From positions 84,198,001 through 84,262,000 of the forward strand of contig NC_086108.1 in assembly GCF_963921235.1 (NCBI RefSeq): a stretch of DNA of 64,000 nt, given 5' to 3'. The notes under the pieces were generated by a model. That model was not told where the DNA came from. It did not search any database and saw only the letters and a program-made list of their open reading frames with translations. The stretch's first letter is position 1. Each line of letters begins with the position of its first letter. The position numbers and the translations under genes are program-made. Below, piece by piece: positions 1 to 64,000 of the stretch. This DNA is from Mobula hypostoma. Its lineage: Eukaryota.

Positions 1-378
1 TACAAACTCTTCTCCCTCCTGCCATCTGGCAAAAGGCACGGAAGTATTCAGGCTCTCACGACCAGACTATGTAACAGTTTCTTCCCACAAGCCATCAGAC
101 TCCTCAATGCCCAGAGCCTGGACTGACACCAACCTACTGCCCTCTACTACGCATATTGTCTTGTTTATTATTTATTGTAATGCCTGCACTGTTTTATGCA
201 CTTTATGCAGTCCTGGGTAGGTTTGTAGTCTCGTGTAGTTTTTATGTTGTTTTACATAGTTCAGTGTAGTTTTTGTATTGTTCATGTAGCACCATGGTCC
301 TGAAAAACATTTCGTTTTTACTGTGTGCTGTACCAGCAGTTATGGTCGAAATGACAATAAAAAGTGACTTGACTTGAT
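1..378 (+). mobile_element. Rex1/Babar-type LINE 3' end
   Basis: Reads LFSLLPSGKRHGSIQALTTRLCNSFFPQAIRLLN (typical C-terminus). T-rich 3'UTR, AATAAA and a GACTT repeat tail. Confidence 0.75.
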
Positions 379-949
379 ACCTTGGATTAAAAACCTGCTA
401 GCCTCTGCCAGAAAGCTTAACCAGGGGAGCAAGTTCATCTTTCAGCAGGACATCAACCCAAAGCATACTGCCAGAACAACCATGGAGTGGCTTCAAATGA
501 AGAAAATTGATGTCCTTGAGAGGCCCAGTCAGAATCCTGACCTTAACCTGATCGAACATCTCTGGCAAGACCTCAAGATCACTACTCGTCAACAAATCTG
601 GCACAGATTGAGCAATTCTGCAAGATGGCAAATCTTGCTCCATCACAGTATACAAAGCTAATAGAGACTTATCCAAAATGACTACTAACTGTAAGAGCTG
701 TGAGAGGTGGTTCAACCAAGTACTGAGCAAAGGGGGATGATTACTTTTGAACTGCTGACATTTCAGTTTTTGAATTTTTAGCTTCTCATGATTTTCAATT
801 TTCTCTATTTTGAGCTCTTCTGTGAAAAAAGGAGCACAAGTAAATTCACAAATAAAAATTCTCAGTTAAATTGATCAAGATCCCTAGTTGTAACACTCAT
901 TTATGTGAACGAAGTGTTGGAGGAATTAATACTTTAACAAGGCACTGTA
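379..949 (+). mobile_element. Tc1-like transposon, 3' half (decayed)
   Basis: FIFQQDINPKHTARTTMEWL...PSQNPDLNLIEHLW matches the Tc1 DD34E motifs. Ends ...aaggcactg followed by TA (TIR end and target dinucleotide) at 943-949. Confidence 0.85.
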
Positions 950-1323
950 AATATTTATTGCCACATTGGAGAATTTCGAAGATAATGGGGAATGAACTTA
1001 ATACATCTAGGGAACAATATCCAATGTTTAATGACAAACCACCTCTCTCAAATTGATGCCAGGCTGACAATGCCTTATTTCTTTAACAGGGCAACTGTTC
1101 AATATACATGGATTTTGAGCAGACTTGTCGATTTGAGAGGAAAAAAATCCATGCGTTGAGATTAAACTGACAGCATACAGGATTAAAGTCCCAGCGGCTT
1201 GCAATCAGCAACAATTTTACAAAATATATAAAGCTGTGTGAATTTTAATACCCTAAGCCTGAACACAATTTTCACAATTTCTCCTTTCCTTCCTATGTCT
1301 TTGTAACATTGCAGTGTACTTAC

Positions 1324-1387
1324 CTATCCAGATATGAAGTCAAAGTGTACTGTTTTGTAACCCCCAGTATTTTCTGTATAACTGCTT
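1324..1387 (-). CDS. ST3GAL3: ST3GAL3 next internal coding exon (64 nt)
   Basis: Acceptor ttgtttcttgcag|AA GCA, donor GAT AG|gtaagt. Spliced to the 95-nt exon it reads (E)AVIQKILGVTKQYTLTSYLD(R/S), matching recalled ST3GAL3 DNLIKAILSVTKEYRLTPALDS just before sialylmotif L. The other two frames contain stops. Confidence 0.92.
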
Positions 1388-2123
1388 CTGCAAGAAACAA
1401 AAATAACAAAAAGAACACTTAGAATCAAGAACACTACAGCACAGAAAACAGGCCATTCGGCCCTTCTAGTCTGTGCCAAAAATAATCAAATAAGAAATAA
1501 AAAATATGGTCCACTGCTATTGCTTTCTTCTCACTGCTGCATATCTTTTCATTTTAGCTTAAACATCAAAAGCTGGTGAATCATATTTCACACTTCATTC
1601 ACTGTAAAGTACAAGAAATTTTCTGCAATGCATTAATGATTAGACAACACTGCTGTGTCTTTGATAAAAATATATAAGTCAATGTTGTACACAAGTCTAA
1701 AATAACGAATGCATAAAACCAGAATTTGATTGAAGTACTCAGCAACTCAGGTCACATCTGTGGAAGAGAAACACAGAGTCAATATTTCAGTTTAAAGACC
1801 TTATCAGAAAGAGTTGGCTTTAGAGATGTGGATACAATCTTCCAAAGTTCCATCACACCTGGAGTTGTTCCTGTGGATGGGTTATTCCTCCAATATTTGA
1901 CTGTCGTTTTCAGAAGGCAAATTACTGCAGCTGGTGTTCAGTTATATTCTGAGAAACTTCTATCACTGGATTGAGAATGACTTGCTTCCATTCCAGTTCT
2001 CTGTGTTCTGCGAAATGCAGACTAATCCACAAATGAAGCAAAAGATGAATGGATAGACTGGAGGTGGTGTGCTCTTCTGCCATTTTTCAGTGTTCCCAAT
2101 GTATGGCCTCAAGCTTTTCAAAA

Positions 2124-2680
2124 TAATTCCACATCCCATTCCCATTCTGATATGTCTATCCACGGCTTCCTCTACTGTAAAGATGAAGCCACACTCACGC
2201 TGGAGGAAAAACACCTTGTATTCCGTCTGGGTAGCCTCCAACCTGATGGCATGAACATTGACTTCTCTTAACTTCCGCTAATGCCTCACCTCCCCCTCGT
2301 ACCCCATCCGTTAGTTATTTATATACACACATTCTTTCTCTCTCTCTCCTTTTTCTCCCTCTGTCCCTCTGACTATACCCCTTGCCCATCCTCTGGGTTT
2401 TCCCCCCTCCCTCTTTTCCTTCTTCCTGTCTCATGATCCTCTCATATCCCTTTTGCCAATCACTTGTCCAGCTCTTGGCTCCATCCCTCCCCCTCCTGTC
2501 TTCTCCTAGCATTTCAGATCTCCCCCTCCCCCTCCCCCTCCCACTTTCAAATCTCTTACTAGCTCTTCCTTCAGTTAGTCCTGACAAAGGCTCTCGGCCC
2601 AAAACGTCGACTGTACCTCTTCCTAGAGATGCTGCCTGGCCTGCTGCGTTCACCAGCAACTTTGATGTGTGTTGCTTGAA
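2124..2680 (+). mobile_element. Penelope-like element 3' end with decayed hammerhead motif
   Basis: C-terminal peptide HSHSDMSIHG...EEKHLVFRLGSLQPDGMNIDFS, pyrimidine-rich UTR, and the conserved tail. The motif at 2577-2612 reads CTGACAA...AAAACGTC. Confidence 0.85.
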
Positions 2681-3099
2681 TACTCCTTCTCCACTTTAAG
2701 TGGTCACGAGCCAGAGATTTTGCGAAGTCAGTGGGGATGGATGTTGCATTTCTTCAAAGAAGCTTTAAGTACATCTTTTGTGGGGTTTTTTTCCCCTCTA
2801 TCTACCTGATGATTTTTGCCCACACCAGAGCTAGGAATAGGGTGCCTTTTTTAAATCTGGTGTCAAGTATGCAAGTGATGCAACCTGCCCATATCCAGGG
2901 CCTCAGTACTGATGTTGGACCGGGATAGGATGCTGCAGTATCAACCATAATATTGCATTAGGATCAATATCTTTTAAGTTAATATGTTAATGAAGTTAAT
3001 ATGTTTGAAGCATTCAGCCGTAAAGGTATTACACTTGACTGAGGTGTAAAATAAAGCAATGCAAGTATCCGAGTAAGGGTATTTCCAATAGTACACTAA

Positions 3100-3505
3100 A
3101 GTCATAGTCATAGTCATAGTCATACTTTATTGATCCAGGGGGAAATTGGTTTTCGTTACAGTTGCACCATAAATAATAAATAGCAATAGAACCATAAATA
3201 GTTAAATAGTAATATGTAAACTATGCCAGGAAATAAGTCCAGGACCAGCCTATTGGCTCAGGGTGTCTGACCCTCCAAGGGAGGAGTTGTAAAGTTTGAT
3301 GGCCACAGGCAGGAATGACTTCCTATGATGCTCTGTGTTGCATCTCGGTGGAATGAGTCTCTGGCTGAACGTACTCCTGTGCCCACCCAGTACATTATGT
3401 AGTGCATGGGAGATATTGACCAAGATGGCATGAAACTTAGGCAGCATCCTCTTTTCAGACACCACCGTCAGAGAGTCCAGTTCCAACCCCACAACATCAC
3501 TGGCC
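3100..3505 (-). mobile_element. Rex1/Babar-type LINE 3' end
   Basis: ORF ...STFSQRLIPPRCNTEHHRKSFLPVAIKLYNSS with a (TATGAC)n tail at ~3100-3125. Confidence 0.75.
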
Positions 3506-3850
3506 TAAACCCAAGTGTACTCAAACTTCGACAGAAAAAACATTTATTTTTATGATAAGCAGAATAAATATAACTTAGTAATGGGAACATATTTAATCTT
3601 GTGAATTTTTGTCAATTAAACCCACAAGCCACCTCAATCACTCAGTAAAATTTTCGGCACAATTCCTCAGGGATCATGCAGCCGAAATGTTCCTCAGGTT
3701 TTACGATTCTATTTTTATTACTTCCTGTGCTCTGCACTGTGTTTTATTTATGAATTAGTTGCCATGCAGGAGGTCACTCACATATGGTTTCTCCTACACT
3801 CCTGTGCCCATAGCAACGTCATCAAGTGCCATCCCTGTTCTGAGTTTGCT

Positions 3851-4095
3851 ATGTCATGGCGCCACCGAGCGTCCAGCGGTATAACCGGACAGGCAGGCTG
3901 GGCTCATCAGCCTTGGTTGGCAGCCGGCCTAGGACAACTGGCAGTTTGTCTAGGAGAAGGAAAGCTCCGATATTCAACCTACAGCCCTGCAGAGCCGCCA
4001 CAGTCATGGCAGCTCGCTATGCCATTGTGGAACATCCCCTGGCCTAAAGAGTGGAATCAGTCTGCCCGCACCGATCCTCACTATAAAGCTACACA
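3851..4095 (+). mobile_element. RTE-clade 5'UTR-derived fragment
   Basis: GGGCTCATCAGCCTTGGTTGGCAGCC...CTAGGAGAAGGAAAGCTC motif, shared with the 5' end of the element at 16393-16770. Confidence 0.5.
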
Positions 4096-6054
4096 AAGTC
4101 CTACATTGATGAAGCTCCCTCCCAATCTTCGCAAGCGAAGAACCAGTCATCAACAGTTACATCACTTGTGCTTCTGAAGTTAAACAAGGTGAAAAAATTA
4201 GACTTGTAATCAACGCTTCTGGTTTTATATACTTCATATAACAAGGATCATTAACTTCTGCCTCCATAATATTGTTTATCTCAATCTATCTACACCTGAA
4301 ACATTCATTGTGCTATTATACAGACCCCAATATTTGTCCAAGATTCTATGTTCTGTTCCATTCTTTATAAAATATGGTTGATTCACTGCTCATATTGTAT
4401 TTCTTCACTGATGCCTCTGAGCTGTATTGGGTTTTGAATTTCTCCACCACCTTCCCCACCCCCCACCAAAGATGATGCCTGAGGGGCATTAGAGAGAGAA
4501 AGTGACCCAAATTTATTAGCACCAGGGTACACAGCTCAGTTTTGCATCAGTAATACATTCATTTGATTTATTGTGTTAAGGTGCAAAGGAACTTAAAGTA
4601 AACTGAGATTTTCAGACCCCCAAGGCTCATTCAAGTGTCACATCAGGCCCTAAATAATTTATGACGTGCTTTAATTGTAGAAATGATGAGAGAAAGTCTT
4701 GACTTTTTCTATCAGCTATTGAAGCTGGAAGGTAGCATTTCTGATGCTGGATTAACACATTAAAGTCCATTCTTCTTTTCAAGAAGGTAATTCAGTAGAA
4801 CTACAGAGGGGTAGATGTATGTTACTTTGTTTGATATGGGCTTTAAAATTAAATGTTAATTCTGTTTCTCTTTCCACAGATAATGCCTGGCGTTTCTATC
4901 ATTTTCTGTCTTTATTTCAATCAACAAATTATGCAACTGTAATAATTTTAGACTTGACCCGCAACACTGACCTGAATAATTTTATGGTAAAGTGAACATA
5001 ACTAAAAATAATAAAAGCAGCAAATTTAAGATTTCATAAGGCTGGAATTTTTTTCTGGACTCTCCTCAGTAAATCACCTAATTTTTCTCTATTTCCTTTC
5101 TGAATTGCGAAAAATATGGTTTCATATCATTAACTATCTTCCAGAATCAGATCTGCACAGCTATTATGTAAGTATTAGCAATGAGTATTAGTACACTTCT
5201 AGATTGCAGTAGGCATTGCAGAATTCCCCAGGTCAAGAATGACCCAATTTATGAGAATCCGATTATGCTAATTTTCTCACACATTTTTAAAGCACTTTTC
5301 AAGCTACTAATAATATACTTCATGGGATTCATAAACGACTGGATGCAGTATATATTTTATTAGTTTACTTCTGAGTTGACAGTGATTATTCAATGAAATG
5401 CAAATATAACAAATATATGTAGATCAATATGATAGAGATTACTATAGAAATCAGATATTTCTTACCTATGTTGAAATCATCTTATGAACCGATCTCAGGA
5501 ACAGGCCATTTGTAACCCAGGAACTGCTTGTACAATTAAAACAGTCCATTTTCCTCACTTTCCTATAGTGCACTCCCTCGTTAATACAAACATTATCATC
5601 GAACTTTACTATTCCAATGGATCAAACCTGGGATCTTTTTCTCCTCCATATCTCAGTTGAATTACCATCTTAAAATGAAGAATGAATTTTAACATATTAA
5701 TCAAGAAACGAAATGTTAATTTCCAGTTTCAATTGGTGGCAGAAAAAGTTAAGACTTTTACTTAGCATTTCTACAATTAAACTGCATGATAAATTATTAG
5801 CTGAGGCCTGATTTGACACTTGAATGACCCACCTGGGGGACTGAAAATCTCATTTTACTTTGAGCTCCTTGGCATGTTAACACAATAGATCTGTTTCAGT
5901 GAGACCTGAAGCACTTCTGGTTTAAGATATTGCGGGTGAAGCACAGCGATGACCTGCTGGCAGCAAACACAACTATTAACTACCTTACACGAGGAAATCT
6001 GCAGATGCTGGAATTTCAAGCAACACACATAAAAGTTGCTGGTGAACACAGCAG

Positions 6055-6090
6055 AGTCCTGACGAAGGGTCTCGGCCCGAAACGTCGACT
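6055..6090 (+). ncRNA. Minimal type I hammerhead ribozyme motif, intact core
   Basis: Helix I AGTC/GACT; core CTGACGA plus an extra A; helix II GGGT-CTCG-GCCC; GAAA; CG palindrome in place of helix III; predicted GUC cleavage after 6086. This matches the hammerheads described for Penelope-like elements. Confidence 0.8.
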
Positions 6091-6092
6091 GC

Positions 6093-6128
6093 AGTCCTGA
6101 CAAAGGGTCTCAGCCCGAAACGTCGACT
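6093..6128 (+). ncRNA. Second tandem hammerhead motif (core G8 to A)
   Basis: AGTC-CTGACAA-AGGGTCTCAGCCC-GAAA-CGTC-GACT, starting 38 nt after the start of the first copy. Confidence 0.7.
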
Positions 6129-6299
6129 TACCTCTTCCTAGAGATGCTGCCTGGCCTGCTGCGTTCACCAGCAACTTTTAGGTGTGTTGCTATTAACTAT
6201 CTTATTACTCACACTTTTTCTCAAAAAAGATCAATAGTGTGTAACTTCCCTTTTAGAGCTGAGCTTCTGAACCGCCTGCTTGACTTGGCATTTTTATAG

Positions 6300-6961
6300 T
6301 GTGAACTGAAGTCTCAAAGGTGCAGAATGGTTGCGGTGTGGCATACACAGGCTGAGTTGAGGTGGCAGGACCCAGGCCTGGGCCCTAGAGCAGGGAACGA
6401 GCCAATGTTTGGCTGCTGGAGTGGACGAGGGAAGTATTTCTGAGGTGAAGCAGAGTTGAGGTGGCGGGACCCGGGTCTGAGAGTGAGGAAGCTAATATCT
6501 GACCAATTCAAGTGCCAGGCCAAATTGGAAATGTTGGGTACGGGCCAATTCAAGCCAGCAGAGCCTAGACCTGACAGTGTATCGAATCAGCAGGGCTCAG
6601 GACTTAAGAGGGAGAAATGGCCCGAGGTTTGGCCAGTTTAAGTTCCGGGCTAGTTTGAAAAGGTCACAGTGACGGGGCTGGAGACAAGGTGTTCAGCTCG
6701 TGGCTTGAAGCGGTTTACTCATCCCTGCATTGAACTGAGGCTGTGGCCTGCAACTATCAGGCTCCCGGATCAGCTGTAGTGTGACTGGCTTGCGGCTGTG
6801 GCCCAACTTTCATGAACCTCACTTACTTATGTTATTTGTTTATTTTTATTGTTTGCACTTTTTGTTTTTTCCCTGCACATTGGATCCTTAACAGTCTTCT
6901 TTTTTAATAGGTTCTATTGGGTTTCTTTGTTATTTGTTTCTTAGTATGCACTTTGAACTTA
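6300..6961 (+). mobile_element. Non-coding LINE-like element with TTGAAC tail
   Basis: GC-rich, internally repetitive body and T-rich 3' part ending ctttgaactt, like 20327-21248 and 33958-34792. Confidence 0.4.
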
Positions 6962-7131
6962 AAGTAAATAATGTATCACTGATGCTAAACCACTTGTTTT
7001 GTATTGTTGCTAAATATGGGTTGCCTTTTCTTTCTGAGTCCTACACTAAGGAATGACTATTTGGTGGTTTGGGGATGGGAAAGACCCAAAAGCTGACACA
7101 GCTCACTGAAACACTGATAAGCAAGCACAAT

Positions 7132-8485
7132 ACATAGAACATAAAACACAGAAATCTACAGCACATTACAGCCCCTTTGGCCCACAATGTTGTGCCGACC
7201 ATGTAACCTACTCTAAAAACTGCCTAGAATTTCCCTACCGCATAGCCCTCTATTTTTCTAAGCTCCATGTACCTATCTAAGCTTCTCTTAAAAGACCCTA
7301 TTGTATCCACCTCCACTACTGTCACTGGCAGTGCATTCCACACACCCACCACTCTCTGTGTGAAACACTTAATTCTAACGTCCCCACTGTACCTTCTTCC
7401 AAGCACCTTAAAACTATGCTCCCTCATGATAGCCATTTCTGCCCTGGGAAAAAGCCTCTGGCTATCTACATGACCAATGCCTCTCATCATCTTATACACC
7501 CCTATCAGGACACCTCTCATCCTCCGTCACTCCAAAGAGAAAAGGCCAAGTTCACTCAACCTATTCTCATAAGGGACGCTCTCCAATCTAGGCAACATCC
7601 CTGCAAATCTCCTCTGCATTATTTCTACAGTATCCACATCCTTCCTGTAGTGAGGTGACCAGAGCTGACCAAGGTTTTATATAGCTGTAACATTACCTCA
7701 TGGCTCTTGAACTCAATCCCAAGATTGATGAATGCCAAAACACCATATGCCTTCTTAACAACACTGTCAACTTGCGCAGCAGCTTCGAGTGTGCTATGGA
7801 CACGGACCCCAAGACCTCTCTGATCTTGTACACATTACCAAGAATCTTAGCTTTTATACTATATTCTGTCTTCAAATTTGACCTACCAAAATGAACCACT
7901 TCACATTTATCTGGGTTGAACTCCATCTGCCACTTCTCAGCCCAGTTCTGCATCCTATCGATTTCCCGCTGTAACCTCTGACAGCCCTCTAGACTATCCA
8001 CAACACCCCCACCTTTTGTGTCATCAGCAAACTTATTAATCCACCCTTCTACTTCTTCAGCCAGGCCACTTATTAAAACCACAAAGAGGAGGGGTTCCAG
8101 AACAGACCCCCGCAGAAACCACTGGGCACTGTCCTCCATGCAGAATATGAACTATTTACAACCACCTTTTGCCTTCTGTGGGCAAACCAATTCTGGATCC
8201 ACAAAGCAAGGTCTCCTCGGATCCCATGCCTCCTTACTTTCTCAATGCGCCTTGCATGGGAAACCTTTTCAAATGCCTTACTGAAATCCGTATATACTAC
8301 ATCCACTGCTCTACCTTCATTAATGTGTTTTGTTACATCCTCAAAGAATTCATTCAGGCTGGTAACAGATGACCTGCCCTTGACAAAGCCATGCTAGCTA
8401 TATCTAATCAGATTATGTCTCTACAAATGCTCATAAATCCTGCCTCTCAGGATCTTCTTCAACAACGTGCCGACCACTGAAGTAC
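7132..8485 (-). mobile_element. CR1 LINE, 5'-truncated (RT and 3' end)
   Basis: DVVYTDFSKAFEKV, KFADDTK, WAEKWQMEFNPDKCEVVHFG and FTQRVVGVWNALP motifs, with frameshifts. Confidence 0.92.
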
Positions 8486-8551
8486 GAGCAACAGATGGCT
8501 GCAATACACACAAGATGGAGTTGTATGAGGACAGCTGGAAAAATATTGGAG

Positions 8552-9490
8552 TCATAGATTCATAGAAAAGTTCGGCACAGAAACAGGCCCTTTGGCCCAT
8601 CTAGTTCATGTTGAGACCATGTAAACCACCTACTCCCATTAACCTGCACAGAGAATAATACCCTCCATACCCCTACCATCCATGTACCTATCTAAACTTC
8701 ACAGACATTGAAATGAATTCACATGCACCACATGTGCTGGCATCTTGTTCCATATTCTCACCACTCTCTGAGTGAAGAAGCTCCCCCTTATGTTCCCCTT
8801 AAACTTTTCACCTTTCACTCTAATCCATGACCTCTGGTTATAGTCCCACCCAACCTCAGTGGAAAAAGCCTGTTGGCATTTACCCTATCTATACCCCTCA
8901 TGATTTTGTATACCTCCATCAAATCTCTTCTCAACCTTCTACATTCCAAGGAATAAAGTCTTAACCTATTCAATCTTTCCTTATACTTCAAGTCCTCCAG
9001 ACCTGGCAATGTTCTTATAAATTTTCTCTGTACTCTGTCAATCTTATTTACATCTTTCCTGTAGATAGGTGGCCAAAACTGTACACGCTACTCTAGATTT
9101 GTCCTCGCCAACTTCTTATACAAATTCAACATACCATCCCATCTCCTGTACTGAATATTTTGATTTATGAAGGCCAATGTACCAAAAGGTTTCTTTACCA
9201 CCCTATCTACCTGTGAGGCCGCTTTCAAGGAATTATGGACCTGTATTCCCAGAACCTTTTTTCTACTGCGCTCCTCCAATCCCTACATTTCACTGTGTAA
9301 GACCTAACCTGGTTGGTCTTACTAAAGTGCAATACTTGCACTTGTCTGCATTAAATTCCAACTACCATTTTTCCAGTTGATGCAGATCCCTCTGCAAGCC
9401 ATGACCGCCACCCCACTACCCACTGCACCCCCAATCTTGGTGTCATCCACAAATTTGCTGATCCAGTTAACCATACCATCATCCAGTTCA
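8552..9490 (-). mobile_element. CR1 LINE 3' fragment
   Basis: MPGLEDLKYKERLNRLRLYSLECRRLRRDLMEVYKIMRG and GIQVHNSLK motifs. Confidence 0.88.
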
Positions 9491-9530
9491 GGTTTAGATG
9501 GACTGGACTAAGCGGCGATATTTTGGAGAT

Positions 9531-9830
9531 AGGGATAGCATGGTAATGTAGCAGCTAACATAATGTCTTACAGCACCAACTGTAAGACTGGGGTTCAACT
9601 CCAGCAGCTGCCTGTAAACAGTTTCCATCTTCTCCCTGTGACCATGTGGGCTTCTCCCGGGTGCTCTGATTTCCTCCCATTTTCCAGCGATGTATAAGTT
9701 ACGGTTAGTAAGTTGTGGGTATGCTATGTAGGCACCAGAGACATGGTGATGCATGTGGGCTGCCCCCAGCATGTCTTGGACAATGTTGGTAGTTGACACA
9801 TAACAACACATTTCACTGTACGTTTCGATA
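9531..9830 (+). mobile_element. tRNA-derived V-SINE (HE1-like)
   Basis: B-box-like GGTTCAACTCC followed by the V-domain CTCCCTGTGACCATGTGGGCTTCTCCCGGGTGCTCTGATTTCCTCCCA. Confidence 0.7.
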
Positions 9831-9832
9831 TG

Positions 9833-10381
9833 CACTTAGTGGTCATTTTATTGCTACACTTTACCTAATGAAGTGGCCGCAGGAATGGAGGCCAGTGGTG
9901 GTCTTCTACTGCTGTAGCCCATCTACTTCAAGGTTTGACGTGCTGTGCATTCAGAGATGCTCTTCTGCACACCACGGCTATAATGCATGGTTATTTGAGT
10001 TACAGTTACCTTTCCGTCAGCTTCAGCCAGTCTGGCCATTCTCCCCTGACCCCTCTCATCAACAAGCATTTTCATCCACAGCACTGCCACACACTGGATG
10101 TTGTTTTGCGCAGCATTCTCTGTAAACACTAGAGACTGTATATTTGAAAATCCCAGGAGATCAACAGTTTCAGAGACACTCAAACCACTCTGTCTGGCAC
10201 CAATAATCATTCCATGGTCAAGTCACTTAGATCACATTTCTTTCCCATTCTCAATAACTGAACAACTTCACTATATTTGCATGTTTTTATGCATTGATTT
10301 GCTGTCACATGATTGACTGATCAGGTATTTGGAATAACAAGCAGGTATAAGGTATACCTAATAAAGTGGCCACTGAGTGTA
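9833..10381 (-). mobile_element. Internally deleted Tc1-like element with both TIRs
   Basis: TIRs cacttagtggtcattttattg...cac and gtatacctaataaagtggccactgagtg plus TA. N-terminal HTH remnant MIIGARQSGLSVSETVDLLGFS. Confidence 0.8.
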
Positions 10382-12365
10382 TGAGATTGCAGAGTTCAGA
10401 ACCACAAGAAGAGAAGACACCACAATCATTGCTATCTACTTTTGAACTCGTTTTAGACCATTTTAGACCTCACCAGTGGTGGAATCTGGATTGAAAGGTT
10501 CAAACAGGGATTTTTGAGTGAACTAAATCTGAGTAGGAACTGATTCAAGGCTGGCAGAGGGGAGGTTGAGATTTGGGAATAACAGCTGAGGCTTACTAGA
10601 AAGATACAGATGAAGCTGAGGACTGGTCTCGCCATCTTGCAGCCAAGAATTTCCAAATGTGCCTCACGTTTGTTGTAAGACAGATAGATGGAGTAGAGGA
10701 GACAGACAAAGAAATAAAGAATACAATATTAATTGGTTCCTTTGCATTTGTAATTTTATAAGATCTATACCTCTTAACAAAAAACTTCACTATCTAATTC
10801 TGCTTGGGCACTGTGTGCTGAACCTCATTTTACAGTTTAAGCAAGAATAGATTTTGACAACAAACATCATTATGATACTGCCATTATTTTTCTGTTTCAA
10901 AGCTATTCGTGATACAATATAAGTTTATTTTGACTGATATTTATCAAGAAGCAACTTCAAGATAGACTGCCTTGACTGCCTTTGTGCTTCCTCCGCATTT
11001 TCCCCCCCATCAAAAAAAGGATTTTATAATTTTATCCACCTCCCCTTTTTGCTAAATAGGCCCGCATAACGATATGTAACCTCACAAAACCTACTTATCT
11101 GATAAGCTAACAGTCATAAAAGATTATAATAATGCAGTGCTGTTTGCACAATTGAGTTGCATTTTAGACATACTTGCTTCAAATGCACTGCAGATTCCTC
11201 ACTGTTTCTGACCCCTGAAACAGTAGGGTATTAGATTCTGTCAACGGATCCACTCAAGATTTAACTGTTTGTCTTCACTTAGACATAAAGAAAACATGAC
11301 AAAAACAGCTGAAAGGTAGTCATCAAATGCTCAGCTCTTTACATTCCACAATCATGGAAGGAATCAATTATGAAAAATTATTTTATATTGTTTGCACCTT
11401 TTGAACTGGAAAGAAAAGCAATGATTATGAAGAAAACTAAGAGTAAATAAAACCAATGGCTGCCAGCATTCATGAAAGCAAATAAATGACATAATGGAAG
11501 TAATTTTAACCTATTCCATCAGTCAGGAAAGTATACCAGATCAAGTGGAAAAATTCACTTAATTTTATTTTTCACTGACATCAACAAATGGGCAAGATAT
11601 ATAGTAAAGCTACACTTGACTCTGCTATTTTCCAATTGAGACCTAATGTTGAAATTCCCCCAGGAAAAGTGAATTGCCTTACGAACCTAAGCACTGAAGT
11701 GTAATGCATATTTTGCACTGGGTGTTATAGTCATAGGGAAATACAGGTAATAAGTCAAAAGAAAATGACTTAATGGTTAGTAGAAAGCTATTGAATCCAG
11801 CAACACTTTAGGTGACACCAGAAAATGAACCTTAATGTAGATGCATTGTTTTTACCAAATTGCTTGAGAAATGAATTCCAAGGAATGAAACAACCTGGCC
11901 TAGAGGTGTAACTATCTCTACCCAAGACGTTTGGACATAAGCATCCATAACCAAGTGCAAGCAGCAATCTTTCCTGGTACTCCTCACATGAACTGAAAAG
12001 CTTGTGTGACATCGGCAAGCATAACTCATAACCACAAATGTATGACAAGTTAGAGGGTTCTCCATATGCAGCTGAAACATCTAGGCAATGACCTGGACCC
12101 TGAGCTCTTATTTTGGTGAGGACTTAGTAGATAATCTTGATCATAGTATTCATCTGTAATATTTCTGCATCCAGATGCTTCGCAAACTAAGTTTCCAGAT
12201 AAAAATTACATTTGCTACAAGGGGAACAACCTAAATCAGAACTGACTTTGCCTTTCAAAATATACCAGTTTTGCGTTTTAGTTAGCACTACTGCAGTTTC
12301 TGTTGTAACCTTTTGTGGTAGCATGTTCAGGGCACTTAAGGTAATCAAGATGATCATACATCTCC

Positions 12366-12435
12366 CCTTCTCAAATCAACTAGAAAGGGGCAATAAATGG
12401 CCTTCTCAAATCAACTAGAAAGGGGCAATAAATGG
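12366..12435 (+). repeat. Perfect 35-bp tandem duplication
   Basis: ccttctcaaatcaactagaaaggggcaataaatgg occurs twice, within an old LINE/SINE tail. Confidence 0.9.
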
Positions 12436-12464
12436 CATGCCAGTATTGATCACATTATCAGAAC

Positions 12465-12793
12465 ATCTTTTTGGAATGATTGTTGGTGCTAGATGGAGTG
12501 GTCTGAGTATCTCAAAAACTGCTGATTGCCTCTGATATTAACACACAACAGTCTCTAGAGTTTACAGAGAATGGTGTAAGAAACAAAGAGCCTTCAGTGA
12601 GCAGTTCTATAGGCGACAATGCCTTGTTAAAGAGAGAGGTCTGAGGCAAATTTCCAGACTGGTTCAAGCTGACAGGAAAGCAACAAATAACCATGTTACA
12701 AAGAGCATCTCTAAACGCACAACATGTTGAGCCTTGAAGTGGATGGGCACCAGCAGCAGCAAACAATGAACATACAGAAATACACTGAGTGTA
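12465..12793 (+). mobile_element. Second copy of the Tc1-like element at 9833-10381
   Basis: atgattgttggtgctagatgg...gagtatctcaaaaactgctg is the reverse complement homologue of ~10160-10210. Ends cactgagtgta. Confidence 0.7.
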
Positions 12794-12832
12794 CAAAGAT
12801 CTGTTAGTATGAAAACTCCAACATTTCACAGT

Positions 12833-13600
12833 AAGGTAGGTGGTATGGTAGACAGTAATGAAGGTTAACAGGAACTACGGTCAGATCTTGATCAGCTGGG
12901 AAAGTGGGCAGAGGAATAGCAAATGGAGTTTATTTCAGAATTGTAAGGCTTTGCAATTTGGGAAGTCAAACCAGGGTTGGACTTTCACAGGGAATGGTAT
13001 GGCTCTGAGGAATGTTTTAGAACAGGAGTACAAATACATAAGGTCCCTAAAAGCAGTGTAACCCAGTCTGACCTGCTGAGTTCCTCCAGCATTTTGTGTG
13101 GGTCTACTCTGGGTACTGAAGGCAGCTTTTGGCATGTTGGGTTTCACCAATCAGGGCATCAAGAATGGAGGTTGTGATGATGTTGTAGTTGTACAAGTCA
13201 CTGATAAGGCTGCATGTGTTAGAATGAGGTGTGATTGTATAGAGGATATATAATGAGGGGCATAGGTAGAACTGTGAATGCACAATCTTTTTCCCAGGAT
13301 TGGAAATTCAAGAACTAAAAGGTACAGGTTTAAGATGAGAGGGGCAATATCTAAGAGGAATCTGAGGGGTAACTTTTTCCACACAGCAGGCAGTACATGT
13401 ATGGAATGAGATCCGAGGATGTGGTTGATGCAGGCACAATGACAACACTTAGAAGATGTTTGGACGGGTACATGAATAGGAAAGGTTCAGAGGAATATGT
13501 GTCAAATATGGGCAAATGGATCTAGCTTAGATGGTCATCTTGATGGTGAAAGGCAGTTGGCCAAAGGGGGATCTTTCCATGCTGCATCAGTCTGCAGCTC
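12833..13600 (+). mobile_element. CR1 LINE 3' fragment with a small nested Penelope tail (~13065-13104)
   Basis: KWAEE*QME and CKALQFGKSNQ motifs and a CR1 3'UTR. Contains the insert ctgacctgctgagttcctccagcattttgtgtg. Confidence 0.75.
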
Positions 13601-13749
13601 TGTAAGTGCAAGCATTGTATCCTTTACAGAAGTTAAAGGTCAGCATTCCTAAAATCAAGAGTAACTGTGCTACACGCCCCCAAAATGACCACAATTCTAA
13701 AAAGTGAAAAGTTATTCAAATACATCAACCCATTGATAAATTTAAGCAG

Positions 13750-14160
13750 TTCCTATGAATGGAGGACGACTTGTTTGCCGTCTGGTTTCAAGGGTCCTGA
13801 GGTGGCTAATGAGGCCAGCCTGGGAAATCCAGACCTTATCACAGATAGGGAAGCAGGTAACCAACAGACAGGGATATAGGTGGTATTCTCCCTTTACCAT
13901 TCACATACAGTTTCTGTGTGATCTTGAAGCATTGTCTCACGGTTCTCAACACTATTGTAAATGCTCCTTCACCACTTATGGGCCAGAGATTCTCAGGAGT
14001 CAATACAAATGTTGCATTTTTTCCTAGAGTCCAGGAATCTGACCTTGAGTATTTTTTCCCTTATCCTCTTAGCAATCTCGTCCCATAAGTATCTGTTTTG
14101 GGAATATGCTGTTGAGGAAATGAACAACATGGTTTCACTTGCAGGGTGCCCAGCACAATC
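13750..14160 (-). mobile_element. RTE-clade LINE C-terminus (decayed)
   Basis: Minus strand ...RKKCNICIDS*ESLAH and a terminal C2H2-like CFPICDKVWISQAGLISHLRT. Confidence 0.65.
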
Positions 14161-15031
14161 TTCTCTGATCTGATTTGACACGAGTGAAATATTTCACTGT
14201 ATGTTCGATGCGCATGCGACAAATAAAGCCAATCTTTACCTAAATCTTTACTGTTGCAACAACTCTGTAAACCATCAGTATTAAATAGAAACATGTGCAA
14301 AGACACACAGCAATAAAAGGATTCTTCCACTTCTAAGATACAAAGAGATTTTCTTGAAAGGGCCGCTAAATTGGTGTCTGCTCTTGGGACAGAGAACTAT
14401 GTCTTTGAACTCATATGGGACAAAAGTACTGTATCCTGACAAAGGCTTCAGGGAGGGGTACATGGAATACCATAATTCTATCTCTATTCATTGTGTAATG
14501 CTAACTGAAGTGATGAGAATTCAGCCTGATGCATGATATATTTCTCTCGGAGTTTTTAGAGACACCATTTTTTCTTCAACCAAGACAAGTCAAAAGCAGC
14601 AGGACTGGTTTTCCTCCCAGAGCTGCCAACTTTGCCAAATTAAACATTATCAACATAAAACTACTCCCCACTCCAGCACTGTCATGGAAGCAGTCAGTGC
14701 ACTTCTTTTCAACACTTGTACTTCAAACCTTTCTTTGTTCTGCCTCAGATGATTGTAAAAGCCCTTGACCAGGTGCGATTATCAAAAAGTCACCAGGTTG
14801 TCCTAAGCTCAGCTGCTCAAATACTAACATTTGTGAACCTCTCTCACTCGTGTTCCCCATGCTTAATAAACCACAGTAAGTTTTACATTTGAAATCCCTC
14901 TAACTATAAACAAAAATCACAGGGCTCAGGTCCCTTCATGATCTTCACCTCTGTAGCTACTTTCAGGTTTCAAATGATAACCCCAAGTTTATCAGAGTCA
15001 TCAATGCCAGTGCACATAGCTGTCTTCTTTT

Positions 15032-15465
15032 CTGAGCATCGTCACCTTGTCATGGTGGAGAGGCTTGTATGTTCCAGAGATCCCAAGAGCAATACCATCT
15101 GGAGTTTAGCCATCTAGCACTTAGCTACTGGTAAGGACACCCACAGCGGTAAGTTCAAGGGGGAGGTTCCAAGCAAAGAGTGCTTCAAACAAGACTCAGT
15201 GGTGAAGCTGGCGGAAGATGATGACACATCACGATGATAGTGAGGGCAGAGGAAGGCTGCAGCAGTGAAGGATCCCCAGTCATCTTGCATTCCACGCCAC
15301 TGGACCCTGACTGCGATCTGTCAAGGACTGTGTGCTGACTGCCTGTGTATCAGCATCCCCACGTTAAAAAAAGTCATGCACAGGCGTCTCCGTTAAGGGA
15401 ATCCACCCTAACATGCCGGAAGCCCCTTCAGAGAACATCATACTCAACTCGAGTGATCACGATAC
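15032..15465 (+). mobile_element. RTE (Rex3/Expander/BovB-like) 5'-end-derived element
   Basis: Begins gtcaccttgtcatggtggagaggcttg, resembling RTE 5' ends as I recall them. No ORF. Confidence 0.45.
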
Positions 15466-16392
15466 TCAGTCATCTAGACTCAAGTTCTCCAATTTCCTAA
15501 CTATCCTCTCTGCCTCCTTTAAGATCCATCACCAAACCTACCACATGAACTGAATTTTCAGTCAAGTTTCTTAATATCTCTCTTGGCTCTCTTGCTGTTT
15601 ATATCTGGGTTACATATCTATGAAATGTCTTGGGATATGCACTTATATTCAAAGCTTGCTGCAAGATGTGTGCAAATTGAAATACAGCTCCACAACATTA
15701 CACCAAAATAAAGATAATAATGAATTTCATACAAAAAACTAATTGTTTTTAATGAGTACAGCAGGATAATGTGCTATTTATCTCATTAATCTACCATAGC
15801 TCATTTGCCGTATTTTCTGTAAGGAAATAGGAAACAAATGAAAATGAAGCTACAATTAACATACTTCTAACAAAATGTCCTGCTCACACAGAGAAGTGTT
15901 ATTTAGGATCTGGATGACGGGAACTATGTTTAAAACGTAAGTAAACTATTAAATCTGCATGACAAAATAAATATTACTTATAAGTTTAAAGATCATTTTT
16001 GATGGCTTAATGAGTTATGTGTATTCAATCCAGCAAGTTACATTCTTTTGGACCGATCACACATAAGCTATGATCTTGCCAAATTATTTTATCTACTGAA
16101 GGATTATTTTTGCCACTAGTAGAATTTTCAACAATCAACCACAGGATATCAAGTCAGGATAATATCCTTTCACATTCTGTTGCATAGAATCATGGATCAT
16201 GGGTCCGGTGGTGTAGTCAGATGTACAAGTCAGATTATGTCACTTCTCTCTCTTATCCCAGAACAATGTAGCAAACACTTTCAAAGTTTCGAGTCATTTT
16301 CTAATTTGATGGTTTGTCCAAGTTGGTTTGAACAATCACAGAACACAACACAGTACAGTACAACACAATACAGATCCTTCTGCCTATGTGTT

Positions 16393-16770
16393 ATAGTAGG
16401 CAGCAGTGACCCCAGGGGATCATGGGTTTGCGCTTCTGGTGGACTGTGTCTTCTCTAGGGCGCAAGCATGGGCGGGAAGATTTGAAGAACCAACTGTTGC
16501 CCATGCAGCAGGTTCCCCTCTCCACGTCACTGATGTAGCCCAAGGGAAGGGCAAGCGTCAATACAGCTTGGCACCAGTGTTGTCGCGGAGGTTGTCAGAG
16601 TGAAGTTGTAAACAACATCAAACTGCCTTAGGGATCCCAGCTCCGGATTTCTTCCTCGGGGTTTACTCCCGAAGCCTTTCCCATGGGTGGTATGGCCGCA
16701 AGGTGGTGGAAGTTTAAAATCACAAAGTTTTCCTTCTCCTCGGCAGGCTGCCATCTGAGCCCCACGTGCC
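16393..16770 (-). mobile_element. Non-autonomous RTE derivative (5'UTR plus 3' tail)
   Basis: 5' GGCAGCC...GGAGAAGGAAAACT motif. The 3' ~190 bp is homologous to the tail of the SINE at 30780-31112. Confidence 0.6.
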
Positions 16771-17742
16771 CGACTATGTGTTATGTCAACCTATATAATA
16801 CTTCCCTTCCCTATTACATAGCCTATAACCCTTCATATCACCAGCAGTTTTGCATGTAAATAAAATAGCACTTCATATTATTCTAACGGTTATACAATCC
16901 GTTGTGTCAGATCATTTTCACCAATACTTAAGTACAAATCTCTGTCAAAAAATTGACCCAAGTAGCAGTGCTTTCAGTTAATGGTTAACCAGACAAGGGG
17001 AAATCAAATACTCTATTAGGATATGAATACTTGTACAAGAGAACTTCACATCAAAGTGATCACTCTGGAAGGGGCATAAGAAAGTGAAGGTAATGGTTAG
17101 AACTAAAACAATATGAAAAGATATTAACTCAAACTTATATGACAGAAGTGCTATGTAAAATCTCTTACAAACCGATACTTAGCTACATGATCTACAAAAC
17201 CCGGTAACATAATTTGAAAACATAAATTTTCCAGCACAGAACATTTAACTTAGGAAGTCAAAACTAATTCAAATCCCACACCTTCCCCTTATGTAGCTTT
17301 TGCTTCTGCTGCCAGAGTCATCACAACTACATGTGAATACAAGGTTCCTCAGTTAAACACCCCCAAGTTGCTACGATCTTGGATATCACAATTAAAAAAT
17401 AATTGTTAGTGGTGAAGTACTGTCAATGGTATTCATTACAGGATTCCTTCCGCTTTAGTTACAGATTGCCAAGACACTTAGTTTTCAACTTCACAGATAA
17501 CTTTTGCTACTGGTAGCTTGTGTCAACAAAAAGACCTGCTTTACTTTGTATCATTAAGGCAGGGTAAATCCAAAATAATTGCAGTTAGTTTCACACAAGA
17601 ATATCTTTGCTCAATTGATCAGAAAAGGAAATGGTAAAGGAGGAAGAAAACCTTACAAAATTTCTTGCCATTATTCACATATATTTATTAAGTAAAGAAC
17701 TTAAAAAATATCGAGCTCCAAACTTCACTGCTGCAACAGTAC

Positions 17743-17837
17743 CTTGCCCTTTGATTCCAAACGGTGGAACAAAATCTTTCAGTTTTGACCATTGCTTAAA
17801 GGTGTTATCAAGAAACATTAGTGCTGGTTTTGAGAAT
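17743..17837 (-). CDS. ST3GAL3: ST3 beta-galactoside alpha-2,3-sialyltransferase 3, internal coding exon (95 nt)
   Basis: Minus strand: acceptor ttcttctgtttcag|A TTC TCA..., donor CAA G|gtactg. Translates FSKPALMFLDNTFKQWSKLKDFVPPFGIKGQ, close to mammalian ST3GAL3 as I recall it (FSKPAPMFLDDSFRKWARIREFVPPFGIKGQ). Ends in phase 1, compatible with the exon at 1324-1387. Confidence 0.95.
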
Positions 17838-18660
17838 CTGAAACAGAAGAAAATAAATACATTTAATGATGTTGAAGTAATTTTTTTTATTATTTGTAAC
17901 ACTGCAGAGTTTCTAAAACTCTAAAATGTGACATGACCTTTTTTATCACGGTCTTCACTGTCTCTGCTGAAAGCTAATATGAACAACAAGGCAAAAATGC
18001 TTTTCAATCAATGAAATGTTGAAGCAAATTGTTTCGGCCATTTGGATTACGGAAATTTGCCCTTAGGCCATTCATACATCAGTACACATAAGCTTGAGAT
18101 ATAGAATAAAATTCACTTTCACTGAGTTTGTGATTCAACACAAAAATCAATCTGTTTTTCACCTTGCATCTCTTGACACTTGAAAAAGATTCAACTTCAC
18201 ATTCCAAAAATTCACAGCGCAAACAATTTTCTACGATCACAAACCCCGACTCCGTGATGTAGGTATAACAGCAAAATTTGTATTTGTCAACAACTGCATT
18301 AGCAAATTACAAGCAATTCACTGCTAATGAAATACTTTGGTAACATCTGTCCACACACCAACTTATGAAGTAAATGAACAAATAAACACGTTTTTTTTAA
18401 TCTCATTACTTGTGGTGCCAACTTATTATAAAACAGAGCATTACTGTTCAGAATATGATTCGGTCCACCTTGAGCAATATTTTAAAGATATAGAATTTAA
18501 TACCACCACAATTAACAAGTTGTTCCAATGCAAACAGAGAAATCCAGTTTTTAAAAAATTAAATGTAATTCCAGTTCAAGTTTATGTTGTAGGCAGTACC
18601 ATGAAAATTAGCTTTCTACAGCACCAGCAGAGTACATTACAAAACTGACAAACTGAACAA

Positions 18661-18925
18661 CATAGCACAACACTTTACAGTACCAGCAACCCAGGTTCAA
18701 TCCTGCTGCTGTCTGTAAGGAGTTTGTATGTTCTCCCTATGACCATATAGGTTTCCTCCAAGTGCTCCGGTTTCTTGCCACATTCCAAAGGTGTATTTGT
18801 TGGTAGCATTTTAAATTGTCCTGTGATTAGGCTAGGGCTAAATAGGTGGGTTGCTAGGCAGCATGGCTCAAAGGGCCTGAAGGGCTGCATTTAAACAAAC
18901 AAGCAAACAAATAAATAAATAACAT
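18661..18925 (+). mobile_element. V-SINE (HE1-like)
   Basis: GGTTCAATCC B box, V-domain, and AAAC/AAAT tail. Confidence 0.75.
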
Positions 18926-19144
18926 GAATTGCATGTAATCTACATGATAAAATAAATAAAATAAATCATATCAAAGTTACTGCAAGTTGTAAGAGAGTAA
19001 AAATAAGTCCAAGGTAACGTAACGGATTTTCAGGTCAGCTGAAGAATGTGATGATTGTGGGGAAGAAACTGTTGTTGAACTTTAAGGCGTACGTCTTCAA
19101 GCTTCTGTAGCTCTTGGCTGACGGCAGCATGGAGATGAAGGAAC

Positions 19145-19350
19145 AGACACATAATTCTGGAGGAACTCAGCAGGTCCTGCAGCATCTATGGAAATGAATA
19201 AACAGCCGACGTTTCGGGCCGTGAACCTTCTTCAGGTCTGGAAAGGAAGGAGTAAGATTCCAGAATAAAAAAGGGAGTGGAGGAGGAGGACTAGCTAGAA
19301 GGAGATAGGTGAAGCCAGCTGGGTGGAAAAGGTAAAGGACCAGAGATGAA
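19145..19350 (-). mobile_element. Penelope tail with hammerhead motif (19203-19240)
   Basis: Minus strand CAGAC-CTGAAGA-AGGTTCACGGCCC-GAAA-CGTC-GGCTG. Confidence 0.75.
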
Positions 19351-19844
19351 GGCACACCATTATGACATACTTGGCTCATGAAACGTTTCTATCCAGCCCC
19401 ATCATCCTCAACATTCTGCAAGATTTACCTTGACCCGGTTCGCTGATGCTGATCAGGTAAACATTATGATGTTGATTGATTAGAAGAATTGAAGCCTAAT
19501 CGAATCAAGAAGAGCTTCCAAAACTGTGAACATGGCCCACTTTGGGAGTCCTCAAAAGGTCCATGTACGTCACTCCTCCTGTTTATTTTAGATTAGAATG
19601 TACAAATAGAAACTCCTCACTTTCAGGAAGGAGATGCTTTTAAAAAGTATATAGGAGAATCAGAACACTAGCAAGCTGAGAAGAATCAGTACAAAAGCAG
19701 AAAATAGATCCGCTATTGTATTTTGCTAAAGCCATTTAAGCAATAAAGCTGTTAATAATTTACATTTATCAAAATGACTATTACAATACTTGTGTTATTA
19801 CAATTACTGTGTCCTAGCTTAACGACAATAAAGCATTTTATAAT

Positions 19845-20325
19845 TGAACAAGTGCTCCCCGACTGCCACTTCAGATTCTTGGCCCATCTTGTTCCCTGAG
19901 GGGAGGTCTAGTATTGTTCCTTCCTGAGTAGGTTCCTCTATATAATCCATGAGGAAATCGTCTTGGATGCACCGTAAAAATTCCACCCCATCCAGGCCCT
20001 TTGCACTCTGCATGGCCCAGTCAATTGTGGGAAAACTGATTTCACAACACATTTGCTCCTCAAGTTCCTGGTGACTATTAGGGGGTCTCTAATATAGTCC
20101 TCATCAAAAAGGCAACAATTTCTCCATTCCTGGCTGTTCCTTTGTCAATCACACCAGTATCCCAGAGAATTGAGCTCCTGTCCTTCTCTCACCTACATTT
20201 CTTCTATGGCCACAATAACCCATTCTCTATGACCAATCCACACCTTATAAGTGCAATTTAAAGCAGTGGTCCTATCTGCCCTTCTACCATAAACATGGCT
20301 ATTCTGATTGCTAGGCTTACATTCT
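19845..20325 (-). mobile_element. Old CR1 endonuclease fragment
   Basis: FPTIDW...GVEFLRCIQDDFLMDYIEEPTQEGTILDL...VGEHL. Confidence 0.7.
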
Positions 20326-20326
20326 T

Positions 20327-21248
20327 CCGGACTTCTGGTCAAGATGGCGCCTGCATAAAACACTCCCCTCAGTTGACATCCTCTGGATAGATCATTAAAC
20401 TATATATTTCACTTCTTTCATATCTTTTCATTTGATTTTCGTCTTGGATGTGATTTTGGAACTATTGGAGACTGTGATTTGCTGTTTGGAGATCGTTTGA
20501 GTGTTCCAGCACTCTGCAGACTCCAAGAGGTTTCTGGGAGTCAGAGGCAGTGTGAGCGAATCTCATGGTGGGCAGGCTGTGAGCCAATCAAAGCTTCCAT
20601 TGTTCACCAATTAAAAAACGAGCGAGATTGAAACATCAAGGAAAATGCGGAAGCTTGGAGATCGTTTGGGTGATTCAGTGCTCTGCTGTCTCTAAGAAAA
20701 GATTCTGGGAGACAGAGGCAGTGTGTGTGAACTTCATTGTGAGAAGGCTACGAGACAGGGCGCAAGCCATTGTTTGACTCTATTTTGCCAATTAAAGCTT
20801 CCATTGTTTGCCGGTTAAAGCGACACGGGAGAACGAAGCAGCAAGACAAGTGCGGAGGGTGAACGCTGGCTGCCTGTGTTTTGATCGATCTCCTACAGAG
20901 AGGTAAAATCTGCCACTGGGCCCAGAGAGTGTTCCCCAGATTTTTCTGTGTTTTAAATGTGGACTTGGACTATAGACTTTTTCCAGTATAATAGTTTTTT
21001 ATATTCTGCATTTTCACCTGATCTTTCTTGTGTTTTTTTGTGCGCGGAAGGGGATTTGGGAGTTGACGTGCCTGTCCCATTTTTGTGGGTTGATGTGCCT
21101 GTTCTGCTTTTGTTCATTTTTTTGTGTGGGAGGAGGGATTTGGCGATAAGATGATCATGCCACCTTTCTTTTCTTTCTTTACTCCATGGTTATCCCAGAG
21201 CAGAAGAATTTCAAGTTATATACTTTGATAAAAATGAACCTTTGAACT
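20327..21248 (+). mobile_element. Non-coding element with AAGATGGCG 5' end and TGAACC/TTGAAC tail
   Basis: Starts ggacttctggtcaagatggcgcc, has an internal ~150-bp imperfect duplication, and ends aaatgaacctttgaact. Confidence 0.55.
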
Positions 21249-21539
21249 ATTTCCTAGTGTCTCTTCTGCAGCCATAGAATATCCTGTCGGCCCCTCTCAC
21301 TATCGAGTGCCCTATCACTATTCCTCTGTCTGACCTGCACCCTTTCTCCCTGAGCCTCAGAGCCAGCTGTGCATTTATAATTCTTTTATATGCTACTTTT
21401 TCTTCTGGTACAGCCTCAGGAAAGCAACATCAAAGTTCCCTACACTTGGCCCATGCCATTTTCTTGCAGCTACCTTTGGACAGGTACAGAAGCCTGATGG
21501 CCCATACCACAATGTTCAAGAACAGCTACTTTTCTTCTC

Positions 21540-22845
21540 ACAAATCTCCTTTAAATGTTTCTCCTCTCTCCTTAAACATGTGTCCTCTAGCCTTTGATAT
21601 TTCTACATTGGGGAAAAGATTTTGTTTGTCTTCGTTATCTACATCTCATAATTTAACATACTTCTCTCAGGACCTTTCAGCCTCCAGCGCACCAGAGAAA
21701 AATCTCTTCTTATAGCTAACACCTTCTGATCCAGACAACATCACGGTGAACCTCTTCTGCACCGTCCCCAAATCCTCACACCCTTCCTGTAATGCAATGC
21801 ATACAATACTCCAAATGTGGCTGAACTAAATTTTACACCGCTGTAACATGACCTACAAACTTTTGTACTTCCAAATGATACATTGGAGATAATGAAACCA
21901 ATCATTCTGATTCAGTCGCACAAAATGTTTTTGGAACTCAGAAGATCAGGCAGCATCTATGGAGAGGAATAAAGAGTCAACATTTTGGGCCAATATCCTT
22001 CATCAGGACTCCTCAACCCAACATGCGTAACCTTACTAATCAAGAACCTATCAACTTCTGTTTTAAGTATGCCAATGACTTGGCCTCCATGAACATATGT
22101 GTCATTGAATTCCATAGATTCACCATGCTCTGGCTGAAGAAATTCCTCCTCATCTCTGTTCTAAAGGGGCGTCCTTCTAATCTGAGGCCGTGTCCTCTTG
22201 TCCTAGAATTCCCCACTGTAGGAAACATCCTCTCCACACTCACAATATCGAGTCCTTTCAATATTCGACAGGTTTCACTGAGATCTCCCTCATTCTTCTA
22301 AACTCCAGTGAGTACAGGCCCAGAGCCATCAAATGCATCTCATACATTAAACCTCACATTCCCAAAATCATTCTCGTGAATTTCCTCTGGACTGTCTTCA
22401 ATGTCAGCAAGATAAGGAGCCCAAAACTGCTCACAATACTCCAAGTGCAGTCTGACCAAAGCCTTGTAAGTGCTGAGCATTATGTCCTTGCTTTTATACT
22501 AGACCTTATGAAATGACTGCTAACATTGTATTTGCCTTCCTTACCACTAACCCAAACTGTAAATTAACCTTCAGGAAATCCTGTATGAGGACTACAAGGT
22601 CCCTTTCCACCTCTGATCTGTGAATTTTCTACCCATTGAGAAAACAGTCTGTGCCTTTATTCCTTCAATTAAAGTGCATAACCATACACTTCCGTACACT
22701 GTATTCCATCTGACACATCTTCGCCCATTCTCATCTGCCTAAAAGCTTCTCCATATTCTGTTTCCACAACAATACCTGCCGCTTCACCTATCTGTATTCT
22801 TTGCCAACTTCGCCACAAAGCCATCAATTCCATCAAATTATGATT
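21540..22845 (-). mobile_element. CR1 3' fragments with a Penelope tail between them (~21915-22010)
   Basis: MKGLDIVSVERMFPTVGNSRTRGHGLRLEGRPFRTEMRRNFFSQSMVNLWNS. Decayed hammerhead CTGATGA...AAAATGTT at 21975-22010. Confidence 0.8.
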
Positions 22846-24074
22846 CTGCAGCTGCCACACTGTTACTACATATGGGAAGACACAGTTTTCCCATACGTAT
22901 AGTTCAGGACAGGTCTATTCTTTCATTTAACCTTCTAGTTAGTTGTATATTCATGGAACCATCCCTCTACACTGTAACAAAGGGGATATATTTTGTGTGT
23001 CTGGAGTTTTTAATCACCAGTGTTGAAAGGAGTTCTGCTAGTTGGGTTCTGCTGCCATTATAAATGTTATTTTGAAAATTTACATTACTGTATTCAAAAT
23101 GTTAAAGTTAAGTAGTTGATTATAGCAAATGAAACTGTAGTTTGTTATCTTTGCGTTTGAGAACTGTAAAACATCCTGTCAGGAGAGTGAGGTTCTCTTG
23201 CACTGTCCTGAAGGTCTGCTGTGTGAATAAAGACTTTAATATTTCCCACTTACAGCTTCCACGTGGCTCAGTTTTAGTCAGTCACGACAATTCTCTCCGG
23301 CTGGACTTCTGGATTCCAGGAATTATCCAATCTTTGATTAGCGAATTCAAAAATTTACAAAATTGCAATTATCTGCTTTCTCTGTTGAAGTAGTAACAAA
23401 GAATTCCCCCAATTTCTGGTTGAGTGAAAAGAATCAATAATAGCTGACTGTTTCATTCCTAGGCAGGTTGAAATATGCCTATCAAGCATCTAATACATTC
23501 TCTCTAGGGTTTAATTTTAGATTTTTGTTTTTTTTTATTATGTATACAATCCCCTCCCTTTGTCATAAATGAGATATAACATGACCTTTATTTTTTGAGT
23601 TCTCTGATTTATTTGCCAGGTCCAGATCAATATATCGTATAATCTCTTTCTTCCATCTGCTCCATTCTTTAGATAGATTACTTGTCTCAAAATTCAATGG
23701 TTTGCATGGCTTTATTTGTTTCATCTTGTATTCAATCAAATCTTAGTCTTGCTGTCTCTGACTGGAATTGACTGGGATCACACCCAGCATTTGTCACTCT
23801 AATTCAGGCATGGAATCTAAGTTTCATTGACTCTCTGACATCATGTCTCAGGATCTCCTTCATTCAGTTTTCAAGCAATAGTCAGAAATCAAACTATCAA
23901 CAAAGATACTTAATTCATAAAACAGATTTTAGTGCCAGCCAATATCCTTCGTCATTTTCCATCAAACTCCTTACTCTGAAGTTTGCTGTTGTAGAAGAAC
24001 ACTACTAAACTAGTCAAGATAGTAACATGAACAAAAAGTGAAATCATTAAAAAAGTATTTAGCACGCTCAAACT

Positions 24075-24323
24075 GATATTACACACCATCCGTTTCCTAA
24101 ATGGACATTGAACCCATGAACACTACCTCACTTTTTTAACATACAACTGTTTCTGTTTTTTGCACAATTTTAATCTATTCAATATATGTACACTGTATAT
24201 TGATTTATTTATTTATTTAATATTAATTTTTTTTTTTCTCCTATATTATGTATTGCATTGAACTGCTGCTGCTAAGTTAACAAATTTCACGTCACATGCC
24301 GGTGATAATAAACCTGATTCTGA
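24075..24323 (+). mobile_element. Rex1/L2-like LINE 3' end (GATTCT tail)
   Basis: Close match to 40130-40340; ends aataaacctgattctgat. Confidence 0.7.
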
Positions 24324-24686
24324 TATACATCTTACACTACCTCAGTAGTTTTTATTCTTCGCTGTAAAAATTATACTATAATAACTGATGGTTTATTCAA
24401 CACCATCAAACTGATTGCTTCAACTCTATAATCTTAGTCTTACAAGTGACAAGAATGGTTATACCAGCATACTTCAGCAGTGAAGTAGACTTAAGGATCT
24501 ACAACTGCTTAAACACATTGAGAAGAGCTCATTATCATTTGCATAAAACTGGATTACATCAGTTTAGTTATGACCACCAATAATCATCTGACGCAACCTA
24601 ATTCAAAACAAGACAGCACTTTTTTTTTGCACTTTTTCCTTTTTGGACTTAGTTAAGTCAAGGACATATGTGATTATTGTTTTTCC

Positions 24687-25266
24687 TTTCTTTCTTTTTA
24701 AATCTTTTTATTGAGTAAGTATACAAAAAAGGTAAGCCATATAAACATTAATACAATGTTAAAGTATAATAAAATTCCAAAAGATAACAATACCAAAAAG
24801 AAAATACTACAAACAATGTAATTTAAGCATAAGAAACCAAGATAACATAATAGTATACTAGATTTTATATATATCAATGGAAAAAAAGAAAAAAAAACCC
24901 CCAAAAAAAAACCCACCGTGCAGCTAACTAAAAGCAAAGCAAAGCAATGGGCTAACTTGAAACCAAACAGAGTTAAACTTAAAATCACGTCCTCAATCCC
25001 GACCTCCATTAAAACAGTGAAAAAAAAACAAGAAGGGTAAATATTACATTAAATGAAAATATCGAATAAAAGGTCCCCAAATCTGTTCAAATTTAAATGA
25101 AGAATCATAAAGGTTACTTCTAATTTTCTCCAAATTCAAACATAAAATCGTCTGAGAAAACCAAAAAAAGGTAGTTGGAGCATTAAGCTCTTTCCAATGT
25201 TGTAAAATACATCTTTTCGCCATTAAAGTAAGAAATGCAATCATTCTACGGGCTGAAGGGGAAAGA
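24687..25266 (-). mobile_element. L1-clade LINE, 5'-truncated, with TSD
   Basis: Uninterrupted ORF2 C-terminus LSPSARRMIAFLTLMAKRCILQHWK...LNLEKIR...FEQIWGPFIRYF. AATAAA and A-rich tail. TSD tattgtttttcc at 24675-24686 and 25267-25278. Confidence 0.85.
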
Positions 25267-27127
25267 TATTGTTTTTCCACAGTGTCTAAGTTTGGCAAGT
25301 CAATTGTGCCAAAGTGGTTTCATCATCTGGTATCCACAGCTTTGAAAATACTTGAATGAATACTTCTCAATCACTTTCTTGAAATATCAAAGCCGAGTCA
25401 TTCCTTTCATTTGCCCAATGTGATTTCAAAGCACATTAAAGCTTTTATGACATTGTTGGAATGACTTAACAGATTTACTTTTATATGTAAGTGTAGCTTT
25501 TAAGCAGAACAATTAATTCAACTGCAAGCAAGGAAGAGATAACGTTATTACCCCAAAGATGGTCAGAAGATATTATTTTATTTTATGGAGTTCTTTTAGT
25601 AGTTTTCTTTCAGACTTCATCAAATTTGAGATCTTCATCATTTTCGTCCCAATATCAACATTCCATGTCGCTTTGCAAAGTAACATCCTGGACTTCTAAA
25701 CGTTGCCAGGAAGGATATAACATGTACTTCAAAAGAATGAAATTTCAGCTCTTGAACAAAAATATCACTCTAACATGAATATGACCATTTGTTGTATACA
25801 ATATTAAAATGAGATAAGTTTTAGTTTGGATTTTATTGGTCCGTTTTTTGGTGTTCACTTCGACCAAACATTTGTGCATTTTGGTGACATGATTAGTCTT
25901 AAATAAATAAAAGCCAACTTCAACAATATAATCCATCCTGCAAACAACTCATGATGACATTGAAGGTTAGTATACAGAGTAAAATGCTGAACCTCAAAAG
26001 GTTGAATGTTTGGTAATAAATTGTGCCTGAAATCACTACGAGATAGCGTGACAGAGTTGAATAAAGCAGCTGTATAAGCACTTTGTTAACACAGCTTTGA
26101 AGCAAAGGTTCCACTTCAGTAAACAGGCCTATGCCACACAGTAAGTATGTCTGACAGCACTAACATCAAAACAATTCAAATATTCCAGACAAAAAGACAG
26201 GCAACAAATCCTAGTGTCAGTGTTTGTGTTTTTCTCAATACCTTTTCTCCGGTTAATGGCTTGACAAGAGTTTTCCTTAGTACAGCGGCCTACGAACCAG
26301 TGCCTTAATCAGCCTGAACTAAGATTATTGCAGGATACAGACAATAACTGTCATTTAAGCTATAAATGATCAAAAGGTATGCAATCCCTATGCTTCCTAT
26401 CAATTCAAAGAAACAAACCCTAGGCCACAATTTTATCATCTGAACTACTTTCCAGATTATTTTGCAATTTAAATAAATCACAGAACCAAAATAATTTACT
26501 ACATAGTCAGCAATCTACATGATAAACAACTGGCTAACTATATGAAAAGATGTTCTTCTAATTCCTTTCTACAAATTTTAAGAAAGACTGTATCTCATGC
26601 ACGTAGGAGTATTGCAAGTATAGTTTATACCACTCTCTGGTGTTCAAAGAGTAAAATTGAGCAAAATGATGGTGTAAATATCTTTAAAACAGGTAGTATT
26701 ACACCCTGCAATTGTGCAAATACTTTTCTGGATAAAATGGAAGAAGTCAATCACCCCATCGAACTCAGTTTCATTGATTAGCTCATACCCCAAATCTCTG
26801 CAGTTTTAACTCCCCCTGTAATCTATCCAATTCACCTTTGAAAGTGAGGCAGTGGATTTCGTATCACAAGTAGTCACTCACAACATTAATTTTTTGTCTT
26901 GACTCTCACAGATTCTTTGTTTTGCTGTGACAGCTTCATTTGAATCAAGCTGGGATCAGTCTCTAGGATTGCAGAGGATTTTCAGCTTAATAGTTAATGG
27001 GAATGTCCACTGAGGGGAATTCTAGGAAGTTAAGGAGATAAGACATGATGATAATGCAGATTAACAAAATAGATAATGGTAACCAGAGTGATGTGACAGG
27101 CAGGGACAGGGCATACCAGCATGATTT

Positions 27128-27380
27128 AGGGCAGCACAATAGCACAGCTGGTGGCATAGCGGCCTCACATTGTCTGAGAACAAAGTTCAATTCTGATCTC
27201 AGGTACCCTGTGACTACACAAATTTCCTCTGGACGCTCTGGCAATCCTCCTATAACCAAAAAACATACAAACTTAATTGGCCAGTAAATTGCATAAATTA
27301 CAGTAAAAAAGGGTGAGGTTATAGGATTGGTCTGAGAAATGGCAGAGGTTCAATGGGCGAAACAGCCTCATGCAATCTAT
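27128..27380 (+). mobile_element. Decayed V-SINE
   Basis: ggggcagcacaatagcacagctgg head, GTTCAATTCT box, and degenerate V-domain. Confidence 0.55.
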
Positions 27381-27387
27381 ATGGTTA

Positions 27388-27645
27388 ATTGAATTGAATT
27401 GAATTGACTTTATTTCTTACATCCTTCACATATGAGTAAAAATCTTTACGTTATGTCTCCATCTAAATGAGCAATGTGCAATCATAGTAATTTATAATAA
27501 ACAGAACAGTCAATATAACATAGAAATACACTCAAGTCAGCGTGAGTTAATCAACCTGATGGCCTGGTGGAAGAAGCTGTCCTGGAGCCTCTTGGTCCTG
27601 GCTTTTATGCTGTGGTACCATTTCACAGATGGTAGCAGCTGCAAC
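27388..27645 (-). mobile_element. Rex1/Babar LINE 3' end
   Basis: (CAATT)n tail; gcctggtggaagaagctgtcc is the antisense of an SFFHQAIRL-type C-terminus. Confidence 0.65.
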
Positions 27646-28489
27646 TGGTGTATTGACTTGTTATTGCAGCATGTACCAAGATACACGGAAAGAAACTTTA
27701 CTATGCATGCTACCCATCCAAATCATTTCATCACATCACTATAATGAGGTAGTATAAATGAAAAGTGGTAACAGAATGCAGTATATAGTATTGCAATATA
27801 GCTATAGACATTTCTGATGATTAGAGCATGATGGTGAAAAGAGATCCAGGTATTAGTAAAAATTCTAAAAGTTTCTTATAACCATTCAGTGGCAGTTTTG
27901 CAGGTTATCCATTCAAATTTTCAGTAAAATTATATTAACATAGCTTTTCCCTGATGATGCTACATTGAATGAACAAATATACTGTGTACAGTTATCACTC
28001 TTCATTCACATGAAATCCCATTTAACCAATTCTGGCTTCCGACTTTAAAAGTCTTAGTCTTGTTTTCAACTTGCTCTTTAGCCTTGCCGCTCCTTAATTG
28101 TAAAAACCTCTGGCATCTTTGTACTTCTCCAGTTCTGGCACTCATGTACAAATACACTGACATTAACAGCTATTACTGCAACTGATGCACACTCAAACTG
28201 TAACAATATTCATCTTAGATAATGCCTTTAGTGTAACAAAATATCTCAACATGGGATATCAAACCAAATCTGATACTCAGCAACAAGGATGTGGTATAAC
28301 AAATCACCAGGTGCTCAGTTAAGCAGATCGAGCTTAAGAAATGTTTTAATAAAGAAAAAAAATGGAGCCACAGAACCTTATGAAAGAATTATTCAACTTT
28401 GGCAACTGTGGCACGAGCAGATTGATTGAGGAATAAACAGAACTGAAGAAGCAGGAAGGTGTCAAAGGTTAACAATGCAACTCTATAAG

Positions 28490-30778
28490 ATGCATTCTTT
28501 TATGCCTCCTGTCCCACTAAGGCCCAAACACCCTTAACAGTTGCTATATATCCATTAATGTGCATAATGAAAACCCACCCATATTTTGGTAAATCTACCC
28601 TCCTTCTCTCTGTGTACAAACAGAAAATGAAATGTGAGGATCCCGTACAAAAAGTTGTTTGGTGCTGGATCGAGAAAAGAGGTGAGCTTCTATGTGACTG
28701 CTATGAGTCAGCAGACTGGTTTATGTTCAAGGTCTCAGCACTCAGCCGAGGTGAGTATGTCACTACCATCACAAACTTCATCAGCAAGTGCATGGAGGAC
28801 TGTGTACCAAAGAGAACAATCAGGTGTCGTCAAACCAAAACCATGGATGAACTGAAGATAAACTTCCTACTGAAGTCTAGTCTGTGGCATTCATATCAGG
28901 TAACCTTGATGTTGACAAGAAATCAAGATATGACTTTCGTTAAGCTATCATGGATGCCAAGACACAATATCAGTCCAAAATCAAGTCTTAGCTGCCAGTT
29001 TTGACAAGACTTACATGCTATATTGATTTACAAAACAAAATCAGGTAGCATCACAAACAGCACATCCCTTCCTGATAAGCTTAATACCTTCTGTGTATGT
29101 TTTGAACAGAAGAGGATTGCAAAGCCGTCACCCTCCCTGACTGCCTCCAATACACCTGTACCCACAGTCAGAGTTACGGATGGAAGATCAGTCTTCTGCA
29201 GAGTGAACTCACATGGTGCAACTAGTCTGGAGGTGCCCCAGGCCATGTCTTAAGATCCTGCGGAGATCAGCTGGCAGAGTCTTTGCATACATTTTTAACT
29301 TCTCATGTTGGTCTGAGGTTCCCACCTGTCTTAAGAAGAATACTATCATCCCAGTACTCAAGAAAAAAAAAAGGCAACATGGTTTAAGTACTACTACTGA
29401 TTAGTCACTTGACATGATGGTAGTTCTGACATCTACCATCACGTCAGGCAGGTCATGGAACACATGAATTCCAGCCTCCCAGGCAACCTCACCTACCACC
29501 GAAATAGGTACCATCTCCCTGACCCTACACTTATCTCTGGAGCATCTGGACTGTAAAGGCACTGACATTGGATTATTGTTTATTGATTACCGCACCACCT
29601 CCAATACGATCCATCTCTAAACTCCTAGATCTAGGACTCAACGCCTCTCTTTGCAACTAGACTTCTTGACCAAAAGACCGCAATAAGTAAGGATAGGCAG
29701 CAACACCTCCATTAGAATTATTCACATCATTGGTGCCCCACAAGGCTGTGGCCTAAGCCCTCTCATTTTACTCCGTATACACTCATGACTGCATGACACG
29801 CAGATTGAGTTGATACCCACATAGTGGGCTATATCTTAAATAACAGTGTGTCAGGAAGGGAGACAGAGCACTTAGTGACATGGTGTCATGGCAACAACCT
29901 TTCCCTCCGCTCCATTCATTAGATAGATTACTTGTCTCAAAACCTTTCCCTCAATGCCAGCAAAACAAAATAGCTGATCGTTGACTTTGTTGGGCCCCTA
30001 CAGCCACAACAGACGCTGCTCTAACACAGACTTTCCAGGCACCGATCCATGGTCTCGCGAGACTAACAGATGCCACCACCATGACTTTGGTGGGGGGAGG
30101 GGGTGAGGAGTGTAAAGGGTGAACATGCTTCTGTAGACATCCATAATGCTGAGGTCAAGCAGGTTGAGAGCTTCAAGTTCCGAACATTCAACTTCATTAA
30201 CAGACTGTCCTGGTGCAACCAAGGAAGCTCAACGGTGCCTCTACTTCCTCAAGAGGCTACAAAAATCTGGCGTCCACTTTGACTTTCACAAAGTTTTATT
30301 GATGCACTATTGAAAACATCCCATCCGGGTACATCCTGGCATGGTATGGTGGCAACTCTGCCTGTGACTGCAATAAACCGCAGAGTTGTGGACATAGCTC
30401 GGTATATCACAGAAACCTCCACTCCATGGACTTTGTCTACACTTCTCACTGCCTCACAGCCTAATCAAAGACCTCACCCATGCCAGACATTCTCTCTTTT
30501 CCCCCACCCATCAGGCAAAATATACAAAACCCTGAAAGCATTTACCCACTAGGCTCAAAGGAAGTTTCTATCTCACTTTATAAGACTACTGAAGGGTTCC
30601 CTACTAAATAGATTGTTGACCTGACAGTATACCTCATTATGACCATGCACCTATTGTCTATTTGTACTGAACTTTCCCTGTAATTGCAACACTTTATTCT
30701 GCACTGTTGTTGTTTCAGCTGTACAACCTCAAGGCACTTTTGTAATTTATGCAAGACAAGTTTTTCACTGCACTTTAG
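28490..30778 (+). mobile_element. Rex1/Babar LINE, long decayed copy
   Basis: LLCDCYESADW, YVTTITNFISKCMEDCVP, KPWMN, LPDKLNTF, EVPTCLKKNTIIPV and TGAPQG-like motifs, with many frameshifts. Two nested insertions. Confidence 0.85.
29995..30081 (+). mobile_element. 87-bp RTE LINE 3' end with TSD
   Basis: Reads YSHNRRCS (RTE C-terminus), then ccatggtctcgcgagactaacagatgcc. Flanked by tgactttg(t/g)tggg at 29982-29994 and 30082-30094. Confidence 0.7.
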
Positions 30779-30779
30779 T

Positions 30780-30780
30780 A

Positions 30781-30815
<35 letters not shown>

Positions 30816-31112
30816 GGCATCCATTTGTCTTGTGAGAGCATGGATCTGCACCTAGAAAGTCTTCACTCTCCAGGGCACAGGCCTGGGTAACGTTGTATGG
30901 AAGACCAGCAGTTACCCATGCTGCAAGTCTCCCCTCTCCATGACACAAATGTTGTCCAAGGGAAGGGCATTAGGACCGATACAACTTGGCGCCAGTGTCA
31001 TCGCAGATTAAGTTCCTTGCTCAAGGACAGAACACGCTGCCTCGGCTGGGGCTCGAACTCACGACCTTCAGAATGCTAGTCGAATGTCTTAACCACTTGG
31101 CCATGTGCCCAC
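30780..31112 (-). mobile_element. tRNA-CORE-RTE tail SINE
   Basis: A box TGGCCAAGTGG, B box GAGTTCGAGCC, CORE-like TGTCCTTGAGCAAGGAACTTAA, RTE-type tail, and (TTA)n at 30782-30813. Confidence 0.75.
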
Positions 31113-31987
31113 ATCTAACAATAATAAACCAATTAATTATTTTAAAGATTAGAAGCAGAGAGAAAGGACAATTTGAAAACAGGATCAATACCTTTAAAAT
31201 CAACCTATTACTTAACCAGAATCCAATGATGGTTAACGGAGATTTGATGTGAATTAAAAGAACATCGAAAATAAAAGGCACACATGAGATTTCAGCAAAA
31301 AGTTTGATAGAAGTGAAGTGGTCTCAGTGCTGTGTGGATGCATGGTAGTAAGTGTATCATGGGATTATGGATTATTATGTGTGAGCAATCACTTTAGTGG
31401 GTCAATTGTCTTGGCTATACCAACTGCAAAAAGTGTTTGAATGTGCTCCACATAACTAATTCATCCTATTTATTACTGAACTCTGAACGATGATTAAAGC
31501 CCCATCCTAAATATGGCCAAGTTACTGACAAGCCTGGGCACAATTAATATTTTCTCTCTGTTAATTACAGTAACTTTCACAACTTTGCTGGTGGGCTTGG
31601 GGTCTGGAATCAGTTGGAATGGCTGAGGAAAGCCAGAGGCATAGAGTGTGACTGAGATCAAGGTCAGAGTCGCACTGGAGTAGGACTGCTGGTGACCTAT
31701 TGAAGTGTACAGTTGCTGGGTCAGTTGAACCATCACGACAGAGCCCTGATTCTGTGGGAAAGGCATTAATAATTTTGTCAACATAAAGATAAAAAAACTG
31801 ATGGATGAATTTCTCAATCCACAAAATATTATTAAGGAGTTTCGCTATTTACCTTGTATTTTAGGAACATAATGCTTGGATTAAACCAAGCCGTCTCAAA
31901 TCATCACATCAGTGATATTAATTTTTTTAATGTGAAATATAGTAACAGCTGAATCTAAACATCTGGATGAATAGTTTACAGCCTATC

Positions 31988-32351
31988 TGCAATACTGTGC
32001 AAAAGTCATAGGCACATGTAAAAAATTCTGTGAAACAGAATGAAAAGTTTCTAAATATCAAAAAAATTACTATAACCAGCAGTAAACAGTAAAAAACAAA
32101 AGTAAATTAAAACTGCATTAATATTCTTAGCCACACTGTCATACAGTTTTATAAGCTCTGTAAGGTTCTTCCAAGCATCTTGGAGAACTTGCCACAACTC
32201 TTCTGCAGACTTTGATTGTCTCGCTTGCTTCTGTTTCTCCATGTAACCCCAGACAGTCTTGAGGATGTTGAGATCAGGGCTCTGGGGAGGCTACACCTTT
32301 GAAACTATACCAAAAAATCTAGGGTGCCTAAGACTTTTGCAATGTACTGTA
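31988..32351 (-). mobile_element. Tc1-derived MITE-like deletion derivative
   Basis: TIRs caatactgtgcaaaagtcataggcac and gtgcctaagacttttgcaatgtactg plus TA. C-terminal remnant SAEELWQVLQDAWKNL. Confidence 0.8.
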
Positions 32352-32542
32352 AATTCTTCTACAAGTCTGCTGTTTATCTACAAGTTGTGATTCTAAATTG
32401 TTTTAGACAACTTTGCTAGTAGTGAATCCCAGTACATGTCAAATCTTCCAGGAATGGAACCCTCAAATAGTTCCACTCGTGAAGGGCGAAGAATATTCAA
32501 GCTTCTATATGGAAATAACATTCAGTCAATTGTTAATTTTAA

Positions 32543-32775
32543 ACAAGAGAAGATCTGCAGATGCTGGAAATCCAAACAACACATACAAAATGCTGGAGGA
32601 ACCCAGGAGACAGACAGAAAGATCTAAACTTTTTCAGGGTAGGCACGCCTGTAAGAGACTTTACAGTATAGTAGTCCAATCATAAACAAGGGAAAATCTG
32701 CAGATGATGAAATCCAAGCAATACACACAGCAGCTTGGCCTGCTGATTTCCTCCAGCATTTTGTGTGTGTTGCAG
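32543..32775. mobile_element. Penelope-tail fragments in inverted arrangement
   Basis: Two tctgcagatg...caacac tail starts and an inverted ctccagcattttgtgtgtgttgc. Confidence 0.6.
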
Positions 32776-32867
32776 TCAATTTTAAATATAGGATTGATAA
32801 GATTTTGGGAGACAAAGATACCAGGAGACCTTGAGCAAAGGTTTGAGTAGCTGTTTGAGTGATGTTA

Positions 32868-33893
32868 AAACAACCTTGCACTCAACATCAGCAAGACCAA
32901 GGAAATAATTGTGGACTTCAGAAAAGGCAAGTCAGGAGAGTACACATCAGTCCCCATTAAGTACATAAAGTCCTTTCCAGTGGTGGAAAGGTTTAGCAGC
33001 TTCAGGTACCTGGGTGTCAACATCTCAGAGGACCTATCCTGGCCCAACACCTTGATGCAATAATAAGGGCACAACAGTGGCTCTGCTTCATTTGGAGTTT
33101 GAGAAGATTGGTACGTCACGAAAGACTTTTACAAGTTCCTATAGATGTATGGTAGACAGCATTCTGACCAGGTATGGAGGCTGTAAGGCAGAGATGCACC
33201 AGAAGAAGCAGAGGGTTATATAGTCCAAGGAACACACATAAAAGTTGCTGGTGAACGCAGCAGGTAAGGCAGCATCTCTAGGAAGAGGTACAGTCGACGC
33301 TTCAGGCTGAGACCCTCCGTCAGGACTAACTGAAAGAAGAGCTAGTAAGAGATTTGAAAGTGGGAGTGGGAGGGATGGATCCAAGAGCTGGACAGGTGAT
33401 TGGCAAAAGGGATATGAGAGGGATATGAGAGGATCATGGGACAGGAGGCCCAGGGAGAAAGATAAGGGGGGGGGGAACCCAGAGGATGGGCAAGGGGTAT
33501 AGTGGGAGGAACAGAGGGAGAAAAGGGAGAGAGAGAAAAAGAATGTGTGTATATAAATAAATAACGGATGGGCTACGAGGGGGAGGTGGGGCATTAGCAG
33601 AAGTTAGAGAAGTCAATGTTCATGCCATCAGGTTGGAGGCCACCCAGACGGAATATAAGACGTTCAACTTTTATGTGTGTTGCTTGAAATTCCAGCATCT
33701 GCAGATTTCCTTGTGTTTGCGGTTATATAGTCCACCAGCTCCAACACAGCCACAACTCCCCCCACCACTGAGGATACATTCAAGAAGCAGTGCCACAAAG
33801 AACCCTCACCATCTGGACATGCCCACTTCGCATTACTCCCATCACAGAGGAAGTACAACAGCTTGAAGATTCACGCTCTATAATTTAGAAACA
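32868..33893 (+). mobile_element. Rex1/Babar LINE interrupted by a Penelope insertion
   Basis: NNLALNISKTKEIIVDFRK and FRYLGVNISEDLSW motifs. Confidence 0.75.
33228..33720 (-). mobile_element. Penelope-like 3' end with inverted tail and 14-bp TSD
   Basis: TSD ggttatatagtcca at 33214-33227 and 33721-33734. Minus-strand body plus an inverted tail at 33665-33720. Hammerhead variant at 33292-33327. Confidence 0.85.
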
Positions 33894-33957
33894 AAGTTGT
33901 ATAAGACATAGGTGAGGCCAAATTTGGAGTATTGTGTGCAGTTTTGGTCACCTGGGA

Positions 33958-34792
33958 GAGGTGGAGTGAAGTTAAGATGGTGCTAAACGGCGAATCCTTT
34001 GCTTGCATCTTCAGAAACAGCTCTATTTCTATCTTTAATATCTTTATTTTTCCCTTTCAGAGTTCTTTTGAAGACCCTGACCTGGAGTTACACGCTGACT
34101 TCTGTTCTTTGCGGGAATAGGACCCATTCTCGGGGTTTCAGGACTGGCTGTTGGGCGGCACGCCAAGGGTTCGGCCTGAGAGTCCGGTTTGGATTTAGAA
34201 TTTAAGATCTAAGGGCTCTGGAGATGGGCGGACCGAGGCCCAGTGTCATGGCAGTAGACCCGTGTGTCACCGGGGAAGTCGAAAAATCTACTGTGGTGTG
34301 CCCAAAGATCCAGAATCTTTGAGATCTTTGGGAACAGAGCTCAGAAAAAGCGATGAAACAGACTTTTAACATCGTAAACCAGTGAGTTGTTTGTTTTGTC
34401 TCCCCGCTCGCTGGGAAAAACAGAGACACTTACTTCTCCTTTATTAGGGGGAGAGAGAGAGCCTGTGGTATGTTGAATGCCAGGTGAAACGCAAAGTCTT
34501 TGGGGTAACTGCAAGTTCATGTCTTTGCTATTGCTTTGCTCATGCTTGAGGGCTCGGTGGTGGGTGCCAATGCTTTTTTTTGCTGGTGGAGGGAGGGGGG
34601 ATCATTGCTTGCAGCCGCTTATGCACAGCAAGGAGGGAAGCTGGGGGGGACTTTGGGGTTCTTACGTTTAACTGTCGTTCATTCTTTGGGGCACTCCTCT
34701 GTTTTCGTGGATGTTTGCTAAGAAAAAGCATTTCAGGATGTATATTGTATACATTTCTCTGACACTAAATGGGACCTTCGAACCTTTGAACC
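33958..34792 (+). mobile_element. Non-coding AAGATGG...TTGAAC element nested in a CR1
   Basis: Splits the CR1 sequence ...gcagttttggtcacct | acctacaggaaagatg... and ends ttcgaacctttgaacct. Confidence 0.6.
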
Positions 34793-35189
34793 TACCTACA
34801 GGAAAGATGCAAACAAGGTTGAAAGAGTACAGAGAAAATTTACAAGGATGTTGCTAGGTCTGGAGGACCTGACTTATGTGAAAAGATTAAATATGGTTGG
34901 ACTTTATTCCTTGGAAAGTATAAGATTGAGAAGAGATTTGATCGAGGTATATAAAATTATGAGGAGTATAGATAAGGTAAATACAAGTAGGCTTTTTCCA
35001 CTGAGGTTTGGTAACTAACACAAACATTGAAACATGCAAATAACAAAGAACAGGATTCAGACAAAACAGTAAAAACTCGTTCTGGCCGCACAATGAAAAG
35101 GCCACAATATCTAGAAGACTTTGTCCCACATTGAATGATTGCATGAACAATTGAACAATAAGTCAGTGACACCATTTGGCATTTTAATG

Positions 35190-35822
35190 TGTTTAAACTA
35201 AGTAGTGGGGGGGGGAAGGGATGAACTGGAAATATAAAGATGGAGATAAAGGGAAAGTGAGAAGAAGAAAAGTTAAGAATGACAGCAGAATCAACAGAGC
35301 AGAAAGCTCAAGAAGGGTTCGTACAGTATGGCCAAGTGAAATAGGAATTGATATGGGAGGTGAGGGGAGTAATGAATTAAAAATATTATATATGAATGCA
35401 TGGAGTACAAGAAATAAAGTAGATGAACTTGAGGCACAGTTGGAAATTGGTAAGTATGATGTTGTGGGAGACATGGCTTCAAGTGGACAGGGCTTGGGAA
35501 ATGAATATTCAGGGATATACGTCCTATCGAAAGGACAGACTGATGGGCAGAGGGGGTGGGGTGGCTCTGTTGGTGAGGAATGATATACAGTCCCTTGCAA
35601 CGGGGGACATAGAATCAGGAGACGTAGAGTCAGTATGGAGAGAAATGAGAAATTCTAAGGGCAGAAAGACCCTAATGGGAGTTATCTACAGGCCCCCAAA
35701 CAGTACTCTGGATATAGGGTGTAAGTTGAATCAAGAGTTAAAATTGGCATGTCGCAAAGGTAATGTGACAGTTCTTATGGGGGATTTCAACATGCAGGTA
35801 GACTGGAGGAATCAGGTTGGTA
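35190..35822 (+). mobile_element. CR1 ORF1 end and ORF2 endonuclease N-terminus
   Basis: LKILYMNAWSTRNKVDEL, ETWL, RKDR..GRGGGVAL, GVIYRPPNS and MGDFN motifs. Confidence 0.9.
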
Positions 35823-36280
35823 ACCCTTCGTCAGGACTAACTGAAGGAAGAGTTAGTAAGAGATTTGAAAGAGGGAGGGGGAGGGGGAGATAAAAAATGA
35901 CAGGAGAAGACAGGAGGGGGAGGGATAGAGCCAAGAGCTGGACAGGTGATTGGCAAAGGGGATATGAGAGGATCATGGGACAGGAGCTCCGGGGAGAAAG
36001 ACAAGGGGTGGGGGGGAACCCAGAGGATGGGCAAGAGGTATAGTCAGAGGGACAGAGGGAGAAAAAGGAGAGTGAGAGAAAGAATGTGTGTATAAAAATA
36101 AATAACAGATGGGGTACGAGGGGGAGGTGGGGCATTAGCGGAAGTTAGAGAATCAATGTTCATGCCGTCAGGTTGGAGGCTACCCAGACGGAATATAAAG
36201 TGTTGTTCCTCCAATGAGTGTGGTGGTGGGGCATTAGCGAAAGTTTGAGACGTCAACGTTCATGCCATCAGGTTGGAGGT
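35823..36280 (-). mobile_element. Penelope-like 3' fragment with internal duplication
   Basis: LEEQHFIFRLGSLQPDGMNID. The tail is truncated inside the hammerhead (only AGTCCTGACGAAGGGT remains). Confidence 0.8.
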
Positions 36281-36964
36281 ACATGGATGGTAGGAGTATG
36301 GAGGGCTATGGTCTCGGTGCAGATTGATGGGAGTAGACAATTTAAATGGCTTGGCACCGACTAGATTCTATGACTCTAACAACTTCCCCTTCAAAATCAG
36401 ATCTCTGAGTGGCTCATGAACCCATGAACACCACCCCATTATTCCTTTTTTTGGCATTATTTATTTACCCTTGTAATTTACAAAGTTTTGTCTTACATCA
36501 TAAAAAATGAGATCCAGATAAATCTGATTCTGATACATGCAGTTAAGTCAGAGATCAACCAGGATTTTTATTAACTGGGAGGAAATACTCAAGAGGTTGA
36601 ATGAGGAGCTCCTAATCTCCATTGTTGGTCACATTGGTTATTTATGCAAGTCTACTGCACAGATGGAATGAGTTTTCTCCAACTTTCCCTGTTTGGCACT
36701 TCCTCAGAGACTTTAATGGAATAAGGAACCACATGCAAATTGGCTTTATTGGATTAGTTCCTCTTTTTTTTCTGTTTTATTATTGAAGTGTAAGTTCTGT
36801 GACAATATTGCACACCAAGCTAAGGAAGCATGGCAAGGAATTGCAGTAAGTAACCTCAGCAGGACATTATACTCAAGATCTTGGTGATCTTTACGGTAAC
36901 GACCAGAACATTCAGGAGCAGACCAAACTTCCTGGCATCTGTAACATGAAGTACAATGTGTAGT

Positions 36965-37566
36965 TAAAAACTGCCTAACACATCACAGGACTACCAACCA
37001 TCAAGGACACATATACAGAAAGTGCTGGAGAAAGACCAAAAACATCACGAAGGATTCCACCCACCCTGCTTATGCGTTGTTTGTCCTACTCTCATCAGGG
37101 CAGAGCCTGTACAGTACCCACGCTCAAAAACAATTACTTCTGCCAAACTGACAGGCTGATCAACACCTCCTCCCATTAACACACTCCATCACTCGATGTA
37201 CTCCATACACTTTAAGTGCACACAACCTGTTTATGTACTATATATAAGCTAATCTTACGTATACTGAATGTATACATGTCTTGACGAAGGGTCTCAGCCC
37301 AAAACTTCGACTGTACCTCTTCCTATAGATGCTGTCTGGCCTGCTGCGTTCACCAGCAACTTTTATGTGTATACTGTATGTGGTCATACTTGGTCAGTTT
37401 TACAGGATTGCTTTTGAATTTATTGTATTTTTTAAAGTTCTTTTATTACATTTTGTATATTTATTGTGGAGTTTTAATGCCACATCAGATTCGGAGTAAC
37501 AGTCATTTTGTTCTTCTTTACACTCCTGTACTGAAGAATGACAATAAAACAATCTTGAATCTTGAA
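36965..37566 (+). mobile_element. Rex1/Babar 3' end with nested Penelope tail (37278-37370)
   Basis: ITGLPTIKDTYTESAG...KDSTHP remnant and a TCTTGAA repeat tail. Decayed hammerhead TTGACGA...AAAACTTC. Confidence 0.65.
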
Positions 37567-40039
37567 GAACTGGCGATGGGTATCATTAAATCTTTAACAA
37601 GTTCTTCTCTTGACCTAGTAGAAAGAGGTTGGCCATTAAAGTTTATCTGAACACATATACCAAAAGACTGACTGACTGACCTCCTTTCAAGTGACAGAAG
37701 GTATCCTCATCTTTAAGCAATAAATAACCTCCATAGACCCAAAGGCTGATACAAAATGCTTCTGGAGTAAATTATGTCCCAATTAGGTGAAGGTAATGCT
37801 TTCCTACTTCCAGGAATAATGTTCCGTTGGTATCTGTTCATGGACATTAAGCTCTCATTACTTCCCTGGACAAATTACCGCATGGTGTTGCAATTAGCTT
37901 GCAGATTAGGATGATTGGAGCTTTGATCACCAGTCTGTGTTAAATTAGTTGTCTCCGCTGTGACTACAATGGATGTACTTCATTTGACCAGAGCATCCAC
38001 AGGTTAAAATACCCCATTCAAACTCACAAAATAAGAAATCTTATAGTCTGTCACTGGCAGCCAGGACAAAATGCTGAGCCATCAAAGTCAAAATTACACA
38101 CTTTTAATAGCCTGTGTTAATTTGTGCAATAGCATACCATCTGCTTTGGTTTGAGGATCATCCAAATGAATTCAGTATTTTATAAAGACATGCAACATAT
38201 ATTCACAAAAACACATTTTGAGAAAATATTCCCTGAACACTCTGCAAAACTCAAATATTTATTCAATCTCACTTCCTTAATGGCGTCTTTTATCAAAATT
38301 TATCTCTAGTGACTTGCAAATAGAAAAAAAATAATTTTCTTGGCAATTTTCCCAAAATGGGAATCCACTATTACCCTGGACTCTCACTATACACAATCCC
38401 TCAAACTTTGATGTATAAACCTAGGTTTGCAGTTTGTTAATAAACAATAATTTCCACTTTTAACAATTCAATAATAAAATTTACTTGAATTAATTCCATA
38501 ATGTCGATATGGCAATAATAGAACAAATGCACAATCGTAAAGTGCATTTTACACAAGTATGCATAATCAATGCTTAAAAATTTCTTTCTTTTAGTATTTG
38601 CACAGCTTGTTTTTTTTCACATTAGTGTCTGTCCTGTTGGAGTGATATTTCTTTGACTTTGTTATAGTTATTGGATCTATTGACTATGCCTGCAAGAAAA
38701 TGAATCTCAGGGTTGTATATGTGGCATATATGTTCTTTGATAATAAATTTACTTTGAACTTTGAGATGGTTCTAAAGATTTCAGAGGCCAGCAGAGACCA
38801 AATCTCATTCTAATCGAGTAAAGGAATGGAGATTTGGTAGGTCATATGTGTATAGTTTGTTGAAACTGTCAAGTCAGGGGAAGAGAATGGTTAAAAAACA
38901 CAAAGAACCTTAAATCTTTATAAATATAGGCATTGTGTACAGGATCAAGGAACACAAGGAATTATTAAGTCGTGTTTTCTCTCACATCCTGGCATCAAAT
39001 TTTAATAAAGATGAGAAGGCTTTACAAGGTGGAGTAGAAATTCACTAAAATGATTCCAAGAACAACAGACCTTAGTTATGTGAATGGACTATAGACAGCT
39101 GCATTGTTCTCCTTGGAACCAAGAAAGTTGTGATGGGATCTCATACGGAAAAATCATTAAGAAACTAGTAGGCGTAGATAAATTTTAAGAAATAGTTCCT
39201 GACCACTTTTCCTGAGCTTGAAGCTCATTGTTTTGGGGCAATTATCTGGTAGCTGAGTGTGGGCACACTTCAGGGTGCATGGAACTTTACTTTGGACTGG
39301 ATCGCCTCAGGGACTGTTTTATTGGTGTTAATGTTCAATTATGAGATCAGTTGATAAATCTTTATCAGTCCACAAATTAGAGGATGTGGTTAAATTTGTT
39401 CCTTTCACTTGGCAACCATAATTTCTGTTTCAACAGCCCATTGATCCTGAGGGTCAGCTGAATCTTTGGTGATATTCTAGTAGGCTCTTCTCACATGCAG
39501 ATCTGTAAGAGTTTTTTTTATTATCTATAGGGCGGTTACAACTCGAATTTCACTGACTATGAGAAGGTGACAGAGGCAGGTAACTCTTACAAGATTTAAG
39601 AAGCATCTGGCTGAGCAATTGAATTGCCAAGGCTTAGTAGGCAATGGACCAAAACCTGGTAAATGAGATTGGTAGTATAGATGGGTACTTGATGATTTAT
39701 AATAGACATGTTGGCTGAAGGATCCACCTCTCTGCTGTATGATCATTAAGACAAACTGTTTTCATTGGCAGAAGGAACATGAACCAGGACAGCGAATGAA
39801 AAGGTGATTGGGTAACAAACCAAAAGTTAATATGAGAAAAGCTTAGAGATGCAGCTCAGTTCAACCCTGACCTCTGGTACAGTGTTTACGTGGGTGGAGT
39901 TTGCAGTGTCTTCCTGCAACTTCACGGGTTCCTCCGGGTGCTTTGGCTACTGCTCACATCCTAAGGATGTGCATATTGTCAAGTTGATTGTACAGAGTAT
40001 ATGCATCAAGCATGCAGGTGAGTGACAGAAGCAGAGTGA

Positions 40040-40340
40040 GTGCCCTTTTCTCCTTGTTACCATCAGGTAGGAGGTACAGAAGCCTGAAGACACACACTCA
40101 GTGATTCAGGAATAGTTTCTTCCCCTCTGCATCAGATTCCTAACTAGACATTGAACCCGTGAACACTACCTCACTTTTTCCAATATACATTATTTTACAT
40201 GATTTTAAATCTCCAATATAAATATACTGTAATTGATTTATTTATTTATTTTTCTTCTATATAATGTATTGCATTGAACTGCTGCTGCTAAGTTAACAAG
40301 TTTCATGACACGTGCCAGTGATAATCAACCTGATTCTGAT
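40040..40340 (+). mobile_element. Rex1/L2-like 3' end inserted in a V-SINE (from ~39845)
   Basis: LFSLLPSGRRYRSLKTHTQ*FRNSFFPSAS remnant; cctgattctgat tail. Confidence 0.7.
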
Positions 40341-40402
40341 TAGGCCACAGGTAAAATTAGTGGGGAATGTGATTGCTCTGTAAACCAACGTGATCTTGAA
40401 AG

Positions 40403-40872
40403 CAAATCATAAACATGAGGAAGTTTGCAGGTGCTAGAAATTCAAAGCAACACACGCAAAATGCTGGTGGAACTCAGCATGCCAGGCAGCATCTATGAAA
40501 ATTAATAAACAGTCGAAGTTTCTGGCCAAGACCCTTCTTCAGGACTGAAATGTAAGGAGGAAGAGGCCAGAATATAGAGGTTGGGGGAGGGGAAGGAGAA
40601 TTGCTAGAATATGAAAGGTGAAGCCAAGTGGGTGGGAAAGATAAAGGGCTGGAGAAGAAGGAATACGATAGGAGAGGAGAGGGCCCCGTGGGAAGTGATA
40701 GGCAGATGAAAAAAGGTAAAGGGCTGGAATGGGAATCAAATTAGGGGGAAGGGGGAGAGGAAAATAATAATCCTATCAAATTCAGTCTTGGCCCGAAACA
40801 TCAACTGTTTATTCATTTCCACAAATACTGCCTGGTCTGCTGAGTTCCTCCAGCATTTTATGTATGTTGCTA
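40403..40872. mobile_element. Penelope fold-back element with 12-bp TSD
   Basis: TSD tgatcttgaaag at 40391-40402 and 40873-40884. Minus-strand hammerhead at 40511-40546, inverted partial tail at 40785-40870. Confidence 0.8.
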
Positions 40873-41937
40873 TGATCTTGAAAGGTTGAAATAACCTATG
40901 CTATAAGGAAATTTGGCAACTTTCTTCTTCAGTTATTTGGTTAAGTTCTGGTAGGAAAGGAAAGAGAACTCATCTGCATTGAAAGATTATAAGAATTTAT
41001 GGTTAATACTTTTCAAGGTCTGACATTAATCTCACTGTTAATTTTGAGTAATATGTTGTCAATCTCTGTATAGACTGCTCTCTAGAACAGTAAATGATTT
41101 CCTATCTAAGGCAGCATTTTCCTTCTCATCAAACTGGGTTGTAACAGGATATTATGCCATTCCTGTGCCCATGTTAGCATGCTCGAATCATGTTATTTTC
41201 AAAGTGTCTGCCTTGTATTTTAAAAGATCTGGCCAGTTGTTTAAGAGCTGTAATCTGGCAAGAATGTTGCAGCAAAAAGGATTGTACTGTATTTCCATAA
41301 GCCTAACACTTTTCAAAATGCCGGGACATTCAGTACAGTAAATTTAAATAGTGGTGAGTATGTCATGAAGGGAGAACTACCACATAACCCTTGCAGAAAT
41401 GTGATAAATGATCAGGTTTACTTGGTCACATGTTTAATTAATGTTGGCTTGAGCTAAATGCTCTAAGAACAATCCCATTTTCCTTCAAAGAGTGTCCAAA
41501 ATCTCTTTTTTTAAATCTACATTATAGTTTAAAAAGCTATCACAAGAAATAGCCTGGGGAATATGCACTGAAAGCCTCTGGAGCAGGGCTTCAATTCACT
41601 GATTATGAGGCAAGAATACTACCACAGTACCACAGTTAAACACAGCTGAAACAACATAATTACGGATATGCAATATTTACAACAGCTTTTTCATTCACAG
41701 CAAATCTAGACAGGGAATTGTATCTCCACAAGGAGGATCAGATAGTAATGAAGTGATGAGAGACTGTTGTAAAGGCACTGAAATATCAAATGGCACAAAA
41801 CACTTTTTCTGTAAGCTGGAAAATGTACCACAATAGTGAAATATATTTTCAATTCAATTCATCTTGAATAAAATGCAATCTTACTATTAGTAACCATGAA
41901 ATATAGATAGTTGTAAAAAAAAAGTTCACTGATGTCC

Positions 41938-43012
41938 CCTTCCTCCACCATTGATGCTGCCCCCCACCCACAACACCTCCATTTCCTGGATATCTGTACT
42001 CACCACATCTTCCCGCTACCTTAACAGGGATAGAGTTCCTCTTGTCCTCACCTACCACCCTACAAGCCTTTGCATCCAATACATTATTCTTCGCAACTTC
42101 TGCCATCTTCAACAGCATTCTACCGCCAATCACATTTTAGCGCCCCCCCCTCACTTTCCGCAGGGACTGCTTCCTCCATAATTCCCTTGCCCATTTGTGC
42201 CTCCCCACTAATCTCCCTCCTGGCATATATCCCTGCAGGCAACAGAAATGCTACACTTGTCCATTTACATCCTCCTTTACCTCCATTCAGGGCCTCAAAC
42301 TGTCCTTCCAGGTGAGGCAACACTCCACCTGCAAATCTATTGGGGTCGTCTATTGTATCTGGTGCTCCCGTTGCGGCCTCCTCTACAAGCGAGACCTGAC
42401 CTAGGTTGGGGACCACTTTGTTGGGCACTTCCACTCTATTTGTCAGAAGTGGAATTTCCCAGTAGCCAGTCATTTTAATTCCTATCCCCATTCCCTTTCC
42501 AAAATTTCAGTCTATGGCCTCCTCTTTTGCCACAATGACACCCCTACCAGAGTGGAAAAGCAACAAATATTCCATGTAGGTAGCTTCCAACTTGATGAGA
42601 TGAACATCAATTTCTCCTTTCAGTAAAAAAATTTCCCTCCCCTTTTTCTCCTCTTCTATTCCCCACTCTGGCCTCTTACCTCTTTTCTTCACCTCCTTAT
42701 CCCACTCCCTGGTGGTCTTCCTTCTTCCCTTTCTGCCACGGTCCATTCCCCTGTCCTATCAGATTCGTTCTTCTCCAGCCTTTGACCTTTCCCAATCACC
42801 CGGCTTCACCTATCACCTTATAGCCATCTTCCTCCTCCTTCCCCCACCTTTTTATTCTAGCACCTTCCCCTTTCCTTTCGAGTCCTGCAGAAGGGACTCG
42901 ACCTGAAATGTCGACTGTTTATTCATTTCCATAGATGCTGCCTGACCGACTGAATTTCTCCAGCATTTCGTGTGTGTTGCTCTGAACTTCCAGCAACTGC
43001 AGAATCTCTTGA
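41938..43012 (+). mobile_element. Penelope-like element, GIY-YIG endonuclease region plus tail
   Basis: VPLVLTYHPTS, PCRQQKCYTCP, TCKSIGVVYCIWCSRCGLLY and PVASHFNS motifs, frameshifted. Decayed hammerhead at 42881-42916. Confidence 0.9.
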
Positions 43013-44927
43013 GTTTATCACTTAACTGATCTGGTTTATATGTGACTCCAAAGTCATGAGCAAAGTTGACAACTAACTGCTTTCTCCTTTCACGGGCACC
43101 TATGGATGGGCCATAAATCCTGGCATTTTTAACAATGTCCACATTCCACATTAAACAATAAATCATCTCCAATATCCATGCCTTGGCATTCAATTGAGAA
43201 CAAAAGTGGCGAAGAAAATATATCACAGCTTGGTATCAGGTGCAATGGGGTTATAAACCATTATAATTCATCTGCAAATATATAGATGCAGCTTAATTTA
43301 CTCTGCTTAAGTGTTGTTAATCAACATGGGGATTGGAGAGCAAATGAAAATTATGTAAGTTCCTTTCTTAGTCGCAAAATTATAAAATTATTTGTAATCT
43401 ATACAATTTATGGAGTAGTTGAAGTAAAATGGAATAATGAAAATACATTATCCCTTTGAGAAATCTGGATTTCTATAGATGATCAGGGGCCTCTAGTGAT
43501 ATAAACACAGTACTACAGCAATGATCTGAGCAAGGCTGAAGATTGCATTTTGTTATCCCTTTGACTTCAGTGACCTTTGGGATCCTTTGAACTTTGGAAA
43601 GTAGAAGAATCACTAGCACCAGTTGAGGTACAGCAAAAGATAGAAATGGAATACCTTTGTAATGCAGAGTGCAGGTGTCTGCCAAGAGCCAGCTGGGAAA
43701 TTGGAAAATCAGACTCGTTAAGAGGCAAGAACTAGAAAGTCTTTGAATAAATAGAATATGCTGGTTTAAATATATATGACATGGCCACTTGTTTCACAAA
43801 CATTTAAAAAGTTTGCTTTCTTTTTGGAATGTTTTTATTCCTGCCAAGTCTTTGGCACTGGATCCCAAAATGCATGAGGCACATTTAAGAATGGGTCAAC
43901 TTGAATTGCTTTTGCATGCTTTCTTCTAGCAACCACAAAAATAGACTCTTACTGCAGTTAGTAGGTAACTGACACTTAATTCAGTGAACATACATCAAAG
44001 TTGCTGGTGAACGCAGCAGGCCAAGCAGCATCTATAGGAAGAGGCGCAGTCGACGTTTCAGGCCGAGTCACACAACAAAACACAGCAGGAAGAGAAACAT
44101 CTCTTTCTCAAAGACACATACAGCAATTACCAAAGCATGTGTTCTCTAGCAGTTCACAAACATCCAACATATTGGAAAATTATAATTAACCTACGTGCAA
44201 AAATAGTTTAATAAATGAAATGTTGGCTTCCTAATTGAAAGGCTAGAGTTCAAACCAGAAGTATTGCATCCAAAGCACATTCACTTTCACTTTTATTTAC
44301 TATTGTTGAACAGCAAGGTCTAAAAACGTCTGTGGAGAGATTGAGCCTACTTAAATACAAGTTCTTGTGAGTGAATGTAATAGCATACACATAGAAGTTA
44401 ACAGGATGGGAAAGCTCATTCAGCTGACATTCAACAATTTCCGGAAAAAAATACCTGATCACTAAAAAAGATTGCAGGCATTCTAAAACTGGGGTGAAAG
44501 GGTCAGATAAGAATTTCTAGTTAATATCAGCTGGGAGAATGCACAATTTTGAGTATATCTAAAATAATAAACAGGCCCTGAGAAAGCACAAACATACTCT
44601 GACCTAATCTATGATTTGTCAGGATGAAAAATTCTTAACATTTTCTGGTGCAATGACTTACAGACAAGAACTTTCCCATAGTAAATGGAACGAGTAAAGA
44701 TTAAGATTTTCAGTAGACTTAACCACAAATCCACATGATGAGATAAGAGTGGATACAACTCCTCATGGCAGTTCAGACACTTAGCAGCATTACTCAAGGG
44801 TGCTGGCGAATAGAGTGCTAAACCCAATGTAATAGCAAACGCCTCAGTGTAACATACCCGCTTGTGAAACATACATCACTCATACCTCCTCTTCGGATTT
44901 AACTGTATTCTTAATTTTTCGTCAATA

Positions 44928-45095
44928 ACAAAAGAAAATCTGCAGATACTGGAAATCCAAGCAAAACACAAAATGCTGGAGGAACTCAGCAGGCTAGGCA
45001 GCATCTATGGGAAAAAAAGTATGGTTGACAATTCGGGCCGAGACCTGTTGGCAGGACTGTCTGAAACATCGACTGTACTTTATTCCATTGATGTT
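44928..45095. mobile_element. Penelope fold-back mini-element
   Basis: Minus-strand tail with a decayed hammerhead at 45023-45058, followed by an inverted partial tail gaaacatcgactgtac. Confidence 0.65.
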
Positions 45096-46429
45096 ATATG
45101 ATCTCCTTCGGTTGGCATTGTGTGCCATAATAGGATTTTTTCCCCAACTTCTGCTCAAGTTATTTAAATGCTAACTATTGCCTATTCACCATCATAACTT
45201 TTAATGTGTTATCAACCTCTGACAACTCTCCTCTCATGCGCTTGTGCCTGATTTATTTTTCCCAACTCTCTCATAAAACTTTCTTTCTCCTGCTATTTTA
45301 TGTCGTTCCTGTCTTTCCAATTACTAAACCAAACAAAATTGGAATTCATACTTAAGCAATCATTGGTATAAAATGACACTAAAAAAGTTTGTTTTTCTGA
45401 ACACTGAAGTCCACAAAGGCAGCGTACTGATTAAGCATTCTCTTAGTCATGTTATAAGCTAACTCAAATACTTGGAGATTTGATCCAAATATTCCATGTT
45501 ACCACAAAATGAAAATTATCAGTATAAAATTCTCTTATCTGAAACAAGTGGACTCCCTTCATTACAGAACTACATTTTTTAACTAGTGATCTCTACTTGA
45601 AAAAAAAAGAAAGGATTTTCTTCTGGAGGAGGGAATTTAACCTTCTTGTCTTGTGCTAATAGCCTCATGTTACAAACTGACAAATCCCAAAGAGAGAGAT
45701 AACTCATTGGAATTCTTCCCTGAAGGACCTGCTCTGACAAAATCCTGTAGTACCTACAGTACACCCCAAATACAATGTAATAAATCTTTTCTAACAAGTC
45801 TAAGAACCTCCAAATAACTGCAAAAGAAGTGCTGCTAACATTATTTCATTCTGAAATCAGAAATAATAGGAGGTGAAAGTGAACGTCAAGTAATCACTTG
45901 AAACAAAAGTAATCCATTAGAGTCACAGAGCAATAAAGCATAGATTCAATCAGTAAACCAACCACAAACTTGCATCACACACTGATTGCACTATATTTCT
46001 CAAACAGCAAGTTTGAGAAATAGTTTTGATGCCATTTCAAGCAATCACTTCTAATCAGATTACAAATACAAAGATAGACACCAGGAGTATTTAAAACACA
46101 GAATTAACTAAAGCCACACAAGATTACTCAACTGAGACATACGTCTAGAATGCTGCTTCAGTGAACATTGATGAATTATCACCTTTAAAATCAGATTTTA
46201 AAATCAAGGCTCAATCTGTGCTACAGAGGGATGCAAAAAGCAATCGTTAAAAAGACAGAAGTTGCAGGGGGTGGGAAACAGAGCTCCGAACAGATAGTGG
46301 AGTGGTTCTCAGCAGGTCGGGCAGCATCCGTGGAAAAGATCGGTCGACGTTTCGGGCCGGACGTTCCTCCAGCGTGTTGTGAGTGCTGCTTTGACCCCAG
46401 CATCTGCAGATTATTTTGTGTAGTGGGGT

Positions 46430-48029
46430 GGTTGTAGAGAAAGACGTTGTGAGACTACTGACAAAGTCAGGAATCAAAAGGCTGAGCACGGTGAGACTAA
46501 TGTTCTGAATTGTACATATTTCAATGCGAGGAGTATTCTAGGAAAGGCAGATGAGCTTAGGGCATGGATCAGCAACCCGAACTATGACATGTTAGCCATG
46601 AGTGAGACTTGGTTACAGGAGATGCAGTGTCAGCTTAGTGTTCTGGTGCTCTGTTGTTTTAGACGTGACAGACCGGGCGGGATTAAAGAGGGAAGGGTGG
46701 CATTACTAGTCAGGGTAAATGGCACAAAAATGCTTGGTCAGGACAGAATGGTGAGCTTATCTAGTGAGGCTTTATGGGTAGAATTTGAGAATAAGAAAAT
46801 ATGACCATGTGAATAGGATTATATTACAGACCACCCCAACAGTCTACAAGACTTAGACAAGCACATTTGTAGAGAGATTGTATACTGTTGCAAGAAACAT
46901 AAGGTTGTTATAGTAGGTGATTTTAACTTTCCGCATATTGACTAGGATTACTATACCATAAAAGAGATGGATGGAAAGAGTTTGTCAGATATGTATTTTG
47001 GAAAAATCAGTACATGCAGTAGAAGTCCCAACATGAGAGAGTGTGATACTAGATCCTATTAGGGAATGAAGAAAGGCAAGTGACAGAGGCTTGTGTTGGG
47101 GAATACTTTGACTTGGTGATCAAAATGCTATTAGTTTCTAAGCAATTATGAAAAAGGATAGCTCTGGTCCTTGGGTTGAAGTTCTAAATTGGGGAAAGGC
47201 CAATTTTGATGGTATCTGAAAGGATCCAGCAAGACTGGATTGGGACATGTCGCTTTCTGGCATAGGTGTACTTGCTATGTGGGAGGACTTCAAAAGTGAA
47301 ATTTTGAGAGTACAGAGTTCGTATGTTTCTGTCAGAATAAAAGGAAAGGATAATGGGTTTAGGAGACCTTGTTTTTCAAGAGATATTGAGGATCTGGTTA
47401 AAAAAAAGTTACATAACAGGTATAGGCAGGTAGGAACAAATGAGGTACTTTTGGAGTAAATAAATGCAAGAGAATACTTAAGAAAGAAATCATGAGGGCT
47501 CAAAGAGGCATGATGTTGTTCTACAAGGTGTAAAATAATCCTAAGGGCTTCTACAGACATATTAAGTGTAAAAGGATAGCAGGTGACAAAATTGTTTCTC
47601 TGGAAGATCAGAACGGTAATCGATGTGTGGAGCCAAGAGAGATGGGGATGATCTTTAATGTAAGTTTTGTACCTGGATCTGCTCAGGAGATGGACACAGA
47701 GTCTAGAGAAGTGAGGCAAAGCAGCTGTGAGGTTATGGGCCCTATACAGATTACAGTGGAGGAGGCGTTTGTTGTCAAGGCAAATTAAGGTGGGTAATTC
47801 CCCAGGGATTCCATCGGACCCTGTGTGAGATGAGTACAGAAATCTCAGGGGGCCCTAACAGAAATATTTAAAACGTCCTTAGTGATGTGTGAGGTACCAG
47901 AGGATTGGAGGATAGTTAATGTTGTTCCATTGTTTAAGGAAGGTTCCAAGAATATACCAGCAAATTTTAGGCCAGTGAGCCTGACTTCAGCAGTGGGAAA
48001 GTTATTGGAAGATGTTCTAAGGGACAAGA
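46430..48029 (+). mobile_element. CR1 ORF2 endonuclease to RT start (decayed)
   Basis: YFNARSILGKADEL, SETWLQ, VGDFNFPHID, VPEDWRIVNVVPLFKEG and FRPVSLTS motifs. Confidence 0.88.
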
Positions 48030-48058
48030 TACAGTGCCTATAAAAAGTATTCACCCAC
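48030..48058 (+). mobile_element. Isolated Tc1 left terminus
   Basis: TA followed by cagtgcctataaaaagtattcaccc. Confidence 0.6.
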
Positions 48059-48084
48059 TCCCCCACCCCCCCTCCCAGAAGGTT

Positions 48085-48365
48085 TTAAGGACCCGAGTTA
48101 CAGGGAAAGATTGAATGGGTTAGGATTTTATTCTCTAGAATGTATAAGATTGAGAGGAGATTTAATAGAGAAATACAAAATTATGTGGTGTGTAGATAGG
48201 GTAAATGCAAGAAGGCTTTTCCACTGAGGGTGGGTGAGACTACAACTAGAGGTGATTAATGGTTCAGCACAGACTAGGTGGACCATAGGTCTGTTTCTGT
48301 GACTGTATTAATGGTTCAGCACAGACTAGATGGACCATAAGGCCTGTTTCTCTGACTGTATTCTA
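48085..48365 (+). mobile_element. CR1 3' end with ~52-bp tandem duplication (48255-48359)
   Basis: attaatggttcagcacagactag...gactgt occurs twice with small differences. Confidence 0.75.
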
Positions 48366-50689
48366 TCACTAATTACTTTGACTAGAATTTATCTCTGAGT
48401 CAATACCACCACATGGCTTTTCCGAACATGGCATACCTTCACTGTTTGCCAGCAAAAAAGATTGCTTCTTAACATTACACTCAAGAATGCTGTGGACACT
48501 TAGAAATCCCTAAGTATTGTACAAAAAAAGTTTACTCTTTTCTTCCTGTTTCGTTTACAGAGGTAGAGCAGAACTTATCAGGCTCTTAATGTCAGACTGG
48601 GTTCATCTGTGGTCAGTCTTTACATCCAGTAAGCAGCCAACACTGTAATTTGCAACATCCAACAGGGAAAGTGTCAGCAGAAGCCACATTCAATGAACCA
48701 AAACAACAGAAGCAACAAAAATAGACTTCTCCAAATTCTCCAGACACTGTGTGTCTCCATAAATTTAGTTTATACCATGGGAGTGAACAATATTGTTATC
48801 TAAATTCTAAAATACCACCTTAAGTTTCTTCCTATGGCATTATGATTTATTAGTACATATTTTTGCTTTGGGTAATGAGAATATTTCTCAGTCCCACAGA
48901 AATGGTTGAAGAAATTTAAGTTTTGAATCTTATAACTGGCAACCATGGCAGAGTAGAGAAGGATGACAGGATAACCCTCTCAAAGATCACTAATGCAGTT
49001 CTCTTTGTTCAAATTCCTCATAATTCATTTGAAGAGTAAAACTAACCACACATGCTGTGGAGTTACTGAAAGGCGAATTTGATCCAGAGCTGACTGACTA
49101 TACTACTGAGATCAACATTCCAAATGACGAAGATAAACTTCGTTATAAGGAGCTCATATTTTCTTCCCTCACTGGATTCATCTCTTTGTGGGAATATTGT
49201 GACAGAAGTAGAAATTATTTTATAATAGTTGACTTAATCTTGGGACAAGTTCTGGAAAAGCATCTTCCTTGCTCTCTTCTGATAAACAGTGAACGGTCTA
49301 AAAGTTCAGAAATGAAGTTTTCACCCTTTGAAAAATACAGTGTGTAGGTTGCATGAATATATACATTCAATGCATTCCATTCTTTTATCACCTCCTTTCT
49401 ATCCTTTCAGCCAACACATTGAGCTCACATAAATGTTTCTCTACCCCGTTTGTAAATATTGATCCATAGTTGTACCAGGGTAACACAGTGCTAGGAACTA
49501 ACTCCCTCTTGGACACGTCCTTTTTCTCATTTCACATTTTTTGATAAACATGCAGATGACAAATTGCGATACAGATGTTTTCCTTGAAAACAACCCTTCC
49601 TGTAATGACAAGGATGCCTGTGGGTTGAAAAGCCTTTTAGAAATTTAGACAGGGAAGGCAGCGAAGGTTAATGCAGGCAAATGGGACTAGTGTACATGGG
49701 CAAAAAGAATTACACAGCCATGTGGCTGGAGGACCCGTCTCTGTGCTGTGCAACTCTACGGCAATATTGCGTCTCTAATAGGTTCCCTATGCAATGTATC
49801 TGCTTAGAATGTTCAGAGCACATTTTTCTATTAAAAGATGCAGTTCCTCCTCTTTGCCTCATTTTTTTTAAGTTTAGTTTAGGGATTAGGTACAAAAACA
49901 AAGAACTAAGTATCAGAATATTTAAAGTGTTTCAGTCATATTTCTTCACTGGAAACATGAGCTCATTGGTCAATCTATTCTGATCGCAGCAGCTTAAGTT
50001 ACAATCTCATAATATGTACTTTCAAACAACAAAAATTTACATGTACCTTGGAGATTTAGTCAATTAATGCATAATAAATTGCACAAATAATCTGTCAACC
50101 ACACTAGCTTCAGAGGCTGAATACTCATTGTCCAACTTAGTAGCGACGAAATTGGAGAATACGTCAAGTGAAAAAACAGACGGGCAATTTTTTTGATATT
50201 GAATAGAAAGCGGGTCAGAACTACTATCTTTTCCATTGCCTAGGGACAGACGCTTCAGATGGCTTTACAGCCAAGTACACTAGTATCAATTCTTCAGCAT
50301 TTGTATCCACACATCTGGGGTACTAGTTAGGTTTTTGATCTATAATTTACTGCAATTCAATGAGGTTGCTTGCATCTTTCTCAATCTTTTTCACATAAAA
50401 CTCCCATATGAAATCTGATACCACCGAATACACAGGGCTAGATATCAGTAACATAAACAAAGTAAATAAAGAAAAAAAAGATATTAAATTCTAACTATTG
50501 ATGGATGTGTTAGAATGTATAAAGTCAATGCAATGAGATCCTTGTCAGGTAAATTCTTTCTTGGGAATCATTAAGTCATATGAACAATTAAGTCATATTT
50601 ACAAAGTAATGTTAAACTTCTACCTCTGAAACAATGGGTGAGGATGGAAATTGGTTAGATTGCATTTAGAATACTTCATAGAATTCTGA

Positions 50690-51607
50690 TCACCACAAGC
50701 AGAAGGTGGTGCTGAATTAGAGGGCTTCGATTGTGAGGAGAGACAGAATAGACTGGGTCAGCTCTGTCTGGAGCAAAGCAGGCTGAGAGTGACATGGTAG
50801 ATGTATGTAATTTTGAGACAAAGACAGGGTAGATAGCTATAGCTTGTTTCTCAAAAACTAGAGCACATGGGTTTAAAAAGTTCAAAGCGATCGGAGGGAC
50901 TAGTTGTTCAACTCAAAGAGCAGTTAATATCTGTAATGAGCCGGCAGAGGAGTTGGTTCAGGCAGGAACAAAATATAAAAGGCACTGGACAGGTACTTAA
51001 ATGAGCAAGGCTTTGAGGGATCTGGGATAATGAAAGCAGGTGGAATTAATATAGACACACATGACGATCAGCATAGACATGGTGGGTTAAAGGGCCTATT
51101 TCTAAGCTGTACAACCCTATGGAGTACTGTGCTGAGTTCTGGTCACCTCACTACAGGAGGGACGTGGAAACTATAGAAAGGGCTCAGAGGAGATTTACAA
51201 GGATGTTGCCTGGATCGGGGAGCGAACTCAGCCTTTCCTCCTTGGAGCGACGGAGGATGAGAGGTGATCTGATAGAGGTGTACAAGATAATGAGAGGCAT
51301 CGACCGTGTGGATAGTCAGAGGCTTTTTCCCAGGGCTGAAACGGCTAGCATGAGAGGGCATAGTTTTAAGGTGCTTGGAAGTAGGTACAGAAGAGAAGTC
51401 AGGGCTAAGTTTTTTAAGCAGGGAGTGGTGAGTGAGTGGAATGGGCTGCCGGTGGCGTTGGTGGAGGCAGAAACGATAGGGTCTTTTAAGAGACTCCTGG
51501 ATGGGTACTGTACATGGAGCTTAGAAAAATAAACAGCTATGGGTAAGCCTAGGTAGTTCTCAGGTAAGGACATGTTCAGCACAGCTTTGTGGGCCAAAGG
51601 GCCTATA
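50690..51607 (+). mobile_element. Two adjacent CR1 3' ends
   Basis: MEYCAEFWSPHYRRDVETIERAQRRFTRMLPG...RRRMRGDLIEVYKIMRG; an older copy precedes it. Confidence 0.85.
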
Positions 51608-52525
51608 AAGAGAGACTGGCTAGGCAGGTTTATTTTCCTTGGATTACAGATGGCAGAGGGGGGAATCCAATCAAGGTGTACAATGTTATTAGAGTTTAAA
51701 AAAATAGACGTGGACAAAGATGTTAACTGTCCTGTGCTATCACCAGTGAGATCATCAGTTGATCTGCCACCTGTCTTCAGGGGTTTCGGCCCGCTTATGA
51801 TCAAGACTCCCTTGAGGTGGTGGCCAGCAGTGCTAAAGCACCACTACCCACTGGCGAGCTCAAAAACTTGGCATCTGCCTCTATCAGAGTTGTTGGTCAC
51901 TTCCATCCAACAGATAGTCTGCTCTTCAGGTGTCTATGCAACTGTATGCTTTTCCCCCAGAGCAGAGGTGTTTTAGTTATCGCATTCTTTATCTTAGTCA
52001 GTTTATTATATGCTGCATTGGATCCGGAATAACAATTATTTCGTTCTCCATTACACTTGACTACTAAAAATGACATTAAGCAATCTTGAATCTTGAGACA
52101 GGTATCCTGCAACCAGTGACTCATCTGATGTCCCAAAGTCTTTGCACCCTTAATGAAGCAAATGGTATGAGCATTACGGTATACTTGTCCTTTATATACA
52201 GCTCTCAGAGCAAATTTAAAACAAAACTAATGGTCAAGGTAGATCATTTGATTGGCATGCCATTTATCATAAAAATACTCAATTCCTCCATTACTGGCGC
52301 ACAGTAGATGCATTATCTTCTGTAAAATGCAGCAAGTTACCTTCCAAAATTTCTGATAATGCCACTCTAGTCTGTGATTTCCATGACCAAGGCAGAAAGT
52401 GCATAAGAACACCACTACCAGAGAGTTGAAAATAGAACAGTATAATATGGGAAAAAACCATCCGGCCCATAATGTTGTGCCAAACTCATTAAACTAGTAA
52501 CTAAAAGCCTACTAAACTAGTCACT

Positions 52526-52622
52526 CAACACACACAAAATGCTTGTGGAACACAGTAGGCCAGACAGCATCCATAGGAAGAAGCATAGTTGACGTTTCAG
52601 GCCAAGACCCTTCGTCAGGACT
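52526..52622 (-). mobile_element. ~95-bp Penelope tail (hammerhead plus terminus) with 10-bp TSD, inside a CR1 3' end
   Basis: actagtcact at 52516-52525 and 52620-52629. Minus strand AGTC-CTGACGA-AGGGTCTTGGCCT-GAAA-CGTC-AACT. Confidence 0.8.
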
Positions 52623-54997
52623 AGTCACTTCTGCCTGCACAAGTCCATGTCCTACAATTCCCTGCCTCTTTGACGCCTCTACTGTATTTGCCTCCACTAC
52701 CACCTTTGGTATCATATTCCAGCCATTCAGCAGTCTCTGTGTAAAAAATAAACTTGTCCCACACATCACCTTTGAATTTACTCATTGTATGTTTCAATGT
52801 ACATGTAACCTTTCCTTTAACCTTTACTCATCAATGCCCTTCATAATCTTGCAAATTTCTGTCAATCTCCTCTCAGCCTATACCACCCCAGAGAAAACAA
52901 TCCTGGCATGTCCAACCACTCCTCATAGCACATGCCCTCGAATGTAGGCAGTATCTTGGTAAACCTGCAAATCATGTACCATCCCGATTTGGAAATATAT
53001 TATTGATCCTGGATCCTGGAGCTCACTCTGGCAGTGCTTCTGGGGAAGATCTTCACTTAGAGGATGGCAGCAGTTCAAGATAATGGTTCTCAAGGTCAAT
53101 TACTGTTAGGCAATAATTGTTAACATCGCTTACAACAGCCTTACCTGAGGAAAGTTTTGAATTTCATCCTATGTCATGCATTAAATAAGCCATAGAACAC
53201 AAATAATATTAATAAACTGAAAATGAATTAGAAAAGCTAAGGAGAAATCTATTTATTATTTCAGAGATACAGTGCAGACCAGAACCCTTCCGTCCCAACA
53301 AATCACACTGCCCAGCAACCCACCTATTTAACCCAAGTCGAACTACAGGACAATTTACAATGATCAATTAACCTGCTAACCGGTAAGTCTTAAATATATT
53401 TAAAGTTTCAACTTTTAATCAGTTATATAATTTACACAATGATTATTTTAGTTAAAATAAAAACAAGAACATTTAAGTGTTCTCTACATTCCCATGGAAT
53501 GCATGAGAAGTTAGATCTGCTTCTTAACGGAAGGGGAGAAGGGTATGAAAAATGTACTGTGTCTGGAATTGCAGACAGGAGGAATCCTCAAACTTCTGAA
53601 GAAGCAAGATAATAGAAATGTCTGAAGGACTGAAGCCAGAACTCTTGCTTTAGCATGGGAACTAAGGTTCACAATCTCTTTTTATGTTATGTTTGGCACA
53701 ATACAGACTAGAACTAAAGATGAAACAGTATGAAAGCATATCACACCTTGTGAATTGAATACATTTTATAGTTGTCAAAATTCCACAAGAAAGCATTACT
53801 GCATTGATAAATTAGTCTTCCAGCAGACAGCATGACAATTATGAGTTTACAAGTGCTTGGATAATTCTGAAATTTTTATTCAAATGCCCACAAACATTGC
53901 ATGATTTCAAATTTAATAACTGCATATATATTCTACCAAAATTGGATTTATATCAATTGTTCGATTTTTACTTTATTGTCGCCAAACAATTGATACTAGA
54001 GCATACAACCATCATAGCGATGATTTTTGTTCCTAATACATTTGATGTTAACGACAGCACTCCCACTGCCACTGTTTTGATGAAGTGCACTATGTGCTGG
54101 GTGGAGACAGGAGGGATGTGAGGTAAGGGTGCCTGCATGCGTGGTTTCCAGTAGGTGCATGGCTGTATCTGCAGAAAACGGTAAACATCAGTTACTTCGA
54201 TGATAAATAACTGGGTTGCATACAACTACTTCCCCAAAAGGAAAGCAGAAAGAGAACCCAATGGTACTGGCAAATTTTGGTTGGCAATATAAGTAATTGA
54301 AAAACTATGAAGATTTTTAAGCCCTAGTAATAAACAGCATGTGGATAACCACAGATTACAACTATGGATGCAAGCAATTTGGTCAGATGCATCTGTGCTT
54401 AATTTTAATGTGGGCAAGTAACATTGAAACTCACTTCCCTGTCTCATCCTAAATCATCTTCCTCAGCTTCAAGTGCCTATTTAATTCCCCCAAGGAATAG
54501 TTTGTGGCTCAATAAATATCAAGGTTAAACAATTTTCCGCTTCATGAAAGTGACAATGTGGAAAAGACTGATGCCAGGGTGATAAAATCCGATTGGAAAC
54601 ACTTGTCAAAATGTCAACTATTTCTGAAGGTCAAGGAACACCTCAACAGCAACCATAGGAATTGCAGCTCACAGACAAATATAAAATTGCATTATTTGCC
54701 TCACAGATTCTATGGTCACCTTGGAGCTGCCCAGACTGAATGACAAAAGGTCAACCATAGCCTGAAAACAAACACCTGTACCTACATGTTATGTGTATGC
54801 AGTTTCATCATTTTTAGGCAAGACATTTGCTGGTCAGAGGTGCCCAGTGAAATTTGAAGTCTATAATTACATTTTCCACCAAGTTGGAAACATTATTTGA
54901 GATACTTTTCCTTAATATTTGTTAAAAACTGCTGTGGTATAACTTCCTTGATGCAAAGTCTTAAGTGGACACCTAATGTTAAATAATCTCAGAAAAA

Positions 54998-55280
54998 GTG
55001 ATGGTAGCACAGTGGTTAACACATTGCTTTACAGTACCAGCGAAACAGGTTCAATTCCTGACGCTGCTTGTAAGGTGCTTGTACGTTCTCCCTATGACCG
55101 TGTGGGTTTCCTCAGGGTGCTCTGGTTTCCTCCCACAGTCCAAAGACGTACTGGTTGGTAAGTTCATTGACCACTGTAAATTGTCCTGTGATTAGGCTAG
55201 GATTAAATTGGGGGATTGCTGGGCAACATGACTTGTAGGGCAGGAAGGGCTGACTCCACACTATATGTAATTAAAAAAAA
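54998..55280 (+). mobile_element. V-SINE (HE1-like)
   Basis: A box TAGCACAGTGG, B box GGTTCAATTCC, V-domain, and A tail. Confidence 0.8.
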
Positions 55281-56592
55281 GAAATCTTGCAAAAGTAATG
55301 AACCTGTATAGTCTCTGGAATGTGAAATTAGTTTTAGTTACCTTCCAGAAGATTGAAATCAATATCTCATCTCAAATCTAATATATACCTTCCGGTATTA
55401 CAGTCCAAAGAAATTTGTGAAAATACACAACTACAGGTGCTAAAAATCTGAAACAGAAAATGCTGAAAACACTCAGCAAGTCAGGCAGCATCTGTGGAAA
55501 GAGAAACAGAATGAAATTTTCATCCGAAATCTTCTAAGAATTCCACGTTCTTAAAGCACACATTAATACAAAAACAATAGCTCAGAGCTAAACAGAAATA
55601 ATTCCAGAGCCAAGAGATGCTGTTAAGTGAAAACAATGAAGTAGTTAAGTGTTCAGTCTATGAGATGTACTACTTGACATTTCTGAAATGTTTCCAATTA
55701 GTACAATATTTTGTTTAGATTGGAAATACAGTAACTGTAGAGCACTACAAACTGTAAATCTAGCATTAAGAAACACTGGGCTGGATCTCACAAAATAATG
55801 CTATTAGGTATGCAAAAACCAGTCAACATTTTTTTTGCCAGGAGATACCTCATCAACAGCAAATTGTCACAAGTAGGAACTAATCCCTTATTCCCTGTAA
55901 ATTTCATGGAGTTGATTTAATTTCACATTAAATGCCCTTAAATTCTCCACAGAATGTGGTCTAGTTGTTATGAGAACAAGTATACATTGAAGGTTAACCT
56001 GACAACATGAAAATAAATAATATAAAGTGCAGGTTCAATGCTTCACATATAATAAAATTATTTTTAGAAGTGTCTTTCTTTCTGCCTTAATTGTCTGCAC
56101 CTCTGTTTTTCCTTTGTTAGTTGAATTGACATTGAATTTACAGATTCGATTTCATCCATCTCAGTTCTCCCGGTTATTTTCAATCCCTGATTCTCTCCTT
56201 TATTCTCATTACCATACATTTCTCCAACATGTTCCAAATGCCCTACAGTCCTATAACACCATTCTTAGCCTGCACATCCAAAGACTTCTATTGGCAATTA
56301 TTTAGAAGTCTGAATGTAGAATGCAAATCACTTCAACTGATAGATCACCAAGTGGCCTCAATCTAGCAAACCCTCAGCCATAATATTTCCATTTGTTCAA
56401 TGGTCATAATTAACCACCAAACATCAAAACATTCAGATATTGCAATCTCTATTGAGGTCATTTCAGCTCCAAAAGAGAACAGGAGCACTATTTTTAAAGC
56501 AAAAACAGCCTCTCATTTATAACACTGCTAAGAAACTCCATTATGTCTTTTTAATTGAAAATAAATAAACTTTGTTGTAATGTAATGCGATT

Positions 56593-56885
56593 GGGGTGCC
56601 ACAGTAGCGGGTAGCACAACTCTATTACAGCTCAGGGCTTCAGTGTTTGCAGTTCAATCCTTGCATCCTCTATAAGGGGATATACGTCCCTCCCTCTGGA
56701 ATGCATGGGTTTTCTCCGGATCCTCCGGTTCCCTCCCACAATCCAAACATGTACTGGGTAAGTTAACTGGTCATTGAGAATTGTCCTGTGATTTGGTTAG
56801 AGTTAAATTGGGGTTGTCAGGGGTTGTGGGGCAGTGCAGCTTGAAGAGCTGGAAGGCCCCGTTCTATGCTGTATCTCTAAACAGA
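56593..56885 (+). mobile_element. V-SINE (HE1-like)
   Basis: ggggtgccacagtagcg head, AGTTCAATCC box, and V-domain. Confidence 0.75.
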
Positions 56886-58589
56886 TACAAGTCATATGCA
56901 ATTTCTAACCGTGTTCTGACAAAGCAAATAGCATACCCTGCCTTTTCACATTAAACATCAGTTTTGCGTCATCCAAATCTATTACCATATACACTTACAG
57001 GGGTAATCCACAATCTATCTAGATGTATCAAATCAACATCATACATATAAAGTTCTTCTGTCATCATCTTTTTTTTATTTCTTTTGCAGAGACTGAAAAT
57101 TGGGGAATTGCAGGTGGCAAAATAGAGACTAGAAAAGAAGAGGCTGTGCATGAGATAGAGGGAGGCAGACAGACAACATAGAGTGCAAGAAAGAAATGGG
57201 ATAAAAATACTTTCTTCAAGCATTATATATCAAGCATCTCCACTTACATTATTATTCTTTCTGCATCACAGCAAAGCTAATGAAGGTGGAAGGAAAAGAA
57301 ACTGAAGTCTTGCCGAAGAATATGTTGAAGCCTTTTCAGTGAGAACAAGTAGCCGTGTAAAAACCTGTGGGAATGCGAATTGTGCAAGAAGATCAGAGTG
57401 CAACGTGTCAACACTCCAAAATATGCCAAACTAGAAGAAAGGACTGGATACGGTGGTGGATTTAATGAAAAGAGAAACTTAAATGAGGTGCGAAGCAGAG
57501 AGTAAGCACAGCTGTTTCTGCCCAAAATAAACTGAGCACTTAAAGCGCTTTAACCATCAATTTTGAAATTCTCTGAATAGCTCTCCATTCAAAAGAGAGA
57601 ACAGGTCCCTCGAAATGTAACAATATTTATAGAGGATTTTCCACACTAACAGCCTAAAAAACAGCTATTCTAAAACATAGACTGAGTGAGATTACAGTTA
57701 ATACCTCAGGGAGATATGAAAAATAATATATACTAGTGACTCCCAACACAACCAAAATAGCTTAAACTATTTTGTAATGTTGGGAATAGAGATGATTGAA
57801 GAGAGATGGAGACACAATAATAAAGGGTGGCAAGAAATATCAGAAGTGTTACAGGTACAAAGACACTCTTACATATTAACTCTTTGCCTCGTAACTCCTT
57901 CACCTCCTCAATAAGACCTCAGGTTTGTTTACGCTTCATGATCAGATAAATATGGCCATGTTCTAATGCAAGACATGGGTGCAAGCTCATTCTTCACATT
58001 ATAGAAAGATCATATTTAACTTCACAAGTTTATATTACTCTACTGGTGTTTTCCACTCAACGTTTACTACTGAGTCATGCCAAGCTATGCCTTCATACGC
58101 ACATTAGGATCTCAACGACATAATACTCATGTGAGATTCAAAAGCAAGATTTTTCAGACTGTACCTCAGTGCAGACTTTCAGACACTTTTCCAATCCTAA
58201 CTTACCAATAAGGAACAAGAGAACTAGTCAATTAATCATATCACTAACCATCTGTGACCCATACAAATTCTGTGTATGTTTCAATGAGATCACCCTACAT
58301 TCTTCTAAACTCTCCTCACAGGAAAATTCCCAACCTGTGACTCAATTTGGTGTATGTTTCTTGCACTCCTACCACCATTATGGTATTCCATTGGTAGGGA
58401 GAACTGATTGGTACATAACCTTACAGGTGCAATCTCATTGCAGTCTGCATAATTGCAGTAATGTACACTCAGACCCTGCATAGTGTTGATTCATTACCAC
58501 GCTATTATTCAATTCTTTACTGAAATTTTTTTAAATGACAAAAATACATTCGAAACAACATTTAGAACTTCTCAAGAATGGCCGCCGTT

Positions 58590-59330
58590 ACAGTAAACAT
58601 TCAATCAGCCAATGAGAGCGCTTTACATACACGCAGAGTCACCCACAGCTAATCACGTATTAGTTCACGCTCTGCCTCCCCCATGTGTGTAAACGTTCTT
58701 GCTTCCTTGCCACTTTTTTCGCCCGTAACATCTGGAAAATGGCCTGCAACTTCCAGTGAGGGTAGTGAGAGCCTTAATAACGAAGAGCTTAGAGAACTGG
58801 CAAAGCAACGTATCCTGGGTGAATCTGAGGACAGGGGTGGAGAAGAAGGAACACAAGCAAGAAACCTCACCACAACATTCCTCGGCACTAGCATCACCAT
58901 GATCACACAAATCATGGACTAGTTCATTGATAATGACCTTGACTAGGAGCAAAGAAACAAGGCAAAGAGAGATGATCTTGACATGATTTCCTGCTGCAAA
59001 GAACTGCTTCATGAGAGGAAACTTAAGAAAAGGCAGTCAACTCTTGCCTGCTTGAAGAAAAAGCCAAAGTTAGAGGAGGACCCACAGATTGGTCCCTTAT
59101 CTAAGATGTAACCACCACCCACTTCCCTCCGCTGCTGCTGCGATGTGTTGCTGCTCCACTGATGTACAGATTAAGCCTATTTACATGTCTATTACTCCAC
59201 GAATTAGTGTATACATAAAATAATATACCATATATCTCAGGCTTGCTTTTTTAAAAATCAGGCACACATGTCCATTTATGCCATGTTGTAATGTTCCCGC
59301 ATAGCACTAATTTACAGAGGAACACCTCTG
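58590..59330 (+). mobile_element. Tigger/pogo transposase C-terminal remnant
   Basis: SLNNEELRELAKQRILGESED...RNLTTTFL...QIMD*FIDND...CCKELLHERKLKKRQSTL resembles the acidic and basic C-terminus of Tigger/TIGD transposases. Confidence 0.55.
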
Positions 59331-59751
59331 AGGAACACATCCTCAGTGCTCCTCAGTGCTACGTGGGGTCTGAGCGTACCTTAAATTTTCCATTCAAAAT
59401 CTCTAAGACTTCTGAACTATTTGATGTACCTTCATGTAAGTTTCAGGTATTCCATGCACAAGGTCCCTGTGAATGTCAATACTTTTTAAGAACAAAATTT
59501 AAAAAGTACTGTACTTTTCTATATTTTCTACCGAAGTATTGATAATGCCTCATCAGTGAATAGACTTAATTTCTCCTTTACCACATTGCTCATTACATAA
59601 ATGAATAAGAGCTCCATTTACCAACATTATTAACTATCAGAGCTGGTTAAAAACAAATTAAAACCAAACCAGCATACAAGATAGACATCAATAAGCACAC
59701 AAGAGTATCTAGATCATGCCTTACCTGTTAGGACCACAAAATCAAGGAATT

Positions 59752-61307
59752 TAGAAACATAGAAAACCTACAGCACAATACAGGCCCGTTGGTCCACAAA
59801 GTTGTGACGAACATGTCCCTACCTTAGAAATTACTAGGCTTACCTACAGCCCTCTATTTTTCTAAGTTTCATGTACCTATCCAAAAGTCTCTTAAAAGAC
59901 CCCATCATATCCGCCTCCACCACCATTGCCAGCAGCCCACTCCACACACTCACCACTCTCTGAGTAAAAGACTTACCCCTGACATCTCCTCTGTACCTAC
60001 TCCCCAGCACCTTAAACCTGTGTCCTCTTGTGGCAACCATTTCAGCCCTGGGAAAAAGTCTCTGACTATCCACTTGATCAATGCCTCTCATCATCTCATA
60101 CACCTCTATCAGGTCACCTCTCATCCTCCGTCGCTCCAAGGAGAAAAGGCTGAGTTCACTCAACCTATTCTCATAAGGCATGCTCCCCAATCCAGGCAAC
60201 ATCCTTGTAAGTCTCCTCTGCACCCTTTCTATGGCTTCCACATTCTTCCTGTAGTGAGGCAACCAGAACTGAGCACAGTACTCCAAGTGGGGTCTGACCG
60301 GGTACCTCTTGACTCCTAAATTCAATTCCACAATTGATGAAGGTCAATACACCGTACACCTTCTTAACCACAGAGTCAACCTGTGCAGCTGCTTTAAGCG
60401 TCCTATAACTCGGACCGCAAGATCCCTCTGATCCTCCACACTGCCAAGAGTCTTACCATTAATACTATATTCTGCCATAATATTTGACCTACTAAAATGA
60501 ACCACTTCACACTTATCTGGGTTGAACGCCATCTGCCACTTCTCAGCCCAGTTTTGCATCCTATCAATGTCCCGTTGTAACCTCTGACAGACCCTCCACA
60601 CTATCCACAACACCCCCAAACTTCATGTCATCAGCAAACTTACTAACCATCCTTCCACTTCCTCATCCAGGTCATTTATAAAAATCACAAGGAGTAAGGG
60701 TCCCAGAACAGATCCCCGAGGCACTCCACTGGTGACCGACCTCCATGCAAAATATGACCCGTCTCCAACCACTCTTTGCCTTCTGTGGGCAAGTCAGTTC
60801 GGGATCCACAAAGCAATGGCTCCTTGGATCCCATGCCTCCTTACTTTCTCAATAAGCCTTGCATGGGGTACCTTATCAAATGCCTTGCTGAAATCCATAT
60901 ACACTACATCTACTGTTCTATCTTCATCAATGTGTTTAGTCACAGCCTCAAAAAATTCAATCAGGCTCATAAGGCACGATCTGCCCTTGACAAAGCCATG
61001 CTGACTATTCCTAATCATATCATACCTCTCCAAATGTTCATAAATCCTGCCTCTCAGGATCTTCTCCATCAACTTACCAACCACTGAGGTAAGACTCACT
61101 GCTCTATCATTTCCTGGGTTATCTCTACTCCCTTTCTTGAATAAAGGAACAACATCCACAACCCTCCAATCCTCCAGAACCTCTCCCGTCCCCATTGACG
61201 ATGCAAAGATCACCGCCAGAGGCTCAGCAATCTCCTCCCTCGCCTCCCACAGTAGCCTGGGGTACATCTCATCCAGTCCCGGCGACTTATCCAACTTGAT
61301 GCTTTCT
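59752..61307 (-). mobile_element. CR1 LINE, relatively young, RT and 3' end
   Basis: KSPGLDEMYPRLL, SQHGFVKGRSCL, YMDFSKAFDKVPH and RPHLEYCAQFW motifs, with few disruptions. Confidence 0.95.
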
Positions 61308-63054
61308 AAGAGCTGACACTGACACAATACGATACTCCATGCCAGCTTACTGAATAATGCACTCATAAATTTAGGCTCTTCCAAAACAAAATTAGTGATG
61401 TGTAATTAAATTAATAACAATAATAGGGTCCAAGAAACCAATACACATCAAATGGCTAACATTTCTTTCAACTATGTGACTTACGACTAATATTAAATTC
61501 ACCTTGTAACAGGAAAAAAAAAGAGAAAATCCAGTTATATGCCATTTTTCCCATGCTTCATTTGGTTCTATATGATGTTAAAAGGGTTCTCCTGTAATCA
61601 TTTGATCATCCACTGGCTCTGTCCTGTCATAAAGGACAACTAAAAGGAACATATAAACAGTAGTTTTGTGCAATGCAATATAGTTGAACAGACAATTGTT
61701 GGAGGAATAGCTTTCATTAGAAACTGTACAATGGTAATGTTAAAAGTTTCCAACAAAGAAAATTTTTAAAGCATTTTAAGATGTAAATCTGGAGAAAGCA
61801 GTGAAATGCCACTCAAAATAAAACTTTAAAACAAAAACATACATCCAAGTTGATACATCAACGGATAAGTAGACTTGTCAGAACAAAGTAATTGTTCGTT
61901 TTTATACTTGGCACAGTTAAGTTCTGGGGCAGTGACAAGCTTGTATAATTGAGATGAATAGGTTTTTTATGGTAATACTAATGGTAAATTCACAGGCTTA
62001 ATGTAATTAAGATAAAAGTATATTGCTGGGCGTAGGATGACCTGGACAGATGTTACTGAAAATCCAATCAGGACCAATGAATATAAATCCCATGGTGTTC
62101 AATACTCAGAGGATTCATATCTGCAGTCAATTGACACTGAGGTGAATATAACCAATTACATAACTTTTGCCAGTTTTTAAAAACGAAAATGAAATTTGAG
62201 CCAAGAAGTGACTGCTGTAACTGCTCAATAACTCTGAATATAAAGGTTACTAGGCACCACACATGTACTGTATTATTTTTATTGTGTAAGTCTGTGCCCA
62301 AGGTCTGTCAGTTACTACACAACTTAACCAGATGGTCCTTTCAACCAAGCTACTCATTTGATACCTGTGAAAAACAAGCATTCAAAACACACAATTTACA
62401 GATTTTATTAAATGGCATCAAAGCACTTAAGAAACACCATAATACTTATAAGGCACCACAGCTGCAGGCATCAAAAGTATACAAGCACTGGGCAACAGGA
62501 AAATAATTTAGTAGGTATCAGAGCAAAGAAAGACATGTACTTTTCCAAAAAAAAGGCACATAAATACAATTTAATAGCATGAGGAAAATAGGTGTTAGTC
62601 TGCTTTCTTGCAATCATAATGGAAACTGGATATAGCTCTGTATGTTACCGTATCTGCTAAGGTCATGAGTGGCTATCTTTCTGTAACCTGATTGTGCCAA
62701 CTTCTCATTGCATTCTTACTGCATATGTGCATGAATTAACAATCAAACCAATGCCATTCCCTACTTTTATTCACAAGAATGTTCTCTCGCTGCAAATGCT
62801 GGAATATGTAGTGAAAAATAAACTGATGCAGGGTCTCATCAAAAAACATTCACCATCCTTTTCTCTCCACAGATGCTGAGTTCTTCTGGCAGTACATTTT
62901 TTATTCTAAGACCCATCAGCTGGTGAAACTACTTTAAGGAAATCATCCAGTTGAATGGTGCCTCATTTGCAAATACTGTATTGTACTTCGGCAGTACCCT
63001 TATTTCCCCAAAACTTAAAACCACAATCATGGTGTTGTACATGGTAGGTCGAAT

Positions 63055-64000
63055 CTAACCAATTTTACAGAGTTTTTCGAATAGCTTACCAGGAAAGTTG
63101 ATGAAGGCCAGGCAGTGGATGTTGTCGCAATGGCCTTTAGCAAGGCCTTTGATGAAGTCCCACATGGGAGGTTGGTCAAGAAAGTTCAGTAACTTGGCAT
63201 TCAGGATGAGGTAGTAAATTGGATTAGATATTGGCTTTGTGGGAGAAGCCAGGGAGTAGTGGCAGATGGTTGCCTCTCTGACTGGGGGCCCGTGACAGGT
63301 GGTTTGCTGCAGTGGTGCTGGATCCATTGCTGTTTACCATCTATAACAACAATCTGGATCATAGTGAACTGGAATTGGACGTGTACTGGACGGCAAGATA
63401 GGCTATCAAAACACACAGTAGGACCTGGAACAGCTGGACAAAACGTGTTGAAAAATGGCAGATGGAATTTAATGCAGATCAAGTGTGAGGAGTTGTACTT
63501 TGGGAGGACAAACCAGAGTAGGACTTACACAGTGAGTGGTAGAACACTGAGGAGTACAGTAGAACAGAGGGATCTGGGAATACAGATCTATAATTCCTTA
63601 AAAGCAGTGTTACAGGTAGAAAGTGTAGTAAAGAAAGGTTGAATAGGTTACACCTTTATTCCCCAGAGTGTAGGAGAATGAAGGGAGATTTGCTAGAGGT
63701 ATACAAAATTATGAGGGGTATGATAGGGTAAATGCAAGCCAGCTTTTTCCACAGAGGTTGGGTGAGACTAGAATTTAAGGTCGTGGGTTCAGAGTGAAAA
63801 TGAAATGTTTAAGGGGAACATGAGGGGGAACTTCTTCACTCAGGAGGTCATGAGAGTGTAGCACAGGCTGCCAATGGAAGTGACGGATAAGGGTTTGATT
63901 TCAACATTTAAGAAAAATGTGGATAGGTACATGGAGGGCTTTGGTCCGGGCGCAGTTTGATGGGACTAGGCAAATTAGTAGTTTAGCATGAACTAGGTGG
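63055..64000 (+). mobile_element. CR1 RT and 3' fragment
   Basis: FSKAFDEVPHGRL and KCEELYFGRTN..VEQRDLGIQI motifs. Confidence 0.88.

Follow-up and report, generated by a model that had tools for sequence, protein, structure and literature searches.

The 64-kb window analysed here (the whole stretch of 64,000 nucleotides) carries at 5973–6204 a short insertion in which two hammerhead ribozyme motifs lie head to tail between inverted arms, bounded by a target-site duplication (TSD). The inserted sequence proper (5988–6191) measures 204 bp, and its parts relate to the pLTR of a Penelope-like element (PLE) as follows.

5973..5987, no strand: TSD, left copy, 15 bp; its last base is common to the element end; empty site in organism C
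5988..6018, minus strand: PLE 'tail' extension of 31 bp, at this end only, matching the tail at 33665–33716
6019..6054, minus strand: left arm, an inverted, 5'-truncated copy of the 3' part of the pLTR (inverted repeat)
6055..6091, plus strand: hammerhead unit A, minimal type I; both core segments and 5/5 CpG intact
after 6086, plus strand: predicted cleavage site of unit A, from the motif
6092, plus strand: junction base between the units; T in the closest copies, a C variant in the family (c44067)
6093..6128, plus strand: hammerhead unit B; G8A at 6102, loop II change at 6112
after 6124, plus strand: predicted cleavage site of unit B, from the motif
after 6128, plus strand: deletion in unit B, one base lost; a G is inserted there in 60% of the depth of sequencing run X1
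6129..6155, plus strand: pLTR sequence downstream of the hammerhead, from identity to other copies
6156..6191, plus strand: right arm, 3' part of the pLTR; ends where other copies end
6190..6204, no strand: TSD, right copy; 2 bases common to the element end

The original prediction had described a protein-free element of two head-to-tail units with a 38-nt period, enclosed by 35-bp inverted arms with two mismatches and flanked by a 15-bp TSD with one, and this layout is confirmed. The direct repeat 6055–6090/6093–6128 is identical at 34 of 36 positions with a period of 38, in agreement with TRF; the two differences between the units (6064 G/6102 A and 6074 G/6112 A) are both CpG to CpA changes, and the first is the G8 to A substitution already noted in the second unit. 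The arms prove to be one base longer than first described (6019–6054/6156–6191, 36 nt, 94% identical, with mismatches at 6029/6181 and 6048/6162), and the flanking repeat 5973–5987/6190–6204 matches at 14 of 15 positions (5983 C/6200 T). No ORF of at least 150 aa overlaps the 204 bp, so the intact RT–EN ORF of an autonomous PLE is absent from them. As RNA, 5988–6191 has a z score of −7.1 against shuffles, none of 200 shuffles folding equally well, and the dimer junction pattern has a single match in the window with up to three mismatches allowed (0.00 expected).

Absent from the earlier description was the 31-bp tail at 5988–6018, which is part of an inverted segment: read as the reverse complement, the left 67 nt (5988–6054) correspond to the 3' end of the pLTR together with the 31-bp extension, and 5987–6038 is identical at 51 of 52 positions to the inverted tail of another copy at 33665–33716. 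On the other side, unit B continues into ordinary pLTR sequence with no third unit, and 6093–6191 is 91–94% identical to copies at 2577, 33327 and 37278 (6094–6185 for the last). MITEs and other DNA transposons carry inverted repeats at both termini; this candidate was rejected, as 31 bp separate the left arm from the left end and the two arms consist of pLTR sequence.

The insertion sits inside another, less abundant repeat (about 5915–5987 and 6209–6440; summed depth 10^2–10^4), and three related 30-nt units lie at 6351–6573 in the flanking repeat region. At about 5467–5668 on the minus strand there is a possible non-coding exon, with good acceptor and donor bounds and stops in all three frames; if it is real, the hammerheads lie antisense within an intron. 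In the host-gene search 75 exon candidates were judged by eye only, and Pfam, run on 20 of the 567 open frames of the window, gave only DDE, RT and a weak KH match. Two-copy tandem duplications are also present at 12366–12436 (35 bp, 100%) and 48255–48362 (52 bp, 92%).

The Penelope-like family around the insertion

BLAST with the insertion and with a longer copy finds 14 other copies of the hammerhead region in the window, among which the following serve for comparison.

33214..33734, minus strand: exact 14-bp TSD, inverted arm and tail, same 3' end, one hammerhead
2125..2680, plus strand: pLTR and hammerhead directly behind the C-terminus of a GIY-YIG-like ORF
22010 (minus), 37278 (plus), 45058 (minus) and 52622 (minus): 5' ends of short copies at the helix I edge, as also at 6055 and 6093

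The copy at 33214–33734 retains an endonuclease C-terminal remnant; it also holds an internal 11-bp duplication at 33408–33432. In the copies at 2577 and 33327 (94% and 91% identical) the pLTR stands behind an ORF C-terminus, and tblastn places the ORF end near 36200 as well. The ORF C-terminus has an ESM Atlas feature score of 0.91 to SegE GIY-YIG clusters, which is a lead only, and Pfam assigned no family to this ORF end. At 52622 and 37277 there are stubs some 100 bp long, with TSDs of 10 and 13 bp.

Inspection of the ribozyme core covered 15 other anchors, one of them a more distant relative at 1811; both core segments are kept in two of the 15, several of the rest being truncated, and a change of the G8A type is seen in c2577 and c45058 too. 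Among nine other short copies, four have their 5' ends within 3 nt of the 5' edge of helix I (P 0.002 or 0.015, depending on the range of the uniform null, and post hoc). These ends were read by hand, leaving out five long copies and two inverted-only pieces, and they gather at the edge of helix I instead of at the cleavage site, which offers a lead towards either a stop of the reverse transcriptase or a defined short RNA.

Further pieces of the family show other arrangements. At 32543–32775 there are two pLTR tail pieces without a hammerhead, the second being a short head-to-head hairpin stub, and at 40440–40871 two pLTR copies stand head to head, a long one on the minus strand and a short one on the plus strand. 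A decayed PLE ORF with a CxxC motif (42118–42620, plus strand) lies upstream of a second pLTR subfamily (copy at 42880) and presumably hints at the Neptune clade. CxxC is a linker motif in PLEs according to the available part of PMC8557442.

The features that had suggested an independent hairpin element are those of a truncated PLE. Inverted truncated copies are given as typical of PLE insertions in parts of PMC8557442 and PMC3846280, and a one-sided tail of 30–40 bp is described in parts of PMC8557442 and PMC11167929. Here an inverted, 5'-truncated copy occupies the 5' end (5988–6054), the tail is one-sided and 31 bp long (5988–6018), the TSD measures 15 bp, and the pLTR follows what appears from sequence to be an endonuclease ORF in the copies at 2577 and 33327. 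Because arms, tail and TSD are generic for truncated PLE insertions, the hairpin with its TSD is to be read as an insertion product and not as evidence for a separate element. The distinct retrozyme-like parasite that had been proposed therefore finds little room: the same arms, tail and TSD recur around a single hammerhead at 33214–33734, and a tandem is present in none of the 14 other copies by BLAST, pattern search or TRF.

The empty site and the decay of the insertion

Contigs of four sequencing runs (X1, X5, X9 and X10), among 24 listed, were compared with the window; they come from three organisms, and the PLE family is abundant in all four. The runs listed include none recorded as RNA, X9 being at most a candidate, and contigs reveal neither the strand nor the ends of a transcript. 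In run X10 (organism C), whose flank is about 8% diverged from the window, a 787-nt contig (record 9) covers 5621–5987 and 6215–6315 with 11 letters between them, where the window has 10 letters between 6204 and 6215. This contig has one TSD copy and no insertion; the TSD is thus real, and the original prediction was right that the insertion had been mobilised. In organism B (X5) contigs stop at 5964 and restart at 6204, which fits an empty site or breaks at the flanking repeat. Record 31 of X9, a second sample of organism A, spans 6151–6450 with no differences and carries the right junction. Contigs with loose ends before 5987 number 451, 568, 69 and 150 in X1, X5, X9 and X10, respectively, and summed depth is about 10^6 over the element against about 5 on the left flank, a ratio that is not a copy number. 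A pile-up of loose ends at 6055 was dropped as evidence, since the query switches orientation at that position.

The runs also bear on whether the duplication could be an assembly error or a private allele, which is highly improbable. Among the contigs listed for the four runs none spans 6091/6092, a gap that proves nothing, and the best runs hold 0.82–0.89 of the words; yet both outer junctions are present in organism A reads, and the two CpG-type transitions between the units are not of a kind made by an assembly slip.

Since its arrival the insertion has lost three of 13 CpG, a base after 6128 has been deleted, and bases at 6181 and in the TSD have changed. The element is decayed, mostly at CpG, and without sign of having spread. 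Divergence is similar between the units (2/36), the arms (2/36) and the TSD copies (1/15), which dates the duplication to about the time of insertion. That unit A has kept all five of its CpG has no statistical significance when judged within the insertion (P 0.20).

Fold and predicted cleavage of the tandem

Each unit comprises a 4-bp helix I, the core, one extra A, a 4-bp helix II and a loop-less palindromic helix III. The extra base after position 9, the G10.1–C11.1 pair and the palindromic 15.2–16.2 that are among the features given in the available part of PMC4209133 are present, and the motif agrees with the published descriptor of the minimal hammerheads (min-HHRs) of PLEs, in line with the minimal type I hammerheads first proposed. 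An Rfam search of the whole window (E ≤ 1) returned no hammerhead, its single match being to SNORA50, an H/ACA snoRNA model that aligns over its full length but weakly at 11072–11193 on the minus strand (38.7 bits, gathering threshold 90, E 0.003), so the hammerhead call rests on the motif read against the published descriptor. The min-HHR core is complete in unit A and is broken in unit B by G8A.

It had been cautioned that the short spacer may prevent the two units from dimerising in cis, but secondary structure allows it: a double hammerhead can be drawn in which each core would act on its partner's site. The outer stem would close helix I for the intact core A, which would direct the cut after 6124, and core B, with its G8A, would serve 6086, where the junction palindrome is predicted to form a 3-bp helix I with a tetraloop. 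The suggestion that cutting at both 6086 and 6124 would release a 38-nt unit fares worse. Single mutants at C3 and G8 (C3G, G8C) abolish PLE hammerhead cleavage in the data available from PMC11167929, and the natural A8 variant in the part of PMC4209133 consulted is accompanied by U3; as cutting at 6086 in the cis dimer would require core B, which is mutated, the 38-nt unit would not be released in cis.

Modelled energies give the tandem no particular help. The ground ensemble is a rod, above which the fold competent for cutting at 6124 lies 7.7 kcal/mol and the full double hammerhead 12.2 kcal/mol; with unit B set equal to unit A these gaps become 13.7 and 17.5 kcal/mol, the active fold being even less favoured. 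For the family, the intermolecular dimer lies 9.1 kcal/mol above two monomer hairpins and 17.4 kcal/mol above the best two-strand fold. This shows that the tandem has no predicted folding advantage in cis, in a model without tertiary contacts under which cutting is still possible. Folding was rejected as decisive evidence against activity, because the family's own dimer has a similar penalty.

Published min-HHR dimers cut weakly (PMC4209133, in part), cleavage by the Anolis PLE hammerhead needs protein (PMC11167929, in part), and one of nine Xenopus dimers tested by Li, Clavereau and Pollet was cleaved (10.64898/2026.07.22.740005, in part). If the plus strand is transcribed, we would infer at most one cut in cis, at 6124, weak and probably dependent on protein. 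The locus is in this respect a natural test piece, as its 76-nt RNA is predicted to cut, if at all, only at the second site.

Origin of the duplication and comparison with known elements

Within the PLE stub, only the duplication stands out. A random duplication would fall in exact register with the ribozyme with a probability of about 3e-4 (estimated with four other duplications of 25–55 bp among 20 TRF rows), and such a register is unlikely enough by chance to suggest that the duplication was structure-guided. What the junction links is precisely the pair of helix I strands, which in an intermolecular double hammerhead belong to two different RNAs. The base at 6092 could be untemplated, a variant of the family or the result of a later change. 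Abutting 38-nt min-HHR tandems were not found described in the literature searched, although the supplements of the preprint by Li et al. and of PMC4209133 may list some. The junction pattern has no match in metagenome, viral and prokaryote collections, where the monomer controls also gave none, so that this result is uninformative.

Our preferred account, which we hold to be probable, is a dead, heavily 5'-truncated insertion of an abundant endonuclease-bearing PLE, in which a template jump guided by the RNA structure took place at the hammerhead base. A one-off template switch, the case that the original prediction had itself set down as refuting it, is thus the likeliest origin of the pair. 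The PLE protein would have cut the two strands of an AT-rich target at positions about 15 bp from each other, leaving the TSD that is seen; in vitro, nicking of both strands of AT-rich DNA is described for the PLE protein of Anolis, which initiates at two RNA sites bounding the tail (PMC11167929, in part). Priming at both 3' start points of the family, which lie some 31 nt from each other, would have given two cDNAs, and by the mechanism suggested by that work this pair would yield the structure observed, in which the inverted 67-nt segment with its tail forms the left side and the forward segment the right. Where other copies of the family repeatedly end, at the 5' edge of the hammerhead hairpin, the forward cDNA would have halted; it may then have re-engaged, on the same RNA or a second one, at the 3' edge of a hammerhead held adjacent by helix I, so that the motif was copied again. 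It would have stopped once more at the 5' edge of the hairpin before being joined to the other cDNA, the insertion then decaying chiefly at CpG.

This account is supported by the single-hammerhead copy of the same anatomy at 33214–33734 and the TSD-flanked stubs at 52622 and 37277, by the joining of the pLTR to an endonuclease-like ORF end in three copies, by the empty site in organism C and the lack of a tandem in the 14 other copies, by the CpG to CpA nature of both unit changes with similar divergence of units, arms and TSD, and by the still less favoured active fold when unit B equals unit A (17.5 kcal/mol). For the template jump speaks the start of both units, like that of four of nine other short copies, at the helix I edge. 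The joining of an inverted arm onto that edge (joint 6018→6055) also occurs at other loci in X1, X5 and X10; in record 2 of X1 such an arm-to-hammerhead junction, at another locus, covers 5998–6087 with 8 differences and ends before the dimer junction. Against the preferred account it may be said that 14 copies in one window are compatible with a rare subfamily, that the duplication is in exact ribozyme register, and that unit A keeps 5/5 CpG where four relatives have lost 10 of 20 (P 0.03, if the relatives are no older).

The same PLE stub could instead have gained its second unit after insertion, at the DNA level, through slipped replication or repair across the hairpin base of the hammerhead. 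The window has two-copy duplications of 26–52 bp at four other places (TRF), there is the 11-bp one inside the 33-kb PLE copy, and the base of the monomer hairpin (−12.6 kcal/mol as RNA) joins exactly the ends of the duplication. We nevertheless regard this as rather unlikely, since divergence is similar for the units, the arms and the TSD, plain copying requires an extra change at 6092 or after 6128, and the duplication starts where the 5' ends of further insertions recur.

A non-autonomous, retrozyme-like element that brings its own dimer partner, its hairpin RNA mobilised by the PLE protein and perhaps releasing a 38-nt unit, is decidedly improbable. It would account for the exact register, for a double hammerhead that can be drawn in cis with an intact core A predicted to cut 6124, and for the junction of X1 record 2, which is similar as far as it goes; retrozymes have, moreover, been proposed to derive from pLTRs (Li et al. 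2026, 10.64898/2026.07.22.740005, in part). Set against it are the 14 other copies without a tandem and the contig joints, of which 15 of 396 are listed: none goes back, and 13 are monomer-type skips of 37–50 nt (the joint 6092→6130 is among those listed). The one-sided tail is expected of an insertion product, core B carries G8A, and the 38-nt period falls below the unit lengths given in the available parts of Li et al. (51–972 bp) and PMC7229834 (150–450 bp). The active fold, at 7.7–12.2 kcal/mol above the ground ensemble, is predicted to be no better than the intermolecular dimer (9.1), and eight of the nine Xenopus dimers of the same preprint showed no cleavage.

A wider possibility, also decidedly unlikely, is that the junction is a recurrent footprint of PLE reverse transcriptase switching templates across a min-HHR dimer, or the seed of 38-nt retrozymes. 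In that case independent junctions would turn up elsewhere in the genome, with TSDs and arm lengths that differ from one to the next, and part of them would have given rise to arrays with a 38-nt period or to a dimer family that supplies its own partner: retrozymes born from a pLTR, and ribozyme-only ones smaller than those reported in the available parts of PMC7229834 and 10.64898/2026.07.22.740005. Recurrence of the junction would be genomic evidence both for dimerisation of PLE min-HHRs during reverse transcription and for a route from pLTR to retrozyme; hammerhead cleavage itself is dispensable for PLE insertion in vitro (PMC11167929, in part). As it stands, the locus is one decayed stub in a family of a described kind, and matters little.

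Compared with the truncated, 5'-inverted PLEs in the parts of PMC3846280, PMC8557442 and PMC11167929 available, the insertion shares the inverted 5' copy, one-sided tail, TSD and AT-rich target, but it is extremely short (204 bp), has its hammerhead duplicated internally and has a TSD of 15 bp, against 8–10 bp in the rotifer examples. With the PLE min-HHRs of PMC4209133, as far as that source was available, it has in common the core, the extra base before helix II, the G–C first pair of helix II, the palindromic helix III and the short helix I, as well as a pLTR location behind an endonuclease-like ORF end and a family in which most copies are single and truncated. Helix II has 4 bp here and 7–8 bp in the Schistosoma motifs, and the tandems described there lie about 3 kb apart, or 100–700 bp apart on opposite strands, whereas the present units abut on one strand with a 38-nt period.

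Non-LTR retrozymes, in the available parts of PMC7229834 and 10.64898/2026.07.22.740005, are likewise non-coding, carry head-to-tail type I hammerheads and are pLTR-derived. Here, in contrast, the unit is of 38 nt, outside both the 150–450 bp and the 51–972 bp ranges, and the motif is minimal instead of canonical and embedded in a pLTR stub; of the two complete cores of a retrozyme, which would have been present at birth, one remains, unit B having G8A. By this analogy the locus resembles the first step from pLTR to retrozyme as proposed by Li et al. 2026 (10.64898/2026.07.22.740005, in part).
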